Assembly: GCA_945870655.1 (NCBI GenBank)
Contig: CAMBSX010000003.1
Coordinates: forward strand, 1 to 45,958
Direction of reading: 5' to 3'
DNA from: Chthoniobacter flavus
GTDB lineage: Bacteria > Verrucomicrobiota > Verrucomicrobiia > Chthoniobacterales > JACTMZ01
Length of the DNA: 45,958 nucleotides
Part shown: positions 1-45,958 of the stretch, piece by piece
How positions within the stretch are numbered: position 1 is the stretch's first letter
How the letters are laid out: each line of letters begins with the position of its first letter
The notes under the pieces: model-generated
The model's input: only the letters and a program-made list of their open reading frames with translations
The model's database searches: none
Told to the model about the DNA's origin: nothing
Made by a program: the position numbers and the translations under genes

Positions 1-10
1 CGGCCGCGGC

Positions 11-475
11 TTACTTGGCGGGGAGGTCAAAATTCGCCTGCGAGGTCATGAGCCAGCGTCCCCCTTGGCGGATGAACGATGCCAGATACGGTGCGGGGGT
101 GCCCTTGTACCGGCTGCCCTTAATGGTGTATTCGGCCGTGGCCATGTAGCGGACGACGAGGGAAGAGCCGTGACGGGTGGTTTTCATCGGGCCGAGTTTG
201 AAAGCGTCGAGCTCGATTTGGCCGTTACCGACCTTGACCAGGAATTCCGGTTTGTCCATGAAGCTGCCGTCGGCCCTCGCCACCTGCCAACTGGGATCAA
301 GGCTGGCGTCCAGTCCCTTGGTATCGGCGTCTTTGACCTGATTCCAAAAGGTCATGAGCAACTCCTTGGCTTGCGGGCCGGATTTTTTGCCGGACACCGC
401 GCCGTCGCTGGCCAGGGAGCTTGCGCTGCCGGCGATCAGCGCGAAGAGCGTTGCGAGGCAAAAGATCCGCGGCAT
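11..475 (-). CDS. Exported NTF2-like / DUF4440 family protein
   Basis: C-terminal part of ORF 11..916. ATG at 475 gives a signal peptide (MPRIFCLATLFALIAGSASSLA) and then an NTF2-fold pattern (DTKGLDASLDPSW...DGSFMDKPEFL...FIRQGGRWLMTSQ). Confidence 0.7.
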   Translation of the reverse strand: MPRIFCLATLFALIAGSASSLASDGAVSGKKSGPQAKELLMTFWNQVKDADTKGLDASLDPSWQVARADGSFMDKPEFLVKVGNGQIELDAFKLGPMKTTRHGSSLVVRYMATAEYTIKGSRYKGTPAPYLASFIRQGGRWLMTSQANFDLPAK

Positions 476-741
476 GCGGAGACTGACGGAAAAGGGCTTA
501 TACTTCCGGGCGGCGGCGAGTTGAGCTTGAGGACTTGTTTGCATCACCGGCCAAGCTGGCAGCCCGGTTTGCCAAAGGCAAGCACCCGCCGTTCCAGATT
601 GGGGACCGGAACAGAAAGATCTCCGACATGCGGCTAAAGGCGGAAGTTTACCCGGAGACGGTCTCGCCCACCCTCGCCTCTGGCTGCTCCACCTTTTCAC
701 TCGGCCCTCCGTTTTCCGCCCTCTCTGCCCAAACTTCCCCC

Positions 742-769
742 TTGCCCCGGCCAAGTTTCCCGATAATGT
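742..769 (+). promoter_or_regulatory. Putative sigma70-type promoter of rpsO-pnp
   Basis: TTGCCC (742-747), 16 nt spacer, TAATGT (764-769), 15 nt upstream of the rpsO ATG. Confidence 0.35.
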
Positions 770-784
770 TGCGGATTCGCATTT

Positions 785-1036
785 ATGACCAAGACCGCCG
801 TAAGCAGCGCAGCGCTGCACGAGAAAGACACCGGAAGCGCGGACGTACAAGTCGCACGCCTCACCGAGCGCATCAACCATTTGACCGGACACCTGAAGGA
901 AAATGCCAAAGACCACTCGTCTCGCCGCGGCCTCCTCAAAATGGTGGCCCGCCGCCGCAGCCTGCTCGACTACCTGAAGGACACGGCCGCTGAGCGTTAC
1001 ACTAAGCTCCTTGAGAGCCTAAATCTCCGCAAATAA
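785..1036 (+). CDS. rpsO: 30S ribosomal protein S15
   Basis: [26 protein letters not shown]...[23 protein letters not shown]; canonical position upstream of pnp. Confidence 0.98.
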
Positions 1037-1040
1037 ACCA

Positions 1041-1068
1041 GACCGCCGCGCTCGCGGCGGTCCTTTTG
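1041..1068 (+). terminator. Intrinsic terminator after rpsO
   Basis: GACCGCCGC-gctc-GCGGCGGTC hairpin followed by CTTTTG. Confidence 0.7.
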
Positions 1069-1203
1069 CCTGCCATCAGAACGCACGTCCCCGTCATTCA
1101 TGCCCCAGCCTGGGCTTCAGGTCTCCCATGCGGAGCCTTGTATCCTGTGCTTTGGGATGAAACGGGGCCGGTGTTCACCAACCTAAAACCGTAAATACAC
1201 CCT

Positions 1204-3339
1204 ATGTCACACACCATCATCTCGGGCCCTGTCGGCCAGAACGAGATTACCTTCGAAACCGGCAAAATCGCCAAACTCGCCGACGGCGCCGTCACCGTGC
1301 GCTCCGGCGACACCATCATCCTCGTCACCGCCGTCTCCGCGACCAAACTGCGCGAAGGCCAGGACTTCTTCCCGCTGACCGTCGACTACAAAGAGAAGGC
1401 GGCCGCGGCCGGACAATTCCCCGGCGGCTACTTCAAACGGGAGGGTCGGCCGACTGAGAAAGAAATCCTCACCGCACGTATGACCGACCGTCCGTTGCGC
1501 CCCCTCTTCCCGAAAGACTACTTCTTCGAGACGCAGATCATCAGCATCATGCTCAGCGCCGACGGCGAACACGACCCCGACATGCTCAGCATCAACGGTG
1601 CTTCGGCCGCCCTGGCCGTCTCGGACGTTCCGTTTGATGGCCCGATCGGCGCCGTCCGCATCGGCCGGGTCAATGGCGAATTCGTCATCAACCCCACCCA
1701 TGCCCAGCGCGAACAGAGCGACCTCGACCTCGTTTACGTCGGCAAAGAAAATGAGGTCATCATGATCGAAGGCGCTTGCGACGAACTGCCCGAAGCCGAT
1801 TTCAAAGCTGCCCTCGATTTCGCCCAGGAGCCGGTCCGCAAGCTTATCGCGATGCAACGCGAGTTGGCTGCCAAGTCCGGCAAGCCGAAACGCGAATACC
1901 CCCCCCTTGCGGTGGACAGCGGCATGCTCGAGATCGCCTACGCCGTGGCTGGCGACCGCATCGAGGCCGCTCTCTACACATCGGGCAAAGTCGCCCGCTC
2001 CAAAGCGGTCGGCGCCCTGCGCGGCGAAGTTGAAGCCGCCATCAAGGCAAAGTTCCCCGAGGCAACCCCTTTCGCCATCGGCCAAGCCTTCGACTACCTG
2101 CAGAAAAAGGCCTTCCGCATCAGCATCCTCGACCGCAAAGAACGCTGCGACGGACGCGGTCTGCACGACCTGCGCAAACTTGAAGCCGAAGTCGGCATGC
2201 TTCCCCGAGCCCACGGATCCGCCCTTTTCCAGCGTGGCGAGACCCAGGCCATGGCCCTGGCGACCCTCGCCCCGGCCGACGAAGCGCAGAACCTCGACAC
2301 CTACGCCGGCGGTGAAGCAACCAAACGCTTCATTCTGCACTACAACTTCCCGCCTTTCAGCGTCGGTGAAGCCGGCCGCTTCGGCGGCATGAACCGCCGC
2401 GAAATCGGCCACGGCGCTCTCGCCGAGCGTTCGGTGCGCCCGGTCATCCCGCCGGAGAACGAATTCCCCTACGCCATCCGCGTGACCAGCGAAGTGATGG
2501 AGTCCAACGGCTCCACCTCCATGGCCAGCGTCTGCTCCGGCGTGCTCGCCCTTATGGACGCCGGCGTGCCGATCAAGCGCCCGGTGGCCGGCATTTCCGT
2601 CGGCCTGGTCAGCGAACACGACGAAAGCGGGGCGATGAAGCGCTACACCACGCTGACCGACATCCTCGGCTCCGAAGACCACTTCGGCGACATGGACTTC
2701 AAACTCTGCGGTACGGAAAAAGGCGTCACCGGCTTCCAACTCGACCTCAAGTTGCCCGGTTTGCCCCTCGAGATCCTCAAGCAGGCCATCGATGAGGCGA
2801 CCGAAGCGCGTGGCAAAATCCTTCAGGTCATGAACACCGCCCTCGCCTCGCACCGCACGGAAATGAGCCCCTATGCCCCGCGCATCGAAACGGTGAAGAT
2901 CCCGGCCGACAAGATTGGCCTCCTCATCGGCCCCGGCGGCAAAACGATCAAGGGAATCGTCGCGGAGACCGGCGCCGAGATCAATATTGAGGACGACGGA
3001 TCGGTCCACATCTACTCGAGCAGCGGCGACAGCCTGCGCCGGGCCAAGGAGATCATCTCCGGCATGACCAAGGAAATCGAAGTCGGCGAGATGTACCAGG
3101 GCACCGTCGTCACGATCAAAGAATTCGGCTGCTTCGTCGAAGTCATGCCCGGCAAGGACGGCCTCGTCCACATCTCCGAGTTGGCCGACTTCCGGGTCAA
3201 CAAAGTGGAGGACGTGGTCAAAGTCGGGGACTCGATCTGGGTCAAATGCATCGGGGTCGACGACCGCGGTAAAGTCAAACTCAGCCGCAAAGCCGCGATG
3301 AAAGAGCGAGATCAAGGCGCTGTGCCGGCCGACGCTTAA
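1204..3339 (+). CDS. pnp: Polyribonucleotide nucleotidyltransferase (PNPase)
   Basis: [33 protein letters not shown] and GDMDFK motifs, KH domain (IGPGGKTIK) and S1 domain. Confidence 0.98.
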
Positions 3340-3361
3340 GCAATCTGCCAGCCAATCGCAC

Positions 3362-3392
3362 AAAGGGCGTCCCTCCAGGGGACGTCCTTTTT
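3362..3392 (+). terminator. Intrinsic terminator after pnp
   Basis: AAAGGGCGTCCC / GGGACGTCCTTT hairpin followed by a T-run. Confidence 0.75.
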
Positions 3393-3450
3393 GCTTTCTT
3401 CCCGGCAGGGCTTCGGGCCAAGGTGCTGGGTCTCCCCGGACGCCCTCGCC

Positions 3451-3669
3451 ATGACCGACCAGAAGAAAGCGCCGGCCAAGCCGAAACACGCCCTCGAAAC
3501 CGAAGTCATCTGGGCGGTGATCGGCCTCTACCTTTTCATCGCCGGGGTTCTTCTCCTCATCCACCACCTGCAGCCCGAGGACCGGGAAACGAGGTCCTCA
3601 TCCCCCTCCCCGAGCCACGCGGAGAAATACGGCGTGCCCGGCGGAGCACCACACGCCACCCGGCCATGA
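3451..3669 (+). CDS. Small single-pass membrane protein (72 aa), translationally coupled to corA
   Basis: ATG at 3451; one hydrophobic helix VIWAVIGLYLFIAGVLLLI; its TGA overlaps the corA ATG (ATGA, 3666-3669). Confidence 0.65.
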   Translation: MTDQKKAPAKPKHALETEVIWAVIGLYLFIAGVLLLIHHLQPEDRETRSSSPSPSHAEKYGVPGGAPHATRP

Positions 3670-4631
3670 TCACCGCTTTTTTCAAGGACAACGACACCTT
3701 CCGCTTCACCCGCGAAGTGCAGTCGGCGGAAGAGATGAAGGGTGCTCTCTGGATCGATGTCCTGCGGCCCACGCCGGAGGAAAAAGACATCTTGCGCACC
3801 GCCCTCGGCATCGAACTCACCCTCCAGCACCCGACGATCTACCACGAGGACGACACCCTGTTCATGACCATGGGTCTAGTCAGCAAGGACGAGGAAAACG
3901 CCACCCGGGTCAACAAGCTGACCTTTATCCTCCACGAGGACTGCGTGGTTACCCTGCACGAGATCGAGCTCATGCCAGTGGCCATCTTCGCCCAACGCAT
4001 CCGCCGCCGGACCCACCTCTACGACAATCCGCAGAAAATCCTCTGGGGCCTCCTCTTTGCCCTGAGCGAAACGGTGGCCGACCGGGTCGAAGCTGTCGGC
4101 ACCGACCTGGAACAGCTTTCGAAAGTTATCGCCGAAATGCCGACCGAATTGGGAACCGGCAAGACCGGCACGATGACCGAGATCAGCGAACTCTTGGCTG
4201 AACTCTCGCGCTACGAAGACTTCATCTCGCAGAGCGGTGAGAGCGTGTTGCAACTCGCCCGCGTCGTCCGCTACTTCAACGCCGAGGTCGACGGCTTCGC
4301 CGACGCCGAACTGCAGGCCCGGGTTAACGAGTTGGCCGCCGACGTTGCCGGGATCAAAGACCACCTCGCCTTCGAACACGACAAAGTGCGCTACCTGCAG
4401 CAGGCCTCCATGGGCATCCTCAACATGCAGCAGAACCAGATCGTCAAGGTCTTCACCATCCTCACCGCCGTCTTCCTCCCGCCCACCCTGGTCGGCACCA
4501 TGTACGGCATGAACTTCGCTTACATGCCCGAGCTGTCGTGGAAGTGGGGCTTCCCCGTGACCATCTTCCTCACCTTCCTCTCCGCCATCCTTCCGCTCAT
4601 TTACATCAAGCAAAAGCGCTGGCTGCGCTGA
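3666..4631 (+). CDS. corA: CorA-family magnesium/cobalt transporter
   Basis: WIDVLRPTPEE near the N-terminus; FLPPTLVGTMYGMNF signature (GMN); MPELSW; two C-terminal TM helices. Start refined to MITAFF. Confidence 0.92.
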   Translation: MITAFFKDNDTFRFTREVQSAEEMKGALWIDVLRPTPEEKDILRTALGIELTLQHPTIYHEDDTLFMTMGLVSKDEENATRVNKLTFILHEDCVVTLHEIELMPVAIFAQRIRRRTHLYDNPQKILWGLLFALSETVADRVEAVGTDLEQLSKVIAEMPTELGTGKTGTMTEISELLAELSRYEDFISQSGESVLQLARVVRYFNAEVDGFADAELQARVNELAADVAGIKDHLAFEHDKVRYLQQASMGILNMQQNQIVKVFTILTAVFLPPTLVGTMYGMNFAYMPELSWKWGFPVTIFLTFLSAILPLIYIKQKRWLR

Positions 4632-4637
4632 TCCGTC

Positions 4638-5024
4638 GTGGCGCGGCAAAAGAAACAGCGTATCGCCACCGACACCGCACCCGCCGTGTTCGCCCACCCT
4701 TTCACTTCGCTCGATCTCGGGCCGCTGCGCGATGGGCCAACCAACCCGCCTCCCGAAGCTTTCCCGCCGGCCAAAGAATCAAAAGAACGCCTCCTTCTCC
4801 GCCGCTCCACCGCCCACCGCGGCGGCAAAACCGTCCTTGTCCTCGACGGCTTCTCCCCCGCCTGGGACGCGGCCAAACTCGAATCCCTGCTCCACGACCT
4901 GAAAACATCGCTCGGCTGCGGCGGTAAAGTCGAAGCCCGCACCATCGCCCTTCAAGGCGAACTGGCCGACCGCCTCATCCCGCTCCTCGAAGCCCGCAGC
5001 TTGGCCATCAAACGCGGCTGGTGA
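4638..5024 (+). CDS. Translation initiation factor SUI1/YciH family protein
   Basis: HRGGKTVLVLDG...LKTSLGCGGKVEARTIALQG is the SUI1 signature; GTG start. Confidence 0.88.
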   Translation: MARQKKQRIATDTAPAVFAHPFTSLDLGPLRDGPTNPPPEAFPPAKESKERLLLRRSTAHRGGKTVLVLDGFSPAWDAAKLESLLHDLKTSLGCGGKVEARTIALQGELADRLIPLLEARSLAIKRGW

Positions 5025-5063
5025 AACCATCGCTCGTGGCAAGCGGTCAAGACGCTTGGCTGG

Positions 5064-5276
5064 TCAGTTTCCAAGGCCTGCGAAAGCGGCGGGATCGATG
5101 GCGACCTTGGGGCACGTTTTTCGCAAGGGCTTGTCGAAGGCAAGTAGCGGGACCTTCAGCGCCCAGGCCAGACCAACGAATTCCGCAGCCCAGGCCGACA
5201 CATGTTTCCCGTGCGTCAGATCCAGCTTATCATCGGACGGCAGTGCATCGCGGTGACGCCGGATGCCGGCCAACAT
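5064..5276 (-). pseudogene. C-terminal remnant of a PIN-domain (VapC-like) toxin
   Basis: SAWAAEFVGLAWALKVPLLAFDKPLRKTCPKVAIDP resembles the VapC C-terminal pattern SAYDxEFVALAxxLxVPLVTxDxxL. The N-terminal half and the conserved Asp are missing. Confidence 0.55.
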
Positions 5277-5298
5277 GGTCGCGACATTGGGGTCGAGT

Positions 5299-5395
5299 TG
5301 CCAACGGTTCAGGTTCCCGGTGGCGGCGCCTCTGTGGCTCCCCGGCCACCAATTGGCGTGGTGGGGCCACCATTCGGTACGGCGCCTGGCTCGAT
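5299..5395 (-). repeat. Degenerate integron attC-like site 1
   Basis: Minus strand ATCGAGC...CCGAATGGTGGCCCC...GGCGCCGCCACCGG...GTTGGCA: an imperfect inverted repeat of about 97 bp overlapping the 3' end of the upstream ORF and ending in a GTT core. Confidence 0.55.
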
Positions 5396-5911
5396 TCTTG
5401 GAGGCGGCTCCTTCCATCGGACGATGCAGCCCACAATCGTCAAAAGACCCAGCATCACGATGACCGTGATGACCGTGGCGACAATTCCCTGGCCCGGTCC
5501 GTGACCCCGGGCAAGAACCAGAGGCGTGATGGCCAAATAGAACACGCCGACCACGATGCCCAGGGCCAACACCCACCTTGGAGATTCTGGTCCCCAAATC
5601 CCCATCGACCAGCCAATCAGGTAGGGCAAAATCAATGACCCCCACAACATGGAACGTTCCCCTGGTCCGCCAAACCCTCCGACACTGCTTAACCACCAAA
5701 GTGAACCCACACCAACCGCAACTAAGAGAAACACCATGGCCCGATAGGCAATCAAACGACGTTCTTTTTTGCCGAGGAAGGCGCCAAGGGCAACCAAGCC
5801 GCTGCCGGGAAGGATCAACAGCGATCCCTCCAACGGATCAAGAGCGCCGACCAACATGGCGATGTAGCCCGCAATGGTGAGAAAGTGCGCCCACAGGTTT
5901 TGTGCCCTCAT
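5309..5911 (-). CDS. Hypothetical multi-pass membrane protein (cassette-like gene)
   Basis: 200 aa with about 6 hydrophobic segments. The C-terminal tail EPGAVPNGGPTTPIGG... is read through the attC-like palindrome. Confidence 0.7.
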   Translation of the reverse strand: MRAQNLWAHFLTIAGYIAMLVGALDPLEGSLLILPGSGLVALGAFLGKKERRLIAYRAMVFLLVAVGVGSLWWLSSVGGFGGPGERSMLWGSLILPYLIGWSMGIWGPESPRWVLALGIVVGVFYLAITPLVLARGHGPGQGIVATVITVIVMLGLLTIVGCIVRWKEPPPRIEPGAVPNGGPTTPIGGRGATEAPPPGT

Positions 5912-5976
5912 AGCGTCTCCCTTTCGGTGCCACCTCTCATTGTGGTGGTTCGCCCGTGACCAACGAAGCCTGCTTG

Positions 5977-6102
5977 GCCCGACGACATGGTCAAGCGACC
6001 GCCGATGACGAAGCGCTCAAGCCGTCTCTGCTCATGTTTATCGATCCGCCCATATTGAAACCGAGACTCTCAGCGGCGGATCGCCCGCCTCGCCGGTTCT
6101 GC
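5977..6102 (-). repeat. Degenerate integron attC-like site 2
   Basis: Minus strand GCAGAAC...CGGGCGA(T)CCGCCGCTGA...TCATCGGCGGTCGCTTG...GTCGGGC, 126 bp. Arms 5992-6008 and 6070-6087 pair with one extra-helical base. Confidence 0.55.
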
Positions 6103-6387
6103 GCTGTGGGTCAAACGCTGAAGCCCGAAAGACCACAGGAGTGAATAGAAGAAGCACAAAAGGTAAAATAGCGGGCCGGGAACTTCGACACCGCTGTGAC
6201 TGCAAATAAAGCTGACGGGATAGAACGCGGCCGCACAGAAAACAAAGACCCAAGTCGTGTAAGATGTGTACCAAGGATGTCGCGTCTCGGGCATGAAATC
6301 AACCGCGTGTGGAAGCACACCTAGCGCAATGAAAAGCCCGAATAATACCAGCGGAAGGACGACAAACAGTTTGCGAGCACGATTCAT
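6070..6387 (-). CDS. Hypothetical small membrane protein (cassette-like gene)
   Basis: 105 aa with three hydrophobic segments. It looks more AT-rich than the neighbouring housekeeping genes and ends inside attC-like site 2. Confidence 0.6.
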   Translation of the reverse strand: MNRARKLFVVLPLVLFGLFIALGVLPHAVDFMPETRHPWYTSYTTWVFVFCAAAFYPVSFICSHSGVEVPGPLFYLLCFFYSLLWSFGLQRLTHSAEPARRAIRR

Positions 6388-6514
6388 GATATGCCGAAAG
6401 TGTCCTGGCCGACATTTGGTTAATCTTGGTTTTTACGACCAGTCGCACACGCCTTTCCGGCGAGGAGCGCTTCCGAAACCGGCGTCCCGCCGGCACCGGC
6501 AAGCGCTAAAGCCG

Positions 6515-8041
6515 CTAAGATTTCGCCAGGCACTTTGTCCCCCAACCGCAAGGACCGTAGCAGTCCGGCTTGGAGAAGCTGTGCATCTGCGGGGCCGGCG
6601 GGACGTCACCCGGCTCGAGCTTCACGCTCTTCAGCGTGTCTTCGAGGCGGTTGAGCGTCTCGTCGAGCAGTTCCTGCGGCACGTTGAGCGCCGGTTCGAT
6701 GCGGATACTTTCCGCGCTGATCAAGGTTCCCGCGGTCAATACGCGGCGGTGGAACATGCCCTGCGCGACTTTGTAGCCGACGGCCGATGAGGGGAATTTC
6801 ATGCCGATGAGCAGGCCCTGACCCGTCACCTCTTTCAAAATGTCCGGATAACGCGCCTTCAACTCGTTGAGCTTGGCCATCATGTAGTGGCCCTTGCGCG
6901 CGGCCTGGCCCGGAGTGTCTTCCTCGAACATGACCTCAATGGCGGCCAAGGCGGCCGCACAGGCGATCGGATTGCCGCCGGTGGTCGTGGTGTGCATGAA
7001 GGGATTCGGTTCCATCACGCTCCAGATTTTCGCGGTGGAGAAAAACCCGCTGCAAGCCACCACGCCGCCGCCGAGCGCTTTGCCGAAGCACATGATGTCC
7101 GGCGTGATCCCCGAATGATCGACGCCGAAAAGTTTGCCCGTGCGGCCGAAGCCGGTCTGCACCTCGTCGGCGATGAGGAGAACATTGTAGTGGTCGCAAA
7201 TCGCGCGGAGGCGCGGCAGGAAGTCCGGCGGCGGCACAATAGCCCCCGCCTCGCCCTGCACTGGTTCAATAATGACCGCGGCCATGCTGTCACCCACCAT
7301 GTGGGCCGCTTCGAGTTCCTTCTCCACCGCACAGGCGCAGCCGTAGGGCACAAAGCGCACGCCGTCGAGCAGGGGCAGGAGGGGCTCGCGGAAAACCGCC
7401 TTGCCGGTCACGGACAACGACCCGAGCGTCTTGCCGTGGAAACCTTTCTGCATCGAAATGATGCCCTTCTTTCCGGTGTAAAGTTTTGCCAGCTTCAGTG
7501 CGCCCTCGATCGCTTCGGTTCCGCTGTTGGCGAAGAAACCTTTTTGAATGTCGCCGGGGGTGATGTGGGCGATGACGCGACCGAGTTGCGCGCGCAAAGG
7601 ATCGAGCATTTCCTGCGAGTATTGCGGTGACCGGTCGAGCTGCGCTTTGACCGCATCGACGATTTTCGGATGACGCAGCCCGTAGCTGTAGAGCCCGAAG
7701 CCGCCCAGCATGTCGATGAACTCGCGCCCGAGCGCGTCGCGGATGAGTGATCCTTGCCCCTCCCACTCGGTGAAGGCGAATTCACCGCCGAGGGTGGCCG
7801 ATTTTCGGTGCTCGAGAAATCCCGCGTTGATGTGGTGGGCGAAATTTTCCACCGTCTGCTCGGCAATACGCTGCCGCGCCTCGAGCGAGATGTCCTTGGC
7901 CGGCTTCTTGACCAGATCGAGCATCCACCGCGCTTCCGCCAGCGCGTATTCGTGGTCGCGCAGATGCGGGGATTCCAGATGCTGCGACGGGAGGTCAGCC
8001 GCGTTCGTCGCGCGGGAAGGAGGTGTTTCCGACAGTGCCAT
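6515..8041 (-). CDS. patA: Putrescine aminotransferase (class III PLP-dependent)
   Basis: ENFAHHINAGFLEHRKS, SQEMLDPLRAQL, FFANSGTEAIEGALKLAK, DEVQTGFGRTG, GKALGGG and NPFMHTTTTGGNP match the PatA/YgjG pattern. The start may be 8041-8065. Confidence 0.85.
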   Translation of the reverse strand: MALSETPPSRATNAADLPSQHLESPHLRDHEYALAEARWMLDLVKKPAKDISLEARQRIAEQTVENFAHHINAGFLEHRKSATLGGEFAFTEWEGQGSLIRDALGREFIDMLGGFGLYSYGLRHPKIVDAVKAQLDRSPQYSQEMLDPLRAQLGRVIAHITPGDIQKGFFANSGTEAIEGALKLAKLYTGKKGIISMQKGFHGKTLGSLSVTGKAVFREPLLPLLDGVRFVPYGCACAVEKELEAAHMVGDSMAAVIIEPVQGEAGAIVPPPDFLPRLRAICDHYNVLLIADEVQTGFGRTGKLFGVDHSGITPDIMCFGKALGGGVVACSGFFSTAKIWSVMEPNPFMHTTTTGGNPIACAAALAAIEVMFEEDTPGQAARKGHYMMAKLNELKARYPDILKEVTGQGLLIGMKFPSSAVGYKVAQGMFHRRVLTAGTLISAESIRIEPALNVPQELLDETLNRLEDTLKSVKLEPGDVPPAPQMHSFSKPDCYGPCGWGTKCLAKS

Positions 8042-8095
8042 GATGATGCCAATAGACATCGGCACGCGGGCTCCCGCAAGGGGATTCGGGTTTGT

Positions 8096-9478
8096 TCAGA
8101 GGACGGATTCCCCGGCCTCAACAGGTTCGGCGCAACGTTTGGCGTGCACGCTGACCACCCGGCGCCCGTCGGTCTGGCTCACCGTGAACTCGTACCCATC
8201 GATGCGCACCGTCTCGCCTTTCTTGGGTAAGTGGCCGAGTTCGTGGGTCAAATAACCGCCGATCGTACTCACCTCGGTGCTCTCGACTTTCACCCCGATC
8301 AAATCTTCGAGATCGTGCAGCGCCACGCCCCCTTCAAGGACAAACTCGTTTTCACCGACCTTGCGGTATTCCTCTTCGTCGGTGTCGAACTCGTCTTGGA
8401 TTTCGCCGACCAGTTCGGCCAGCACATTGTCGAGCGTAACCACGCCGACCGCACCCCCGTATTCGTCGACCACCACCGCCAAGTGTGCGCCTTTGCCGAG
8501 AAAAAGTTTGAGCAAGCGCTCGAGCGGCATCAACTCCGGCACATGCAGAAGATCGCGCTTGATCGAGGCGAGGTCCGTCCTGTCCGCCTGGATCAGGGCG
8601 AGCAAGTCTTTGATGTGGACCAGACCGACACTGTCGTCAAAACGACCGCGGCAAAGCGGAAACCGCGTATGGCGCGATTCGAGGGCGGCACCGATATTCT
8701 CGTCGAAACTTTCCTCCAGATCGAGGAAGACCACCTCGCCGCGGGGTGTCATGATGTCGCGCACCACACGTTTGCGCAGATCGAGCGCGTTGATCAGGAT
8801 CTCGCGACCCAGGGTGCTGACCGTTCCGCCGTCGCCCTCCGAAGTGTTGCGCAGAAGAGTGCGCAACTCATCCTCCGTATCCTCGCCGGCCAACCGCGGG
8901 TCGGGCGGGGTTCGCAGCACGCTGCGCAAGATCCACCCAGAAGCAAAATCGACCACCCGAACCAGCGGCCGCAGCGTGAAGTGGAACAGCCGCATGGGCC
9001 CCGCCGTCCAAAGCATGATCTTCCGGGCGCGACGGATAGCCAGCAACTTCGGCACTTGTTCGCCGATCACCACGTGAAGGAAAGCGAGCAGGGCAAAGAC
9101 CGCCGCGAAAGCGATGGCCGACACCGCCGCTTCGCTGCCGATCCCGGCCCAATGCAACCACGGCTCGAGTCGTCGGGCCACGAAGGGCGCGCCGACCCAG
9201 CCCAGCCCGAGACTGGTCAAAGTGATGCCGAGTTGCGCTGCCGAGAGGTAGGGCTGCGTGTTCTGCAGCATTTTGCGCACGCGGGCCCCGTTGCGGCGTC
9301 CGCCGAAATCATCCTCCTCGTCCCAGCCGCCGGCGCGAAGCTTCACCATGGCAAACTCGGCCGCGACAAAGAATGCGTTGAGCAAAAGGAGCGCCGCCAC
9401 GGCCAGCAGGCGCAGGCCCGCGCCATCAGCCACCTCCGGAAAGGCAGAGGCCAAGGATAGAATGGGGGGGAAATTCAT
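8096..9478 (-). CDS. Hemolysin/CorC-family protein (CNNM + 2 CBS + CorC_HlyC)
   Basis: LNAFFVAAEFA, QLGITLTSLGLGWVG, GEQVPK, IMTPR, HTRFP, VVDEYGG, LVGEIQDEFD, STIGG. Confidence 0.92.
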   Translation of the reverse strand: MNFPPILSLASAFPEVADGAGLRLLAVAALLLLNAFFVAAEFAMVKLRAGGWDEEDDFGGRRNGARVRKMLQNTQPYLSAAQLGITLTSLGLGWVGAPFVARRLEPWLHWAGIGSEAAVSAIAFAAVFALLAFLHVVIGEQVPKLLAIRRARKIMLWTAGPMRLFHFTLRPLVRVVDFASGWILRSVLRTPPDPRLAGEDTEDELRTLLRNTSEGDGGTVSTLGREILINALDLRKRVVRDIMTPRGEVVFLDLEESFDENIGAALESRHTRFPLCRGRFDDSVGLVHIKDLLALIQADRTDLASIKRDLLHVPELMPLERLLKLFLGKGAHLAVVVDEYGGAVGVVTLDNVLAELVGEIQDEFDTDEEEYRKVGENEFVLEGGVALHDLEDLIGVKVESTEVSTIGGYLTHELGHLPKKGETVRIDGYEFTVSQTDGRRVVSVHAKRCAEPVEAGESVL

Positions 9479-9578
9479 TGTCGGTTCGATCACGCTGATC
9501 AATAAAAGGCCGGAGCATCCGCTCCGGCGCGCGATCGACAACATCGGCGGCACCGGGCGGCGCCGCGCGGGGCACCAG

Positions 9579-9848
9579 CTACCAGCTTGCTTTGGTTACG
9601 CCCGGGATCAAGCCCGCACAGGCCAGCTCGCGGAAAGTAAGGCGGGACATTTGGAATTCACGGATGAAAGCACGTTTGCGGCCGGAAACACGGCAACGAT
9701 TCGACAAACGCACCGGACTGGCATCGCGGGGCAACTGGGCCAAAGCGAGGTAGTCGCCTTTCTTTTTTAGCTCCGCGCGCACCGCGGCGTGCTTGGCCAC
9801 CGTTTTGCGTTTGCGCTTTTCGCGCTCTGTCCATGCTGTCTTTGCCAT
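9579..9848 (-). CDS. rpsN: 30S ribosomal protein S14 (89 aa, zinc-independent type)
   Basis: MAK...LAQLPRDASPVRLSNRCRVSGRKRAFIREFQMSRLTFRELA...PGVTKASW. Confidence 0.96.
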   Translation of the reverse strand: MAKTAWTEREKRKRKTVAKHAAVRAELKKKGDYLALAQLPRDASPVRLSNRCRVSGRKRAFIREFQMSRLTFRELACAGLIPGVTKASW

Positions 9849-10034
9849 ATGATTAAAAAGTAGTTGGGTATTATGCATCGGACAGGACTCCGGGGCAAGG
9901 CCTAAATGGGCGGAAGGACAAAAAGCTCCGGTCGGGAGCGAAATAATTGACACCCTCCGGATGAAGGTTAATTCTGATCAACTTGGCTAACGAGAGCCTT
10001 GCGCATCGTAGTCGCCCCGAGAAAACATCCCGCC

Positions 10035-10826
10035 ATGAACGAGCCCAAAAAAGAAACTGTTCGCATCGTCCTCCCGCCCCGCCTTGACGGAAAGCCGGGT
10101 GCCGCCAACCCCCGAGAAGCCGCGATGGTCAATCTGCCTCCCAAGCCCCTGCCAACCGCGACCGGCGCCCCACCAACCATGCCCTCGCCCCCGAAAGCCG
10201 GCATGTCGGCCACCCCGGGCGGCATCATGCCACCGGCACCACCCAAACCCTTTGCCATGCCGTCCATGCCCAAGCCTGGGATGACCGCCACTCCTCCGGC
10301 CCCGTCGATACCCAAGCCACCCGGTGCCCCTGCTGCCCCCAGCGCGGCACCCCTTCCTCCCCAGCCGTTGGGCACCGGACCCGCCGGAGTGCCCAAGCCA
10401 CCGGCACCAGCCGCGCCGAAACCGCCAGCGCCTGGGGCCCCATCCGCGCTGGCCGCACCCAAGCCCCCTTCCGCTCCACTTCCGTCCGCCGCTCCGTCCT
10501 CCGGCGGGACCATGCCTCCCAGACCGGTATCCGCGGCGCCCAAGCCCGCGGTGGCACCTCCTGCCGCGCTCAAACCCGCTTCCGCGGCCGAGGCGAAAAA
10601 AAGCACCTCCAAGGTCGATGTGGCCCCGTCCCGTCCCACCCCGCAGGCCACGGTAAAAATTGCCCCGGCCAGCGCCGCAGCAACTCCGGCCCCGGCGATC
10701 AAGACCGCCGTGCCAGCTGAAGTCTCAACCGGCGACGCCCCCGATTCACTCACCGGCATCCTCGCTATTGCTGCGACTGTAGCCGCCCTCGCCGCCGTCG
10801 GCATCCAAGTGTGGATGTTCCTTTAA
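10035..10826 (+). CDS. Pro/Ala-rich disordered protein with C-terminal membrane anchor
   Basis: ATG at 10035; a long low-complexity PxxP region and a single C-terminal TM helix (ILAIAATVAALAAVGIQVWMFL). It lies 28 bp upstream of trxA. Confidence 0.75.
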   Translation: MNEPKKETVRIVLPPRLDGKPGAANPREAAMVNLPPKPLPTATGAPPTMPSPPKAGMSATPGGIMPPAPPKPFAMPSMPKPGMTATPPAPSIPKPPGAPAAPSAAPLPPQPLGTGPAGVPKPPAPAAPKPPAPGAPSALAAPKPPSAPLPSAAPSSGGTMPPRPVSAAPKPAVAPPAALKPASAAEAKKSTSKVDVAPSRPTPQATVKIAPASAAATPAPAIKTAVPAEVSTGDAPDSLTGILAIAATVAALAAVGIQVWMFL

Positions 10827-10854
10827 AACCACAAACCAACCCACGACCCAAAAC

Positions 10855-11184
10855 ATGGCCAGCACCAACGTTCTGCAACTCAACGACAGCAATTTCGACA
10901 GCGAAATCAACAAAGGCTCCATCCCCGTCTTGGTCGATTTTTGGGCCCCTTGGTGCGGTCCCTGCCGCATGATCGCCCCGGTTCTCGACAAAATCGCCGA
11001 TGCCACAGTCGGCAAAGCCGTGGTGGCCAAAGTCAACGTCGACGAAGCCCCCGGGGTGGCCAGCCGCTTCCGCGTCTCCTCGATCCCCACTCTGCTTTTC
11101 TTCAAGAACGGCGAGGTCAACGGCCAAGTTGTCGGCCTGCAAAGCGAAGCCGATCTGACCGCAAAGCTTACCGCCTTGATGTAG
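10855..11184 (+). CDS. trxA: Thioredoxin
   Basis: VLVDFWAPWCGPCRMIAP; SIPTLLFFKNG. Confidence 0.97.
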   Translation: MASTNVLQLNDSNFDSEINKGSIPVLVDFWAPWCGPCRMIAPVLDKIADATVGKAVVAKVNVDEAPGVASRFRVSSIPTLLFFKNGEVNGQVVGLQSEADLTAKLTALM

Positions 11185-11258
11185 TTGAGCGATGGAAGTA
11201 GAGGGAAAAGAAAAGCTCTCCCCCTCCGATCTCTCAACCCTCAATCCTCAACCCCCGA
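11183..11258 (+). repeat. Degenerate inverted heptamer repeat tract (CTCAAC-type)
   Basis: CTCTCAA-CCCTCAA-TCCTCAA-CCCCCGA (11231-11258), preceded by complementary-type units AGTTGAG and AGTAGAG (11183-11203). Confidence 0.45.
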
Positions 11259-12202
11259 CTCGCCTCGCGCTGCCTGCGGCTTTCGCGAGGGAGACAGCGC
11301 GGCTCGCGGGCGAGGCCAATCTCTACCTCGGCACCTCGTCGTGGAAATACGAGGGCTGGATCGGGCAAGTCTACGACGCGCAGCGCTACCTCACGCGCGG
11401 CAAACTCTCCACCCGCCGATTCGAGAGCGAGTGCCTTGAAGAATACGCCGACACCTTTCCGACTGTCTGCGTCGATGCCGGCTACTACCGTTTTCCCTCC
11501 GATAAATTCCTCGCGGGGCTTTGCGCGCAAGTTCCCGACCATTTCCGGCTGAGTTACAAAGTGACCGACGAAATCACGGTGAAAAAATTTCCCAAGCTCG
11601 AGCGCTTCGGCGACCGCGCCGGAACGGACAACACGCACTTCCTCGACGCCAAACTTTTCGTCGACGCCTTCCTCGGACCGCTCTCACCCCACCGCCGGAA
11701 AACCGGCGTGCTCATCTTCGAGTTCTCCACGTTTTATCCCACGCACTTCGAGCGCCTGCGCGACTTCATCGCCGTGCTGGATGATTTTCTCGGACAACTC
11801 CCCACCGACTGGCAATACGGCGTCGAGGTGCGCAACGCCAAGCTGCTCCGCGCGGAATACTTCGACGTCCTTCGTACCCACAATGTCACCCACGTCTTCA
11901 ACAGCTGGACCAAAATGCCGCCGGTCGAGGAACAGATGGTCCTGCCCGGGGCCTTCACCGCCGATTTCTACGCCGCCCGCTTTCTCCTCCGCCCCGGCCG
12001 CGCCTACCAGCAAGCCGTCGATAGCTTCCAGCCCTACCGCGAGACCAAAGACGCCAGCCCCGAAGCCCGCACCGCGATCAAAAGTCTCATCCAGCGCAGC
12101 AAGACATCGCCCACCCGGCGCCCCAGCTACCTCTTCGTCAACAACCGCCTCGAAGGAAACTCCCCCAACACCCTCGCCGCCGCGCTCGACTTGGTAAGCT
12201 GA
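11192..12202 (+). CDS. DUF72 (YecE) family protein
   Basis: LYLGTSSWKYEGWIG, LEEYADTFPTVCVDAGYYRFP, YGVEVRN, YLFVNN. The start is uncertain because of the repeat tract. Confidence 0.88.
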   Translation: MEVEGKEKLSPSDLSTLNPQPPTRLALPAAFARETARLAGEANLYLGTSSWKYEGWIGQVYDAQRYLTRGKLSTRRFESECLEEYADTFPTVCVDAGYYRFPSDKFLAGLCAQVPDHFRLSYKVTDEITVKKFPKLERFGDRAGTDNTHFLDAKLFVDAFLGPLSPHRRKTGVLIFEFSTFYPTHFERLRDFIAVLDDFLGQLPTDWQYGVEVRNAKLLRAEYFDVLRTHNVTHVFNSWTKMPPVEEQMVLPGAFTADFYAARFLLRPGRAYQQAVDSFQPYRETKDASPEARTAIKSLIQRSKTSPTRRPSYLFVNNRLEGNSPNTLAAALDLVS

Positions 12203-12301
12203 GTTTGTGCCGGTGTCAGCCGGCGTAAGCTATCCTCTTCAATCTTCCTCGACTTGACCGCTTCGCTCAGCTCTTCGAGCTGTCTCTCTCGTTGCGCTCG
12301 G

Positions 12302-13150
12302 CTATGGCTTGTCTTTTTCTTTGGCCATCAGGAAACGCAACGCCACCGGCAAGCGCTTGGCCCAGGCCTTTTCGTTGTGCTCGTCGCCCTCGCCCGGATT
12401 CCACAGCAAATCCTCCCCCTCCACATACCCCTGTTCCAATAAAGCCCCACGCACCGCCAACACATCCTCCCAGTAATCCCCCGAGAGATTCCCTCGCTCC
12501 TTCGTCCCCATATCCAGGTAAATCCGCAACCCGTCCTTCTTGGCCCCCTCCATCACCGCCTTGGTAAAATTCGGACTCGTCCAGAATGCCGGCGAGAAAA
12601 CCCCCACCGCCCCGAACGCCTCCGTATTCAGTCCGAGCCAAAGCGAAACCACCCCGCCCATCGACGCGCCCGCCACGGCAGTGTTTTCGCGGTCCGGCAA
12701 GGTCCGGTATTTCGCATCGATGCCCGACTTGACTTTCCCGACCAAGAAATTCGCATAGCGATTGCAAACGCCATCCCCTCGCCGGGGATCTCGTGGATTG
12801 GAGTCGGCCGGCGGTTGGTATTCGGTCATGCGCGCCTTGCCCATGTCCGCCTCATTATTCGGAACGGCCACCAAGATGGCCTCCCCCATCCGCCCAGCCT
12901 TGATTTCCGCTAATGCCGCATCCTCGGCAAACCAGCATCCGAACGGCCCACCCGGACGGAACACATTCTGCCCGTCATGGAAATAGAGCACCGGATACCT
13001 CTCGTCCCCCGTGTTATAGTCCGGCGGCAGCCACACGCGCACCTCCCGCGAAGGAATCAGAGGGTCGTCCGACTCGATGAATACCGTTTCCATCCGCCCG
13101 CCCGCCCAGGCATTCACAACCAAGAAAAGCAACATCTGAAGCACCACCAT
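12302..13150 (-). CDS. Alpha/beta hydrolase, putative esterase (IroE/Fes-like), probably exported
   Basis: VWLPPDY...YPVLYFHDGQNVF, GASMGG nucleophile elbow, YLDMGTKE, HNEKAW. The start is approximate and precedes a hydrophobic leader. Confidence 0.85.
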   Translation of the reverse strand: MVVLQMLLFLVVNAWAGGRMETVFIESDDPLIPSREVRVWLPPDYNTGDERYPVLYFHDGQNVFRPGGPFGCWFAEDAALAEIKAGRMGEAILVAVPNNEADMGKARMTEYQPPADSNPRDPRRGDGVCNRYANFLVGKVKSGIDAKYRTLPDRENTAVAGASMGGVVSLWLGLNTEAFGAVGVFSPAFWTSPNFTKAVMEGAKKDGLRIYLDMGTKERGNLSGDYWEDVLAVRGALLEQGYVEGEDLLWNPGEGDEHNEKAWAKRLPVALRFLMAKEKDKP

Positions 13151-13376
13151 CACCGGCCAGAGCCGTTTCCTAAGCCCCTCCCAAAGCTTCCCCGCCGCAG
13201 AGCCCGCTGGCCTCTCCAAGCCGTATGGCTCCACGAGCAAGAGGCCAGCGGGCCGTGGCAAAAGTCTGACTCGAAAACTCAATTCCTCTCTCTGCCCTCC
13301 CCATCACCTCCGGTCAATCCGGATCGCACGCAAAAGCAGAAAGTCTGCCGCGGTTCACCGCGCCTCACGACCCACC

Positions 13377-14705
13377 TCAATGCGGGCCGAGGCGTTCCAC
13401 CATCCAGCGCAAGCCGCCGAGTCCCGGCAGGAAAAGGTGCTCCCCCCCGCGGGTCTGCGAGAAAGCAGCCAGCCCCTTGTAACGGTGTCGCGGACGCGGG
13501 ACCGCGAATTCGTCAGAGCGGTCACGGCGCCCGGCAATCGGGTCGGATCGCTCACCTTGGGAAATGAAGTCCCCATCGTTGATCCATTGCGACTGCACAA
13601 ACTCAAACTGACGACCCGGGTTGGCGTTGATGATGGCGAGGACAAGCCCCCGATCAACCCCATCGTCCTCGGTCACGCCCTCGGGGAGCACAGGACCATA
13701 GGCCGAGCCACGGCGGAGAAGCCGGTGCAGACGCATGTCGACCACGGTTCCATCAAGTGCATCGCGCGGGTTGACGCGGCGGATGTGGCAACCGGGCGCC
13801 GTACGGTCGCCATCCGGATCCTCAGTACGGAAACTAAAGTCGTTGTTTCTCATCGGATCCTTGGCAATTTCCGGGTCATCTTTTTCCGGTGAGAGCGCCA
13901 TAGGACATCCGCTCCGCCACCGCCCCATCATTTGCGCCGCAACCAATTCCCGACCGTCGGAGGTTTCCGCATTGTCACGGAGAAAGCGGCGGAAAGCCGC
14001 GACGTCCTGATGGATCTTGCGCAAGGAAATGTAGGTGCTGTTCCGCCAAAAATCTTCCGGTCCTGGCCCCGAAGCAATCACTCCGAGTTCGTTTTCATAG
14101 CCGAGCACGAACTCTCCGGCTTTGGCCACCGGTTGCCCCGGCAACGGGTCGCCTCCCTGACCCTCGATGTATGGACGGGAAATGCCGTCGACAAAACCAA
14201 AGTGCTCGCGGCCGGTCGGCGGCAAGCCGACATCAAGCCGGTTGACTGTACGCACCCCCCCCAAGCCGGCCACCGCCTCGCGACCGATGGCGGCCTTTGC
14301 GTCGCGCAACTCCGGCGAGCCCGCCATGATGAGCAAGCCGATGTCCAGCCCGTTGCCTCCATGCGGCATGTCCCAGTGCGACGGGTCGTTGAGGCCGACA
14401 TCACCGAGGAATTCCTTACGCGCCGCCATACCTTGGATGAATTCGCGCGGGAACCCGTCCAGGATTTCGCGAGGCAGGCCAAGCTTGCGGAGGCCTTCCC
14501 AGGAAAAAGTTGCGTTGATCCACGCATTCTCGGGCGGCGCATCCCAGTTAGCCGCGGGAGTTATGTGCGGAAGCAGGCGCTTGATCAGTGTGATGGCGTT
14601 TCCTGCATCGTCGATCGTGAAAACATAGTACGTGCCGAAATACGGCATCGGCCTCGAACGGAGGACGGTGCCCTGGATATCTTCCAGCTCAAGTTCAACC
14701 GCCAT
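13377..14705 (-). CDS. Dye-decolorizing (DyP-type) heme peroxidase
   Basis: DIQG, EHFGFVDGISRP (GxxDG), GEFVLGY, GRWRSG, HIRRVNPRD (proximal His), LLRRGSAYG, QFEFVQSQW. Confidence 0.92.
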   Translation of the reverse strand: MAVELELEDIQGTVLRSRPMPYFGTYYVFTIDDAGNAITLIKRLLPHITPAANWDAPPENAWINATFSWEGLRKLGLPREILDGFPREFIQGMAARKEFLGDVGLNDPSHWDMPHGGNGLDIGLLIMAGSPELRDAKAAIGREAVAGLGGVRTVNRLDVGLPPTGREHFGFVDGISRPYIEGQGGDPLPGQPVAKAGEFVLGYENELGVIASGPGPEDFWRNSTYISLRKIHQDVAAFRRFLRDNAETSDGRELVAAQMMGRWRSGCPMALSPEKDDPEIAKDPMRNNDFSFRTEDPDGDRTAPGCHIRRVNPRDALDGTVVDMRLHRLLRRGSAYGPVLPEGVTEDDGVDRGLVLAIINANPGRQFEFVQSQWINDGDFISQGERSDPIAGRRDRSDEFAVPRPRHRYKGLAAFSQTRGGEHLFLPGLGGLRWMVERLGPH

Positions 14706-14721
14706 GGCAGTTGCTCCGGCG

Positions 14722-15237
14722 TCAGTTGGCCGCGTCGAGCATCTCGTTGACCGCCTCGGAGAGGCGCCGCATCTTGGCGATGTCCTTGATCGTCAGGTCA
14801 GGGTTGGCCGCATAGAAGGCATCCGCCGTGTAAGCCTGCCGCTCGATAAGCTTGGCTGTCGCCGGGTCTGCCGCACAGGTGAATCCCTCCCAAACCCCGG
14901 GCATGAGCAGATCAAACCACGGGCCGGCCTGGGTCACGACGTCTTGCAGATAGGGCACAAAATCCCCGTCGTAGACGGCAGAAACAAGAATGCGCGTGTC
15001 GTTGTCGAAGAGGATGACGCGGAAGTCATGGACCGTGCCAATCCGCTTCTCCCAATAGCCGGCTTCGGCTTGGAAACGGGCGATGCGGTCGCGGAAAAGT
15101 TTGCCGCCTCCCGGCACCACGTTGCCGATGACATGGATCTCGCCGCGCTTGCCGATCCGCTTGCCCGGACCGTCGGGCTGGTTGGAGGAGGGCTGGGTTA
15201 GCGCTGCTTTTTCCGGGGAGATATCAAGGTTGCTCAT
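14722..15237 (-). CDS. Conserved hypothetical protein of a type found beside DyP peroxidases
   Basis: Globular 171 aa protein with IGTVHDFRVILFDNDTRILVSAVYDGDF; 16 bp upstream of the DyP start. Confidence 0.75.
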   Translation of the reverse strand: MSNLDISPEKAALTQPSSNQPDGPGKRIGKRGEIHVIGNVVPGGGKLFRDRIARFQAEAGYWEKRIGTVHDFRVILFDNDTRILVSAVYDGDFVPYLQDVVTQAGPWFDLLMPGVWEGFTCAADPATAKLIERQAYTADAFYAANPDLTIKDIAKMRRLSEAVNEMLDAAN

Positions 15238-15270
15238 AAGTTGTGGTTGTGGTGGTTGGGTTTTCCGGCT

Positions 15271-15648
15271 TCAGGCCGAAGGAAAGGGCTTCGTGGCGAT
15301 AAACTCGCGCTGCTCGCAGATGCGGCCATCGCGCCAGGTGCAAACCACACCGAGCAGTGCGCTGAGCTTTTCGCCGGCGAGCGATATTCCAGTGGTCAGC
15401 GCGACCGAGCAGGTGCGCGTTCCCGCGGCATCAGAAAAAAGCTGCAGGTAGGGATCGATATGGATGAGATTGTCCGGATACTCGCGACAAAAGGCCTGCC
15501 CCCGCCGGAGGTGCTCCTCAAGATCGTGCGGTGCGGTATCCGCATCCATCCACCCACGGAAGTCGGGCGCGAAATGCGCCCTGTAGTCATCCCAACGGCG
15601 CTCGTTCCAAGCTACGTCCACCGCGCGCATTTTGTCGGCTAGGCTCAT
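15271..15648 (-). CDS. SnoaL-like / NTF2-fold protein
   Basis: AWNERRWDDYRAHFAPD...YPDN...WRDGRICEQREF. Its ATG overlaps the stop of the catalase gene (ATGA). Confidence 0.8.
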   Translation of the reverse strand: MSLADKMRAVDVAWNERRWDDYRAHFAPDFRGWMDADTAPHDLEEHLRRGQAFCREYPDNLIHIDPYLQLFSDAAGTRTCSVALTTGISLAGEKLSALLGVVCTWRDGRICEQREFIATKPFPSA

Positions 15649-16613
15649 TGCCCGGCGCCGGCGATGGCGGCAAAAGGACAGGATTTCCATCCCCCGGTTC
15701 TTTGCGCGGCGGAGACTTCGTAAATACCCCGCCGGATCTGCAGGATCGGATCGTCAGTGGCCTCGATGCCGTCGGTCAGAACAGTCGGATCGTGGTTCAT
15801 CACAAGGTCGCCGATTTCCGCTTCGGTGGTCGGCGCCACCACGCGCAGGCGGCCAACCGTCTCCCGCCGACGGCCTTCGGGCCACAGGGCGGTTGCGTCG
15901 TTGATCGGGTCTCCCGGTTCGGCAAACTCGAGGACAAGGTCCCACTCGACCGGACCTTGCGCCACTTGGGCTTCAAGATCATTGAAGAGAACCTCAGCGT
16001 CTTCGGCTGACAGTTCTTTGACCTCCCTAAATCGGACGCCGGCCACCGGTTCCCAGTGGCAGCGCACCACGGTCTCCGTCCCATCCTCGGCAATCCACCG
16101 GAAGGCATGCACGGCATGGAAGGCGCACCAAGGAAAGCCCGCGGGCGCGGGGGTCTGGGAACGCATCTGCAAGACGGCCGCCGTGTTCGGGTTCCGGGCA
16201 ACAAAGGCCATCAACCCTTCCTTGTTCATTGGCCCGCCGGGCGCGAGGGGCAACGCGGCTTCGAGAATGCCGTGCAATTGCTCCAAGGAATTCACCACGA
16301 AAAGCAGTTGGCTGAGCATGACCAGATTCGTTACCCGGCCATTGGGAAGGTAAAAGCGGACCGCCATGCCGACCGTGTTCCCGAAATGGGCAAAAGGGTC
16401 GCCACCGCCCTTGGAGACACGCACGGTAACGGGAACCTCGTCGCCCTGCAGATGGACAGCCCGGGTATATTTTCGGGCGTTCTCGTTGGCCCGGAAGAAA
16501 CCGCGGAACATCCGTCCATCGGCATGAAGGGCGCGGTAACCTTGGAAGTTACCCAGGACAGCGCGGATGTTTTGGACCAGCTCCTCTGCGTCATCGTATT
16601 GGCTGGCGTGCAT
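15645..16613 (-). CDS. Catalase-related heme protein (small SrpA-like catalase/peroxidase)
   Basis: GYRALHADG (distal His), VTVRVSKGGG, GMAVRFYLP, FHAVHAF, DATALWP, DGIEATDDPILQIRRGIYEVS (Arg and proximal Tyr). Confidence 0.88.
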   Translation of the reverse strand: MHASQYDDAEELVQNIRAVLGNFQGYRALHADGRMFRGFFRANENARKYTRAVHLQGDEVPVTVRVSKGGGDPFAHFGNTVGMAVRFYLPNGRVTNLVMLSQLLFVVNSLEQLHGILEAALPLAPGGPMNKEGLMAFVARNPNTAAVLQMRSQTPAPAGFPWCAFHAVHAFRWIAEDGTETVVRCHWEPVAGVRFREVKELSAEDAEVLFNDLEAQVAQGPVEWDLVLEFAEPGDPINDATALWPEGRRRETVGRLRVVAPTTEAEIGDLVMNHDPTVLTDGIEATDDPILQIRRGIYEVSAAQRTGGWKSCPFAAIAGAGQ

Positions 16614-16836
16614 GATGTAGAGCGACCGAAACGGCATGATATGGGACGCGCTCGCACAAGCAAGAGAAGAAACGTCTCATGCCACTCCCAAATCCTCTTG
16701 GCAAAACCTAATCCCGGTCACTGCCTTGCCCGGTGCGCCTTCGAATTTGCTCTCGCTTTGGTCCGACGCCTCCGAAGCGAATTCAGTCGCCGCGTTCGGC
16801 GGATTCCACGATCAAACCCCCGAGCCAAAACCCCGA

Positions 16837-17010
16837 CCGACCAAGCGCGAAGCGGAAATCCTCCGCTGGGCGGCCGAAGGCAACGCCGAGATCGCGACCA
16901 GCCTTGCTTTGAGAGCCCATACGGTCCGCAACCGTCTGGAGAATATCCTCGTCAAATTTAAGGTGGAAACACGGACCGCCGCGGCTGCGGCACTGCACCC
17001 ACCGGAATAA
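16837..17010 (+). pseudogene. Decayed LuxR/NarL-type helix-turn-helix
   Basis: PTKREAEILRWAAEG-NAEIATSLALRAHTVRNRLENILVKFKVETRTAAA. It lacks two residues of the usual G-x-[ST]-N turn and has no recognisable sensor domain. Confidence 0.65.
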
Positions 17011-17041
17011 ATTCCGAGCCGACCGCAAAAAGCAGCCGGGG

Positions 17042-17536
17042 TCAGGCCCGCGCCGGAGCAGCCAGAGCAATCTCCGTTGCCACGAAGGACTTGAAGTCGG
17101 CCTCGTAAAGTGTGTCGGAAGCAATCCGCTCCCACGCCTGGCGGAACGCCGGTTTGGCCAGCGCATCATGCATTCCGAGACGCCACAGATTCCACATGCC
17201 CTCGTCGAAATAACCGCGGCGGTGTAGATACCACTCCTCCAGACACATGCCGAAATACGTCCGCATCACACGCATGATCGCACCCGCATCGTCGCGTCCT
17301 TCCAGGCAAAAGGCCGGATCATGGACCTCTTCCGGCAACCGCTCCATCACCTCGAGGAAGCGACGCGAATGGTCCCCGAAATGCTCGACCGCCAACTGCA
17401 CGCGCAACACGCCCAACTGCCTCCACAGCGCATAGCCTGCGACAAGAACGCTGAGGATCGTGGCCAGACTTCCGCCCACACCCAGCCAATCAGTAACAGT
17501 CATAAGTTGAAGAATAGAGACAAACTCACGCGCCAT
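17042..17536 (-). CDS. Hypothetical protein with N-terminal TM helix and helical domain (DUF4760-like)
   Basis: TM segment WLGVGGSLATILSVLVAGYALW, then YFGMCLEEWYLHRRGYFDEGMWNLW. Start at 17503 or 17536. Confidence 0.6.
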   Translation of the reverse strand: MAREFVSILQLMTVTDWLGVGGSLATILSVLVAGYALWRQLGVLRVQLAVEHFGDHSRRFLEVMERLPEEVHDPAFCLEGRDDAGAIMRVMRTYFGMCLEEWYLHRRGYFDEGMWNLWRLGMHDALAKPAFRQAWERIASDTLYEADFKSFVATEIALAAPARA

Positions 17537-17671
17537 GCCTACGCGAGAAAGGGCCATCTTCCAAGCCTCGCGGTCGGGACGAGTCGGCCCTCAGGTCCGG
17601 ACTCTCAAGCGAAGGACGGCTGCAACGCAAAAGATTGACCTCTTCGGTCTCTCCGCGTGCCATCACTCCTC

Positions 17672-18541
17672 ATGAACCCGTGGATCCTCGCCGCCCGACC
17701 GCGCACCTTGGGTGCCGCGATCATCCCCGTGCTTGCCGGAGGCGCTTTGGCCATTTCGGTCAGCGCGTTTGATCCGTTGGTTTCCGCGCTCATCCTCGCC
17801 TGCGCCGTCCTCATCCAGATCGCGACCAACTTTTTCAATGACGCGATCGACCACGTCAAAGGCGCCGACACCCCCGGGCGACTCGGCCCGATCCGCGTCA
17901 CCTCGACCGGACTCCTCCCCGCGCGTCAGGTCATGACCGGCGCGGTTCTCACCATAGCGCTCGCCGCCCTCCTCGCCACCCCTCTTGTTCTCCGCGGCGG
18001 CGGGATCATTCTTCTTATCGGCATCCTCTCGCTGTTCTTCGCCTATGCTTACACCGGCGGCCCTTTTCCCTTGGCCTACCTCGGACTCGGCGAAATTTTC
18101 GTCATCCTCTTCTTCGGCCTCATTGCCGTGGCCGGCACTTTTTATCTCAACACCCTCGCCTTCTCCGTGGCCGCAGTTTTGGCTGGATTGCAAATCGGAC
18201 TGCACTCGAGCGTGCTGCTCGCGGTCAATAATCTCCGCGACCTCGAGACCGACCGCGCAGCGAACAAGAAAACTCTGGCTGCCCGGTTCGGGCTCACTTT
18301 TGCCCGCCGCGAAAACGCCGCGCTGATCATCACCCCTTTCGTACTCGGCCTCGCGTGGCTTCCGCTCGGTTATCTTTGGGCCTTCCTCCTCCCGCTTCTT
18401 ACCCTACCCCTGGCCTGGTGGCTGGCCTGCGCCTGCCTCAAGGCTGCGCCCGCGCGCGAAACCAACCAACTTCTTGCCCAAGCCGCCGCATTGCACGCCG
18501 CGTTCGGACTCCTCCTTGCTCTCGCTTTCCTCCTGCCGTGA
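17672..18541 (+). CDS. menA: 1,4-dihydroxy-2-naphthoate polyprenyltransferase
   Basis: WILAARPRTL, QIATNFFNDAID...GAD...RLGP, YTGGPFPLAYLGLGE, NNLRDLETDRAANKKTLA. Confidence 0.95.
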   Translation: MNPWILAARPRTLGAAIIPVLAGGALAISVSAFDPLVSALILACAVLIQIATNFFNDAIDHVKGADTPGRLGPIRVTSTGLLPARQVMTGAVLTIALAALLATPLVLRGGGIILLIGILSLFFAYAYTGGPFPLAYLGLGEIFVILFFGLIAVAGTFYLNTLAFSVAAVLAGLQIGLHSSVLLAVNNLRDLETDRAANKKTLAARFGLTFARRENAALIITPFVLGLAWLPLGYLWAFLLPLLTLPLAWWLACACLKAAPARETNQLLAQAAALHAAFGLLLALAFLLP

Positions 18542-19524
18542 AAATCTGGACGCATCATTACACGCTGCAGCCCGGATCCGCTCCGGCGCGCGCCGCGCGT
18601 GGTCCGCGTCACGGCATACTTCTCCGCGTCGAGTTCAACGGTGGAACAATCGGCTACGCCGACCTGCATCCTTGGGAGGAATTCGGGCACGCGCCATTGA
18701 CCAATCATCTTGCCTCACTGGGCACGGACCAACCGACACTCTTGGCCAACCTTGCCCTGCGCCACGCCCGAACCGATGCCGCGGCCCGCCGCGCGGGAGT
18801 CTCACTATTCGACGGGCTGCCCGAGGTCCGCAGCCACGCGCTCTTCACCGATTGGTGCGAGGCCCCGCGCTCCGTTTTCGAACCATGCAGTGCCGAAGGT
18901 TACACCGCCGCGAAAGTAAAGATCGGCCGGAATGTGCAGCGCGAAGCCGCGGCGCTCAACCGGTTTTCCGACCTCCCGCTCCGCTGGCGCCTCGATGCCA
19001 ATGCCAGTTTCACGACCGGCCGCGGCGAACCATTGACAACTTTCCTCTCCCAACTCGCCCCCGATCTCCGCCGGAAGATCGAATTCTTCGAAGATCCGAC
19101 ACCCTACGAGACCGCCGCGTGGGCCGCCCTGTCCGAATGCGAAAAAATCCCCCTCGCGCTCGACTGGGAATTACCCTCAACGCCACCGCCCTGGACCGGC
19201 GCGCAAATTGTCGTGATCAAACCGGCCTCGCAGGACGCCTTCCCGCTCGCCCTCGCCGCCAGCCAGGCAGGGATGGAAATGGTCGTCACGCACAGCATGG
19301 ACCATCCTCTCGGCCAAGCCGTCGCCCTCTGGACCGCCATGCGACTGCGCCAGCGCCACGGCGACCTCGTCCGCGACGGCGGCCTCCAAGCCACCGGCCT
19401 TTACCAGCCGGACGAATTCAGCACCCAAATCAAAACGAAAGGACCAGCCACCACGCCCCCCCCCGGCACCGGCTTCGGATTCGACAACCTGCTGGCGCGG
19501 CTTCCCTGGCAAGCACTCCGATGA
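18538..19524 (+). CDS. menC: o-succinylbenzoate synthase (enolase superfamily)
   Basis: GTG start overlaps the menA stop. GYADLHPW, KVKIG (KxK), RLDAN, FFEDP, LALD and IKP catalytic pattern, plus menA context. Confidence 0.8.
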   Translation: MKIWTHHYTLQPGSAPARAARGPRHGILLRVEFNGGTIGYADLHPWEEFGHAPLTNHLASLGTDQPTLLANLALRHARTDAAARRAGVSLFDGLPEVRSHALFTDWCEAPRSVFEPCSAEGYTAAKVKIGRNVQREAAALNRFSDLPLRWRLDANASFTTGRGEPLTTFLSQLAPDLRRKIEFFEDPTPYETAAWAALSECEKIPLALDWELPSTPPPWTGAQIVVIKPASQDAFPLALAASQAGMEMVVTHSMDHPLGQAVALWTAMRLRQRHGDLVRDGGLQATGLYQPDEFSTQIKTKGPATTPPPGTGFGFDNLLARLPWQALR

Positions 19525-19880
19525 ACCAACAAGGGCCCGCACCTCCCGTCTGGTGGCTCATCTGGGCAACCATCACCGCGGCATTTTTCCTCGCGGTCGG
19601 CATTTTTGAAACGACCGCCACCTCAACCGGCACGCAGTCATGGCTCACCCTCATCGCCCTCCCTCCCTTCATTGCCTCTGCGTTCATCCGCTTCGGCCTG
19701 CTCCCCCGTGTCACGCCACCGCCAAGGAAGTTTCTTTTCTTCATTCTCGGTCTCGCCTTGGCGGAATCTGGCGGCCTCCTTGCCCTCATCCTCGGCTCAC
19801 CCTGGAAAACACCCTTGGCCGCAGCCGCCCTTGTTCTCATCATCGTCTACATTCCCGCTTTCATCATCCGGCGCCCTTGA
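19521..19880 (+). CDS. Hypothetical membrane protein (about 4 TM)
   Basis: ATGA overlap with the menC stop; four hydrophobic segments. Confidence 0.7.
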   Translation: MNQQGPAPPVWWLIWATITAAFFLAVGIFETTATSTGTQSWLTLIALPPFIASAFIRFGLLPRVTPPPRKFLFFILGLALAESGGLLALILGSPWKTPLAAAALVLIIVYIPAFIIRRP

Positions 19881-19899
19881 ACCCAAAATCGCATCCATC

Positions 19900-20460
19900 A
19901 TGACCCGTTCTTCTCTCACCCTTCTGGTTATCCTCGCCGTTCTGGTCTCCCTCCCTGCCCCGGCCGCCGAGCCGACCAAAGTCCTCTTCGACTTCGCAGA
20001 CCCCGCCGCTTTGCGCGGATGGCGGGTCCAAGACGACGGAGTGATGGGCGGACTCTCGAAAGGAAACATCACCCGTGATCCGGCCGGTTACGCCGTTTTC
20101 AGCGGCAAAGTGTCGCTCGAAAACAATGGGGGATTTTCCTCCATCCAAAACAACTTCGACCCCATCGAGGTTTCCCCGTATGAGCAAGCCGTTGTTCGCC
20201 TGAAAGGCGACAGCAAAGATTACCGTTTCATCGTCAAAGCCGAAAACGACGCCCGCCACTACTACGTGGCCGAATTCCCCACGACAGGCGATTGGGAAGA
20301 AATCAAAATCCCCCTCCGCACCATGTATCCTGTCCGCCGCGGCGACCGCCTCGACTTGCCCGATTACTCCGGCGAAACCCTGTCCCAGGTCCGCTTCATG
20401 ATCGCCAACGGACGGGCCGAAAGTTTCCAACTCGAGATCGCGAGCATCGCCCTCGAGTAA
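19900..20460 (+). CDS. CIA30 family protein (complex I intermediate-associated protein 30-like), exported
   Basis: Signal peptide, then WRVQDDGVMGGLS, FSGKVSLENNGGFSSI, RLKGD, WEEIKIP. Confidence 0.9.
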   Translation: MTRSSLTLLVILAVLVSLPAPAAEPTKVLFDFADPAALRGWRVQDDGVMGGLSKGNITRDPAGYAVFSGKVSLENNGGFSSIQNNFDPIEVSPYEQAVVRLKGDSKDYRFIVKAENDARHYYVAEFPTTGDWEEIKIPLRTMYPVRRGDRLDLPDYSGETLSQVRFMIANGRAESFQLEIASIALE

Positions 20461-20495
20461 GGAGCAACTATCCCCTCGAGCCACCTCGAACCACA

Positions 20496-20522
20496 CGGCG
20501 CCCGGGGACGGCCGCCCTCCAA
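20496..20522 (-). repeat. REP-like element, GGAG family (single copy)
   Basis: Reverse complement is TTGGAGGGCGGCCGTCCCCGGGCGCCG; the first 21 nt are identical to the left arm at 22975. Confidence 0.7.
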
Positions 20523-20584
20523 CCGCAGAGGCGCCGTTTGCTTTTGGGCCGTCTCGCAGAATCGGCTCCGCCGTCAGCCGTTAT

Positions 20585-20644
20585 GCGGCATAGGCATCCC
20601 TGCCTATGACGGTCTGGACATCATCGGCAAGGTGCCGATGCCAC
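20585..20644. repeat. REP doublet (REPIN-like), GTGGCA family
   Basis: GCGGCATAGGCATCCCTGCCTATGA, spacer, TCATCGGCAAGGTGCCGATGCCAC: two inverted hairpin units. Confidence 0.75.
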
Positions 20645-20707
20645 TTTTCTCTCCCTCCCCGACCCACAACCACTTCGACCCCTTGGCTACTTTCTGTTCA
20701 AAAACTC

Positions 20708-22933
20708 CTAGAGCAATGCCACGGGATCCACATCCACGGCGACATGCACATCCTTCGGAAGCTTGAGCGACCCCAAACTCTCCTTGACCGCCTTGGTCAG
20801 CGACCGGATCTGCTTCCCCCGCGCCACCACCTGATACCGATACATCCCGCGGACCCGGGCCAGCGGGGCCGGGGCGGCCGGGCTGACCATGACCGACTGC
20901 GGCACGGCGGCGGTCAATTTCTGCGCCAGCGTCCGCGCCGCGAACTCCGCTTTTTGCGCGGTATCCGCGCGTGCCGTGAGCAGAACCAGATGCGAATACG
21001 GCGGATGTCCGAAATTGTGGCGCATCTCGAGTTCATGCGCGGCGAAGCCATCGAAGTCGTGCGATTTGGCGAACTGCAGCGACGGATGCGCCGGGGAAAA
21101 GGTTTGCACAATCACCTCCCCCTCCGCGTCCCCGCGACCCGCCCGTCCCGCGACCTGCACGAGAAGCTGGAACGTCCGCTCCCCCGCCCGGAAGTCCGGC
21201 AAATGCAGCGCGGAATCCGCGCTGATGATCCCCACCAAAGTCACGCCCGGAAAGTGCAGGCCCTTGGCGATCATCTGGGTGCCGACCAGGATGTCGATTT
21301 TCCGGCTGCGGAAGGCCCCGAGTGTTTCGTGATACGCGCCTTTGCGCGTCATGGTGTCCGAATCCATCCGCGCCACCCGAGCCGAGGGGAACATCTTCCG
21401 CACCGCGGCCTCCACTTTTTCCGTACCCACCCCGCTGAACGCGATTTGCGGATCGTGGCACTGCGGACACCGCCGCGGCGGCTTTTGGGCGTAACCGCAG
21501 ATGTGGCAGCGGGCCAGATCCTCCTTTTTGTGCAAGGCGAGCGAAACACTGCAGTGCGGACACTCCACGTTTTTCCCGCAGGACTTGCAGGCCAGCACGG
21601 TGAAAAACCCGCGGCGGTTGAGAAAAAGAATCGTCTGCTCGCCCTTGGCCAGACGCGCTTCGATGGCCAGCCCCAGCTTCGGCGAGATGAACTGGTCGTT
21701 GCGTTCACCGTCTTTGCTCCGCAAGCGCATGTCGACCACCCGAAAGACAGGCAGCACGCAGCCGTCATGCCGGTGGGTCAACTCGAGCAGGTCGTATTTG
21801 CCCTTGCGGCAGTTCTCGAAAGTTTCCAGCGACGGCGTGGCCGATCCGAGCAACACCGCGCACGGCTCCATTTTCCCCCGCACCACCGCGAGGTCGCGTG
21901 CATGGTAACGAGGCCCCTCGTCCTGCTTGTAGGAATTGTCATGCTCCTCGTCGATGACGATAAGCCCCGGATTTGCCAAGGGCGCGAAAACCGCTCCGCG
22001 TGCACCGATGACAATGCGCGCCTGCCCGCTCCGCACCCGGTGCCATTCGTCGTGGCGCTCCCCCTCGCTCAAATGACTGTGCAGCACCGCCACCTCGATT
22101 CCTTGCGGCGCGAAGCGCGAGGAGAAGCGCTCGACGGTCTGCGGGGTTAGGGCAATTTCCGGGACCAGCACAAGTGCCGTTTTTCCCGCTTGGAGCACCT
22201 CATCGATGGCGCGCAGGTAAACCTCCGTCTTCCCGCTGCCGGTGATTCCTTTCAGAACAATGGGCCGATGCCCCCCCGGATCGCGCAAGGCCGGACGGAT
22301 CCCTTCCAGCGCGTGCTCCTGCTCGGCACTCAAGACCGGCGGCACCGAGGCCACAAATTCCTCCGATCCGAGGGGGGCGCGCCGCACTTCCTCGGCTGTG
22401 ACCTCCACCCAACCACGCCGGGCGAGCGTTTTCACCGCGGCATCGGAGGCACCGGTCTCCGCAGCAAGTCGTGCCACAGCGACCGGCCCGTTGGTTTGCA
22501 AATAGGCGAGAACCGCCGCCTGCCGCGGAGCCTTGGTCCGCAGGGCCGCCATCTCCTCCGCACTGGCCGGCTTGGCCAAAGAAGCAAACTTGCGTTTGAG
22601 CGGAGCATGCCCCGTCTCCCGCACCGCGCGCGGCAAAACACAGCGCAAGGCATCCTGTTCATCGCACCCGTAATATTCCGCCATCCACTTCGCCAGTTTC
22701 AGCAGCACCGGCGTCATTTGCGGACGCTCGTCCATCACCGCGACGAGCGGACGCACCCCCTCGGCCGAGGTCGTTTCCGCCACCGCCACTACCGTCCCGA
22801 TCGCTTGCCGGTTGCGCAGCGGCACGCGCACCCGCGATCCCGCCGCGACCCGCCCGTCCCATCCCGCGGGGATCTCGTAATCGAGCGTCTTCCCCGTCGA
22901 ACGGTCGAGGATCACCTGGGCAAAGCGCGGCAT
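20708..22933 (-). CDS. priA: Primosomal protein N' (replication restart helicase)
   Basis: GITGSGKTEVY, LVPEIALTPQ, DEEH, SATPS, LNRRG, four CxxC pairs, GTQMIAKG, QVAGRAGR. Confidence 0.97.
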   Translation of the reverse strand: MPRFAQVILDRSTGKTLDYEIPAGWDGRVAAGSRVRVPLRNRQAIGTVVAVAETTSAEGVRPLVAVMDERPQMTPVLLKLAKWMAEYYGCDEQDALRCVLPRAVRETGHAPLKRKFASLAKPASAEEMAALRTKAPRQAAVLAYLQTNGPVAVARLAAETGASDAAVKTLARRGWVEVTAEEVRRAPLGSEEFVASVPPVLSAEQEHALEGIRPALRDPGGHRPIVLKGITGSGKTEVYLRAIDEVLQAGKTALVLVPEIALTPQTVERFSSRFAPQGIEVAVLHSHLSEGERHDEWHRVRSGQARIVIGARGAVFAPLANPGLIVIDEEHDNSYKQDEGPRYHARDLAVVRGKMEPCAVLLGSATPSLETFENCRKGKYDLLELTHRHDGCVLPVFRVVDMRLRSKDGERNDQFISPKLGLAIEARLAKGEQTILFLNRRGFFTVLACKSCGKNVECPHCSVSLALHKKEDLARCHICGYAQKPPRRCPQCHDPQIAFSGVGTEKVEAAVRKMFPSARVARMDSDTMTRKGAYHETLGAFRSRKIDILVGTQMIAKGLHFPGVTLVGIISADSALHLPDFRAGERTFQLLVQVAGRAGRGDAEGEVIVQTFSPAHPSLQFAKSHDFDGFAAHELEMRHNFGHPPYSHLVLLTARADTAQKAEFAARTLAQKLTAAVPQSVMVSPAAPAPLARVRGMYRYQVVARGKQIRSLTKAVKESLGSLKLPKDVHVAVDVDPVALL

Positions 22934-22974
22934 GAAGGGATCTTATCCGGTCCGTCGAAGGCCTCAATCAGCCT

Positions 22975-23040
22975 TTGGAGGGCGGCCGTCCCCGGCCACC
23001 GCGGGATAAGATGCGGCTCGCGGGGACGCCCGCCCTCCAA
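22975..23040. repeat. REP doublet (REPIN-like), GGAG family
   Basis: TTGGAGGGCGG-CCGTCCCC...GGGGACG-CCCGCCCTCCAA, with 11-bp perfect terminal inverted repeats. Confidence 0.8.
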
Positions 23041-23062
23041 GAAAACACGCTTTGTGGTTTCC

Positions 23063-23482
23063 CTATTTTCCAACCACCGAAACAACCACCTCCCGCCGGT
23101 GCGGGGCGCGGCGGTGCTCGAGCAAAAAAATCCCCTGCCACGTACCGAGGGCCATGCGACCGCCGGTCACGGGAATCGTCTCGCTCGTGCGGGTCACGGT
23201 CATGCGCAGGTGACTGGCCGTGTCATCCGGACCTTCCATCGTGTGCAAATGCCAGTCCGCACCGTCCGGGGCAATCCGGTCGAGAAACTGATGCAAATCT
23301 TCCCGCGCCGAGGGATCGGCATTTTCGAAAATGACCAAACTGGCGCTGGTATGCCGGACGAACACCGTGACGATGCCTTCTTTCAGTCCGGACGCACAAA
23401 CCATGCGCGTCACCTCGTCGGTGATTTCATAACTTCCGCGCCCGCTCGTGCGGACTTCAAAACTTTCCGTTTTGGCGATCAT
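23063..23482 (-). CDS. yjbQ: YjbQ (UPF0047) family protein
   Basis: HTSASLVIFENADPS, HTMEGPDDTASH, LGTWQGIFLLEHR. Confidence 0.92.
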   Translation of the reverse strand: MIAKTESFEVRTSGRGSYEITDEVTRMVCASGLKEGIVTVFVRHTSASLVIFENADPSAREDLHQFLDRIAPDGADWHLHTMEGPDDTASHLRMTVTRTSETIPVTGGRMALGTWQGIFLLEHRRAPHRREVVVSVVGK

Positions 23483-23501
23483 TCCGCAAAACTTTCCACC
23501 C

Positions 23502-24659
23502 TCATCTCTCAACCCCCTCAACTCCATAAAGCGCCTGCACAAGCCGGGCCGGACGCGATTCGCGCAGCACGCCATTTTCCATCCGGTTCATCACGTAGGC
23601 AAAACCGAGCCGGTTCTCCGGATCGGCAAAAGCCAGACTACCTCCGGCCCCCGGATGCCCGAAGGCATCCAACGACGGACCAAACGTGGCGCGCTGTTTT
23701 GTCCCGGACTCATCCAGTGGATCCATCATGAATCCGGCGGAGAAAGACGTCGGCTGGCACAGCACCATATCCGGACCATTGCTGCGGCGTTGGGTCAGCG
23801 CCTCGTGCCACGGGCCGTGGAAAAACTCCCCCGACGCCAAGCGATCATAGAAGCGGGCCAGAGACCGCGCATTGCCGATCCCCCCGAAGGAAGGAAGCGA
23901 CGCGCGCCACACTTCCGGACGGTTTGTAGCCGCCGCGCCGGCCAGCCCCGACGGCCGGACGAAAGACCGGGCGGTGAGCGAAGCGCGGTCGGCCAACGCC
24001 TTTTCGAACGGTCCCGGCTCTTTCAAGTCCCCAACCCCGGCCGCATGCATCCGCGCCACATGACCGTCTAATTCCGCGGGCAAGCCGATCCAGAATTGCA
24101 AAGCGAGCGGATCGCCGAAGGCCTTCCGCCAATAAGCGCCGAGGGGCAAACCCGCCGTGCGCCGCACGAGGGCATCGAGCAGATAGCCGAAGGTCCGCGG
24201 CGCGTAGCCGTGAGCCGTGCCCGGCTTCCAATTCGGAGCCTGCGCCGCCAGCGCCGCAGCCACGCCTTCCATAGCAAAAATATCCAGGCCGTCCTGCTCG
24301 AGCACAGCCAATCCGGCCCGGTGGGCAAGCAAGTCGGAGATCGTCACCTTGTCTTTTCCCGCCGTCCCGAATTCCGGCCAGACCTCGGCCACCGGGGCCT
24401 CCAGAGGAACTTTGGCTTCCTGCAAGGCATGCAAGGCACAGGCCGCCGCCGGCCCCTTGGTTGCCGACCAGCAAAAAACGATGGTGTCCGCAGTCCAGGG
24501 CGATGCCTCCGCCGCGTCGCGCCACCCGCCGCCGAAGCGCAGCAATTCGTGGCCGTCCTGCCAGACACACACCTCGGCGCCCAGTTCTTCGCCGCGGGCA
24601 AAATGACCCTCAAAGACCGCCCGCACCCGCGCGGTGGCGGCCCCGTCGATGCTCCTCAT
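23502..24659 (-). CDS. Serine hydrolase, beta-lactamase-like esterase family
   Basis: SATK (SxxK), LLAHRAGL, PGTAHGYA, FWIGLP, FGHPGAGGS. Confidence 0.9.
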   Translation of the reverse strand: MRSIDGAATARVRAVFEGHFARGEELGAEVCVWQDGHELLRFGGGWRDAAEASPWTADTIVFCWSATKGPAAACALHALQEAKVPLEAPVAEVWPEFGTAGKDKVTISDLLAHRAGLAVLEQDGLDIFAMEGVAAALAAQAPNWKPGTAHGYAPRTFGYLLDALVRRTAGLPLGAYWRKAFGDPLALQFWIGLPAELDGHVARMHAAGVGDLKEPGPFEKALADRASLTARSFVRPSGLAGAAATNRPEVWRASLPSFGGIGNARSLARFYDRLASGEFFHGPWHEALTQRRSNGPDMVLCQPTSFSAGFMMDPLDESGTKQRATFGPSLDAFGHPGAGGSLAFADPENRLGFAYVMNRMENGVLRESRPARLVQALYGVEGVER

Positions 24660-25120
24660 ACCAGCTTGCCGATGACGTCTTCCAAATCCGGATCGTAGCG
24701 GGCGATTTCCCGGAACTTTTCGTCCAGATTGAAACTCATCTGCAGATAACTTTGCGCCTCCTCCGGATTGCCCAACACCGCGTGGTAGCAGCCGAGATTG
24801 TAAAAATAGACCGGTTCGCGAAGCAGCGAAGCAGGCCCCTCCTGCAGCAAAGCCATGGCCTCGGCGGTGCGTCCGAGTTCATGCAGACAAAATGCCCCGT
24901 GGATATAGCCGAGCGGCAAGTCCGGACGGTCGGCCCGCAAAGTCTCGCAGGCTGTCAGCGCCTCCGGCCACCGCCGCACGCGCATAAAAATGTAAACCCT
25001 CAACTGCGCGACATCTTCGTGTCCGCGGTCCTCCCCCGGCACCCGCTCCAATTCGGCGAGGGCCTCTTCCGCCATACCCAGCTCAAGATAGCCTTGGGCG
25101 GCATTGATGTAGTGTTGCAG
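24656..25120 (-). CDS. Tetratricopeptide repeat protein
   Basis: TPR helices (AAQGYLELGMAEEALAEL; AFCLHELGRTAEA; YNLGCYHAVLG...DPDL). Coding signal extends upstream of the first ATG at 25075, so the start is uncertain. Confidence 0.8.
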   Translation of the reverse strand: MQHYINAAQGYLELGMAEEALAELERVPGEDRGHEDVAQLRVYIFMRVRRWPEALTACETLRADRPDLPLGYIHGAFCLHELGRTAEAMALLQEGPASLLREPVYFYNLGCYHAVLGNPEEAQSYLQMSFNLDEKFREIARYDPDLEDVIGKLV

Positions 25121-25134
25121 GGCGATGATGGTAG

Positions 25135-26730
25135 CTAAGGCGAAAGGGGGCTGCCGCGCAACCGTTTCGCCACCTCGCCGCCAAGGGAGTCCTTGATTTG
25201 CAGGGCCAACTTCGGACCGATACCCGGCACCGCGGCAATGTCCCCGACCGGGACCCGGCGCAACCGTTCGACCGAACCAAAGACGCGCAACAGCGCCTGC
25301 TTGCGCGTTTTGTTCACCCCTTCAATGTCGTCCAAACGGCTCTCGGATACCCGGCGCTTCATCAGCAGCTGGTGGTAGCCATTGGCCACACGGTGCGCCT
25401 CGTCCCGGATCCGTTGCAGCAGTTTCAGCCCCCCACTCTCGTGCGGCAGGCGCAAGGGCTGCGGGTCGTTGGGGAAAAAAATTTCCTCACGCTCCTTGGC
25501 CAGTCCGATCACCGGCTGACCGCGCAGCCCGAGTCGTCGCAACTCCCCGACTGCACTGGACAATTGACCGCGACCCCCGTCGACCACCACGAGATCCGGA
25601 ATACGGTCCGCCGTGGGCATGGGCAGCCGCGCCACCGCCTCCCCCGCATCCTCCTGGCTGAATTCCGCGACCTCGGGATGCGCTTCGCGCGCCACGGCCA
25701 ACAGCCGCGCGTAACGCCGGCGCACCACCTCGGCCATGCTGGCAAAGTCATCCTGCCCCTCCACCGTCCTGATCCGGTAACGACGGTAGCTGCTGCGGTC
25801 CGGGACGCCGTCCTTGAAGCGGACCATCGACGCCACCACGTGCGTGTTGGTGATGTTGGAAATGTCGAAACACTCCATGAGAGCGGGTGGACGCGGCAAG
25901 CCGAGGGCCTCCCCGAGTTCGGCCAGGTCGGCTTCCGGATTGACCGCACGGGGCAAAGCATCCCCGCGCAGAAAACGCCGCGACTTTGCCGCGGTGCGCC
26001 GCAGCGCGGTGACCAGATCACGCAGCGCCGCGGCCTTCTCGAAATCCTGCCGGGCGGCGGCGGCCTGCATTTCCTGCTCCAACTCTTCGGGCACATCTTT
26101 GCTCCGGCCCTCGAGAAATTTGCAGGCCTCAAGCACACGCGCCCGGTAGTCCGCCTCACTGATCTTGCCGACGCAGGGCGCGGAGCAATTTTTGATGATG
26201 TCATCGTGGCAGTGACGGTAATCTTTTTCCGTCGGCACACGCGGACGGCAGGAACGCAGGCCGTATTTGCGCTTGAGGATCTCGAGGGTCGCGCGGAGCG
26301 CGCCCGAGTGCGCGTAGGGACCGTAATAGCGGGCGCCATCGTTTTTCTTCAGCCGTACGAGGGAGAACTTGGGGAACGGATCGTCGAGGTTGACTTTGAT
26401 CTGGAGGAAATTTTTGTCGTCACGGAACGAAATATTGTATTTCGGCCGGTATTCCTTGATCAGCCGCCCCTCGAGCAGCACCGCCTCGGCGTCGGAACGG
26501 ACCACGTGCAGGGTAAAATCCCACACCGAGTCGAGCAAAGCGCGCGTCTTGAGGTCGGCCATCCGCGAGCGCGCCGGAGTGAAATAGTTGGCCAGTCGCT
26601 TGCGCAGGTCGCGCGCCTTGCCCACATAGATGACCCGGCTGAGCCGGTCACGCATGAGGTAAACCCCCGGCTTGTGCGGCACCTCGTGCAGGCGGGCGCG
26701 GAGATCGGGCTTGTCTCGGGCAGCAGGCAT
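25135..26730 (-). CDS. uvrC: Excinuclease ABC subunit C
   Basis: PGVYLM...YVGKA (GIY-YIG), ECFDIS, DDFASM, DGGRGQL, RDEAHR, C-terminal HhH. Start refined to MPAARDKP. Confidence 0.96.
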   Translation of the reverse strand: MPAARDKPDLRARLHEVPHKPGVYLMRDRLSRVIYVGKARDLRKRLANYFTPARSRMADLKTRALLDSVWDFTLHVVRSDAEAVLLEGRLIKEYRPKYNISFRDDKNFLQIKVNLDDPFPKFSLVRLKKNDGARYYGPYAHSGALRATLEILKRKYGLRSCRPRVPTEKDYRHCHDDIIKNCSAPCVGKISEADYRARVLEACKFLEGRSKDVPEELEQEMQAAAARQDFEKAAALRDLVTALRRTAAKSRRFLRGDALPRAVNPEADLAELGEALGLPRPPALMECFDISNITNTHVVASMVRFKDGVPDRSSYRRYRIRTVEGQDDFASMAEVVRRRYARLLAVAREAHPEVAEFSQEDAGEAVARLPMPTADRIPDLVVVDGGRGQLSSAVGELRRLGLRGQPVIGLAKEREEIFFPNDPQPLRLPHESGGLKLLQRIRDEAHRVANGYHQLLMKRRVSESRLDDIEGVNKTRKQALLRVFGSVERLRRVPVGDIAAVPGIGPKLALQIKDSLGGEVAKRLRGSPLSP

Positions 26731-26805
26731 CTCCGGCCAAATATAGCCACTCCGGCCGCCCCCGCCATCCTTGCATCGGACGACCAGACGGCTAACCTTT
26801 ACCCC

Positions 26806-27528
26806 GTGAGATTGCTCCTGGCTTCTTTTGCCACTTTGCTTACCGCCGCAAACGCCCTCGCGCAGGAGGCTTTGCCCCCCGTTCGCGCAGAGATCAATTT
26901 GTGGCAGGTCGTGCTCTCCGGAGGCCCCGTCATGATCCCTTTGGGGATTCTCTCGATCATCGCCGTGATGCTCATTCTGGTCTACCTTTTCACCATGCGG
27001 CGTGGCGCGGTGGTGACCAAGCGCTACATGGCAACGGCCGATGCCCTCCTGCGCAAACGGGACTACCTCGGTCTTCTCGCTATCTCCAACCGCCATCGCG
27101 AAGCCGTCGCCCGCGTCATGCAACGTACGCTGGACTTCGTCACCCAGCACCCGGAAGCCACCTACGCCGATGCCCGCGAAATCGCCGAAACCGAAGGTAC
27201 CCGCCAAGCCGCCGCCCTCAACCAGCGTATCACTTACCTTGCCGATATCGGCACCATCGCCCCAATGCTCGGCCTCTTCGGGACGGTGCTGGGCATGATC
27301 AAGTCTTTCAGCGTGGTGGCCAGCGATATCGTGGCCTCCCGACCCATCATGCTGGCCGAAGGCGTCTCGGAGGCCCTGGTGACCACAGCCACGGGCCTGG
27401 TCATCGGCATCCCGGCCATGGCCGCTTATTCTTTTTTCCGCGGACGCACCCAGTCGCTCATCGCGGAACTGGAGGCCGCTTCCACCCAGTTGATGGCCCT
27501 CATGTCGGTGGCTTTCACCCGGAAATAA
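26806..27528 (+). CDS. MotA/TolQ/ExbB proton channel family protein
   Basis: GGPVMIPL, IAPMLGLFGTVLGMI, GVSEALVTTATGLVIGIPA; GTG start with a signal-like leader. Confidence 0.92.
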   Translation: MRLLLASFATLLTAANALAQEALPPVRAEINLWQVVLSGGPVMIPLGILSIIAVMLILVYLFTMRRGAVVTKRYMATADALLRKRDYLGLLAISNRHREAVARVMQRTLDFVTQHPEATYADAREIAETEGTRQAAALNQRITYLADIGTIAPMLGLFGTVLGMIKSFSVVASDIVASRPIMLAEGVSEALVTTATGLVIGIPAMAAYSFFRGRTQSLIAELEAASTQLMALMSVAFTRK

Positions 27529-27587
27529 ACAGCACGCCCCGATCATTTTTTGGTGCCATCCGACCCGGTCGGCGCTATGAATACTCT

Positions 27588-27974
27588 GTGCGTTGGAGTC
27601 CCCTCATTCTTGTCATCTGTGCCGGTCTGTCTGCCTGCGCAACGCCGGAAAACCGCCGCGAGCTTTACGGGCCTTGGTACCCCTACAAGCCGATCCCCTA
27701 CACGCCTCCGGAGAAGGATGTGAATGATCGCGTGATCCAGCCCGTGGTGGCTCCCAACGACACCATTGTCCACTACGGCCCCGACCAACGGGAATTGATC
27801 CTCGGCACCTGGGGCATGGCCGGGCATCGGCCCAGCCTGCAATATCCCAGCACTCCGTGGAGCATGGAACAGCGCATCATCAGCCGCTACAACGACAAGG
27901 GTCTGGACGCGAAAAAAATCGCCGACCGCGAACGCGCCCGGAATTACGCGGCAGGCTCCTCCGCGGTCAGATAA
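27588..27974 (+). CDS. Hypothetical lipoprotein
   Basis: GTG start; RWSPLILVICAGLSAC lipobox (LSA-C). The 3' end overlaps convergent rdgB by 31 bp. Confidence 0.65.
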   Translation: MRWSPLILVICAGLSACATPENRRELYGPWYPYKPIPYTPPEKDVNDRVIQPVVAPNDTIVHYGPDQRELILGTWGMAGHRPSLQYPSTPWSMEQRIISRYNDKGLDAKKIADRERARNYAAGSSAVR

Positions 27975-28558
27975 GCAGACAAGGCGGCCAAGGCCCGCCC
28001 GCGATGGCTGCAGGCGTGCTTCTCTGCCGGAGCGAGTTCCGCAAATGTCTGCCCGCTTCCCTCCGGAACAAACAGGGCATCGTAGCCGAATCCCCCCTCG
28101 CCCCGCTCCGAAGGCGCGATAGATCCTTCCACCGCGCCGGAGAAAGTCCGGATCACCACCCCCTGTCTGGCCAAGGCCAGCACGCAGCGGAAACGCCCGC
28201 GTCGATCCGAACTTTGCCCCTTGCTTAATTTATCGCGCAAGAGGGCGCGGTTCGCTGCCATGCCGGCTCCCTCTCCCGCAAACCGCGCCGACCGCACGCC
28301 TGGCGCCCCTCCCAACGCATCGACCTCCAGGCCGGAATCATCGGCCAGTACCCAACCGGCGTAATGGGCCGAGGCGGCCAGCGCCTTCAATTTGGCGTTC
28401 TCTTCGAACGTGTCTCCCGTCTCCTCCACCTCCGGCAAATCCGGCCGCGCAGTGAGATCCTCGACCTCCCATCCGGCGCCGAGAATCTCCCGCACCTCGC
28501 GCGTTTTGTGCGCATTGCGCGTGGCGAAAAGCATGCGTTGCTTTGACACCTCCTTCAT
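27944..28558 (-). CDS. rdgB: Non-canonical purine NTP pyrophosphatase (dITP/XTP)
   Basis: [55 protein letters not shown]. Confidence 0.96.
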
Positions 28559-28588
28559 TCCCGGCAAAATGCGCGGTCTCCCCGCCTC

Positions 28589-31141
28589 ATGTCGAGCCAA
28601 CGCAAACAGTATCCCTTCCCGCAATTCGAGCCCAAGTGGCAGCAACACTGGGCCCGGACCGAAGCTTACCGCGCGCCGAACCCGGGCGAGGTGGATTTCG
28701 ATCCGACCAAGCCGAAATACTATGTCCTCGACATGTTCCCCTACCCGAGCGGCGAGGGACTCCACGTCGGCCATCCCGAAGGTTACACTGCGACGGACAT
28801 CCTCGCCCGTTGGCATCGGATGCGCGGCTTCAACGTGCTGCATCCCATGGGCTGGGACGCCTTCGGCCTGCCTGCCGAGCAATACGCGGTCAAAACCGGG
28901 CAGCACCCCGCCGTGACCACGGCCAAGAATATCGCGCGCTTCCGCCAACAACTGGACCGCATCGGATTCAGTTACGATTGGTCCCGCGAGGTCAACACCA
29001 CGGACCCCGACTACGTCCGCTGGACCCAATGGATTTTCCTACAGATTTACAACTCGTGGTTGAACCCCACCACCGGACGGGCCGAACCGATCTCCACTTA
29101 CGAGGGGACCGACCCGGACAGCGTCCGGCTCGCTTACGTCGCCGAAATGCCGGTCAACTGGTGCCCGGAACTCGGCACCGTCCTGGCCAACGAGGAAGTG
29201 GTCGACGGCAAAAGCGAGGTCGGCGGCTTTCCCGTCGAGCGCCGCCCCATGCGTCAATGGGTCCTGCGCATCACCGCTTTTGCCGAACGCTTGCTTGAGG
29301 GCCTCGACACCCTGGACTGGCCGGAATCGATCAAACTCCTGCAAAAAAACTGGATCGGCCGCAGCGAGGGGACCTTCGTTGATTTCACTCTCGAGTCCGG
29401 CGAAAGACTGACGGTCTATACCACCCGGCCCGATACCCTCTTTGGCGCCACTTATCTGGTGCTCGCCCCGGAGCACCCGCTCGTCGCGCAGATCACCGCG
29501 GCCGGGCAAAGACCAGCGGTCGACGACTACCTCAAGACTGCCGCGGCAAAATCCGAGCGCGACCGCCAAGATGCTTCGAAGGAAAAATCCGGCGTCTTCA
29601 CCGGAGCGCACGCTCTTAATCCGGTCAACAACACGCGCATCCCCGTCTGGATTTCCGACTACGTCCTCACCGGCTACGGCACCGGGGCCATCATGGCCGT
29701 CCCCGCCCACGACGAACGCGACCACGAATTTGCCGGAAAGTTCCACCTCCCCGTCATCGAGGTGGTGCAGCCTGCCCGACCTGTCGGGGGCTGCTTCACC
29801 GGCGAGGGCACCGCGATCAATTCCGGCCTCCTCGATGGACTCCCCACCGCCGAGGCCAAAGCCAAAATCACCAACTGGCTCGCAGAGCGCCAACTCGGCC
29901 GTGCTGCCGTACAATGCAAATTGCGCGACTGGCTGTTTTCGCGGCAGCGCTACTGGGGCGAACCCTTCCCCGTGGTGTGGGAAAACGGACGCCACCGCGC
30001 CCTTGATGCCTCCGAGCTTCCCGTCCGCTTGCCGGACCTCGCCGACTTCAAGCCGACCGGCACCGCGGAACCGCCCCTGGCCAAGGCCACTGATTGGGTC
30101 CGCTACTCCGCGACCGCCACCCGCGAGTTGAACACCATGCCGCAATGGGCCGGCTCCTGCTGGTACTACCTGCGTTATTGCGATCCGCGCAACCACAAGC
30201 GCTTCATCGGCGAGGAAGCCGCACGCTACTGGCTCGGCGACGGAAAGGAAAAGCCCGGAGGTGTCGATCTTTACGTCGGCGGCACGGAGCACGCCGTACT
30301 CCATCTCCTCTACTCGCGGTTCTGGCACATGGTGCTGCACGATCTTGGCCACCTCCCCACGCCCGAACCATTCCAGCGCCTCGTCAACCAAGGCATCATC
30401 CTCGGCACGGACGGGCAAAAAATGTCGAAGAGCCGCGGCAATGTGGTCAACCCCGACGAAGTGATCGACGCCTACGGCGCCGACGCCTTCCGCCTCTACG
30501 AGATGTTCATGGGACCGCTCGAGCAGATGAAACCGTGGAGCATGAAGGGCGTTGAAGGCGTCTACCGCTTCCTCGCCCGCGCCTGGCGTCTGGCCATGAC
30601 CGAAGACCAGGAAGGCAACTGGCAAATCTCCGCAAACGTGGCCGACGTCGACCCCACCGCCGCACAACTCCGCGTCCTCCATGCCACGATCAAGAAAGTC
30701 ACCGGCGACCTCGCCACGCTCTCCTTCAACACCGCCATCTCGCAGATGATGGTCTGCGTCAATGAATTCACCTCCGCGGAAAAACGCCCTGTCTCCGCCT
30801 TGCGCACCCTGCTTCTCCTCCTGAGCCCCTTCGCCCCGCACATGGCCGAGGAACTTTGGGAGCAACTCGGCAAAAAATTCCCCGGCTTCGAGGGCCCGGC
30901 CCACGGCCAAGCCTGGCCGGCCCACGACGATTCGCTTCTCGTGGAAAACGAAGTCGAGATCGTCCTGCAAATCAACGGCAAGGTCCGCGACAAAATCGTC
31001 ATGACGAAAGACGCCACCCGCGAGCAACTGGAGGCCGCCGCCCGCGCCAACGAAAAGTTTGCCGCCCAGCTGGCCGGCAAAGAAGTCCTCAAAGTCATCG
31101 CTGTCCCCGGCAAGCTGGTCAACTTCGTCATCCGGGGCTGA
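28589..31141 (+). CDS. leuS: Leucine--tRNA ligase
   Basis: MFPYPSG-GLHVGH (HIGH), YTTRPDT and [10 protein letters not shown] editing domain, SRQRYWG, KMSKS. Confidence 0.98.
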
Positions 31142-31198
31142 ACCGCGCTTGCCTCCGGCTGGATCGGAGCACTAGGTTGCAGTCGAGTTCCCCCTCCC

Positions 31199-32611
31199 AT
31201 GCAAAACCTTCTGGCCGGTCTTGTCGTTGTCATCCTCGCCACCGCGGCCCACGCCATGGAGGATCGTTTTTGGGATTATTACACCCCATACCCGAGCAAT
31301 TACATCGGCTCGGACCAATGGTGGGCAGGCGATGCCGCCAGTGGTGACTGGTGGGGCACCCGCAACTGGCTGGATGAGGAGCGCGGGGTGGAGTTTTCTT
31401 TCACCTATGTGAACAACTTGGCCGGCAATCCCACCGGCGGCCTGAGCCAGGGTTTCACCTACACCGACAACATTGCCTTCGGCGCGAAGCTGAATTTGGA
31501 AAAACTCATCGGCTGGCGCGGCGGCACCTTCACCATCGCGGCGACCGACCGCAACGGCAACAGCCTTTCCCAGGACTATATCGGCAACCAATTCACCGTG
31601 CAGCAGGTCTATGGCGGCCAGACCATCATTCTCACCGACCTCCATCTCACCCAGAAGTTTTGGAACGAAAAAGCGGAGGTCAAGGCCGGACGCTTTTCCT
31701 CGGGTGACGACTTTGCCAGCTCCCCTCTGTACTGGCTCTACATGAACAACGGGATCGACGGCAACCCGCAGGCCCTGCCAGTCAATGCCTCCTTCTCCGC
31801 CTACCCCTGGGCCAGCTGGGCCGCACGCCTGCGCATCGACCCTTCACCCGAGTGGAACGCCATGGCCGGTATTTACCAAGTCTCCAACAAAACCTTCAAC
31901 CGCGAACTCCACGGGGTGAATTTTTCTTTCGAAGAGAACGACGGTGTCATGATCCTCGGGCAAATCGGTTGGACGCCGGAATTCTTCAAACGCCCGGTGA
32001 CCCGTGCCGCGGCGAACTCGCCATCCACCGCCAAAGCCGCCATCGCGCCCGGGGACGGCCGGGTTGTGTTCGACGATGACGCGGAGAACACCAACGTGGA
32101 ATCCACCATGCGTGGCTTGCCCGGACACTATTGGTTCGGCGGCTACTACTCATCGTGGTCCTACCCGCAGTTCGGGACCTCCGATACCGCAGCCAATGCT
32201 TACGGCTTCTACTGGCATGCCGACCAGATGGTTTTTCAGGAGGATCCGGGCAGCAGCCAGGGACTGACCCTCTGGACTGCTTTTGTCCTCTCCCCGCAGG
32301 AGAATATCGCCAAGGTCCCCTTCCAGTGGAACTGCGGCGCCGCCTACCAGGGACTGCTGCCGCGGCGCGATCTAGACACCACCATGTTCGGCCTCGCTTA
32401 CGGAAATTTCAGCGATGACTACGGCAATGCCGGAGACGCGTTCAACGGAGATCCCGTCAGCTACGAAATGGCCCTGGAGTGGGGTTACCGCGTGCAACTC
32501 TCGAACTTCTTCTACGTCCAGCCGAACATCCAATACATCGTACAGCCTGGCGGCACCGGCTCGATTCCGGACGCCTTGGTCCTCGGAATGCAAATCGGGG
32601 TGACCTTCTGA
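31199..32611 (+). CDS. Carbohydrate-selective porin, OprB family
   Basis: Signal peptide, GDWWGTRNWL, LNLEKLIGW, VQQVYGG, QPNIQYIVQPGG; C-terminal Phe typical of a beta-barrel. Confidence 0.9.
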   Translation: MQNLLAGLVVVILATAAHAMEDRFWDYYTPYPSNYIGSDQWWAGDAASGDWWGTRNWLDEERGVEFSFTYVNNLAGNPTGGLSQGFTYTDNIAFGAKLNLEKLIGWRGGTFTIAATDRNGNSLSQDYIGNQFTVQQVYGGQTIILTDLHLTQKFWNEKAEVKAGRFSSGDDFASSPLYWLYMNNGIDGNPQALPVNASFSAYPWASWAARLRIDPSPEWNAMAGIYQVSNKTFNRELHGVNFSFEENDGVMILGQIGWTPEFFKRPVTRAAANSPSTAKAAIAPGDGRVVFDDDAENTNVESTMRGLPGHYWFGGYYSSWSYPQFGTSDTAANAYGFYWHADQMVFQEDPGSSQGLTLWTAFVLSPQENIAKVPFQWNCGAAYQGLLPRRDLDTTMFGLAYGNFSDDYGNAGDAFNGDPVSYEMALEWGYRVQLSNFFYVQPNIQYIVQPGGTGSIPDALVLGMQIGVTF

Positions 32612-32644
32612 GGCGGGGCCGCTTGTTTTTCCCGCCACCGCGGC

Positions 32645-34363
32645 TCACGCCATATAGCGCCCCGTCTCGCGCATCATCCGCCCGAGACGCGCCAACTTGT
32701 CCGGCCAGTGTTTGTCCCACTGGCTGACCGGCACCGGAAAGCGCTCGGTCCAATTCTGGTCGCCGATCGCGCCCGGAACATTGAAGCGCTCGGCCGTGCC
32801 GAAAATGTCGGTGATCATGTTAACCGCCAGCCAGGAATTGCTGGCCGAGAGTCCGCGCAGCAGGCCTTCGTGGATCTCGTCGCTCCACGGCGCCGGTAGC
32901 GAAACGTTCATCTCGGCGAAACGGCAAATCTCCTGCATCTGCCGCAGAGCCCGGCCCGCGCGGTCATGGTCGCCCGACTGCGAGTCCGCATACCAGCCGT
33001 CCCAATAAGCACGGAGCGCCGGATGGTCATGCGTGGCATAAGTGACCAAGGAAAGACGCTCGTATTCGCGCCCGGGTGTCGGCCAACCGTCCGGCGCGAT
33101 TTCCCAGAGCGGAATCTTGAAACCGGGAATTTCCTGTTCTTTGAGAACCGGACGCACATACGGCGACAACTCACCAAGATCCTCGGCAATAAGACGGTGT
33201 TGTCCCGTTTCCTCCACGATCATGCGGAACAACCGGTCGCCTTGCTCGCGATTCCTCTCGCGGCTCTCCTCGGACGAATCGTCGCCGGGCACAAAACCCG
33301 GCAAGAGCCCGCCGGTGCGCGCCTTGGCCTCTTCCTCGCTCAACGGCAGGAATTCTTCGTTGCGGTCCGGACGCCACGGGAAACTGTAAATGCGGAAGAA
33401 CCCCAAGGCGTGGTCGACGCGCAAAAAGTGGAAAATTTTCATCGTGGTGCCAAGGCGTCGACGCCACCACGCGTAGTCGTCCTTTGCCATTTCCTCCCAA
33501 CGATAAAGCGGAAAACCCCAATTCTGACCCCACTTGGCGGTAAAAGGGTCGGCCGCGAAAACTTTTTCCGGCGGCGCGCCGGCCGAACGCGTGAGGTCGA
33601 AAATCTCCGGTTGGGCAAAGACGTCCGCACTGAAAATACTCACCCCCACGGGCACATCGCCGACCAAGGCCACCTTCCGCGCCTCGCCGTAAGCTTTCAA
33701 CTCGGACCACTGACGGTAAGCCACCCACTGCACGTAGGCGAAGAAGTCGCGCCAGGCGCGGACCTTGCGCTTGTCCACCGGCGGGGCGGAGGAGAGCCAC
33801 TTCTTGGCGGCCGCGTGAGTGCGCTGTTTTTTGGGCCAAAGGTCGGTGTTTTCGTTCTCGCCATGCCAGCGGACCAAGGCGCGGAACAAAGTGTAAGGTT
33901 CCAGCCATGTCGCATTTTCCTTGCTCCACGCGGCAAACTCTCTGGCCCGCCGCGTTTTCTCTTTGATCTGCCTCGTCTTGAAATTTTTCCACGCCGTCTC
34001 GAGCAATTCGCCCTTCAAAGCGCGCACTCCACGGTAATTCACTTTGCCCTCGCGCAACGCGCCCAGATCATGCTGAGCGCAGATTTTTTTGTAATCCGCG
34101 GATGGCAAGTCCTTCAGCGTCTTGGGATTAGTCGCAATAGTGGTCGGATCAAGGGCCAGCGAACTGATAATATTGTAAGGACTGTTGTCCCCGCCCGTCT
34201 CGTTGATCGGCAAGACCTGGACCAGACCGAAACCGTGCTCCGAAGCCCAATCGATCATCTCCTTGAGAGATTCCGTGTCCCCGATCCCGAGGTCGTTTTC
34301 AGTGCGAAGGGCAAACAGGGGAACGAGCAGGCCGGATAACTTTTGATCAGGAGATAGTTTCAT
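32645..34363 (-). CDS. malQ: 4-alpha-glucanotransferase (GH77, amylomaltase)
   Basis: GIGD, QVLPIN, SPY, GDVPVGV, GQNWGFP, RVDHALGFFR, AEDLG, THDH, NVPG...NW. Confidence 0.93.
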   Translation of the reverse strand: MKLSPDQKLSGLLVPLFALRTENDLGIGDTESLKEMIDWASEHGFGLVQVLPINETGGDNSPYNIISSLALDPTTIATNPKTLKDLPSADYKKICAQHDLGALREGKVNYRGVRALKGELLETAWKNFKTRQIKEKTRRAREFAAWSKENATWLEPYTLFRALVRWHGENENTDLWPKKQRTHAAAKKWLSSAPPVDKRKVRAWRDFFAYVQWVAYRQWSELKAYGEARKVALVGDVPVGVSIFSADVFAQPEIFDLTRSAGAPPEKVFAADPFTAKWGQNWGFPLYRWEEMAKDDYAWWRRRLGTTMKIFHFLRVDHALGFFRIYSFPWRPDRNEEFLPLSEEEAKARTGGLLPGFVPGDDSSEESRERNREQGDRLFRMIVEETGQHRLIAEDLGELSPYVRPVLKEQEIPGFKIPLWEIAPDGWPTPGREYERLSLVTYATHDHPALRAYWDGWYADSQSGDHDRAGRALRQMQEICRFAEMNVSLPAPWSDEIHEGLLRGLSASNSWLAVNMITDIFGTAERFNVPGAIGDQNWTERFPVPVSQWDKHWPDKLARLGRMMRETGRYMA

Positions 34364-34534
34364 GAGCAAGTGAGGATCATCTTGCCCCTTCTCCTCTCTG
34401 TCCGGAAGCCCAAAGGAAGAGGCCTTAAACGAAATTCAGTCTTCGCGTATTGCTTCCTACTTGCTCGACTTGCGAAATTGCTTTATCGGTGTTAAAGACT
34501 TTCCCACCATCCACCTGCACCAATTTATATTCCT

Positions 34535-34843
34535 ATGGCAAACCTTACCAAACGCGACATGGTCGTCAAAATCTCCGATGAAGTCGGTATCACCCAGCAA
34601 CAGGCCTTCGACGTCATCCAGAAAACCTTGGAGCACATCACCGATAGCCTCGCCGCCGGCGATAATGTTGAATTGCGAAACTTTGGGGTATTTGAAGTGC
34701 GCCTGACCAAATCCCGCATCGGACGCAACCCGAACAAACCCGAAACCGACGTTGTCATTCCCGCCCGCGCCACAGTCAAGTTCAAGCCCGGCAAGATCAT
34801 GCGCCAGCGCGTCCTTCTCCGCACCGCCGAGCTCAGCAAATAG
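34535..34843 (+). CDS. HU/IHF family DNA-binding protein
   Basis: LTKRDMV...VELRNFGVF...RIGRNPNK...IPARATVKFKPGK. Confidence 0.95.
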   Translation: MANLTKRDMVVKISDEVGITQQQAFDVIQKTLEHITDSLAAGDNVELRNFGVFEVRLTKSRIGRNPNKPETDVVIPARATVKFKPGKIMRQRVLLRTAELSK

Positions 34844-34975
34844 AACGGATTCGAACGGCCTGGATGGCCCTCGGCGAATATTTTCTCCGGACAACCCATT
34901 TGCCGCGTTGCCTGACGCTTGCTTTCGCCTATCCTGTCCGGTTCGCCGACGGCTACCCGCCGGCCAAAATCCGGT

Positions 34976-37900
34976 ATGTCGAACCGCCAGCGCCCCGCCA
35001 CCAACCCGCAAACCCTCCGCATCCGAGGCGCCCGCCAGAACAATCTCCGCGGCATCGACCTCGATCTCCCGCGCGGACTCCTCCACGTCATCACCGGCCC
35101 CAGCGGTTCCGGTAAATCCTCCCTCGCCTTCGACACCATTTATGCCGAAGGCCAGCGGCGCTACATCGAGACCTTCTCGCCTTACACGCGCCAATTCTTC
35201 GACCGCATGGACAAGCCACGCGTCGATTCGATCGAAGGGATCCCGCCCGCCATCGCCATTGAGCAGTCGAACAGCGTCAAAACCACCCGCTCGACCGTCG
35301 GCACCATCACGGAAATCAATGACTACATCAAACTCCTCTTTCCCCGCCTCGCCGCCGCCGCCTGCCCGAAATGTCATGAGCCGATCCGGCCCGAAACGGC
35401 CCGCAGTATCGTCCGCGAGGCCGCGCGGCGCTTCGCCGGACAAACCCTTCTTGTCACCTTCCCAGTCGGCACCGGGGATGCCGAGAAGCACTCCCCCTCC
35501 CAGTTTTTCGAGTTCCTCCGGCAACAAGGTTACCTTCGCGTCTGGCTCGGGAAAAAAACTCTCCGCGTCGACGAGACCCCGCCCGGAACCCTTCCGGCCG
35601 TGGTTCACGTCATTCAGGACCGCCTCGCCGCCTCGGACGAAACGCGCCTGACCGAAGCCATCGAAACCGCTCTGCGCCTCGGCAAAGGGCGCATCCTTCT
35701 CGTCGACACCGAAAACAACGAAAGTCACCCCTTCTCCTCCGGCTGGCACTGCGCCTGGTGCGACCTTGATGTCCGCCCGCCCACCCCGGGGCTCTTCAGC
35801 TTCAACCACCCGCTCGGCGCCTGCCCGGAATGCCGCGGCTTCGGACGTGTCATCGGCCTCGACTGGCAACGCGTCATTCCCGACCGGTCACGCACACTCT
35901 CCGAAGGCGTAGTGCGCGCGTTTCAGAGCGGCATGTCGCAGGAATGTCAGGCCGACCTCCTCCGCCACGCGCGTCGCCACGACATCGACCTGCACTGCCC
36001 GTTTGAAGATCTGCCGCAAGCCGATCAGGACTGGATCATCCATGGCGAGCGACAGCCCGGCGAAGCGCTGCACGAGGTCTGGGACAACGGACGTTGGTAT
36101 GGCGTTCAGGGCTACTTCGATTGGCTGGAAACCAAAACTTACAAAATGCACGTGCGCGTGCTCCTGAGTCGCTACCGCAGCTACAACGAATGCCCGAAGT
36201 GCCACGGAGGACGTTTCCAACCCGAGACCCTCAACTACCGGTTGGCCGGCGCGGATGACAAAGCCCTTACCCTCCCCGAGATGGCCCGCCGCCCGATCAG
36301 CCGTCTGCGCGCGTTTCTCGCCGGCGTGAAAATCCCCGAGGGCGACCACACCACGCAACTCCTCCTGAACCAAGTCACCTCGCGCCTCTCCTACCTCGAG
36401 GAAGTCGGCCTCGGTTATCTCACCCTCGACCGCCCCACCCGCACCCTCTCCGGTGGCGAAGTCCAACGTGTCAATCTCACCACCTGCCTCGGCGCATCGC
36501 TGGTCAACACGCTCTTCGTCATGGATGAACCCAGCGTCGGCCTCCACCCGCGTGATCTTGGTCAACTCCTCCGTATCATGCGCCGCCTACGCGACAACGG
36601 CAACACCCTCCTCGTGGTCGAACACGAGGAAGCCGTGATCCGTGCTGCCGACTGGCTGACCGACATCGGTCCCGGCCGCGGTGAAACCGGCGGACAACTT
36701 ATGTTCAGCGGTCCGCCCGCCCAAATCGCGGCGCAAAAAGATTCCCTCACCGCCGACTACCTTCTCGGCCGCCGTTCCATCCCCGTTCCCGCGAAACGCC
36801 GCAAAACGAAAAAGTTCCTCAAGCTGCGCGGCGCCTCGCTCCACAATATCGATAAACTCGACGCGGACTTTCCCCTCGGGGTTTTCACCTGCGTGACCGG
36901 CGTCTCGGGCTCCGGTAAATCCACCCTCGTCCACGGCCTCCTCCACCGCAACCTCCTCCGCGAACGAGGCGAACCCGTGGAAGAGGACGCCGGCACGATC
37001 AGGAAACTCACCGGCATCGAACACGTCGGCGAAGTCGTCATGGTCGACCAATCCCCGCCCGGAAAATCCTCCCGCTCCACCCCCGTGGTTTACCTCGGAG
37101 CTTGGGACCACATTCGCGACCTCTTCGCCCAAACCCCCGCGGCCAAGGGCGCCGGCCTCGGCCCCTCCACCTTCAGCTTCAATTCGAACAGCGGACGCTG
37201 CGAACGTTGCGCCGGCCTCGGCTACGAGCGCATCGAAATGCAATTCCTCAGCGATGTCTCCCTCACCTGCACCTCCTGCGGCGGCAAACGCTTCCAGCCC
37301 CATGTGCTCCGCGTCCACCTGGACGGACAATCCGTCCATGACGTCCTTGAAATGACCGTCACCCAGGCCATCACCTTCTTCAAAGATTTCCCCAAGCACC
37401 AAAAGATCACCGTCCCGCTGCAAACCCTCGAGGACGTCGGACTCGGTTACCTCCGTCTCGGGCAACCCACCAGCTTCCTCTCCGGCGGCGAATCGCAGAG
37501 ACTCAAACTCGCCGCTCGTCTCGCCGACACCGAAGCCGAGGCCTCGCTCCTCCTTTTCGACGAGCCCACCACCGGACTCCACTTCGACGACATCGCCCGC
37601 CTCCTCGGCGTTTTTCACCGTTTGGTCGAGGCCGGGCACACCCTCATTGTCATTGAGCACAACGTGGAAGTGATCAAGTCTGCCGACCACGTCATCGACA
37701 TCGGCCCCGAAGCCGGGGCCGAAGGCGGAAAGATTGTCGCTGCCGGAACGCCGGAAGAAGTCGCGCAAAACAAGGACTCCCGCAGCGCCCCCTTTCTCCA
37801 AGCCGCCCTCGAGGAGCAACGACACGAGGCCACTCTCCTCGCCGCCGAACCAGTCGGCCTGCCCGTGACCACGGACCACAACCGCATCCGCATCACCGGC

Positions 37901-40483
37901 GCCCGCGAGCACAACTTGAAGAACATTTCCCTCGAAATTCCCCGCGATGAATTCGTGGTCGTGACCGGCCTGAGTGGTTCGGGGAAATCTTCCCTCGCCT
38001 TCGACATCCTCTTTGCCGAGGGGCAACGCCGCTTCCTCGACTGCATGTCGACCTACGCCCGCCAGTTCGTCGAGCAAATGGAAAAACCGGACGTCGATCA
38101 TATCGAGGGACTCCCCCCGGCTGTGGCCATCGAGCAACGTATCTCGCGCGGAGGCGGCAAATCCACCGTCGCCACCATCACCGAGGTCTACCACTTCCTC
38201 CGTTTGCTCTACGCCAAGCTTGGCACTCAATATTGCCCCACCTGCCAGGTCCCCGTCGCCACCACCACTCTCGCCGAGGTGGCCGACAAAGTCTGTGCCG
38301 CCTCGCAAACTGAACCGGTCCAGGTCTTCGCCCCGCTGGTCAAATCGCGCAAAGGTTACCACAAGGAAGTGGCCGAATGGGCCGTACGGCACGGCTTTTA
38401 CACGCTGCTGGTCGACGGGAAGTTGGTCAAAGCAGACAAATTCCCCGAACTCTCCCGTTACCGCGAACACTCGATCGATGTCCTCGTCGGACAAATCAGC
38501 AAAGCCTCCGAAGAAGACGCCGTCGCCTTGGCCCGCCGCGCCCTCGAAATCGGCAAAAACACCGCGCGCCTGGTCCGCGGGAAGGAAAGCGAATTGCTCA
38601 GCACCGAAATGGCCTGCCCGTCGTGCGCCCGCGCCTTCGAACCGCTCGACCCGCGCATGTTCTCCTTTAACTCCCCCCACGGTTGGTGCGAGACCTGCCG
38701 CGGGTTCGGACTAGTTTATGACAGCGCGGTCAAGACGGACCAAGCCCGCACCCAACTTGAAGCCGACCTGCAGGAGGAACAGGCCCGGGAGGAAGCAGAC
38801 AAAGATGTCGCCCGCCCCTGTCCGGAGTGTCAAGGGCTGCGCCTTAACACCGAAGCCCGCAACGTCCGCGTCCACCACCGTCCCATCGCCGACTTTACCC
38901 GCGCCAGCGCCCGCGACGCGGCCCAGTTGCTCGACACTCTTGTTTTCAACAACCACGACGGAACCCTTGCCGCCGACATCCTCCCCGAAATCCGGCAGCG
39001 CCTCGGCTTCATGCAACGGGTCGGCCTCGACTACCTCACCCTCGACCGACCCGCCACCACCCTTTCCGGCGGAGAAGCCCAGCGCATCCGCCTCGCTGCC
39101 CAGCTCGGCTCGAACCTCCGCGGCGTCCTCTACGTTCTCGACGAGCCGACCATCGGACTCCACGAACGCGACAACCGCAGCCTGCTCGAGGCCCTCGAGG
39201 AACTGGTCAAACAAGGCAATTCATTGCTCGTGGTCGAACACGATGAGGAGACCATGCGCCGCGCCACCCGGATCATCGACCTCGGGCCGGGCGCCGGGCG
39301 CCGGGGCGGCGAAGTGATCGCGTCCGGGACCTTGGAGGAAATCCGCGCCTCGAAAAATTCTGTGACCGGACAATTCCTGGCCAACCCGCCCCGGCGTCCG
39401 TCGCGCGGCAGCCGCCGTCCGCTCAAGGACAAGGACCTGGCTTGGCTCGAGCTGAAAGGAGCCTGCCTGCACAACTTGCAGAATATCGACGTCCGGATTC
39501 CGCTCGGACGCCTCACCGTGGCCTGCGGGATCTCCGGCTCGGGCAAATCGTCGCTCCTCCGTGGCACGCTCGTCCCGGCCTTGAAAGACGCGATGACCCG
39601 CCGCGGACGCAAACCTTCCCGCAAGGCTGCCCCGCCCCCTTATGACAAATTGCTCGGGGCCGAACGCATCGCCGGCGTCCACATGGTCGACCAATCCCCC
39701 ATTGGCAAAACCTCCCGGTCCACCCCCGCGACCTATATTAAAGTCTTCGACGAAATCCGCCAACTCTTCGCCGGACTGCCCGCCTCCCGCATGCGCGGCT
39801 ACACCGCCAGTAGGTTTTCCTTCAACACCGACGGCGGACGCTGCGAGACCTGCCTCGGCCAAGGCGCGATCAAACTCGAAATGAGTTTCCTCCCCTCCAG
39901 TTGGCTCCCTTGCAGCGAGTGCAATGGCAGCCGCTACAACCACCAGACCCTCGATATCACCTACAACGGCAAGACCATCGCCGATGTCATGGGCATGACC
40001 GCGGCCGAGGCCGCCGAATTTTTCGACGCCCATCCGAAAATCCGCCACGCCCTCCGCCTGCTCGTCGAAACCGGTCTCGGCTACCTCACCCTCGGGCAAC
40101 CCAGCCCCACCCTCTCCGGAGGCGAAGCCCAACGGATCAAACTGGTCACCGAACTCTCCCGCACCGGGGCGACCAAAGGCCGCCGCCTGCGCGAGGACCA
40201 ACGCGGCAATTTCTATCTCCTCGAAGAACCGACCATCGGGCTCCACATGGCCGACGTCGAACAACTCATCGGCATCCTCCACCGCCTGACCGACGAGGGC
40301 CACACCGTCGTGGTCATCGAACACAATCTCAGCGTCATCGCCGAAGCGGACTACGTGATCGAAATCGGACCCGAAGCCGGCGCCCAAGGCGGACAACTCG
40401 TCGCCGCCGGTCCGCCCGAGGAGGTCGCCCAAGTCCAAGGTAGCCCCACCGCCCCCTTCCTCAAACCCCTCCTGAACTTGTAG
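34976..40483 (+). CDS. uvrA: Excinuclease ABC subunit A, tandem-duplicated (double-length) form
   Basis: Two complete UvrA units: four Walker A motifs ([32 protein letters not shown]), four LSGGE signatures, repeated FSFN and CxxC zinc modules. Confidence 0.96.
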
Positions 40484-40501
40484 CGGCGGTCCCCGACCGC
40501 C
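40479..40501 (+). repeat. REP-like element, GTAG family
   Basis: TGTAG-C-GGCGGTC-ccc-GACCGCC hairpin; its TAG is the uvrA stop codon. Confidence 0.65.
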
Positions 40502-40585
40502 CCCCCGTCTTCCTTCCCACCGTTGCCTTTTGTTCAAAACCTCCCCGCCCTTGCCCGCGCCGCGCATGCCGCTTAAACCCTTTCC

Positions 40586-41896
40586 GTGCTGAATTATATC
40601 TGGCTCGCTCTCGTCCTCGGTGCCGTTCTCCTCGGCGGGCTGACCGGACAACTCCCCGCCGTGACCGAGGCCGCCTTCGAGTCGGCCAAAACCGCGGTCA
40701 TGACCATCGCCCTGCCGCTCGCCGGCGTCATGGCCCTCTGGCTCGGCATCATGCGCCTCGCCGACAAATCCGGACTCATGCATGCCTTGGCTCGCGCCCT
40801 GCGGCCGCTCATGACCCGCCTTTTCCCCGAAGTCCCCTCCGACCATCCTGCCATGGGATCGATGATCATGAACATGTCGGCCAACATGCTCGGCTTGGCC
40901 AATGCCGCCACCCCCCTCGGACTCCGGGCCATGCAGGACTTGGAAAAACTCAACCCGCGTCCCGGCACCGCAACCAACGCGATGTGCACCTTCCTCGCGC
41001 TTAACACCAGCTCCGTCCAACTCATCCCGGCCAGCGCCGTCGCCATCCTGGCCGCCGCCGGCTCGGTCCAACCCACCGCCATCATCGGCACCGCGCTCGT
41101 CGCCACTCTCTGCTCGACCGTCGCCGGTCTCGTTGCGGTCAAGACCCTGGAAAAACTTCCCTTCTACCAACTTCCCCCGGTTACGGCTGCGGACGAAGCA
41201 GCAAAAAAGACCGAGGAAGCCGCCGCGCCCGAACCAGTCACCGCCGCGCCGCCAACCCCCCTCGTCCTGTGGTCGCGCCTTGTTCTCGCCGCCTTCGGCG
41301 TCTTCTTCCTTTTCCTCCTCTGGCGCACCGCCGGTGAAGGCTATGACGGCGACCGCGGTTGGTTCGCGTCTTATGTCACCGCCGTTTCCCTCCTCGCCAT
41401 TCCCTTTTTGCTCTCGTTCTTCCCCCTCTATGCCGTCCTCCGCCGGGTTCCGGTCTACGAAGAATTCGTCGAGGGCGCCAAGGAAGGCATGCAAGTCGCC
41501 CTGCGCATCATCCCGTTTCTCGTCGCCATCCTCGTGGCCATCGGCATGTTCCGCGGCGCTGGTGGCATCGACTTGATCAGCCGCGCGCTCGATCCGTTTT
41601 TCCAAGTTGTCGGCTTTCCCGCCGAACTCCTGCCCATGGCTCTCATGCGCCCGCTGAGCGGCAGCGGGAGTCTCGGCCTCTTTTCCGAACTCGTCGCCAC
41701 CCACGGCCCGGACAGCCTCCTCGCCCGCATGGCTGGCACCATTATGGGCAGCACGGAAACCACCTTCTACGTGCTGGCCGTCTATTTCGGCTCCGTCGCC
41801 ATCCGCCGCACCCGCCACGCCGTCCCTGCCGGCCTGATCGCCGACTTCACCGGTATAGCCGCCTCGGTCGCCATCTGCCGCCTCGTCTTCGCCTGA
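40586..41896 (+). CDS. SpmA/SpmB fusion (nucleoside-recognition Gate domain membrane protein)
   Basis: MLNYIW, WLGIM, LFPEVP-DHPA, ANMLGLANAATPLG (SpmA); YEEFVEGAKEG, RPLSGSG, GSTETTFYVLAVYFG (SpmB). Confidence 0.92.
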   Translation: MLNYIWLALVLGAVLLGGLTGQLPAVTEAAFESAKTAVMTIALPLAGVMALWLGIMRLADKSGLMHALARALRPLMTRLFPEVPSDHPAMGSMIMNMSANMLGLANAATPLGLRAMQDLEKLNPRPGTATNAMCTFLALNTSSVQLIPASAVAILAAAGSVQPTAIIGTALVATLCSTVAGLVAVKTLEKLPFYQLPPVTAADEAAKKTEEAAAPEPVTAAPPTPLVLWSRLVLAAFGVFFLFLLWRTAGEGYDGDRGWFASYVTAVSLLAIPFLLSFFPLYAVLRRVPVYEEFVEGAKEGMQVALRIIPFLVAILVAIGMFRGAGGIDLISRALDPFFQVVGFPAELLPMALMRPLSGSGSLGLFSELVATHGPDSLLARMAGTIMGSTETTFYVLAVYFGSVAIRRTRHAVPAGLIADFTGIAASVAICRLVFA

Positions 41897-41901
41897 AACC
41901 T

Positions 41902-41956
41902 GTGGTGCCGGCACTGCCGATGAAGACCAAATCCATCGGCTGGAAGCCGATGCCAC
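41902..41956. repeat. REP doublet (REPIN-like), GTGGCA family
   Basis: GTGGTGCCGGCACTGCCGATG, spacer, CATCGGCTGGAAGCCGATGCCAC; the right arm resembles 20621-20644. Confidence 0.75.
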
Positions 41957-41961
41957 TTGAA

Positions 41962-42303
41962 ATGGAAAGCTATCCCCAGCCCGAGCCCCGCTACCTCTGC
42001 CAACGCTGCGGCCACTGTTGCCGCTGGCCCGGCTTTGTCCGCCTCGACGACAACGAAATCAACGCCATCGCCGCCTTCCTCCACCTCACCCCCGCCGAAT
42101 TCATCGCGCAACACACCGAACTCCGCCCCAGCCGCTCGGGTCTCATGCTGCAATCCAACCCGGACGGATCCTGCATCTTCCTCCAGGGCGTCAACACCTG
42201 CACCATCCAGCCGGTCAAACCCCAGCAATGCCGCGACTTCCCCAACAAATGGCGCTTCGACGGGTGGCGGGAAAAGTGCGAAGCCCTCGAGGTGATGTCT
42301 TGA
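41962..42303 (+). CDS. YkgJ family cysteine-cluster protein
   Basis: CQRCGHCC...CIFL...CTIQPVKPQQCRDFP. Confidence 0.92.
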   Translation: MESYPQPEPRYLCQRCGHCCRWPGFVRLDDNEINAIAAFLHLTPAEFIAQHTELRPSRSGLMLQSNPDGSCIFLQGVNTCTIQPVKPQQCRDFPNKWRFDGWREKCEALEVMS

Positions 42304-42330
42304 CATCAAGTTAATGTGATGTTTGATGTC
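42293..42330 (+). promoter_or_regulatory. vapBC promoter/operator
   Basis: TTGACA at 42300-42305 inside palindrome TGATGTC-TT-GACATCA (42293-42308); second inverted pair GACATCAA (42302-42309) / TTGATGTC (42323-42330). Confidence 0.7.
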
Positions 42331-42334
42331 TAAA

Positions 42335-42595
42335 ATGAGAACAACGCTTACCCTAGACCCGGATATCGCCCAGCACCTCCGGCAGGAACTAGCCTCGGGA
42401 AAGAAGTCCTTCAAAGAGGTGGTGAACGAGCGCCTTCGGCTGGGCTTCGGACTGAAAAAAGCCAAGCAGCGCACACCCTTTCGCGTCAAAGCGCACTCCT
42501 CAGCCTATCAACCCGGCATCGACCCCGCCAAATTCAACCAACTGGTGGATGACCTTGAGGTCGAGGAATTCATCCGAAAATCCCAATCGCGGTGA
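42335..42595 (+). CDS. vapB: Antitoxin, ribbon-helix-helix (VapB/CopG-like)
   Basis: MRTTLTLDPDIA...SFKEVVNERLRLG; GTGA overlap with the downstream PIN gene. Confidence 0.85.
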   Translation: MRTTLTLDPDIAQHLRQELASGKKSFKEVVNERLRLGFGLKKAKQRTPFRVKAHSSAYQPGIDPAKFNQLVDDLEVEEFIRKSQSR

Positions 42596-43020
42596 TTATT
42601 CCCGACATCAGTCTCCTGATTTACGCTCATAACAGGAGGGACCCTCACCACGAACCCGCCAAAGCTTGGTGGGAAGAGACCCTGAACGGGAACACCCCGG
42701 TTGGCCTTCCATGGGTCACGTCCTCAGGATTTATTCGCACCATGACCCATCGGAGGATTTTGACTGAACCACTTTCCCCCGATCGCGCTGCTGATCTCGT
42801 CCGCTCGTGGTTGGATCAGCCTTCCGTCATCATTCTACAACCCGGGCCGAAATTCGCCGGCCTTTTCCTCGGTTATCTCGAAAAGCTCGGCACAGCCGGA
42901 AACCTCACCACAGACGCCCAACTCGCCGCGCTCGCGGTCGAAAGCCAAGCCGAACTGCACAGCAACGACACCGACTTTACCCGCTTCGAAGGCCTGCGCT
43001 GGCGCAACCCGCTGAAGTGA
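42592..43020 (+). CDS. vapC: VapC family PIN-domain ribonuclease toxin
   Basis: IIPDISLLIYA, GNLTTDAQLAALA, HSNDTDFTRFEGLRWRNPL. Confidence 0.92.
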   Translation: MIIPDISLLIYAHNRRDPHHEPAKAWWEETLNGNTPVGLPWVTSSGFIRTMTHRRILTEPLSPDRAADLVRSWLDQPSVIILQPGPKFAGLFLGYLEKLGTAGNLTTDAQLAALAVESQAELHSNDTDFTRFEGLRWRNPLK

Positions 43021-43037
43021 TCGGACACCCCGCTACA
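43018..43037 (-). repeat. Degenerate REP-like element, GTAG family
   Basis: Minus strand TGTAGCGGGGTGTCCGATCA, similar to 40479-40498; its TAG is the polB stop codon. Confidence 0.5.
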
Positions 43038-45204
43038 ACAACCGATCCCCACCCGCGCTCGCCGGCACGAACGCCTCGAACTTCCCCGCCAACTCGTCGA
43101 GCTTGGCGAGGTAGTAAGCCACATTCTCGTCGCGACCCCCGGCCTCCCACTCCCCGGCCAGCTTCGCGCTCTCGTAAGCTTTCACCGTCCTCTTCGTGCC
43201 GGTGATGTAATACGTGACCCGATCCCCCGCCTGCATCTTGCGGCCGCTCTTCAAAGCCAACTCAAAAGCCGCCGAGCGATTGCGCGAAGACGCGGCGATT
43301 TTCTTTTGATACGCCTCGAGCGAATCCTGCAACGCCTCGGTTTTGGCAAACATCGCCGGTTCCCACATTCTCTCCCGTAGTGCCTTGGCGAACTCCGCGT
43401 GCATCGCCGGAATCACTTCCGGTTTCCCCTCGAGTAACGACCGGACCGCACGCTCGATGAAAACGCGCTGGAATTTTTCCAGCCCGCGCGACTTCAAGGC
43501 CGCACCCTTGATCGACAACTTTCCGTCCTCCGCCAAAAGCGCGTAATTCTTCGCCTTGTAGCTGAACATCGCGGTGTAGCGCGCATCGAATTCCACCTCG
43601 ATCCCCTCCGGCAGGGTGGCAGCCAGTTCCCGGTAAAGCCCGTCCCATGTCGCGTCCTTCGGCGGGAGGAAATAAATGCCGTCCGTGTCGATCTCGACAA
43701 CATCCGCCCCGCGCTGACGCAGCCAATCGACCATCCCGCGCAGCAGTTCGCGCCCCTTGGCCGTAACGGCGGCCGCCGCTTCAAAATCGGCAAAGTTGCC
43801 CTGGGCAAATCCGAGATACCCGTAAAAGCTGTTGATCAGGATTTTGAAAGTTCCCTGCAACGCGTCGAGATGCGCTCTTTGTGCACCCGTGGCCGAACGC
43901 ATGGCGGACTTCGCTTCCAGCCGAAACTTCCGCAACCGTGCAAGCATGTCGCCGAAAACACCGAGCGTGTCCGACTCCGGAAAAATCCCGAAAGCCAACA
44001 TAACCGACGGATACAGCGACGCGATGTCGCAGTGCCACACGTCGCGCGCCACGCCGGTGAAGAAGATGTCCGTGTATCCGCCTTCAAACCGCTGCACTTC
44101 GGACAGAGCCGGCACCGATTGCCCCTGACGCAGGTATTCGCGCAGGAAAAGGCTGTTGATCTTGGTCGCATTCCCCCGGATGACCACATCTTGGTAGTTG
44201 TAAGGAAAGATGGTTGTTTGCGTGAACCAGGCCGGACTCAACGCCGCGGACAGTCCGCGCGTCTCACGCACATCCTGCAGCGCATATGTCTCGAACTTCT
44301 TCCGGTCTTGCCCATGAGCCTCGGTGATCACCCGAGGGCCGAACTCCACCCGGTTGTCCTCGGCCACGCCGAAATGCCGCGCCGCCGCTTTGAGTCCGAA
44401 GCTTTGCAGCTCCCGCGCCCCCACATCGTGGAATTGGACGAGAAACAGCGTGTCGACAATGTGCCGTCCATGAATCTCGAACTTCCGGTATTGGATGAGA
44501 CGCTCGGCAATCTGCAGACGCGAGGGATGCGAGCGCAGCGCGCTATCATCGCGGCCTAGGTCGAGCTTCACCTTCAACTTGCGGGCCCGCGTTTCGAGAT
44601 ACGGCAGGTCGAATTTGAAAATGTTGTGTCCCTCGATGACATCTGGATCCCGCTCCCGCACCAGCGCGACGAATTTGGAAAGCACCGATTTCTCCTGCGC
44701 TTCGTCTTCCGGGTCACCGACCACGAGGATTTCCTCCCACCCCGAACTGTCGCTCAAGGCAATGGCCAAGAGCGGATCTTTCAAGGCGTCCGACATCGCA
44801 CCGTCCGCTCCGGTGAAGGTTTCGATATCGACCTGCATGCGCCGCAACTCTTCGAAGGCCATGCCCTTGAAAAGGGTGCGCCCGCTGGCCAGCAAGTACT
44901 GGTGTGCCAAATCGTTGAGCGCGAAGAGTTCGCGTCTGTAGGTCGTCTTGGCCTTGGAGAACGCCGTCACATTGTCAAAAGACACGGCAAACTTGAATGC
45001 CCCGGCTCCCTGCAATTCCTGCAACTCCCCCGGCACCGGCTCCGTGGCCCAGGCAAAAGGCCGATAGATCACCTCCTCAACCACCGTCCTCTCTCCCTCC
45101 CGCCGGTAAACCTGCACCCGGTCCGGAGCGACAAACTCGACGGCGACGATACCCACGGTCGGATCCGCGCCAAAAAGCACAGAGTCATGCTCAATCCCAG
45201 TCAC
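43033..45204 (-). CDS. polB: Family B DNA polymerase (Pol II-like) with 3'-5' exonuclease
   Basis: Exo I DIET, Exo II GHNIFKFDLPYL, Exo III YALQD; polymerase motifs DIASLYPS, KILINSFYG, DTDG, KNY. Confidence 0.9.
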   Translation of the reverse strand: MTGIEHDSVLFGADPTVGIVAVEFVAPDRVQVYRREGERTVVEEVIYRPFAWATEPVPGELQELQGAGAFKFAVSFDNVTAFSKAKTTYRRELFALNDLAHQYLLASGRTLFKGMAFEELRRMQVDIETFTGADGAMSDALKDPLLAIALSDSSGWEEILVVGDPEDEAQEKSVLSKFVALVRERDPDVIEGHNIFKFDLPYLETRARKLKVKLDLGRDDSALRSHPSRLQIAERLIQYRKFEIHGRHIVDTLFLVQFHDVGARELQSFGLKAAARHFGVAEDNRVEFGPRVITEAHGQDRKKFETYALQDVRETRGLSAALSPAWFTQTTIFPYNYQDVVIRGNATKINSLFLREYLRQGQSVPALSEVQRFEGGYTDIFFTGVARDVWHCDIASLYPSVMLAFGIFPESDTLGVFGDMLARLRKFRLEAKSAMRSATGAQRAHLDALQGTFKILINSFYGYLGFAQGNFADFEAAAAVTAKGRELLRGMVDWLRQRGADVVEIDTDGIYFLPPKDATWDGLYRELAATLPEGIEVEFDARYTAMFSYKAKNYALLAEDGKLSIKGAALKSRGLEKFQRVFIERAVRSLLEGKPEVIPAMHAEFAKALRERMWEPAMFAKTEALQDSLEAYQKKIAASSRNRSAAFELALKSGRKMQAGDRVTYYITGTKRTVKAYESAKLAGEWEAGGRDENVAYYLAKLDELAGKFEAFVPASAGGDRLL

Positions 45205-45225
45205 GACTCCACCTTACCCAAATCA

Positions 45226-45250
45226 TGGAGCGGCGGTCCATGGCCGTCGC
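45226..45250 (+). repeat. Degenerate REP-like element related to the GTAG family
   Basis: TGGAGCGGCGGTCCATGGCCGTCGC; shares AGCGGCGGTCC with 40482-40492 and forms a hairpin. Confidence 0.45.
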
Positions 45251-45389
45251 TGCCCTGCTTCCCCTGTCCCCCCAGTCCCAGCGAGACAACTGGCCAATCC
45301 CTTGCCAGACAACGCCTCCAGCCCGCCAGGTCATTACCTACACCACCAACGATCTATCCAGGCGGTAAAGCTTAGCCAACCCCCTCGGC

Positions 45390-45932
45390 CTACTCCGCTT
45401 TGGCCCTGTCCGCGACATACCTCGCCTGCGGAAGATGCAACCCCAGATGAAAAGCAAACATGCAGTTCCACTTGTGCGCATCGAAGTTTCCGAAAATCGG
45501 GTGCGGTGAGGTGCGCGTGCCCCGCAGCTGTTTCAAGTTCCGCACGGACACAATGTGGTTGGTCACAGAGTCGGCCAACAAACCGACCTGCGATTTATCC
45601 GCCGCCCCGGAAGGCATGACCCCCTTCTTCACGTCGATGGTGGCCGGACCGCTCAATACCTCGCCATTCGCCAACTGGACCACGCTGGCCGTGATGCTCC
45701 GGTTCACAATCGCGTTGTGTTCCAGAATCATGAAGAAAGACCACCGCCGCATGTCTTCATCGACTCCCCGCATGGGCGGGACCTCGACGCATAGCTGTCC
45801 ACCCTTCTCCGATAAGCCCTCGGCCAAACGCAAATATTGCCCGAGGAGGATTGTGCTTCGCTCCAACGCCTTTTCGCGACTGGTGAAAGTGAAAAGCGTC
45901 CGCACAGCCGCCTTGATCATGAGATTGCTCAT
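45390..45932 (-). CDS. DinB/YfiT-like family protein
   Basis: WSFFMILEH...HPIFG...W..F..FHLGLHLPQ His-triad pattern; start at MSNLMIK. Confidence 0.8.
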   Translation of the reverse strand: MSNLMIKAAVRTLFTFTSREKALERSTILLGQYLRLAEGLSEKGGQLCVEVPPMRGVDEDMRRWSFFMILEHNAIVNRSITASVVQLANGEVLSGPATIDVKKGVMPSGAADKSQVGLLADSVTNHIVSVRNLKQLRGTRTSPHPIFGNFDAHKWNCMFAFHLGLHLPQARYVADRAKAE

Positions 45933-45958
45933 TGGCCTTCCGCCCAACGTCCGCGATG

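Follow-up and report, generated by a model that had tools for sequence, protein, structure and literature searches.

A class C/V DyP and an unnamed partner of predicted barrel fold as the core of a patchily distributed bacterial operon

What could join a catalase-like protein, a SnoaL protein, an unnamed protein and a DyP, such that their genes lie together in one operon? We address this question for a locus in a 45,958-nucleotide stretch of Chthoniobacter flavus DNA (contig CAMBSX010000003.1), which is referred to below as the window. ORF calls and coordinates confirm the layout given in the original prediction: four co-oriented, minus-strand ORFs, with the ATG of the SnoaL gene overlapping the TGA of the catalase-like gene by 4 nt, and with gaps of 33 bp from the SnoaL gene to the barrel protein gene and 16 bp from there to the DyP gene. 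A promoter scan returned no sigma-70-like sites, while terminator-like sites numbered 9 versus 5.5 ± 2.6 by chance. The features of the locus are:

15645..16613, minus strand: catalase-like protein, 322 aa (PF00199 and PDB 3E4W matches)
15271..15648, minus strand: SnoaL/NTF2-fold protein, 125 aa, optional accessory
14722..15237, minus strand: unnamed DyP-partner barrel protein, 171 aa (AF2 model, conservation, DyP fusions)
13377..14705, minus strand: class C/V DyP, 442 aa (8RE3/8RE2 matches, motifs)
16636..17010, plus strand: divergent LuxR-family regulator remnant (PF00196)
17042..17557, minus strand: second 171-aa ORF, family-less, inside the island (ORF call, profile search)
13125..17620, no strand: inserted island, approximate extent (flank comparison with congeners)

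The DyP matches the DyP_N and TIGR01413 profiles, in both cases below their own cut-offs, and PDB 8RE3/8RE2 with an E-value of 1e-120. Its GXXDG motif (G170-F-V-D173-G174), proximal His307 and distal Arg331/Arg332 are invariant in 66/66 homologues, and by its sequence the protein belongs to class C/V with intact heme motifs. Its closest solved relative is the Deinococcus radiodurans DrDyP (DR_A0145, ~45% identical), which, in the accessible text of PMC10820274, is active only at acid pH and alone is inactive at neutral pH. The authors of that study suggest partner proteins and treat as open the question of which substrates bacterial class C/V DyPs act on in nature.

The catalase-like protein matches PF00199 above the cut-off (E 1e-20) and PDB 3E4W with an E-value of 1e-47, being 34% identical to this MAP2744c-type protein, and its AF2 model (pLDDT 92) superposes on 3E4Y with a Foldseek TM-score of 0.86. 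It has a catalase core fold with distal His30 and Ser67 and proximal Arg294/Tyr298 (conservation in 55 and 120 homologues), as in small catalase-related proteins of the MAP2744c/SrpA type, and its subfamily carries the motifs HADG, RxSKGGG, MLSQ and RRGxYE. A typical monofunctional catalase is a poor description of a 322-aa core that has no N-terminal arm, C-terminal domain or distal His-Asn pair. At what is presumably the distal-Asn position, placed by alignment with catalases and by their residue numbering, it has Leu100, and Leu is found there in 120/120 homologues. The loss of this Asn is not special to the protein, since the Asn-to-Leu change is found in Synechococcus SrpA as well, and on the strength of the SrpA controls we rejected it as a mark of the subfamily. 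An exported SrpA-type catalase-peroxidase is also a poor match, as His30 lies near the start and cytochrome b is absent from the recurrent neighbours, while a cytochrome b neighbour occurs in 2 of 3 annotated SrpA-type control loci and a barrel or DyP gene in none of 4. Hydrophobic N-terminal extensions are present on the 3 full-length SrpA-type controls, and the distal His sits 29-30 residues from the start in 106/120 catalase-like homologues. The predicted cytoplasmic location is supported at the level of sequence: the catalase-like protein appears to have no N-terminal signal extension, and the operon proteins look cytoplasmic. Finally, a catalase-related allene oxide synthase or hydroperoxide lyase would be expected beside or fused to a dioxygenase, and no lipoxygenase or COX-like dioxygenase is found among the recurrent neighbours of 118 loci.

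The barrel protein has no Pfam or NCBIfam match, nothing significant in PDB sequence searches against any solved chain, and only unnamed clusters in the Atlas. Its AF2 model (pLDDT 83) has a ferredoxin-like beta-alpha-beta-beta-alpha-(alpha)-beta arrangement, and the top 50 fold-match rows fall mostly in the dimeric alpha+beta barrel superfamily, with Z 8.0-7.1 to mutarotases, ABM monooxygenases and polyketide cyclases. The best match is middling for a predicted model (Z 8.0, rmsd 3.2 over 101 residues). We therefore describe the protein as having a predicted dimeric alpha+beta barrel (ABM-like ferredoxin) fold, and the existence of tandem two-domain forms fits a dimer. Glu33, His70, Arg73, Asp90, Tyr96 and Asp99 are conserved in the family, which is marked by the motifs TxHxxR and DGxWDxYxxDF, comprises 1016 representative proteins (50% identity level) at E<=1e-3, and occurs in ~3% of sampled Actinomycetota and Alphaproteobacteria. 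One weak match in genome G026 (E 1e-3, internal stops) was disregarded. Profile-profile comparison of the family and DyP alignments gives no similarity (probability 0.1), and the predicted complex of DyP, barrel protein and heme scores 0.02 in a run that did not fold the controls and that we count neither for nor against an association.

When we turn to other genomes, the co-occurrence of the four families, which had been set as a test, proves to be wide. Of 38 genome loci, 32 combine catalase, barrel protein and DyP, and 12 have the exact four-gene order (the 38 include one near-identical congener and seven closely related Streptomyces loci), across Pseudomonadota, Bacteroidota, Actinomycetota, Acidobacteriota and Planctomycetota; the four-gene grouping is therefore not chance. 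The fixed unit is nevertheless the class C/V DyP with the barrel protein, not the four genes. The DyP is found with the barrel protein in 35 of these 38 loci, with all 3 misses cut by contig ends, in 16/16 fetched plasmid loci, and in 23 of 24 loci from an even draw of Actinomycetota and Alphaproteobacteria genomes, where the single miss is again at a contig end. In the reverse direction, 9 of 10 loci picked by their DyP have a barrel domain, and the two are also found fused (globin-barrel-barrel-DyP, barrel-DyP-P450 and P450-barrel-barrel-DyP). The unknown protein and the DyP, which had been treated as secondary, are thus the invariant pair, and it is the catalase-like gene that is replaceable.

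The third slot draws on heme enzymes with distant or no kinship to each other: it is filled by a MAP2744c-type catalase relative, a DR_A0146-type catalase relative (~22% identical to the former over 302 aa at best) or a P450. In the even sample, a catalase relative is found in 6/24 loci and a P450 in 9/24, and the two are never both adjacent (0/24). The remaining 9 loci have an unnamed 337-aa protein (3), DUF4331 (1) or nothing identified (5), and a large soil clade has NIPSNAP-DUF4331-TPR instead. Among 12 partner P450s (a count that leaves out L207, which is in the wrong frame), the acid-alcohol pair of the I-helix is without its acid in 10, of which 7 have Pro-Thr, with the HxC thiolate kept, while 2 retain the canonical Asp-Thr. 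Loss of this acid fits peroxide-using rather than O2-activating P450s. Two of the catalase relatives, L195 and L205, lack the distal His. Recurrent neighbours of the module include SDRs, Zn-ADH, 3-hydroxyacyl-CoA and acyl-CoA dehydrogenases, thioesterases and UbiD/UbiX, together with HlyD/ABC-2 exporters and TetR/MarR/LuxR-type regulators.

The SnoaL protein is a different case. It matches SnoaL_2/SnoaL in Pfam at an E-value of ~1e-5, slightly below the cut-offs (the homologue in L062 reaches 4e-15), its NTF2 fold is supported by Pfam and by the Atlas (0.95), and His46, Cys54, Tyr67 and Trp105 are invariant in 28/28 operon homologues. However, the weight that had been placed on catalase-SnoaL coupling is not sustained: SnoaL occurs in 13/38 genome loci and 0/24 evenly sampled ones, and its presence needs 7 changes on the DyP tree (FastTree, 92 rows after removal of near-duplicates and of short or frameshifted DyPs), a tree that shows SnoaL patchiness only. 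SnoaL is an optional accessory of the module.

In the window, the module sits on an island of ~4.5 kb between an esterase gene and menA. The corresponding flanks lie no more than 250 bp apart in at least 11 of 30 congeners, which identifies roughly 13125..17620 as an insertion; in G+C and GC3 the island genes differ little from the flanks. Only 2 of 31 genomes of the genus carry the module, which is also patchy elsewhere and plasmid-borne in places, and the best explanation of the operon is a horizontally moved module with a DyP and barrel protein core. It has a dedicated regulator in the divergent LuxR-family gene, here a remnant without ~450 bp of its N-terminal part at ~16787, which the congener locus (G002/L004) retains. 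The ORF at 17042..17557 is no recurrent neighbour of the module in other taxa.

Our leading, if tentative, reading is that an organic hydroperoxide arises from the joint action of DyP and barrel protein and is then rearranged by the catalase-like enzyme or P450; we infer every chemical step. The DyP would make a substrate or protein radical, O2 would add at the barrel protein with its invariant Tyr96, His70 and Arg73, and one specific organic compound would in this way be oxidised in the cytoplasm. The hydroperoxide would be handed to the peroxide-using heme enzyme, which in the case of the catalase-like enzyme may cleave, rearrange or reduce it, and the optional SnoaL protein would probably finish the product. 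The neighbours suggest a fatty-acyl or aromatic lipophile as the substrate. No DyP or ABM protein is known to us to form such hydroperoxides, and several observations speak against this reading: no substrate is consistently indicated and no LOX/COX-like neighbour is recurrent, the 9/24 loci and the soil clade do without either slot enzyme, Asp-Thr is kept in two P450s and the distal His is missing from L195 and L205, the Asn-to-Leu change is not diagnostic, and the middling fold match is to folds that include mutarotases, isomerases and heme-degrading proteins. In its favour are the near-constant DyP-barrel pairing, the fusions, the interchangeable heme slot, the missing I-helix acid in most partner P450s, the precedent of the Nostoc and fungal dioxygenase systems described below, the recurrent metabolic neighbours and a full KatG in both module-bearing genomes of the genus. 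The neighbours and swappable partners also make the organic-substrate role of the original prediction a better fit than generic H2O2 defence.

Such a defence, in which two heme peroxidases clear H2O2 or lipid peroxides with the small proteins as structural helpers, is in our judgement unlikely. It is consistent with the intact distal His/Ser and proximal Arg/Tyr of the catalase-like protein, whose gene is the sole PF00199 match in its genome, with a Granulicella locus that adjoins Fur-katG, and with the joint rise of DR_A0145 and DR_A0146 under UVC/vacuum stress given in the available portion of PMC5731708; the last two count against the hydroperoxide reading. Because KatG is present in the carriers, however, the module does not replace a missing catalase, an idea that we rejected, and P450 substitution and the metabolic neighbours would be left unexplained. 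DR_A0146 is moreover reported to be without catalase activity in the consulted part of PMC6300522, which, like the inactivity of DrDyP at neutral pH, argues against defence and for the hydroperoxide reading.

Also doubtful is a detoxification cassette for an aromatic or lipophilic toxin, with the DyP and the catalase-like enzyme or P450 acting in parallel on H2O2, no channelled hydroperoxide, and the barrel and SnoaL proteins isomerising or capturing oxidised products. DyPs oxidise aromatics, as noted in the accessible sections of PMC9719856, UbiX/UbiD genes lie inside the operon in 3 metagenome loci, exporters and TetR/MarR regulators often adjoin the module, and its patchy, plasmid-borne occurrence is consistent with such a cassette. 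A GMC oxidoreductase upstream in L205 is a possible H2O2 source, but this is the case in only 1/24 loci, and neither the near-obligate, DyP-fused barrel protein nor the failure of catalase relative and P450 ever to fill the slot together is accounted for. A much less probable reading makes the barrel protein a heme-binding chaperone, activator or heme-degrading subunit, with His70/Tyr96 as ligands, and the module one for heme loading or disposal. The fold superfamily does include IsdG and MhuD, 5-aminolevulinate synthase, cytochrome c and globin appear as neighbours or fusions, and DrDyP, from the text available, needs something to become active; however, IsdG/MhuD come far down among the fold matches (Z 5.7) and no iron-uptake genes are among the recurrent neighbours. 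This reading bears on the barrel protein alone and can hold alongside the others.

Taken further, the hydroperoxide reading would make bacterial class C/V DyPs in general one component of a two-component oxygenase, the other being an obligate ABM-barrel protein with an invariant Tyr. The specific organic hydroperoxide that they make would be turned into oxylipin-like or detoxified products by peroxide-type P450s or catalase-related enzymes, which would be interchangeable. We consider this generalisation a long shot. If true, it would add another dioxygenase/hydroperoxide-isomerase architecture, one that evolved independently, and would explain the apparently poor activity of class C/V DyPs purified alone. 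The module itself offers a testable natural role for these DyPs and a concrete handle on it: an unnamed partner, from a family without a Pfam entry, that is almost never apart from the DyP, and a second heme slot that at least three families have come to fill. D. radiodurans, which is tractable, has a solved DyP structure and carries the trio, allows the idea to be tested, and if a partner protein activates DyPs or redirects them, this would also be relevant to their use as biocatalysts.

Among the closest known systems is that of D. radiodurans, where TetR, 3-hydroxyacyl-CoA dehydrogenase, barrel homologue (31%), DyP and catalase-family genes lie in a row. It differs in that its catalase relative is of another subfamily with no significant BLAST match to that of the window, SnoaL is absent and, from the partial text, DrDyP has GXXDM rather than GXXDG. 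The original prediction knew of no described operon of this composition. This stands for the barrel partner and the module, of which we found no description in the open literature searched (subscription papers and supplements lie outside its coverage), and the accessible parts of the literature on the DR_A0145/DR_A0146 locus say nothing of the barrel gene or of a common pathway; the adjacency of DR_A0145 and catalase-like DR_A0146, however, is already in PMC6300522, as far as its available text goes. The small catalase core is shared with 3E4W/3E4Y, which we take to be a MAP2744c-type 33-kDa catalase-related protein with peroxidase activity, and with SrpA-type proteins, from which the window protein differs in its own motifs and the lack of a signal extension. 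ActVA-Orf6, SnoaB, LsrG, the RhaU/FucU-type mutarotases and IsdG/MhuD share the predicted ABM fold, whereas the barrel protein matches no solved chain or Pfam family in sequence and has distinct motifs.

Subclass V4 DyPs, described by Yoshida and Sugano in PMC9719856, likewise join a P450 and a class V DyP in one chain, and a DOX-P450-like joint reaction is among the possibilities considered in the sections available. The middle part of the chain is published there as transmembrane regions only, whereas in the fusion examined here (L150) it appears as two barrel domains, and split operons or catalase-related substitutes are not described in those sections. In the dioxygenase systems, the 10S-dioxygenase of Nostoc is paired with a catalase-related hydroperoxide lyase that is a protein of its own, whereas in fungi the partner is a P450 fused to the dioxygenase (accessible text of PMC13049297). 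Coral cAOS-LOX has Thr66/His67/Asn137 in its cAOS part, from partial sources, while the catalase-like protein of the window has Leu-His there, with Leu in place of the Asn. The first enzyme of the window system would be a DyP with an ABM-fold protein rather than a LOX/COX-like enzyme; what it has in common with the Nostoc, fungal and coral systems, as far as the consulted texts describe them, is an oxidising enzyme paired with a catalase-related protein or a P450.

The fixed unit of the module is a DyP together with the barrel protein, and the finding of substance is this core with its swappable partner, the four-gene form being a local elaboration. In the window, the genes are arranged as follows:

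16613-15645, minus strand, catalase-like gene (ORF; 322 aa)
15648-15271, minus strand, SnoaL gene (ORF; 4-nt overlap with the catalase-like gene)
15237-14722, minus strand, barrel gene (ORF), whose product was previously called unknown
14705-13377, minus strand, DyP gene (ORF)
16636-17010, remnant of a divergent LuxR regulator, ~450 bp of its N-terminal part gone (whole copy at 3624-4559 of L004, the locus of the module-bearing congener genome G002)

An ORF check reproduced the coordinates, the overlap, and the 33- and 16-bp gaps (SnoaL-barrel and barrel-DyP) of the original prediction.

Close relatives of the barrel protein led to 38 genome loci in at least five phyla, which are not independent because they include the congener and seven closely related Streptomyces loci. 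DyP is encoded in 35 of them, with contig ends cutting the three misses, and catalase, barrel, and DyP occur together in 32. The expected co-occurrence of all four families holds in part: the exact four-gene order recurs in 12/38 loci, but SnoaL is found in only 13/38, and its label takes seven changes on the DyP tree, so SnoaL is freely acquired or lost. In the plasmid collection, catalase homologues with at least 45% identity all adjoin a barrel gene (3/3), while barrel and DyP are both absent from the SrpA-type control loci fetched (4/4). Barrel homologues occur in 34 plasmid records, of which 16 were fetched and counted; all 16 contain DyP, 2 the window-type catalase, and 11 the DR_A0146 type, which is at best ~22% identical to the window type. 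When 10 DyP-anchored loci were chosen from 82 records as distant or without an earlier barrel match, a broader HMM placed a barrel domain in 9. The domains are also fused, as globin-barrel-barrel-DyP, barrel-DyP-P450-like, P450-barrel-barrel-DyP, DyP-P450, and barrel-DyP-P450. P0227 carries a bacterial globin, a pair of barrel domains, and a class V DyP in one chain of 1280 aa. In a metagenomic locus resembling that of a Synechococcus MAG (L049 1-1900 and L006, respectively), DyP is split off onto the opposite strand beside a methyltransferase and a flavin oxidoreductase, both named by inspection.

The barrel family occurs in 11/301 Actinomycetota and 11/301 Alphaproteobacteria genomes, centres included. 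Across 24 widened loci from these evenly drawn genomes (two seed loci left out; two of the 24 from one centre genome), DyP is present in 23, the miss running into a contig end. The next gene encodes a catalase relative (6), a P450 (9), a 337-aa protein (3), DUF4331 (1), or an unassigned product (5); a catalase relative and an adjacent P450 never occur together in the 24, and a window-type SnoaL is absent from all of them. HxC is retained in 12/12 partner P450s, and the I-helix acid is absent from 10 (7 with Pro-Thr), with Asp-Thr kept in 2. The distal His is missing from two of the six catalase relatives, the catalase-fold proteins at L195 2337-3734 and L205 6912-8123, where GNTKT takes the place of its motif; a GMC oxidoreductase lies upstream in L205. 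The ~337-aa protein has His-rich motifs and no Pfam match, and takes the third slot beside barrel and DyP in Actinomycetota and Nostoc:

L143 2950-3963, ~337-aa protein
L146 6350-7390, ~337-aa protein
L136, L144, L196, L198, and L199, further loci with this protein

A separate common soil arrangement, DyP-NIPSNAP-DUF4331-TPR-barrel, often includes hemA (5-aminolevulinate synthase) or cytochrome c; it is seen in L128, L028, L065, L083, and ~45 other loci, often with a molybdenum oxidoreductase, and may provide a way into DUF4331. In L053, L062, and L085, barrel and DyP are separated by UbiX/UbiD decarboxylase genes, and two of these three loci have a Zn-dependent dehydrogenase upstream.

The barrel protein has no match in Pfam, NCBIfam, or PDB sequences. 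Its predicted model (pLDDT 83) resembles dimeric alpha+beta barrels, namely mutarotases, ABM monooxygenases, and polyketide cyclases, with a middling best Z of 8.0. Among 46 diverse members of this large family (1016 representatives at E<=1e-3), Tyr96 never varies, and Glu33, His70, Arg73, Asp90, and Asp99 hardly do. In the PDB, the 322-aa core that makes up the catalase-like protein is closest to 3E4W/3E4Y (E 1e-47; TM 0.86). Its 120 homologues conserve His30 (119, one gap), Ser67, Arg294, and Tyr298, and in all of them Leu100 stands in place of the distal Asn, a loss that is not diagnostic because Synechococcus SrpA likewise carries Leu. His46, Cys54, Tyr67, and Trp105 of SnoaL are invariant in 28 operon homologues, as are Asp173 (GFVDG), His307, and Arg331/332 of DyP in 66/66 homologues. 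The closest solved DyP structure, 8RE2/8RE3, matches Deinococcus radiodurans DrDyP, a class C/V enzyme reported to show no activity at neutral pH; the authors of that work raise doubts about its substrate and point to possible partner proteins (PMC10820274).

An insertion of ~4.5 kb holds the module, with an esterase gene on one side and menA on the other; at most 250 bp separate these two flanks in at least 11/30 congeners. The module was found in 2/31 genomes of the genus and 0/30 others of the order, many of them incomplete MAGs; the nearest related locus is from a Chthoniobacter flavus MAG (97-99% amino-acid identity), which suggests a host from the Chthoniobacterales. The LuxR regulator is part of the island and intact in G002. 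Its truncation in the window genome means that control of the operon may be faulty there, or that the operon may not be expressed. Right of the island lie menA-like prenyltransferase and menC-like genes (17657-19524; menC named by inspection). Short sequences at ~12200-12320 and ~13190-13255 recur at many sites in congener genomes (BLAST matches of 85-115 bp and ~65 bp), and one sits at the island's left edge; they may be repeats scattered through the genome or small mobile elements.

The heme enzyme families that often fill the third slot are known to process peroxides without a reductase. From this refilling, the Nostoc/fungal either-or, and the joint reaction suggested for P450-DyP fusions, we infer a hydroperoxide pathway. 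Tentatively, DyP and the barrel protein would oxidise one particular lipophilic compound, giving a hydroperoxide that the catalase-like enzyme would then cleave, rearrange, or reduce, and SnoaL, if present, would finish the product. The module's neighbours (SDRs, Zn-ADH, acyl-CoA enzymes, thioesterases, UbiD/UbiX, exporters, and TetR/MarR/LuxR regulators) agree with an organic substrate.

Against the hydroperoxide pathway, however, these neighbours name no single substrate, more than one third of the even sample lacks a catalase-related or P450 second heme enzyme, and we know of no dioxygenase activity for the DyP and barrel folds. Parallel H2O2-driven detoxification is somewhat unlikely as an alternative. 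Also counting against hydroperoxide formation, one module locus adjoins Fur-katG and the D. radiodurans pair of DyP (DR_A0145) and DR_A0146 is reported to go up under UVC/vacuum stress (PMC5731708); generic peroxide defence is nonetheless unlikely in our estimation, and both module carriers of the genus have a full KatG. Heme handling by the barrel protein we regard as improbable.

Each enzyme of the module falls in a known family. In the main text of the openly accessible papers searched, including PMC4420034, no description was found of the barrel partner, its near-obligate link to class V DyP, or the catalase/P450 exchange. As for the original prediction of a new four-gene system, the four genes are a local elaboration of the core, and the DyP-catalase adjacency is already published, for D. 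radiodurans (PMC6300522). At that locus, genes for TetR, 3-hydroxyacyl-CoA dehydrogenase, the barrel protein, DyP, and a catalase-family protein follow one another. The last of these, DR_A0146, has been reported to be devoid of catalase activity (PMC6300522). Yoshida and Sugano raised a similar joint reaction as a possibility for P450-DyP fusions, with no mention of the barrel domains in the text consulted (PMC9719856). Finally, in Nostoc and fungal systems, a catalase-related protein or a P450 is reported to act after the fatty-acid dioxygenase (PMC13049297), the same either-or that we observe in the module's third slot.
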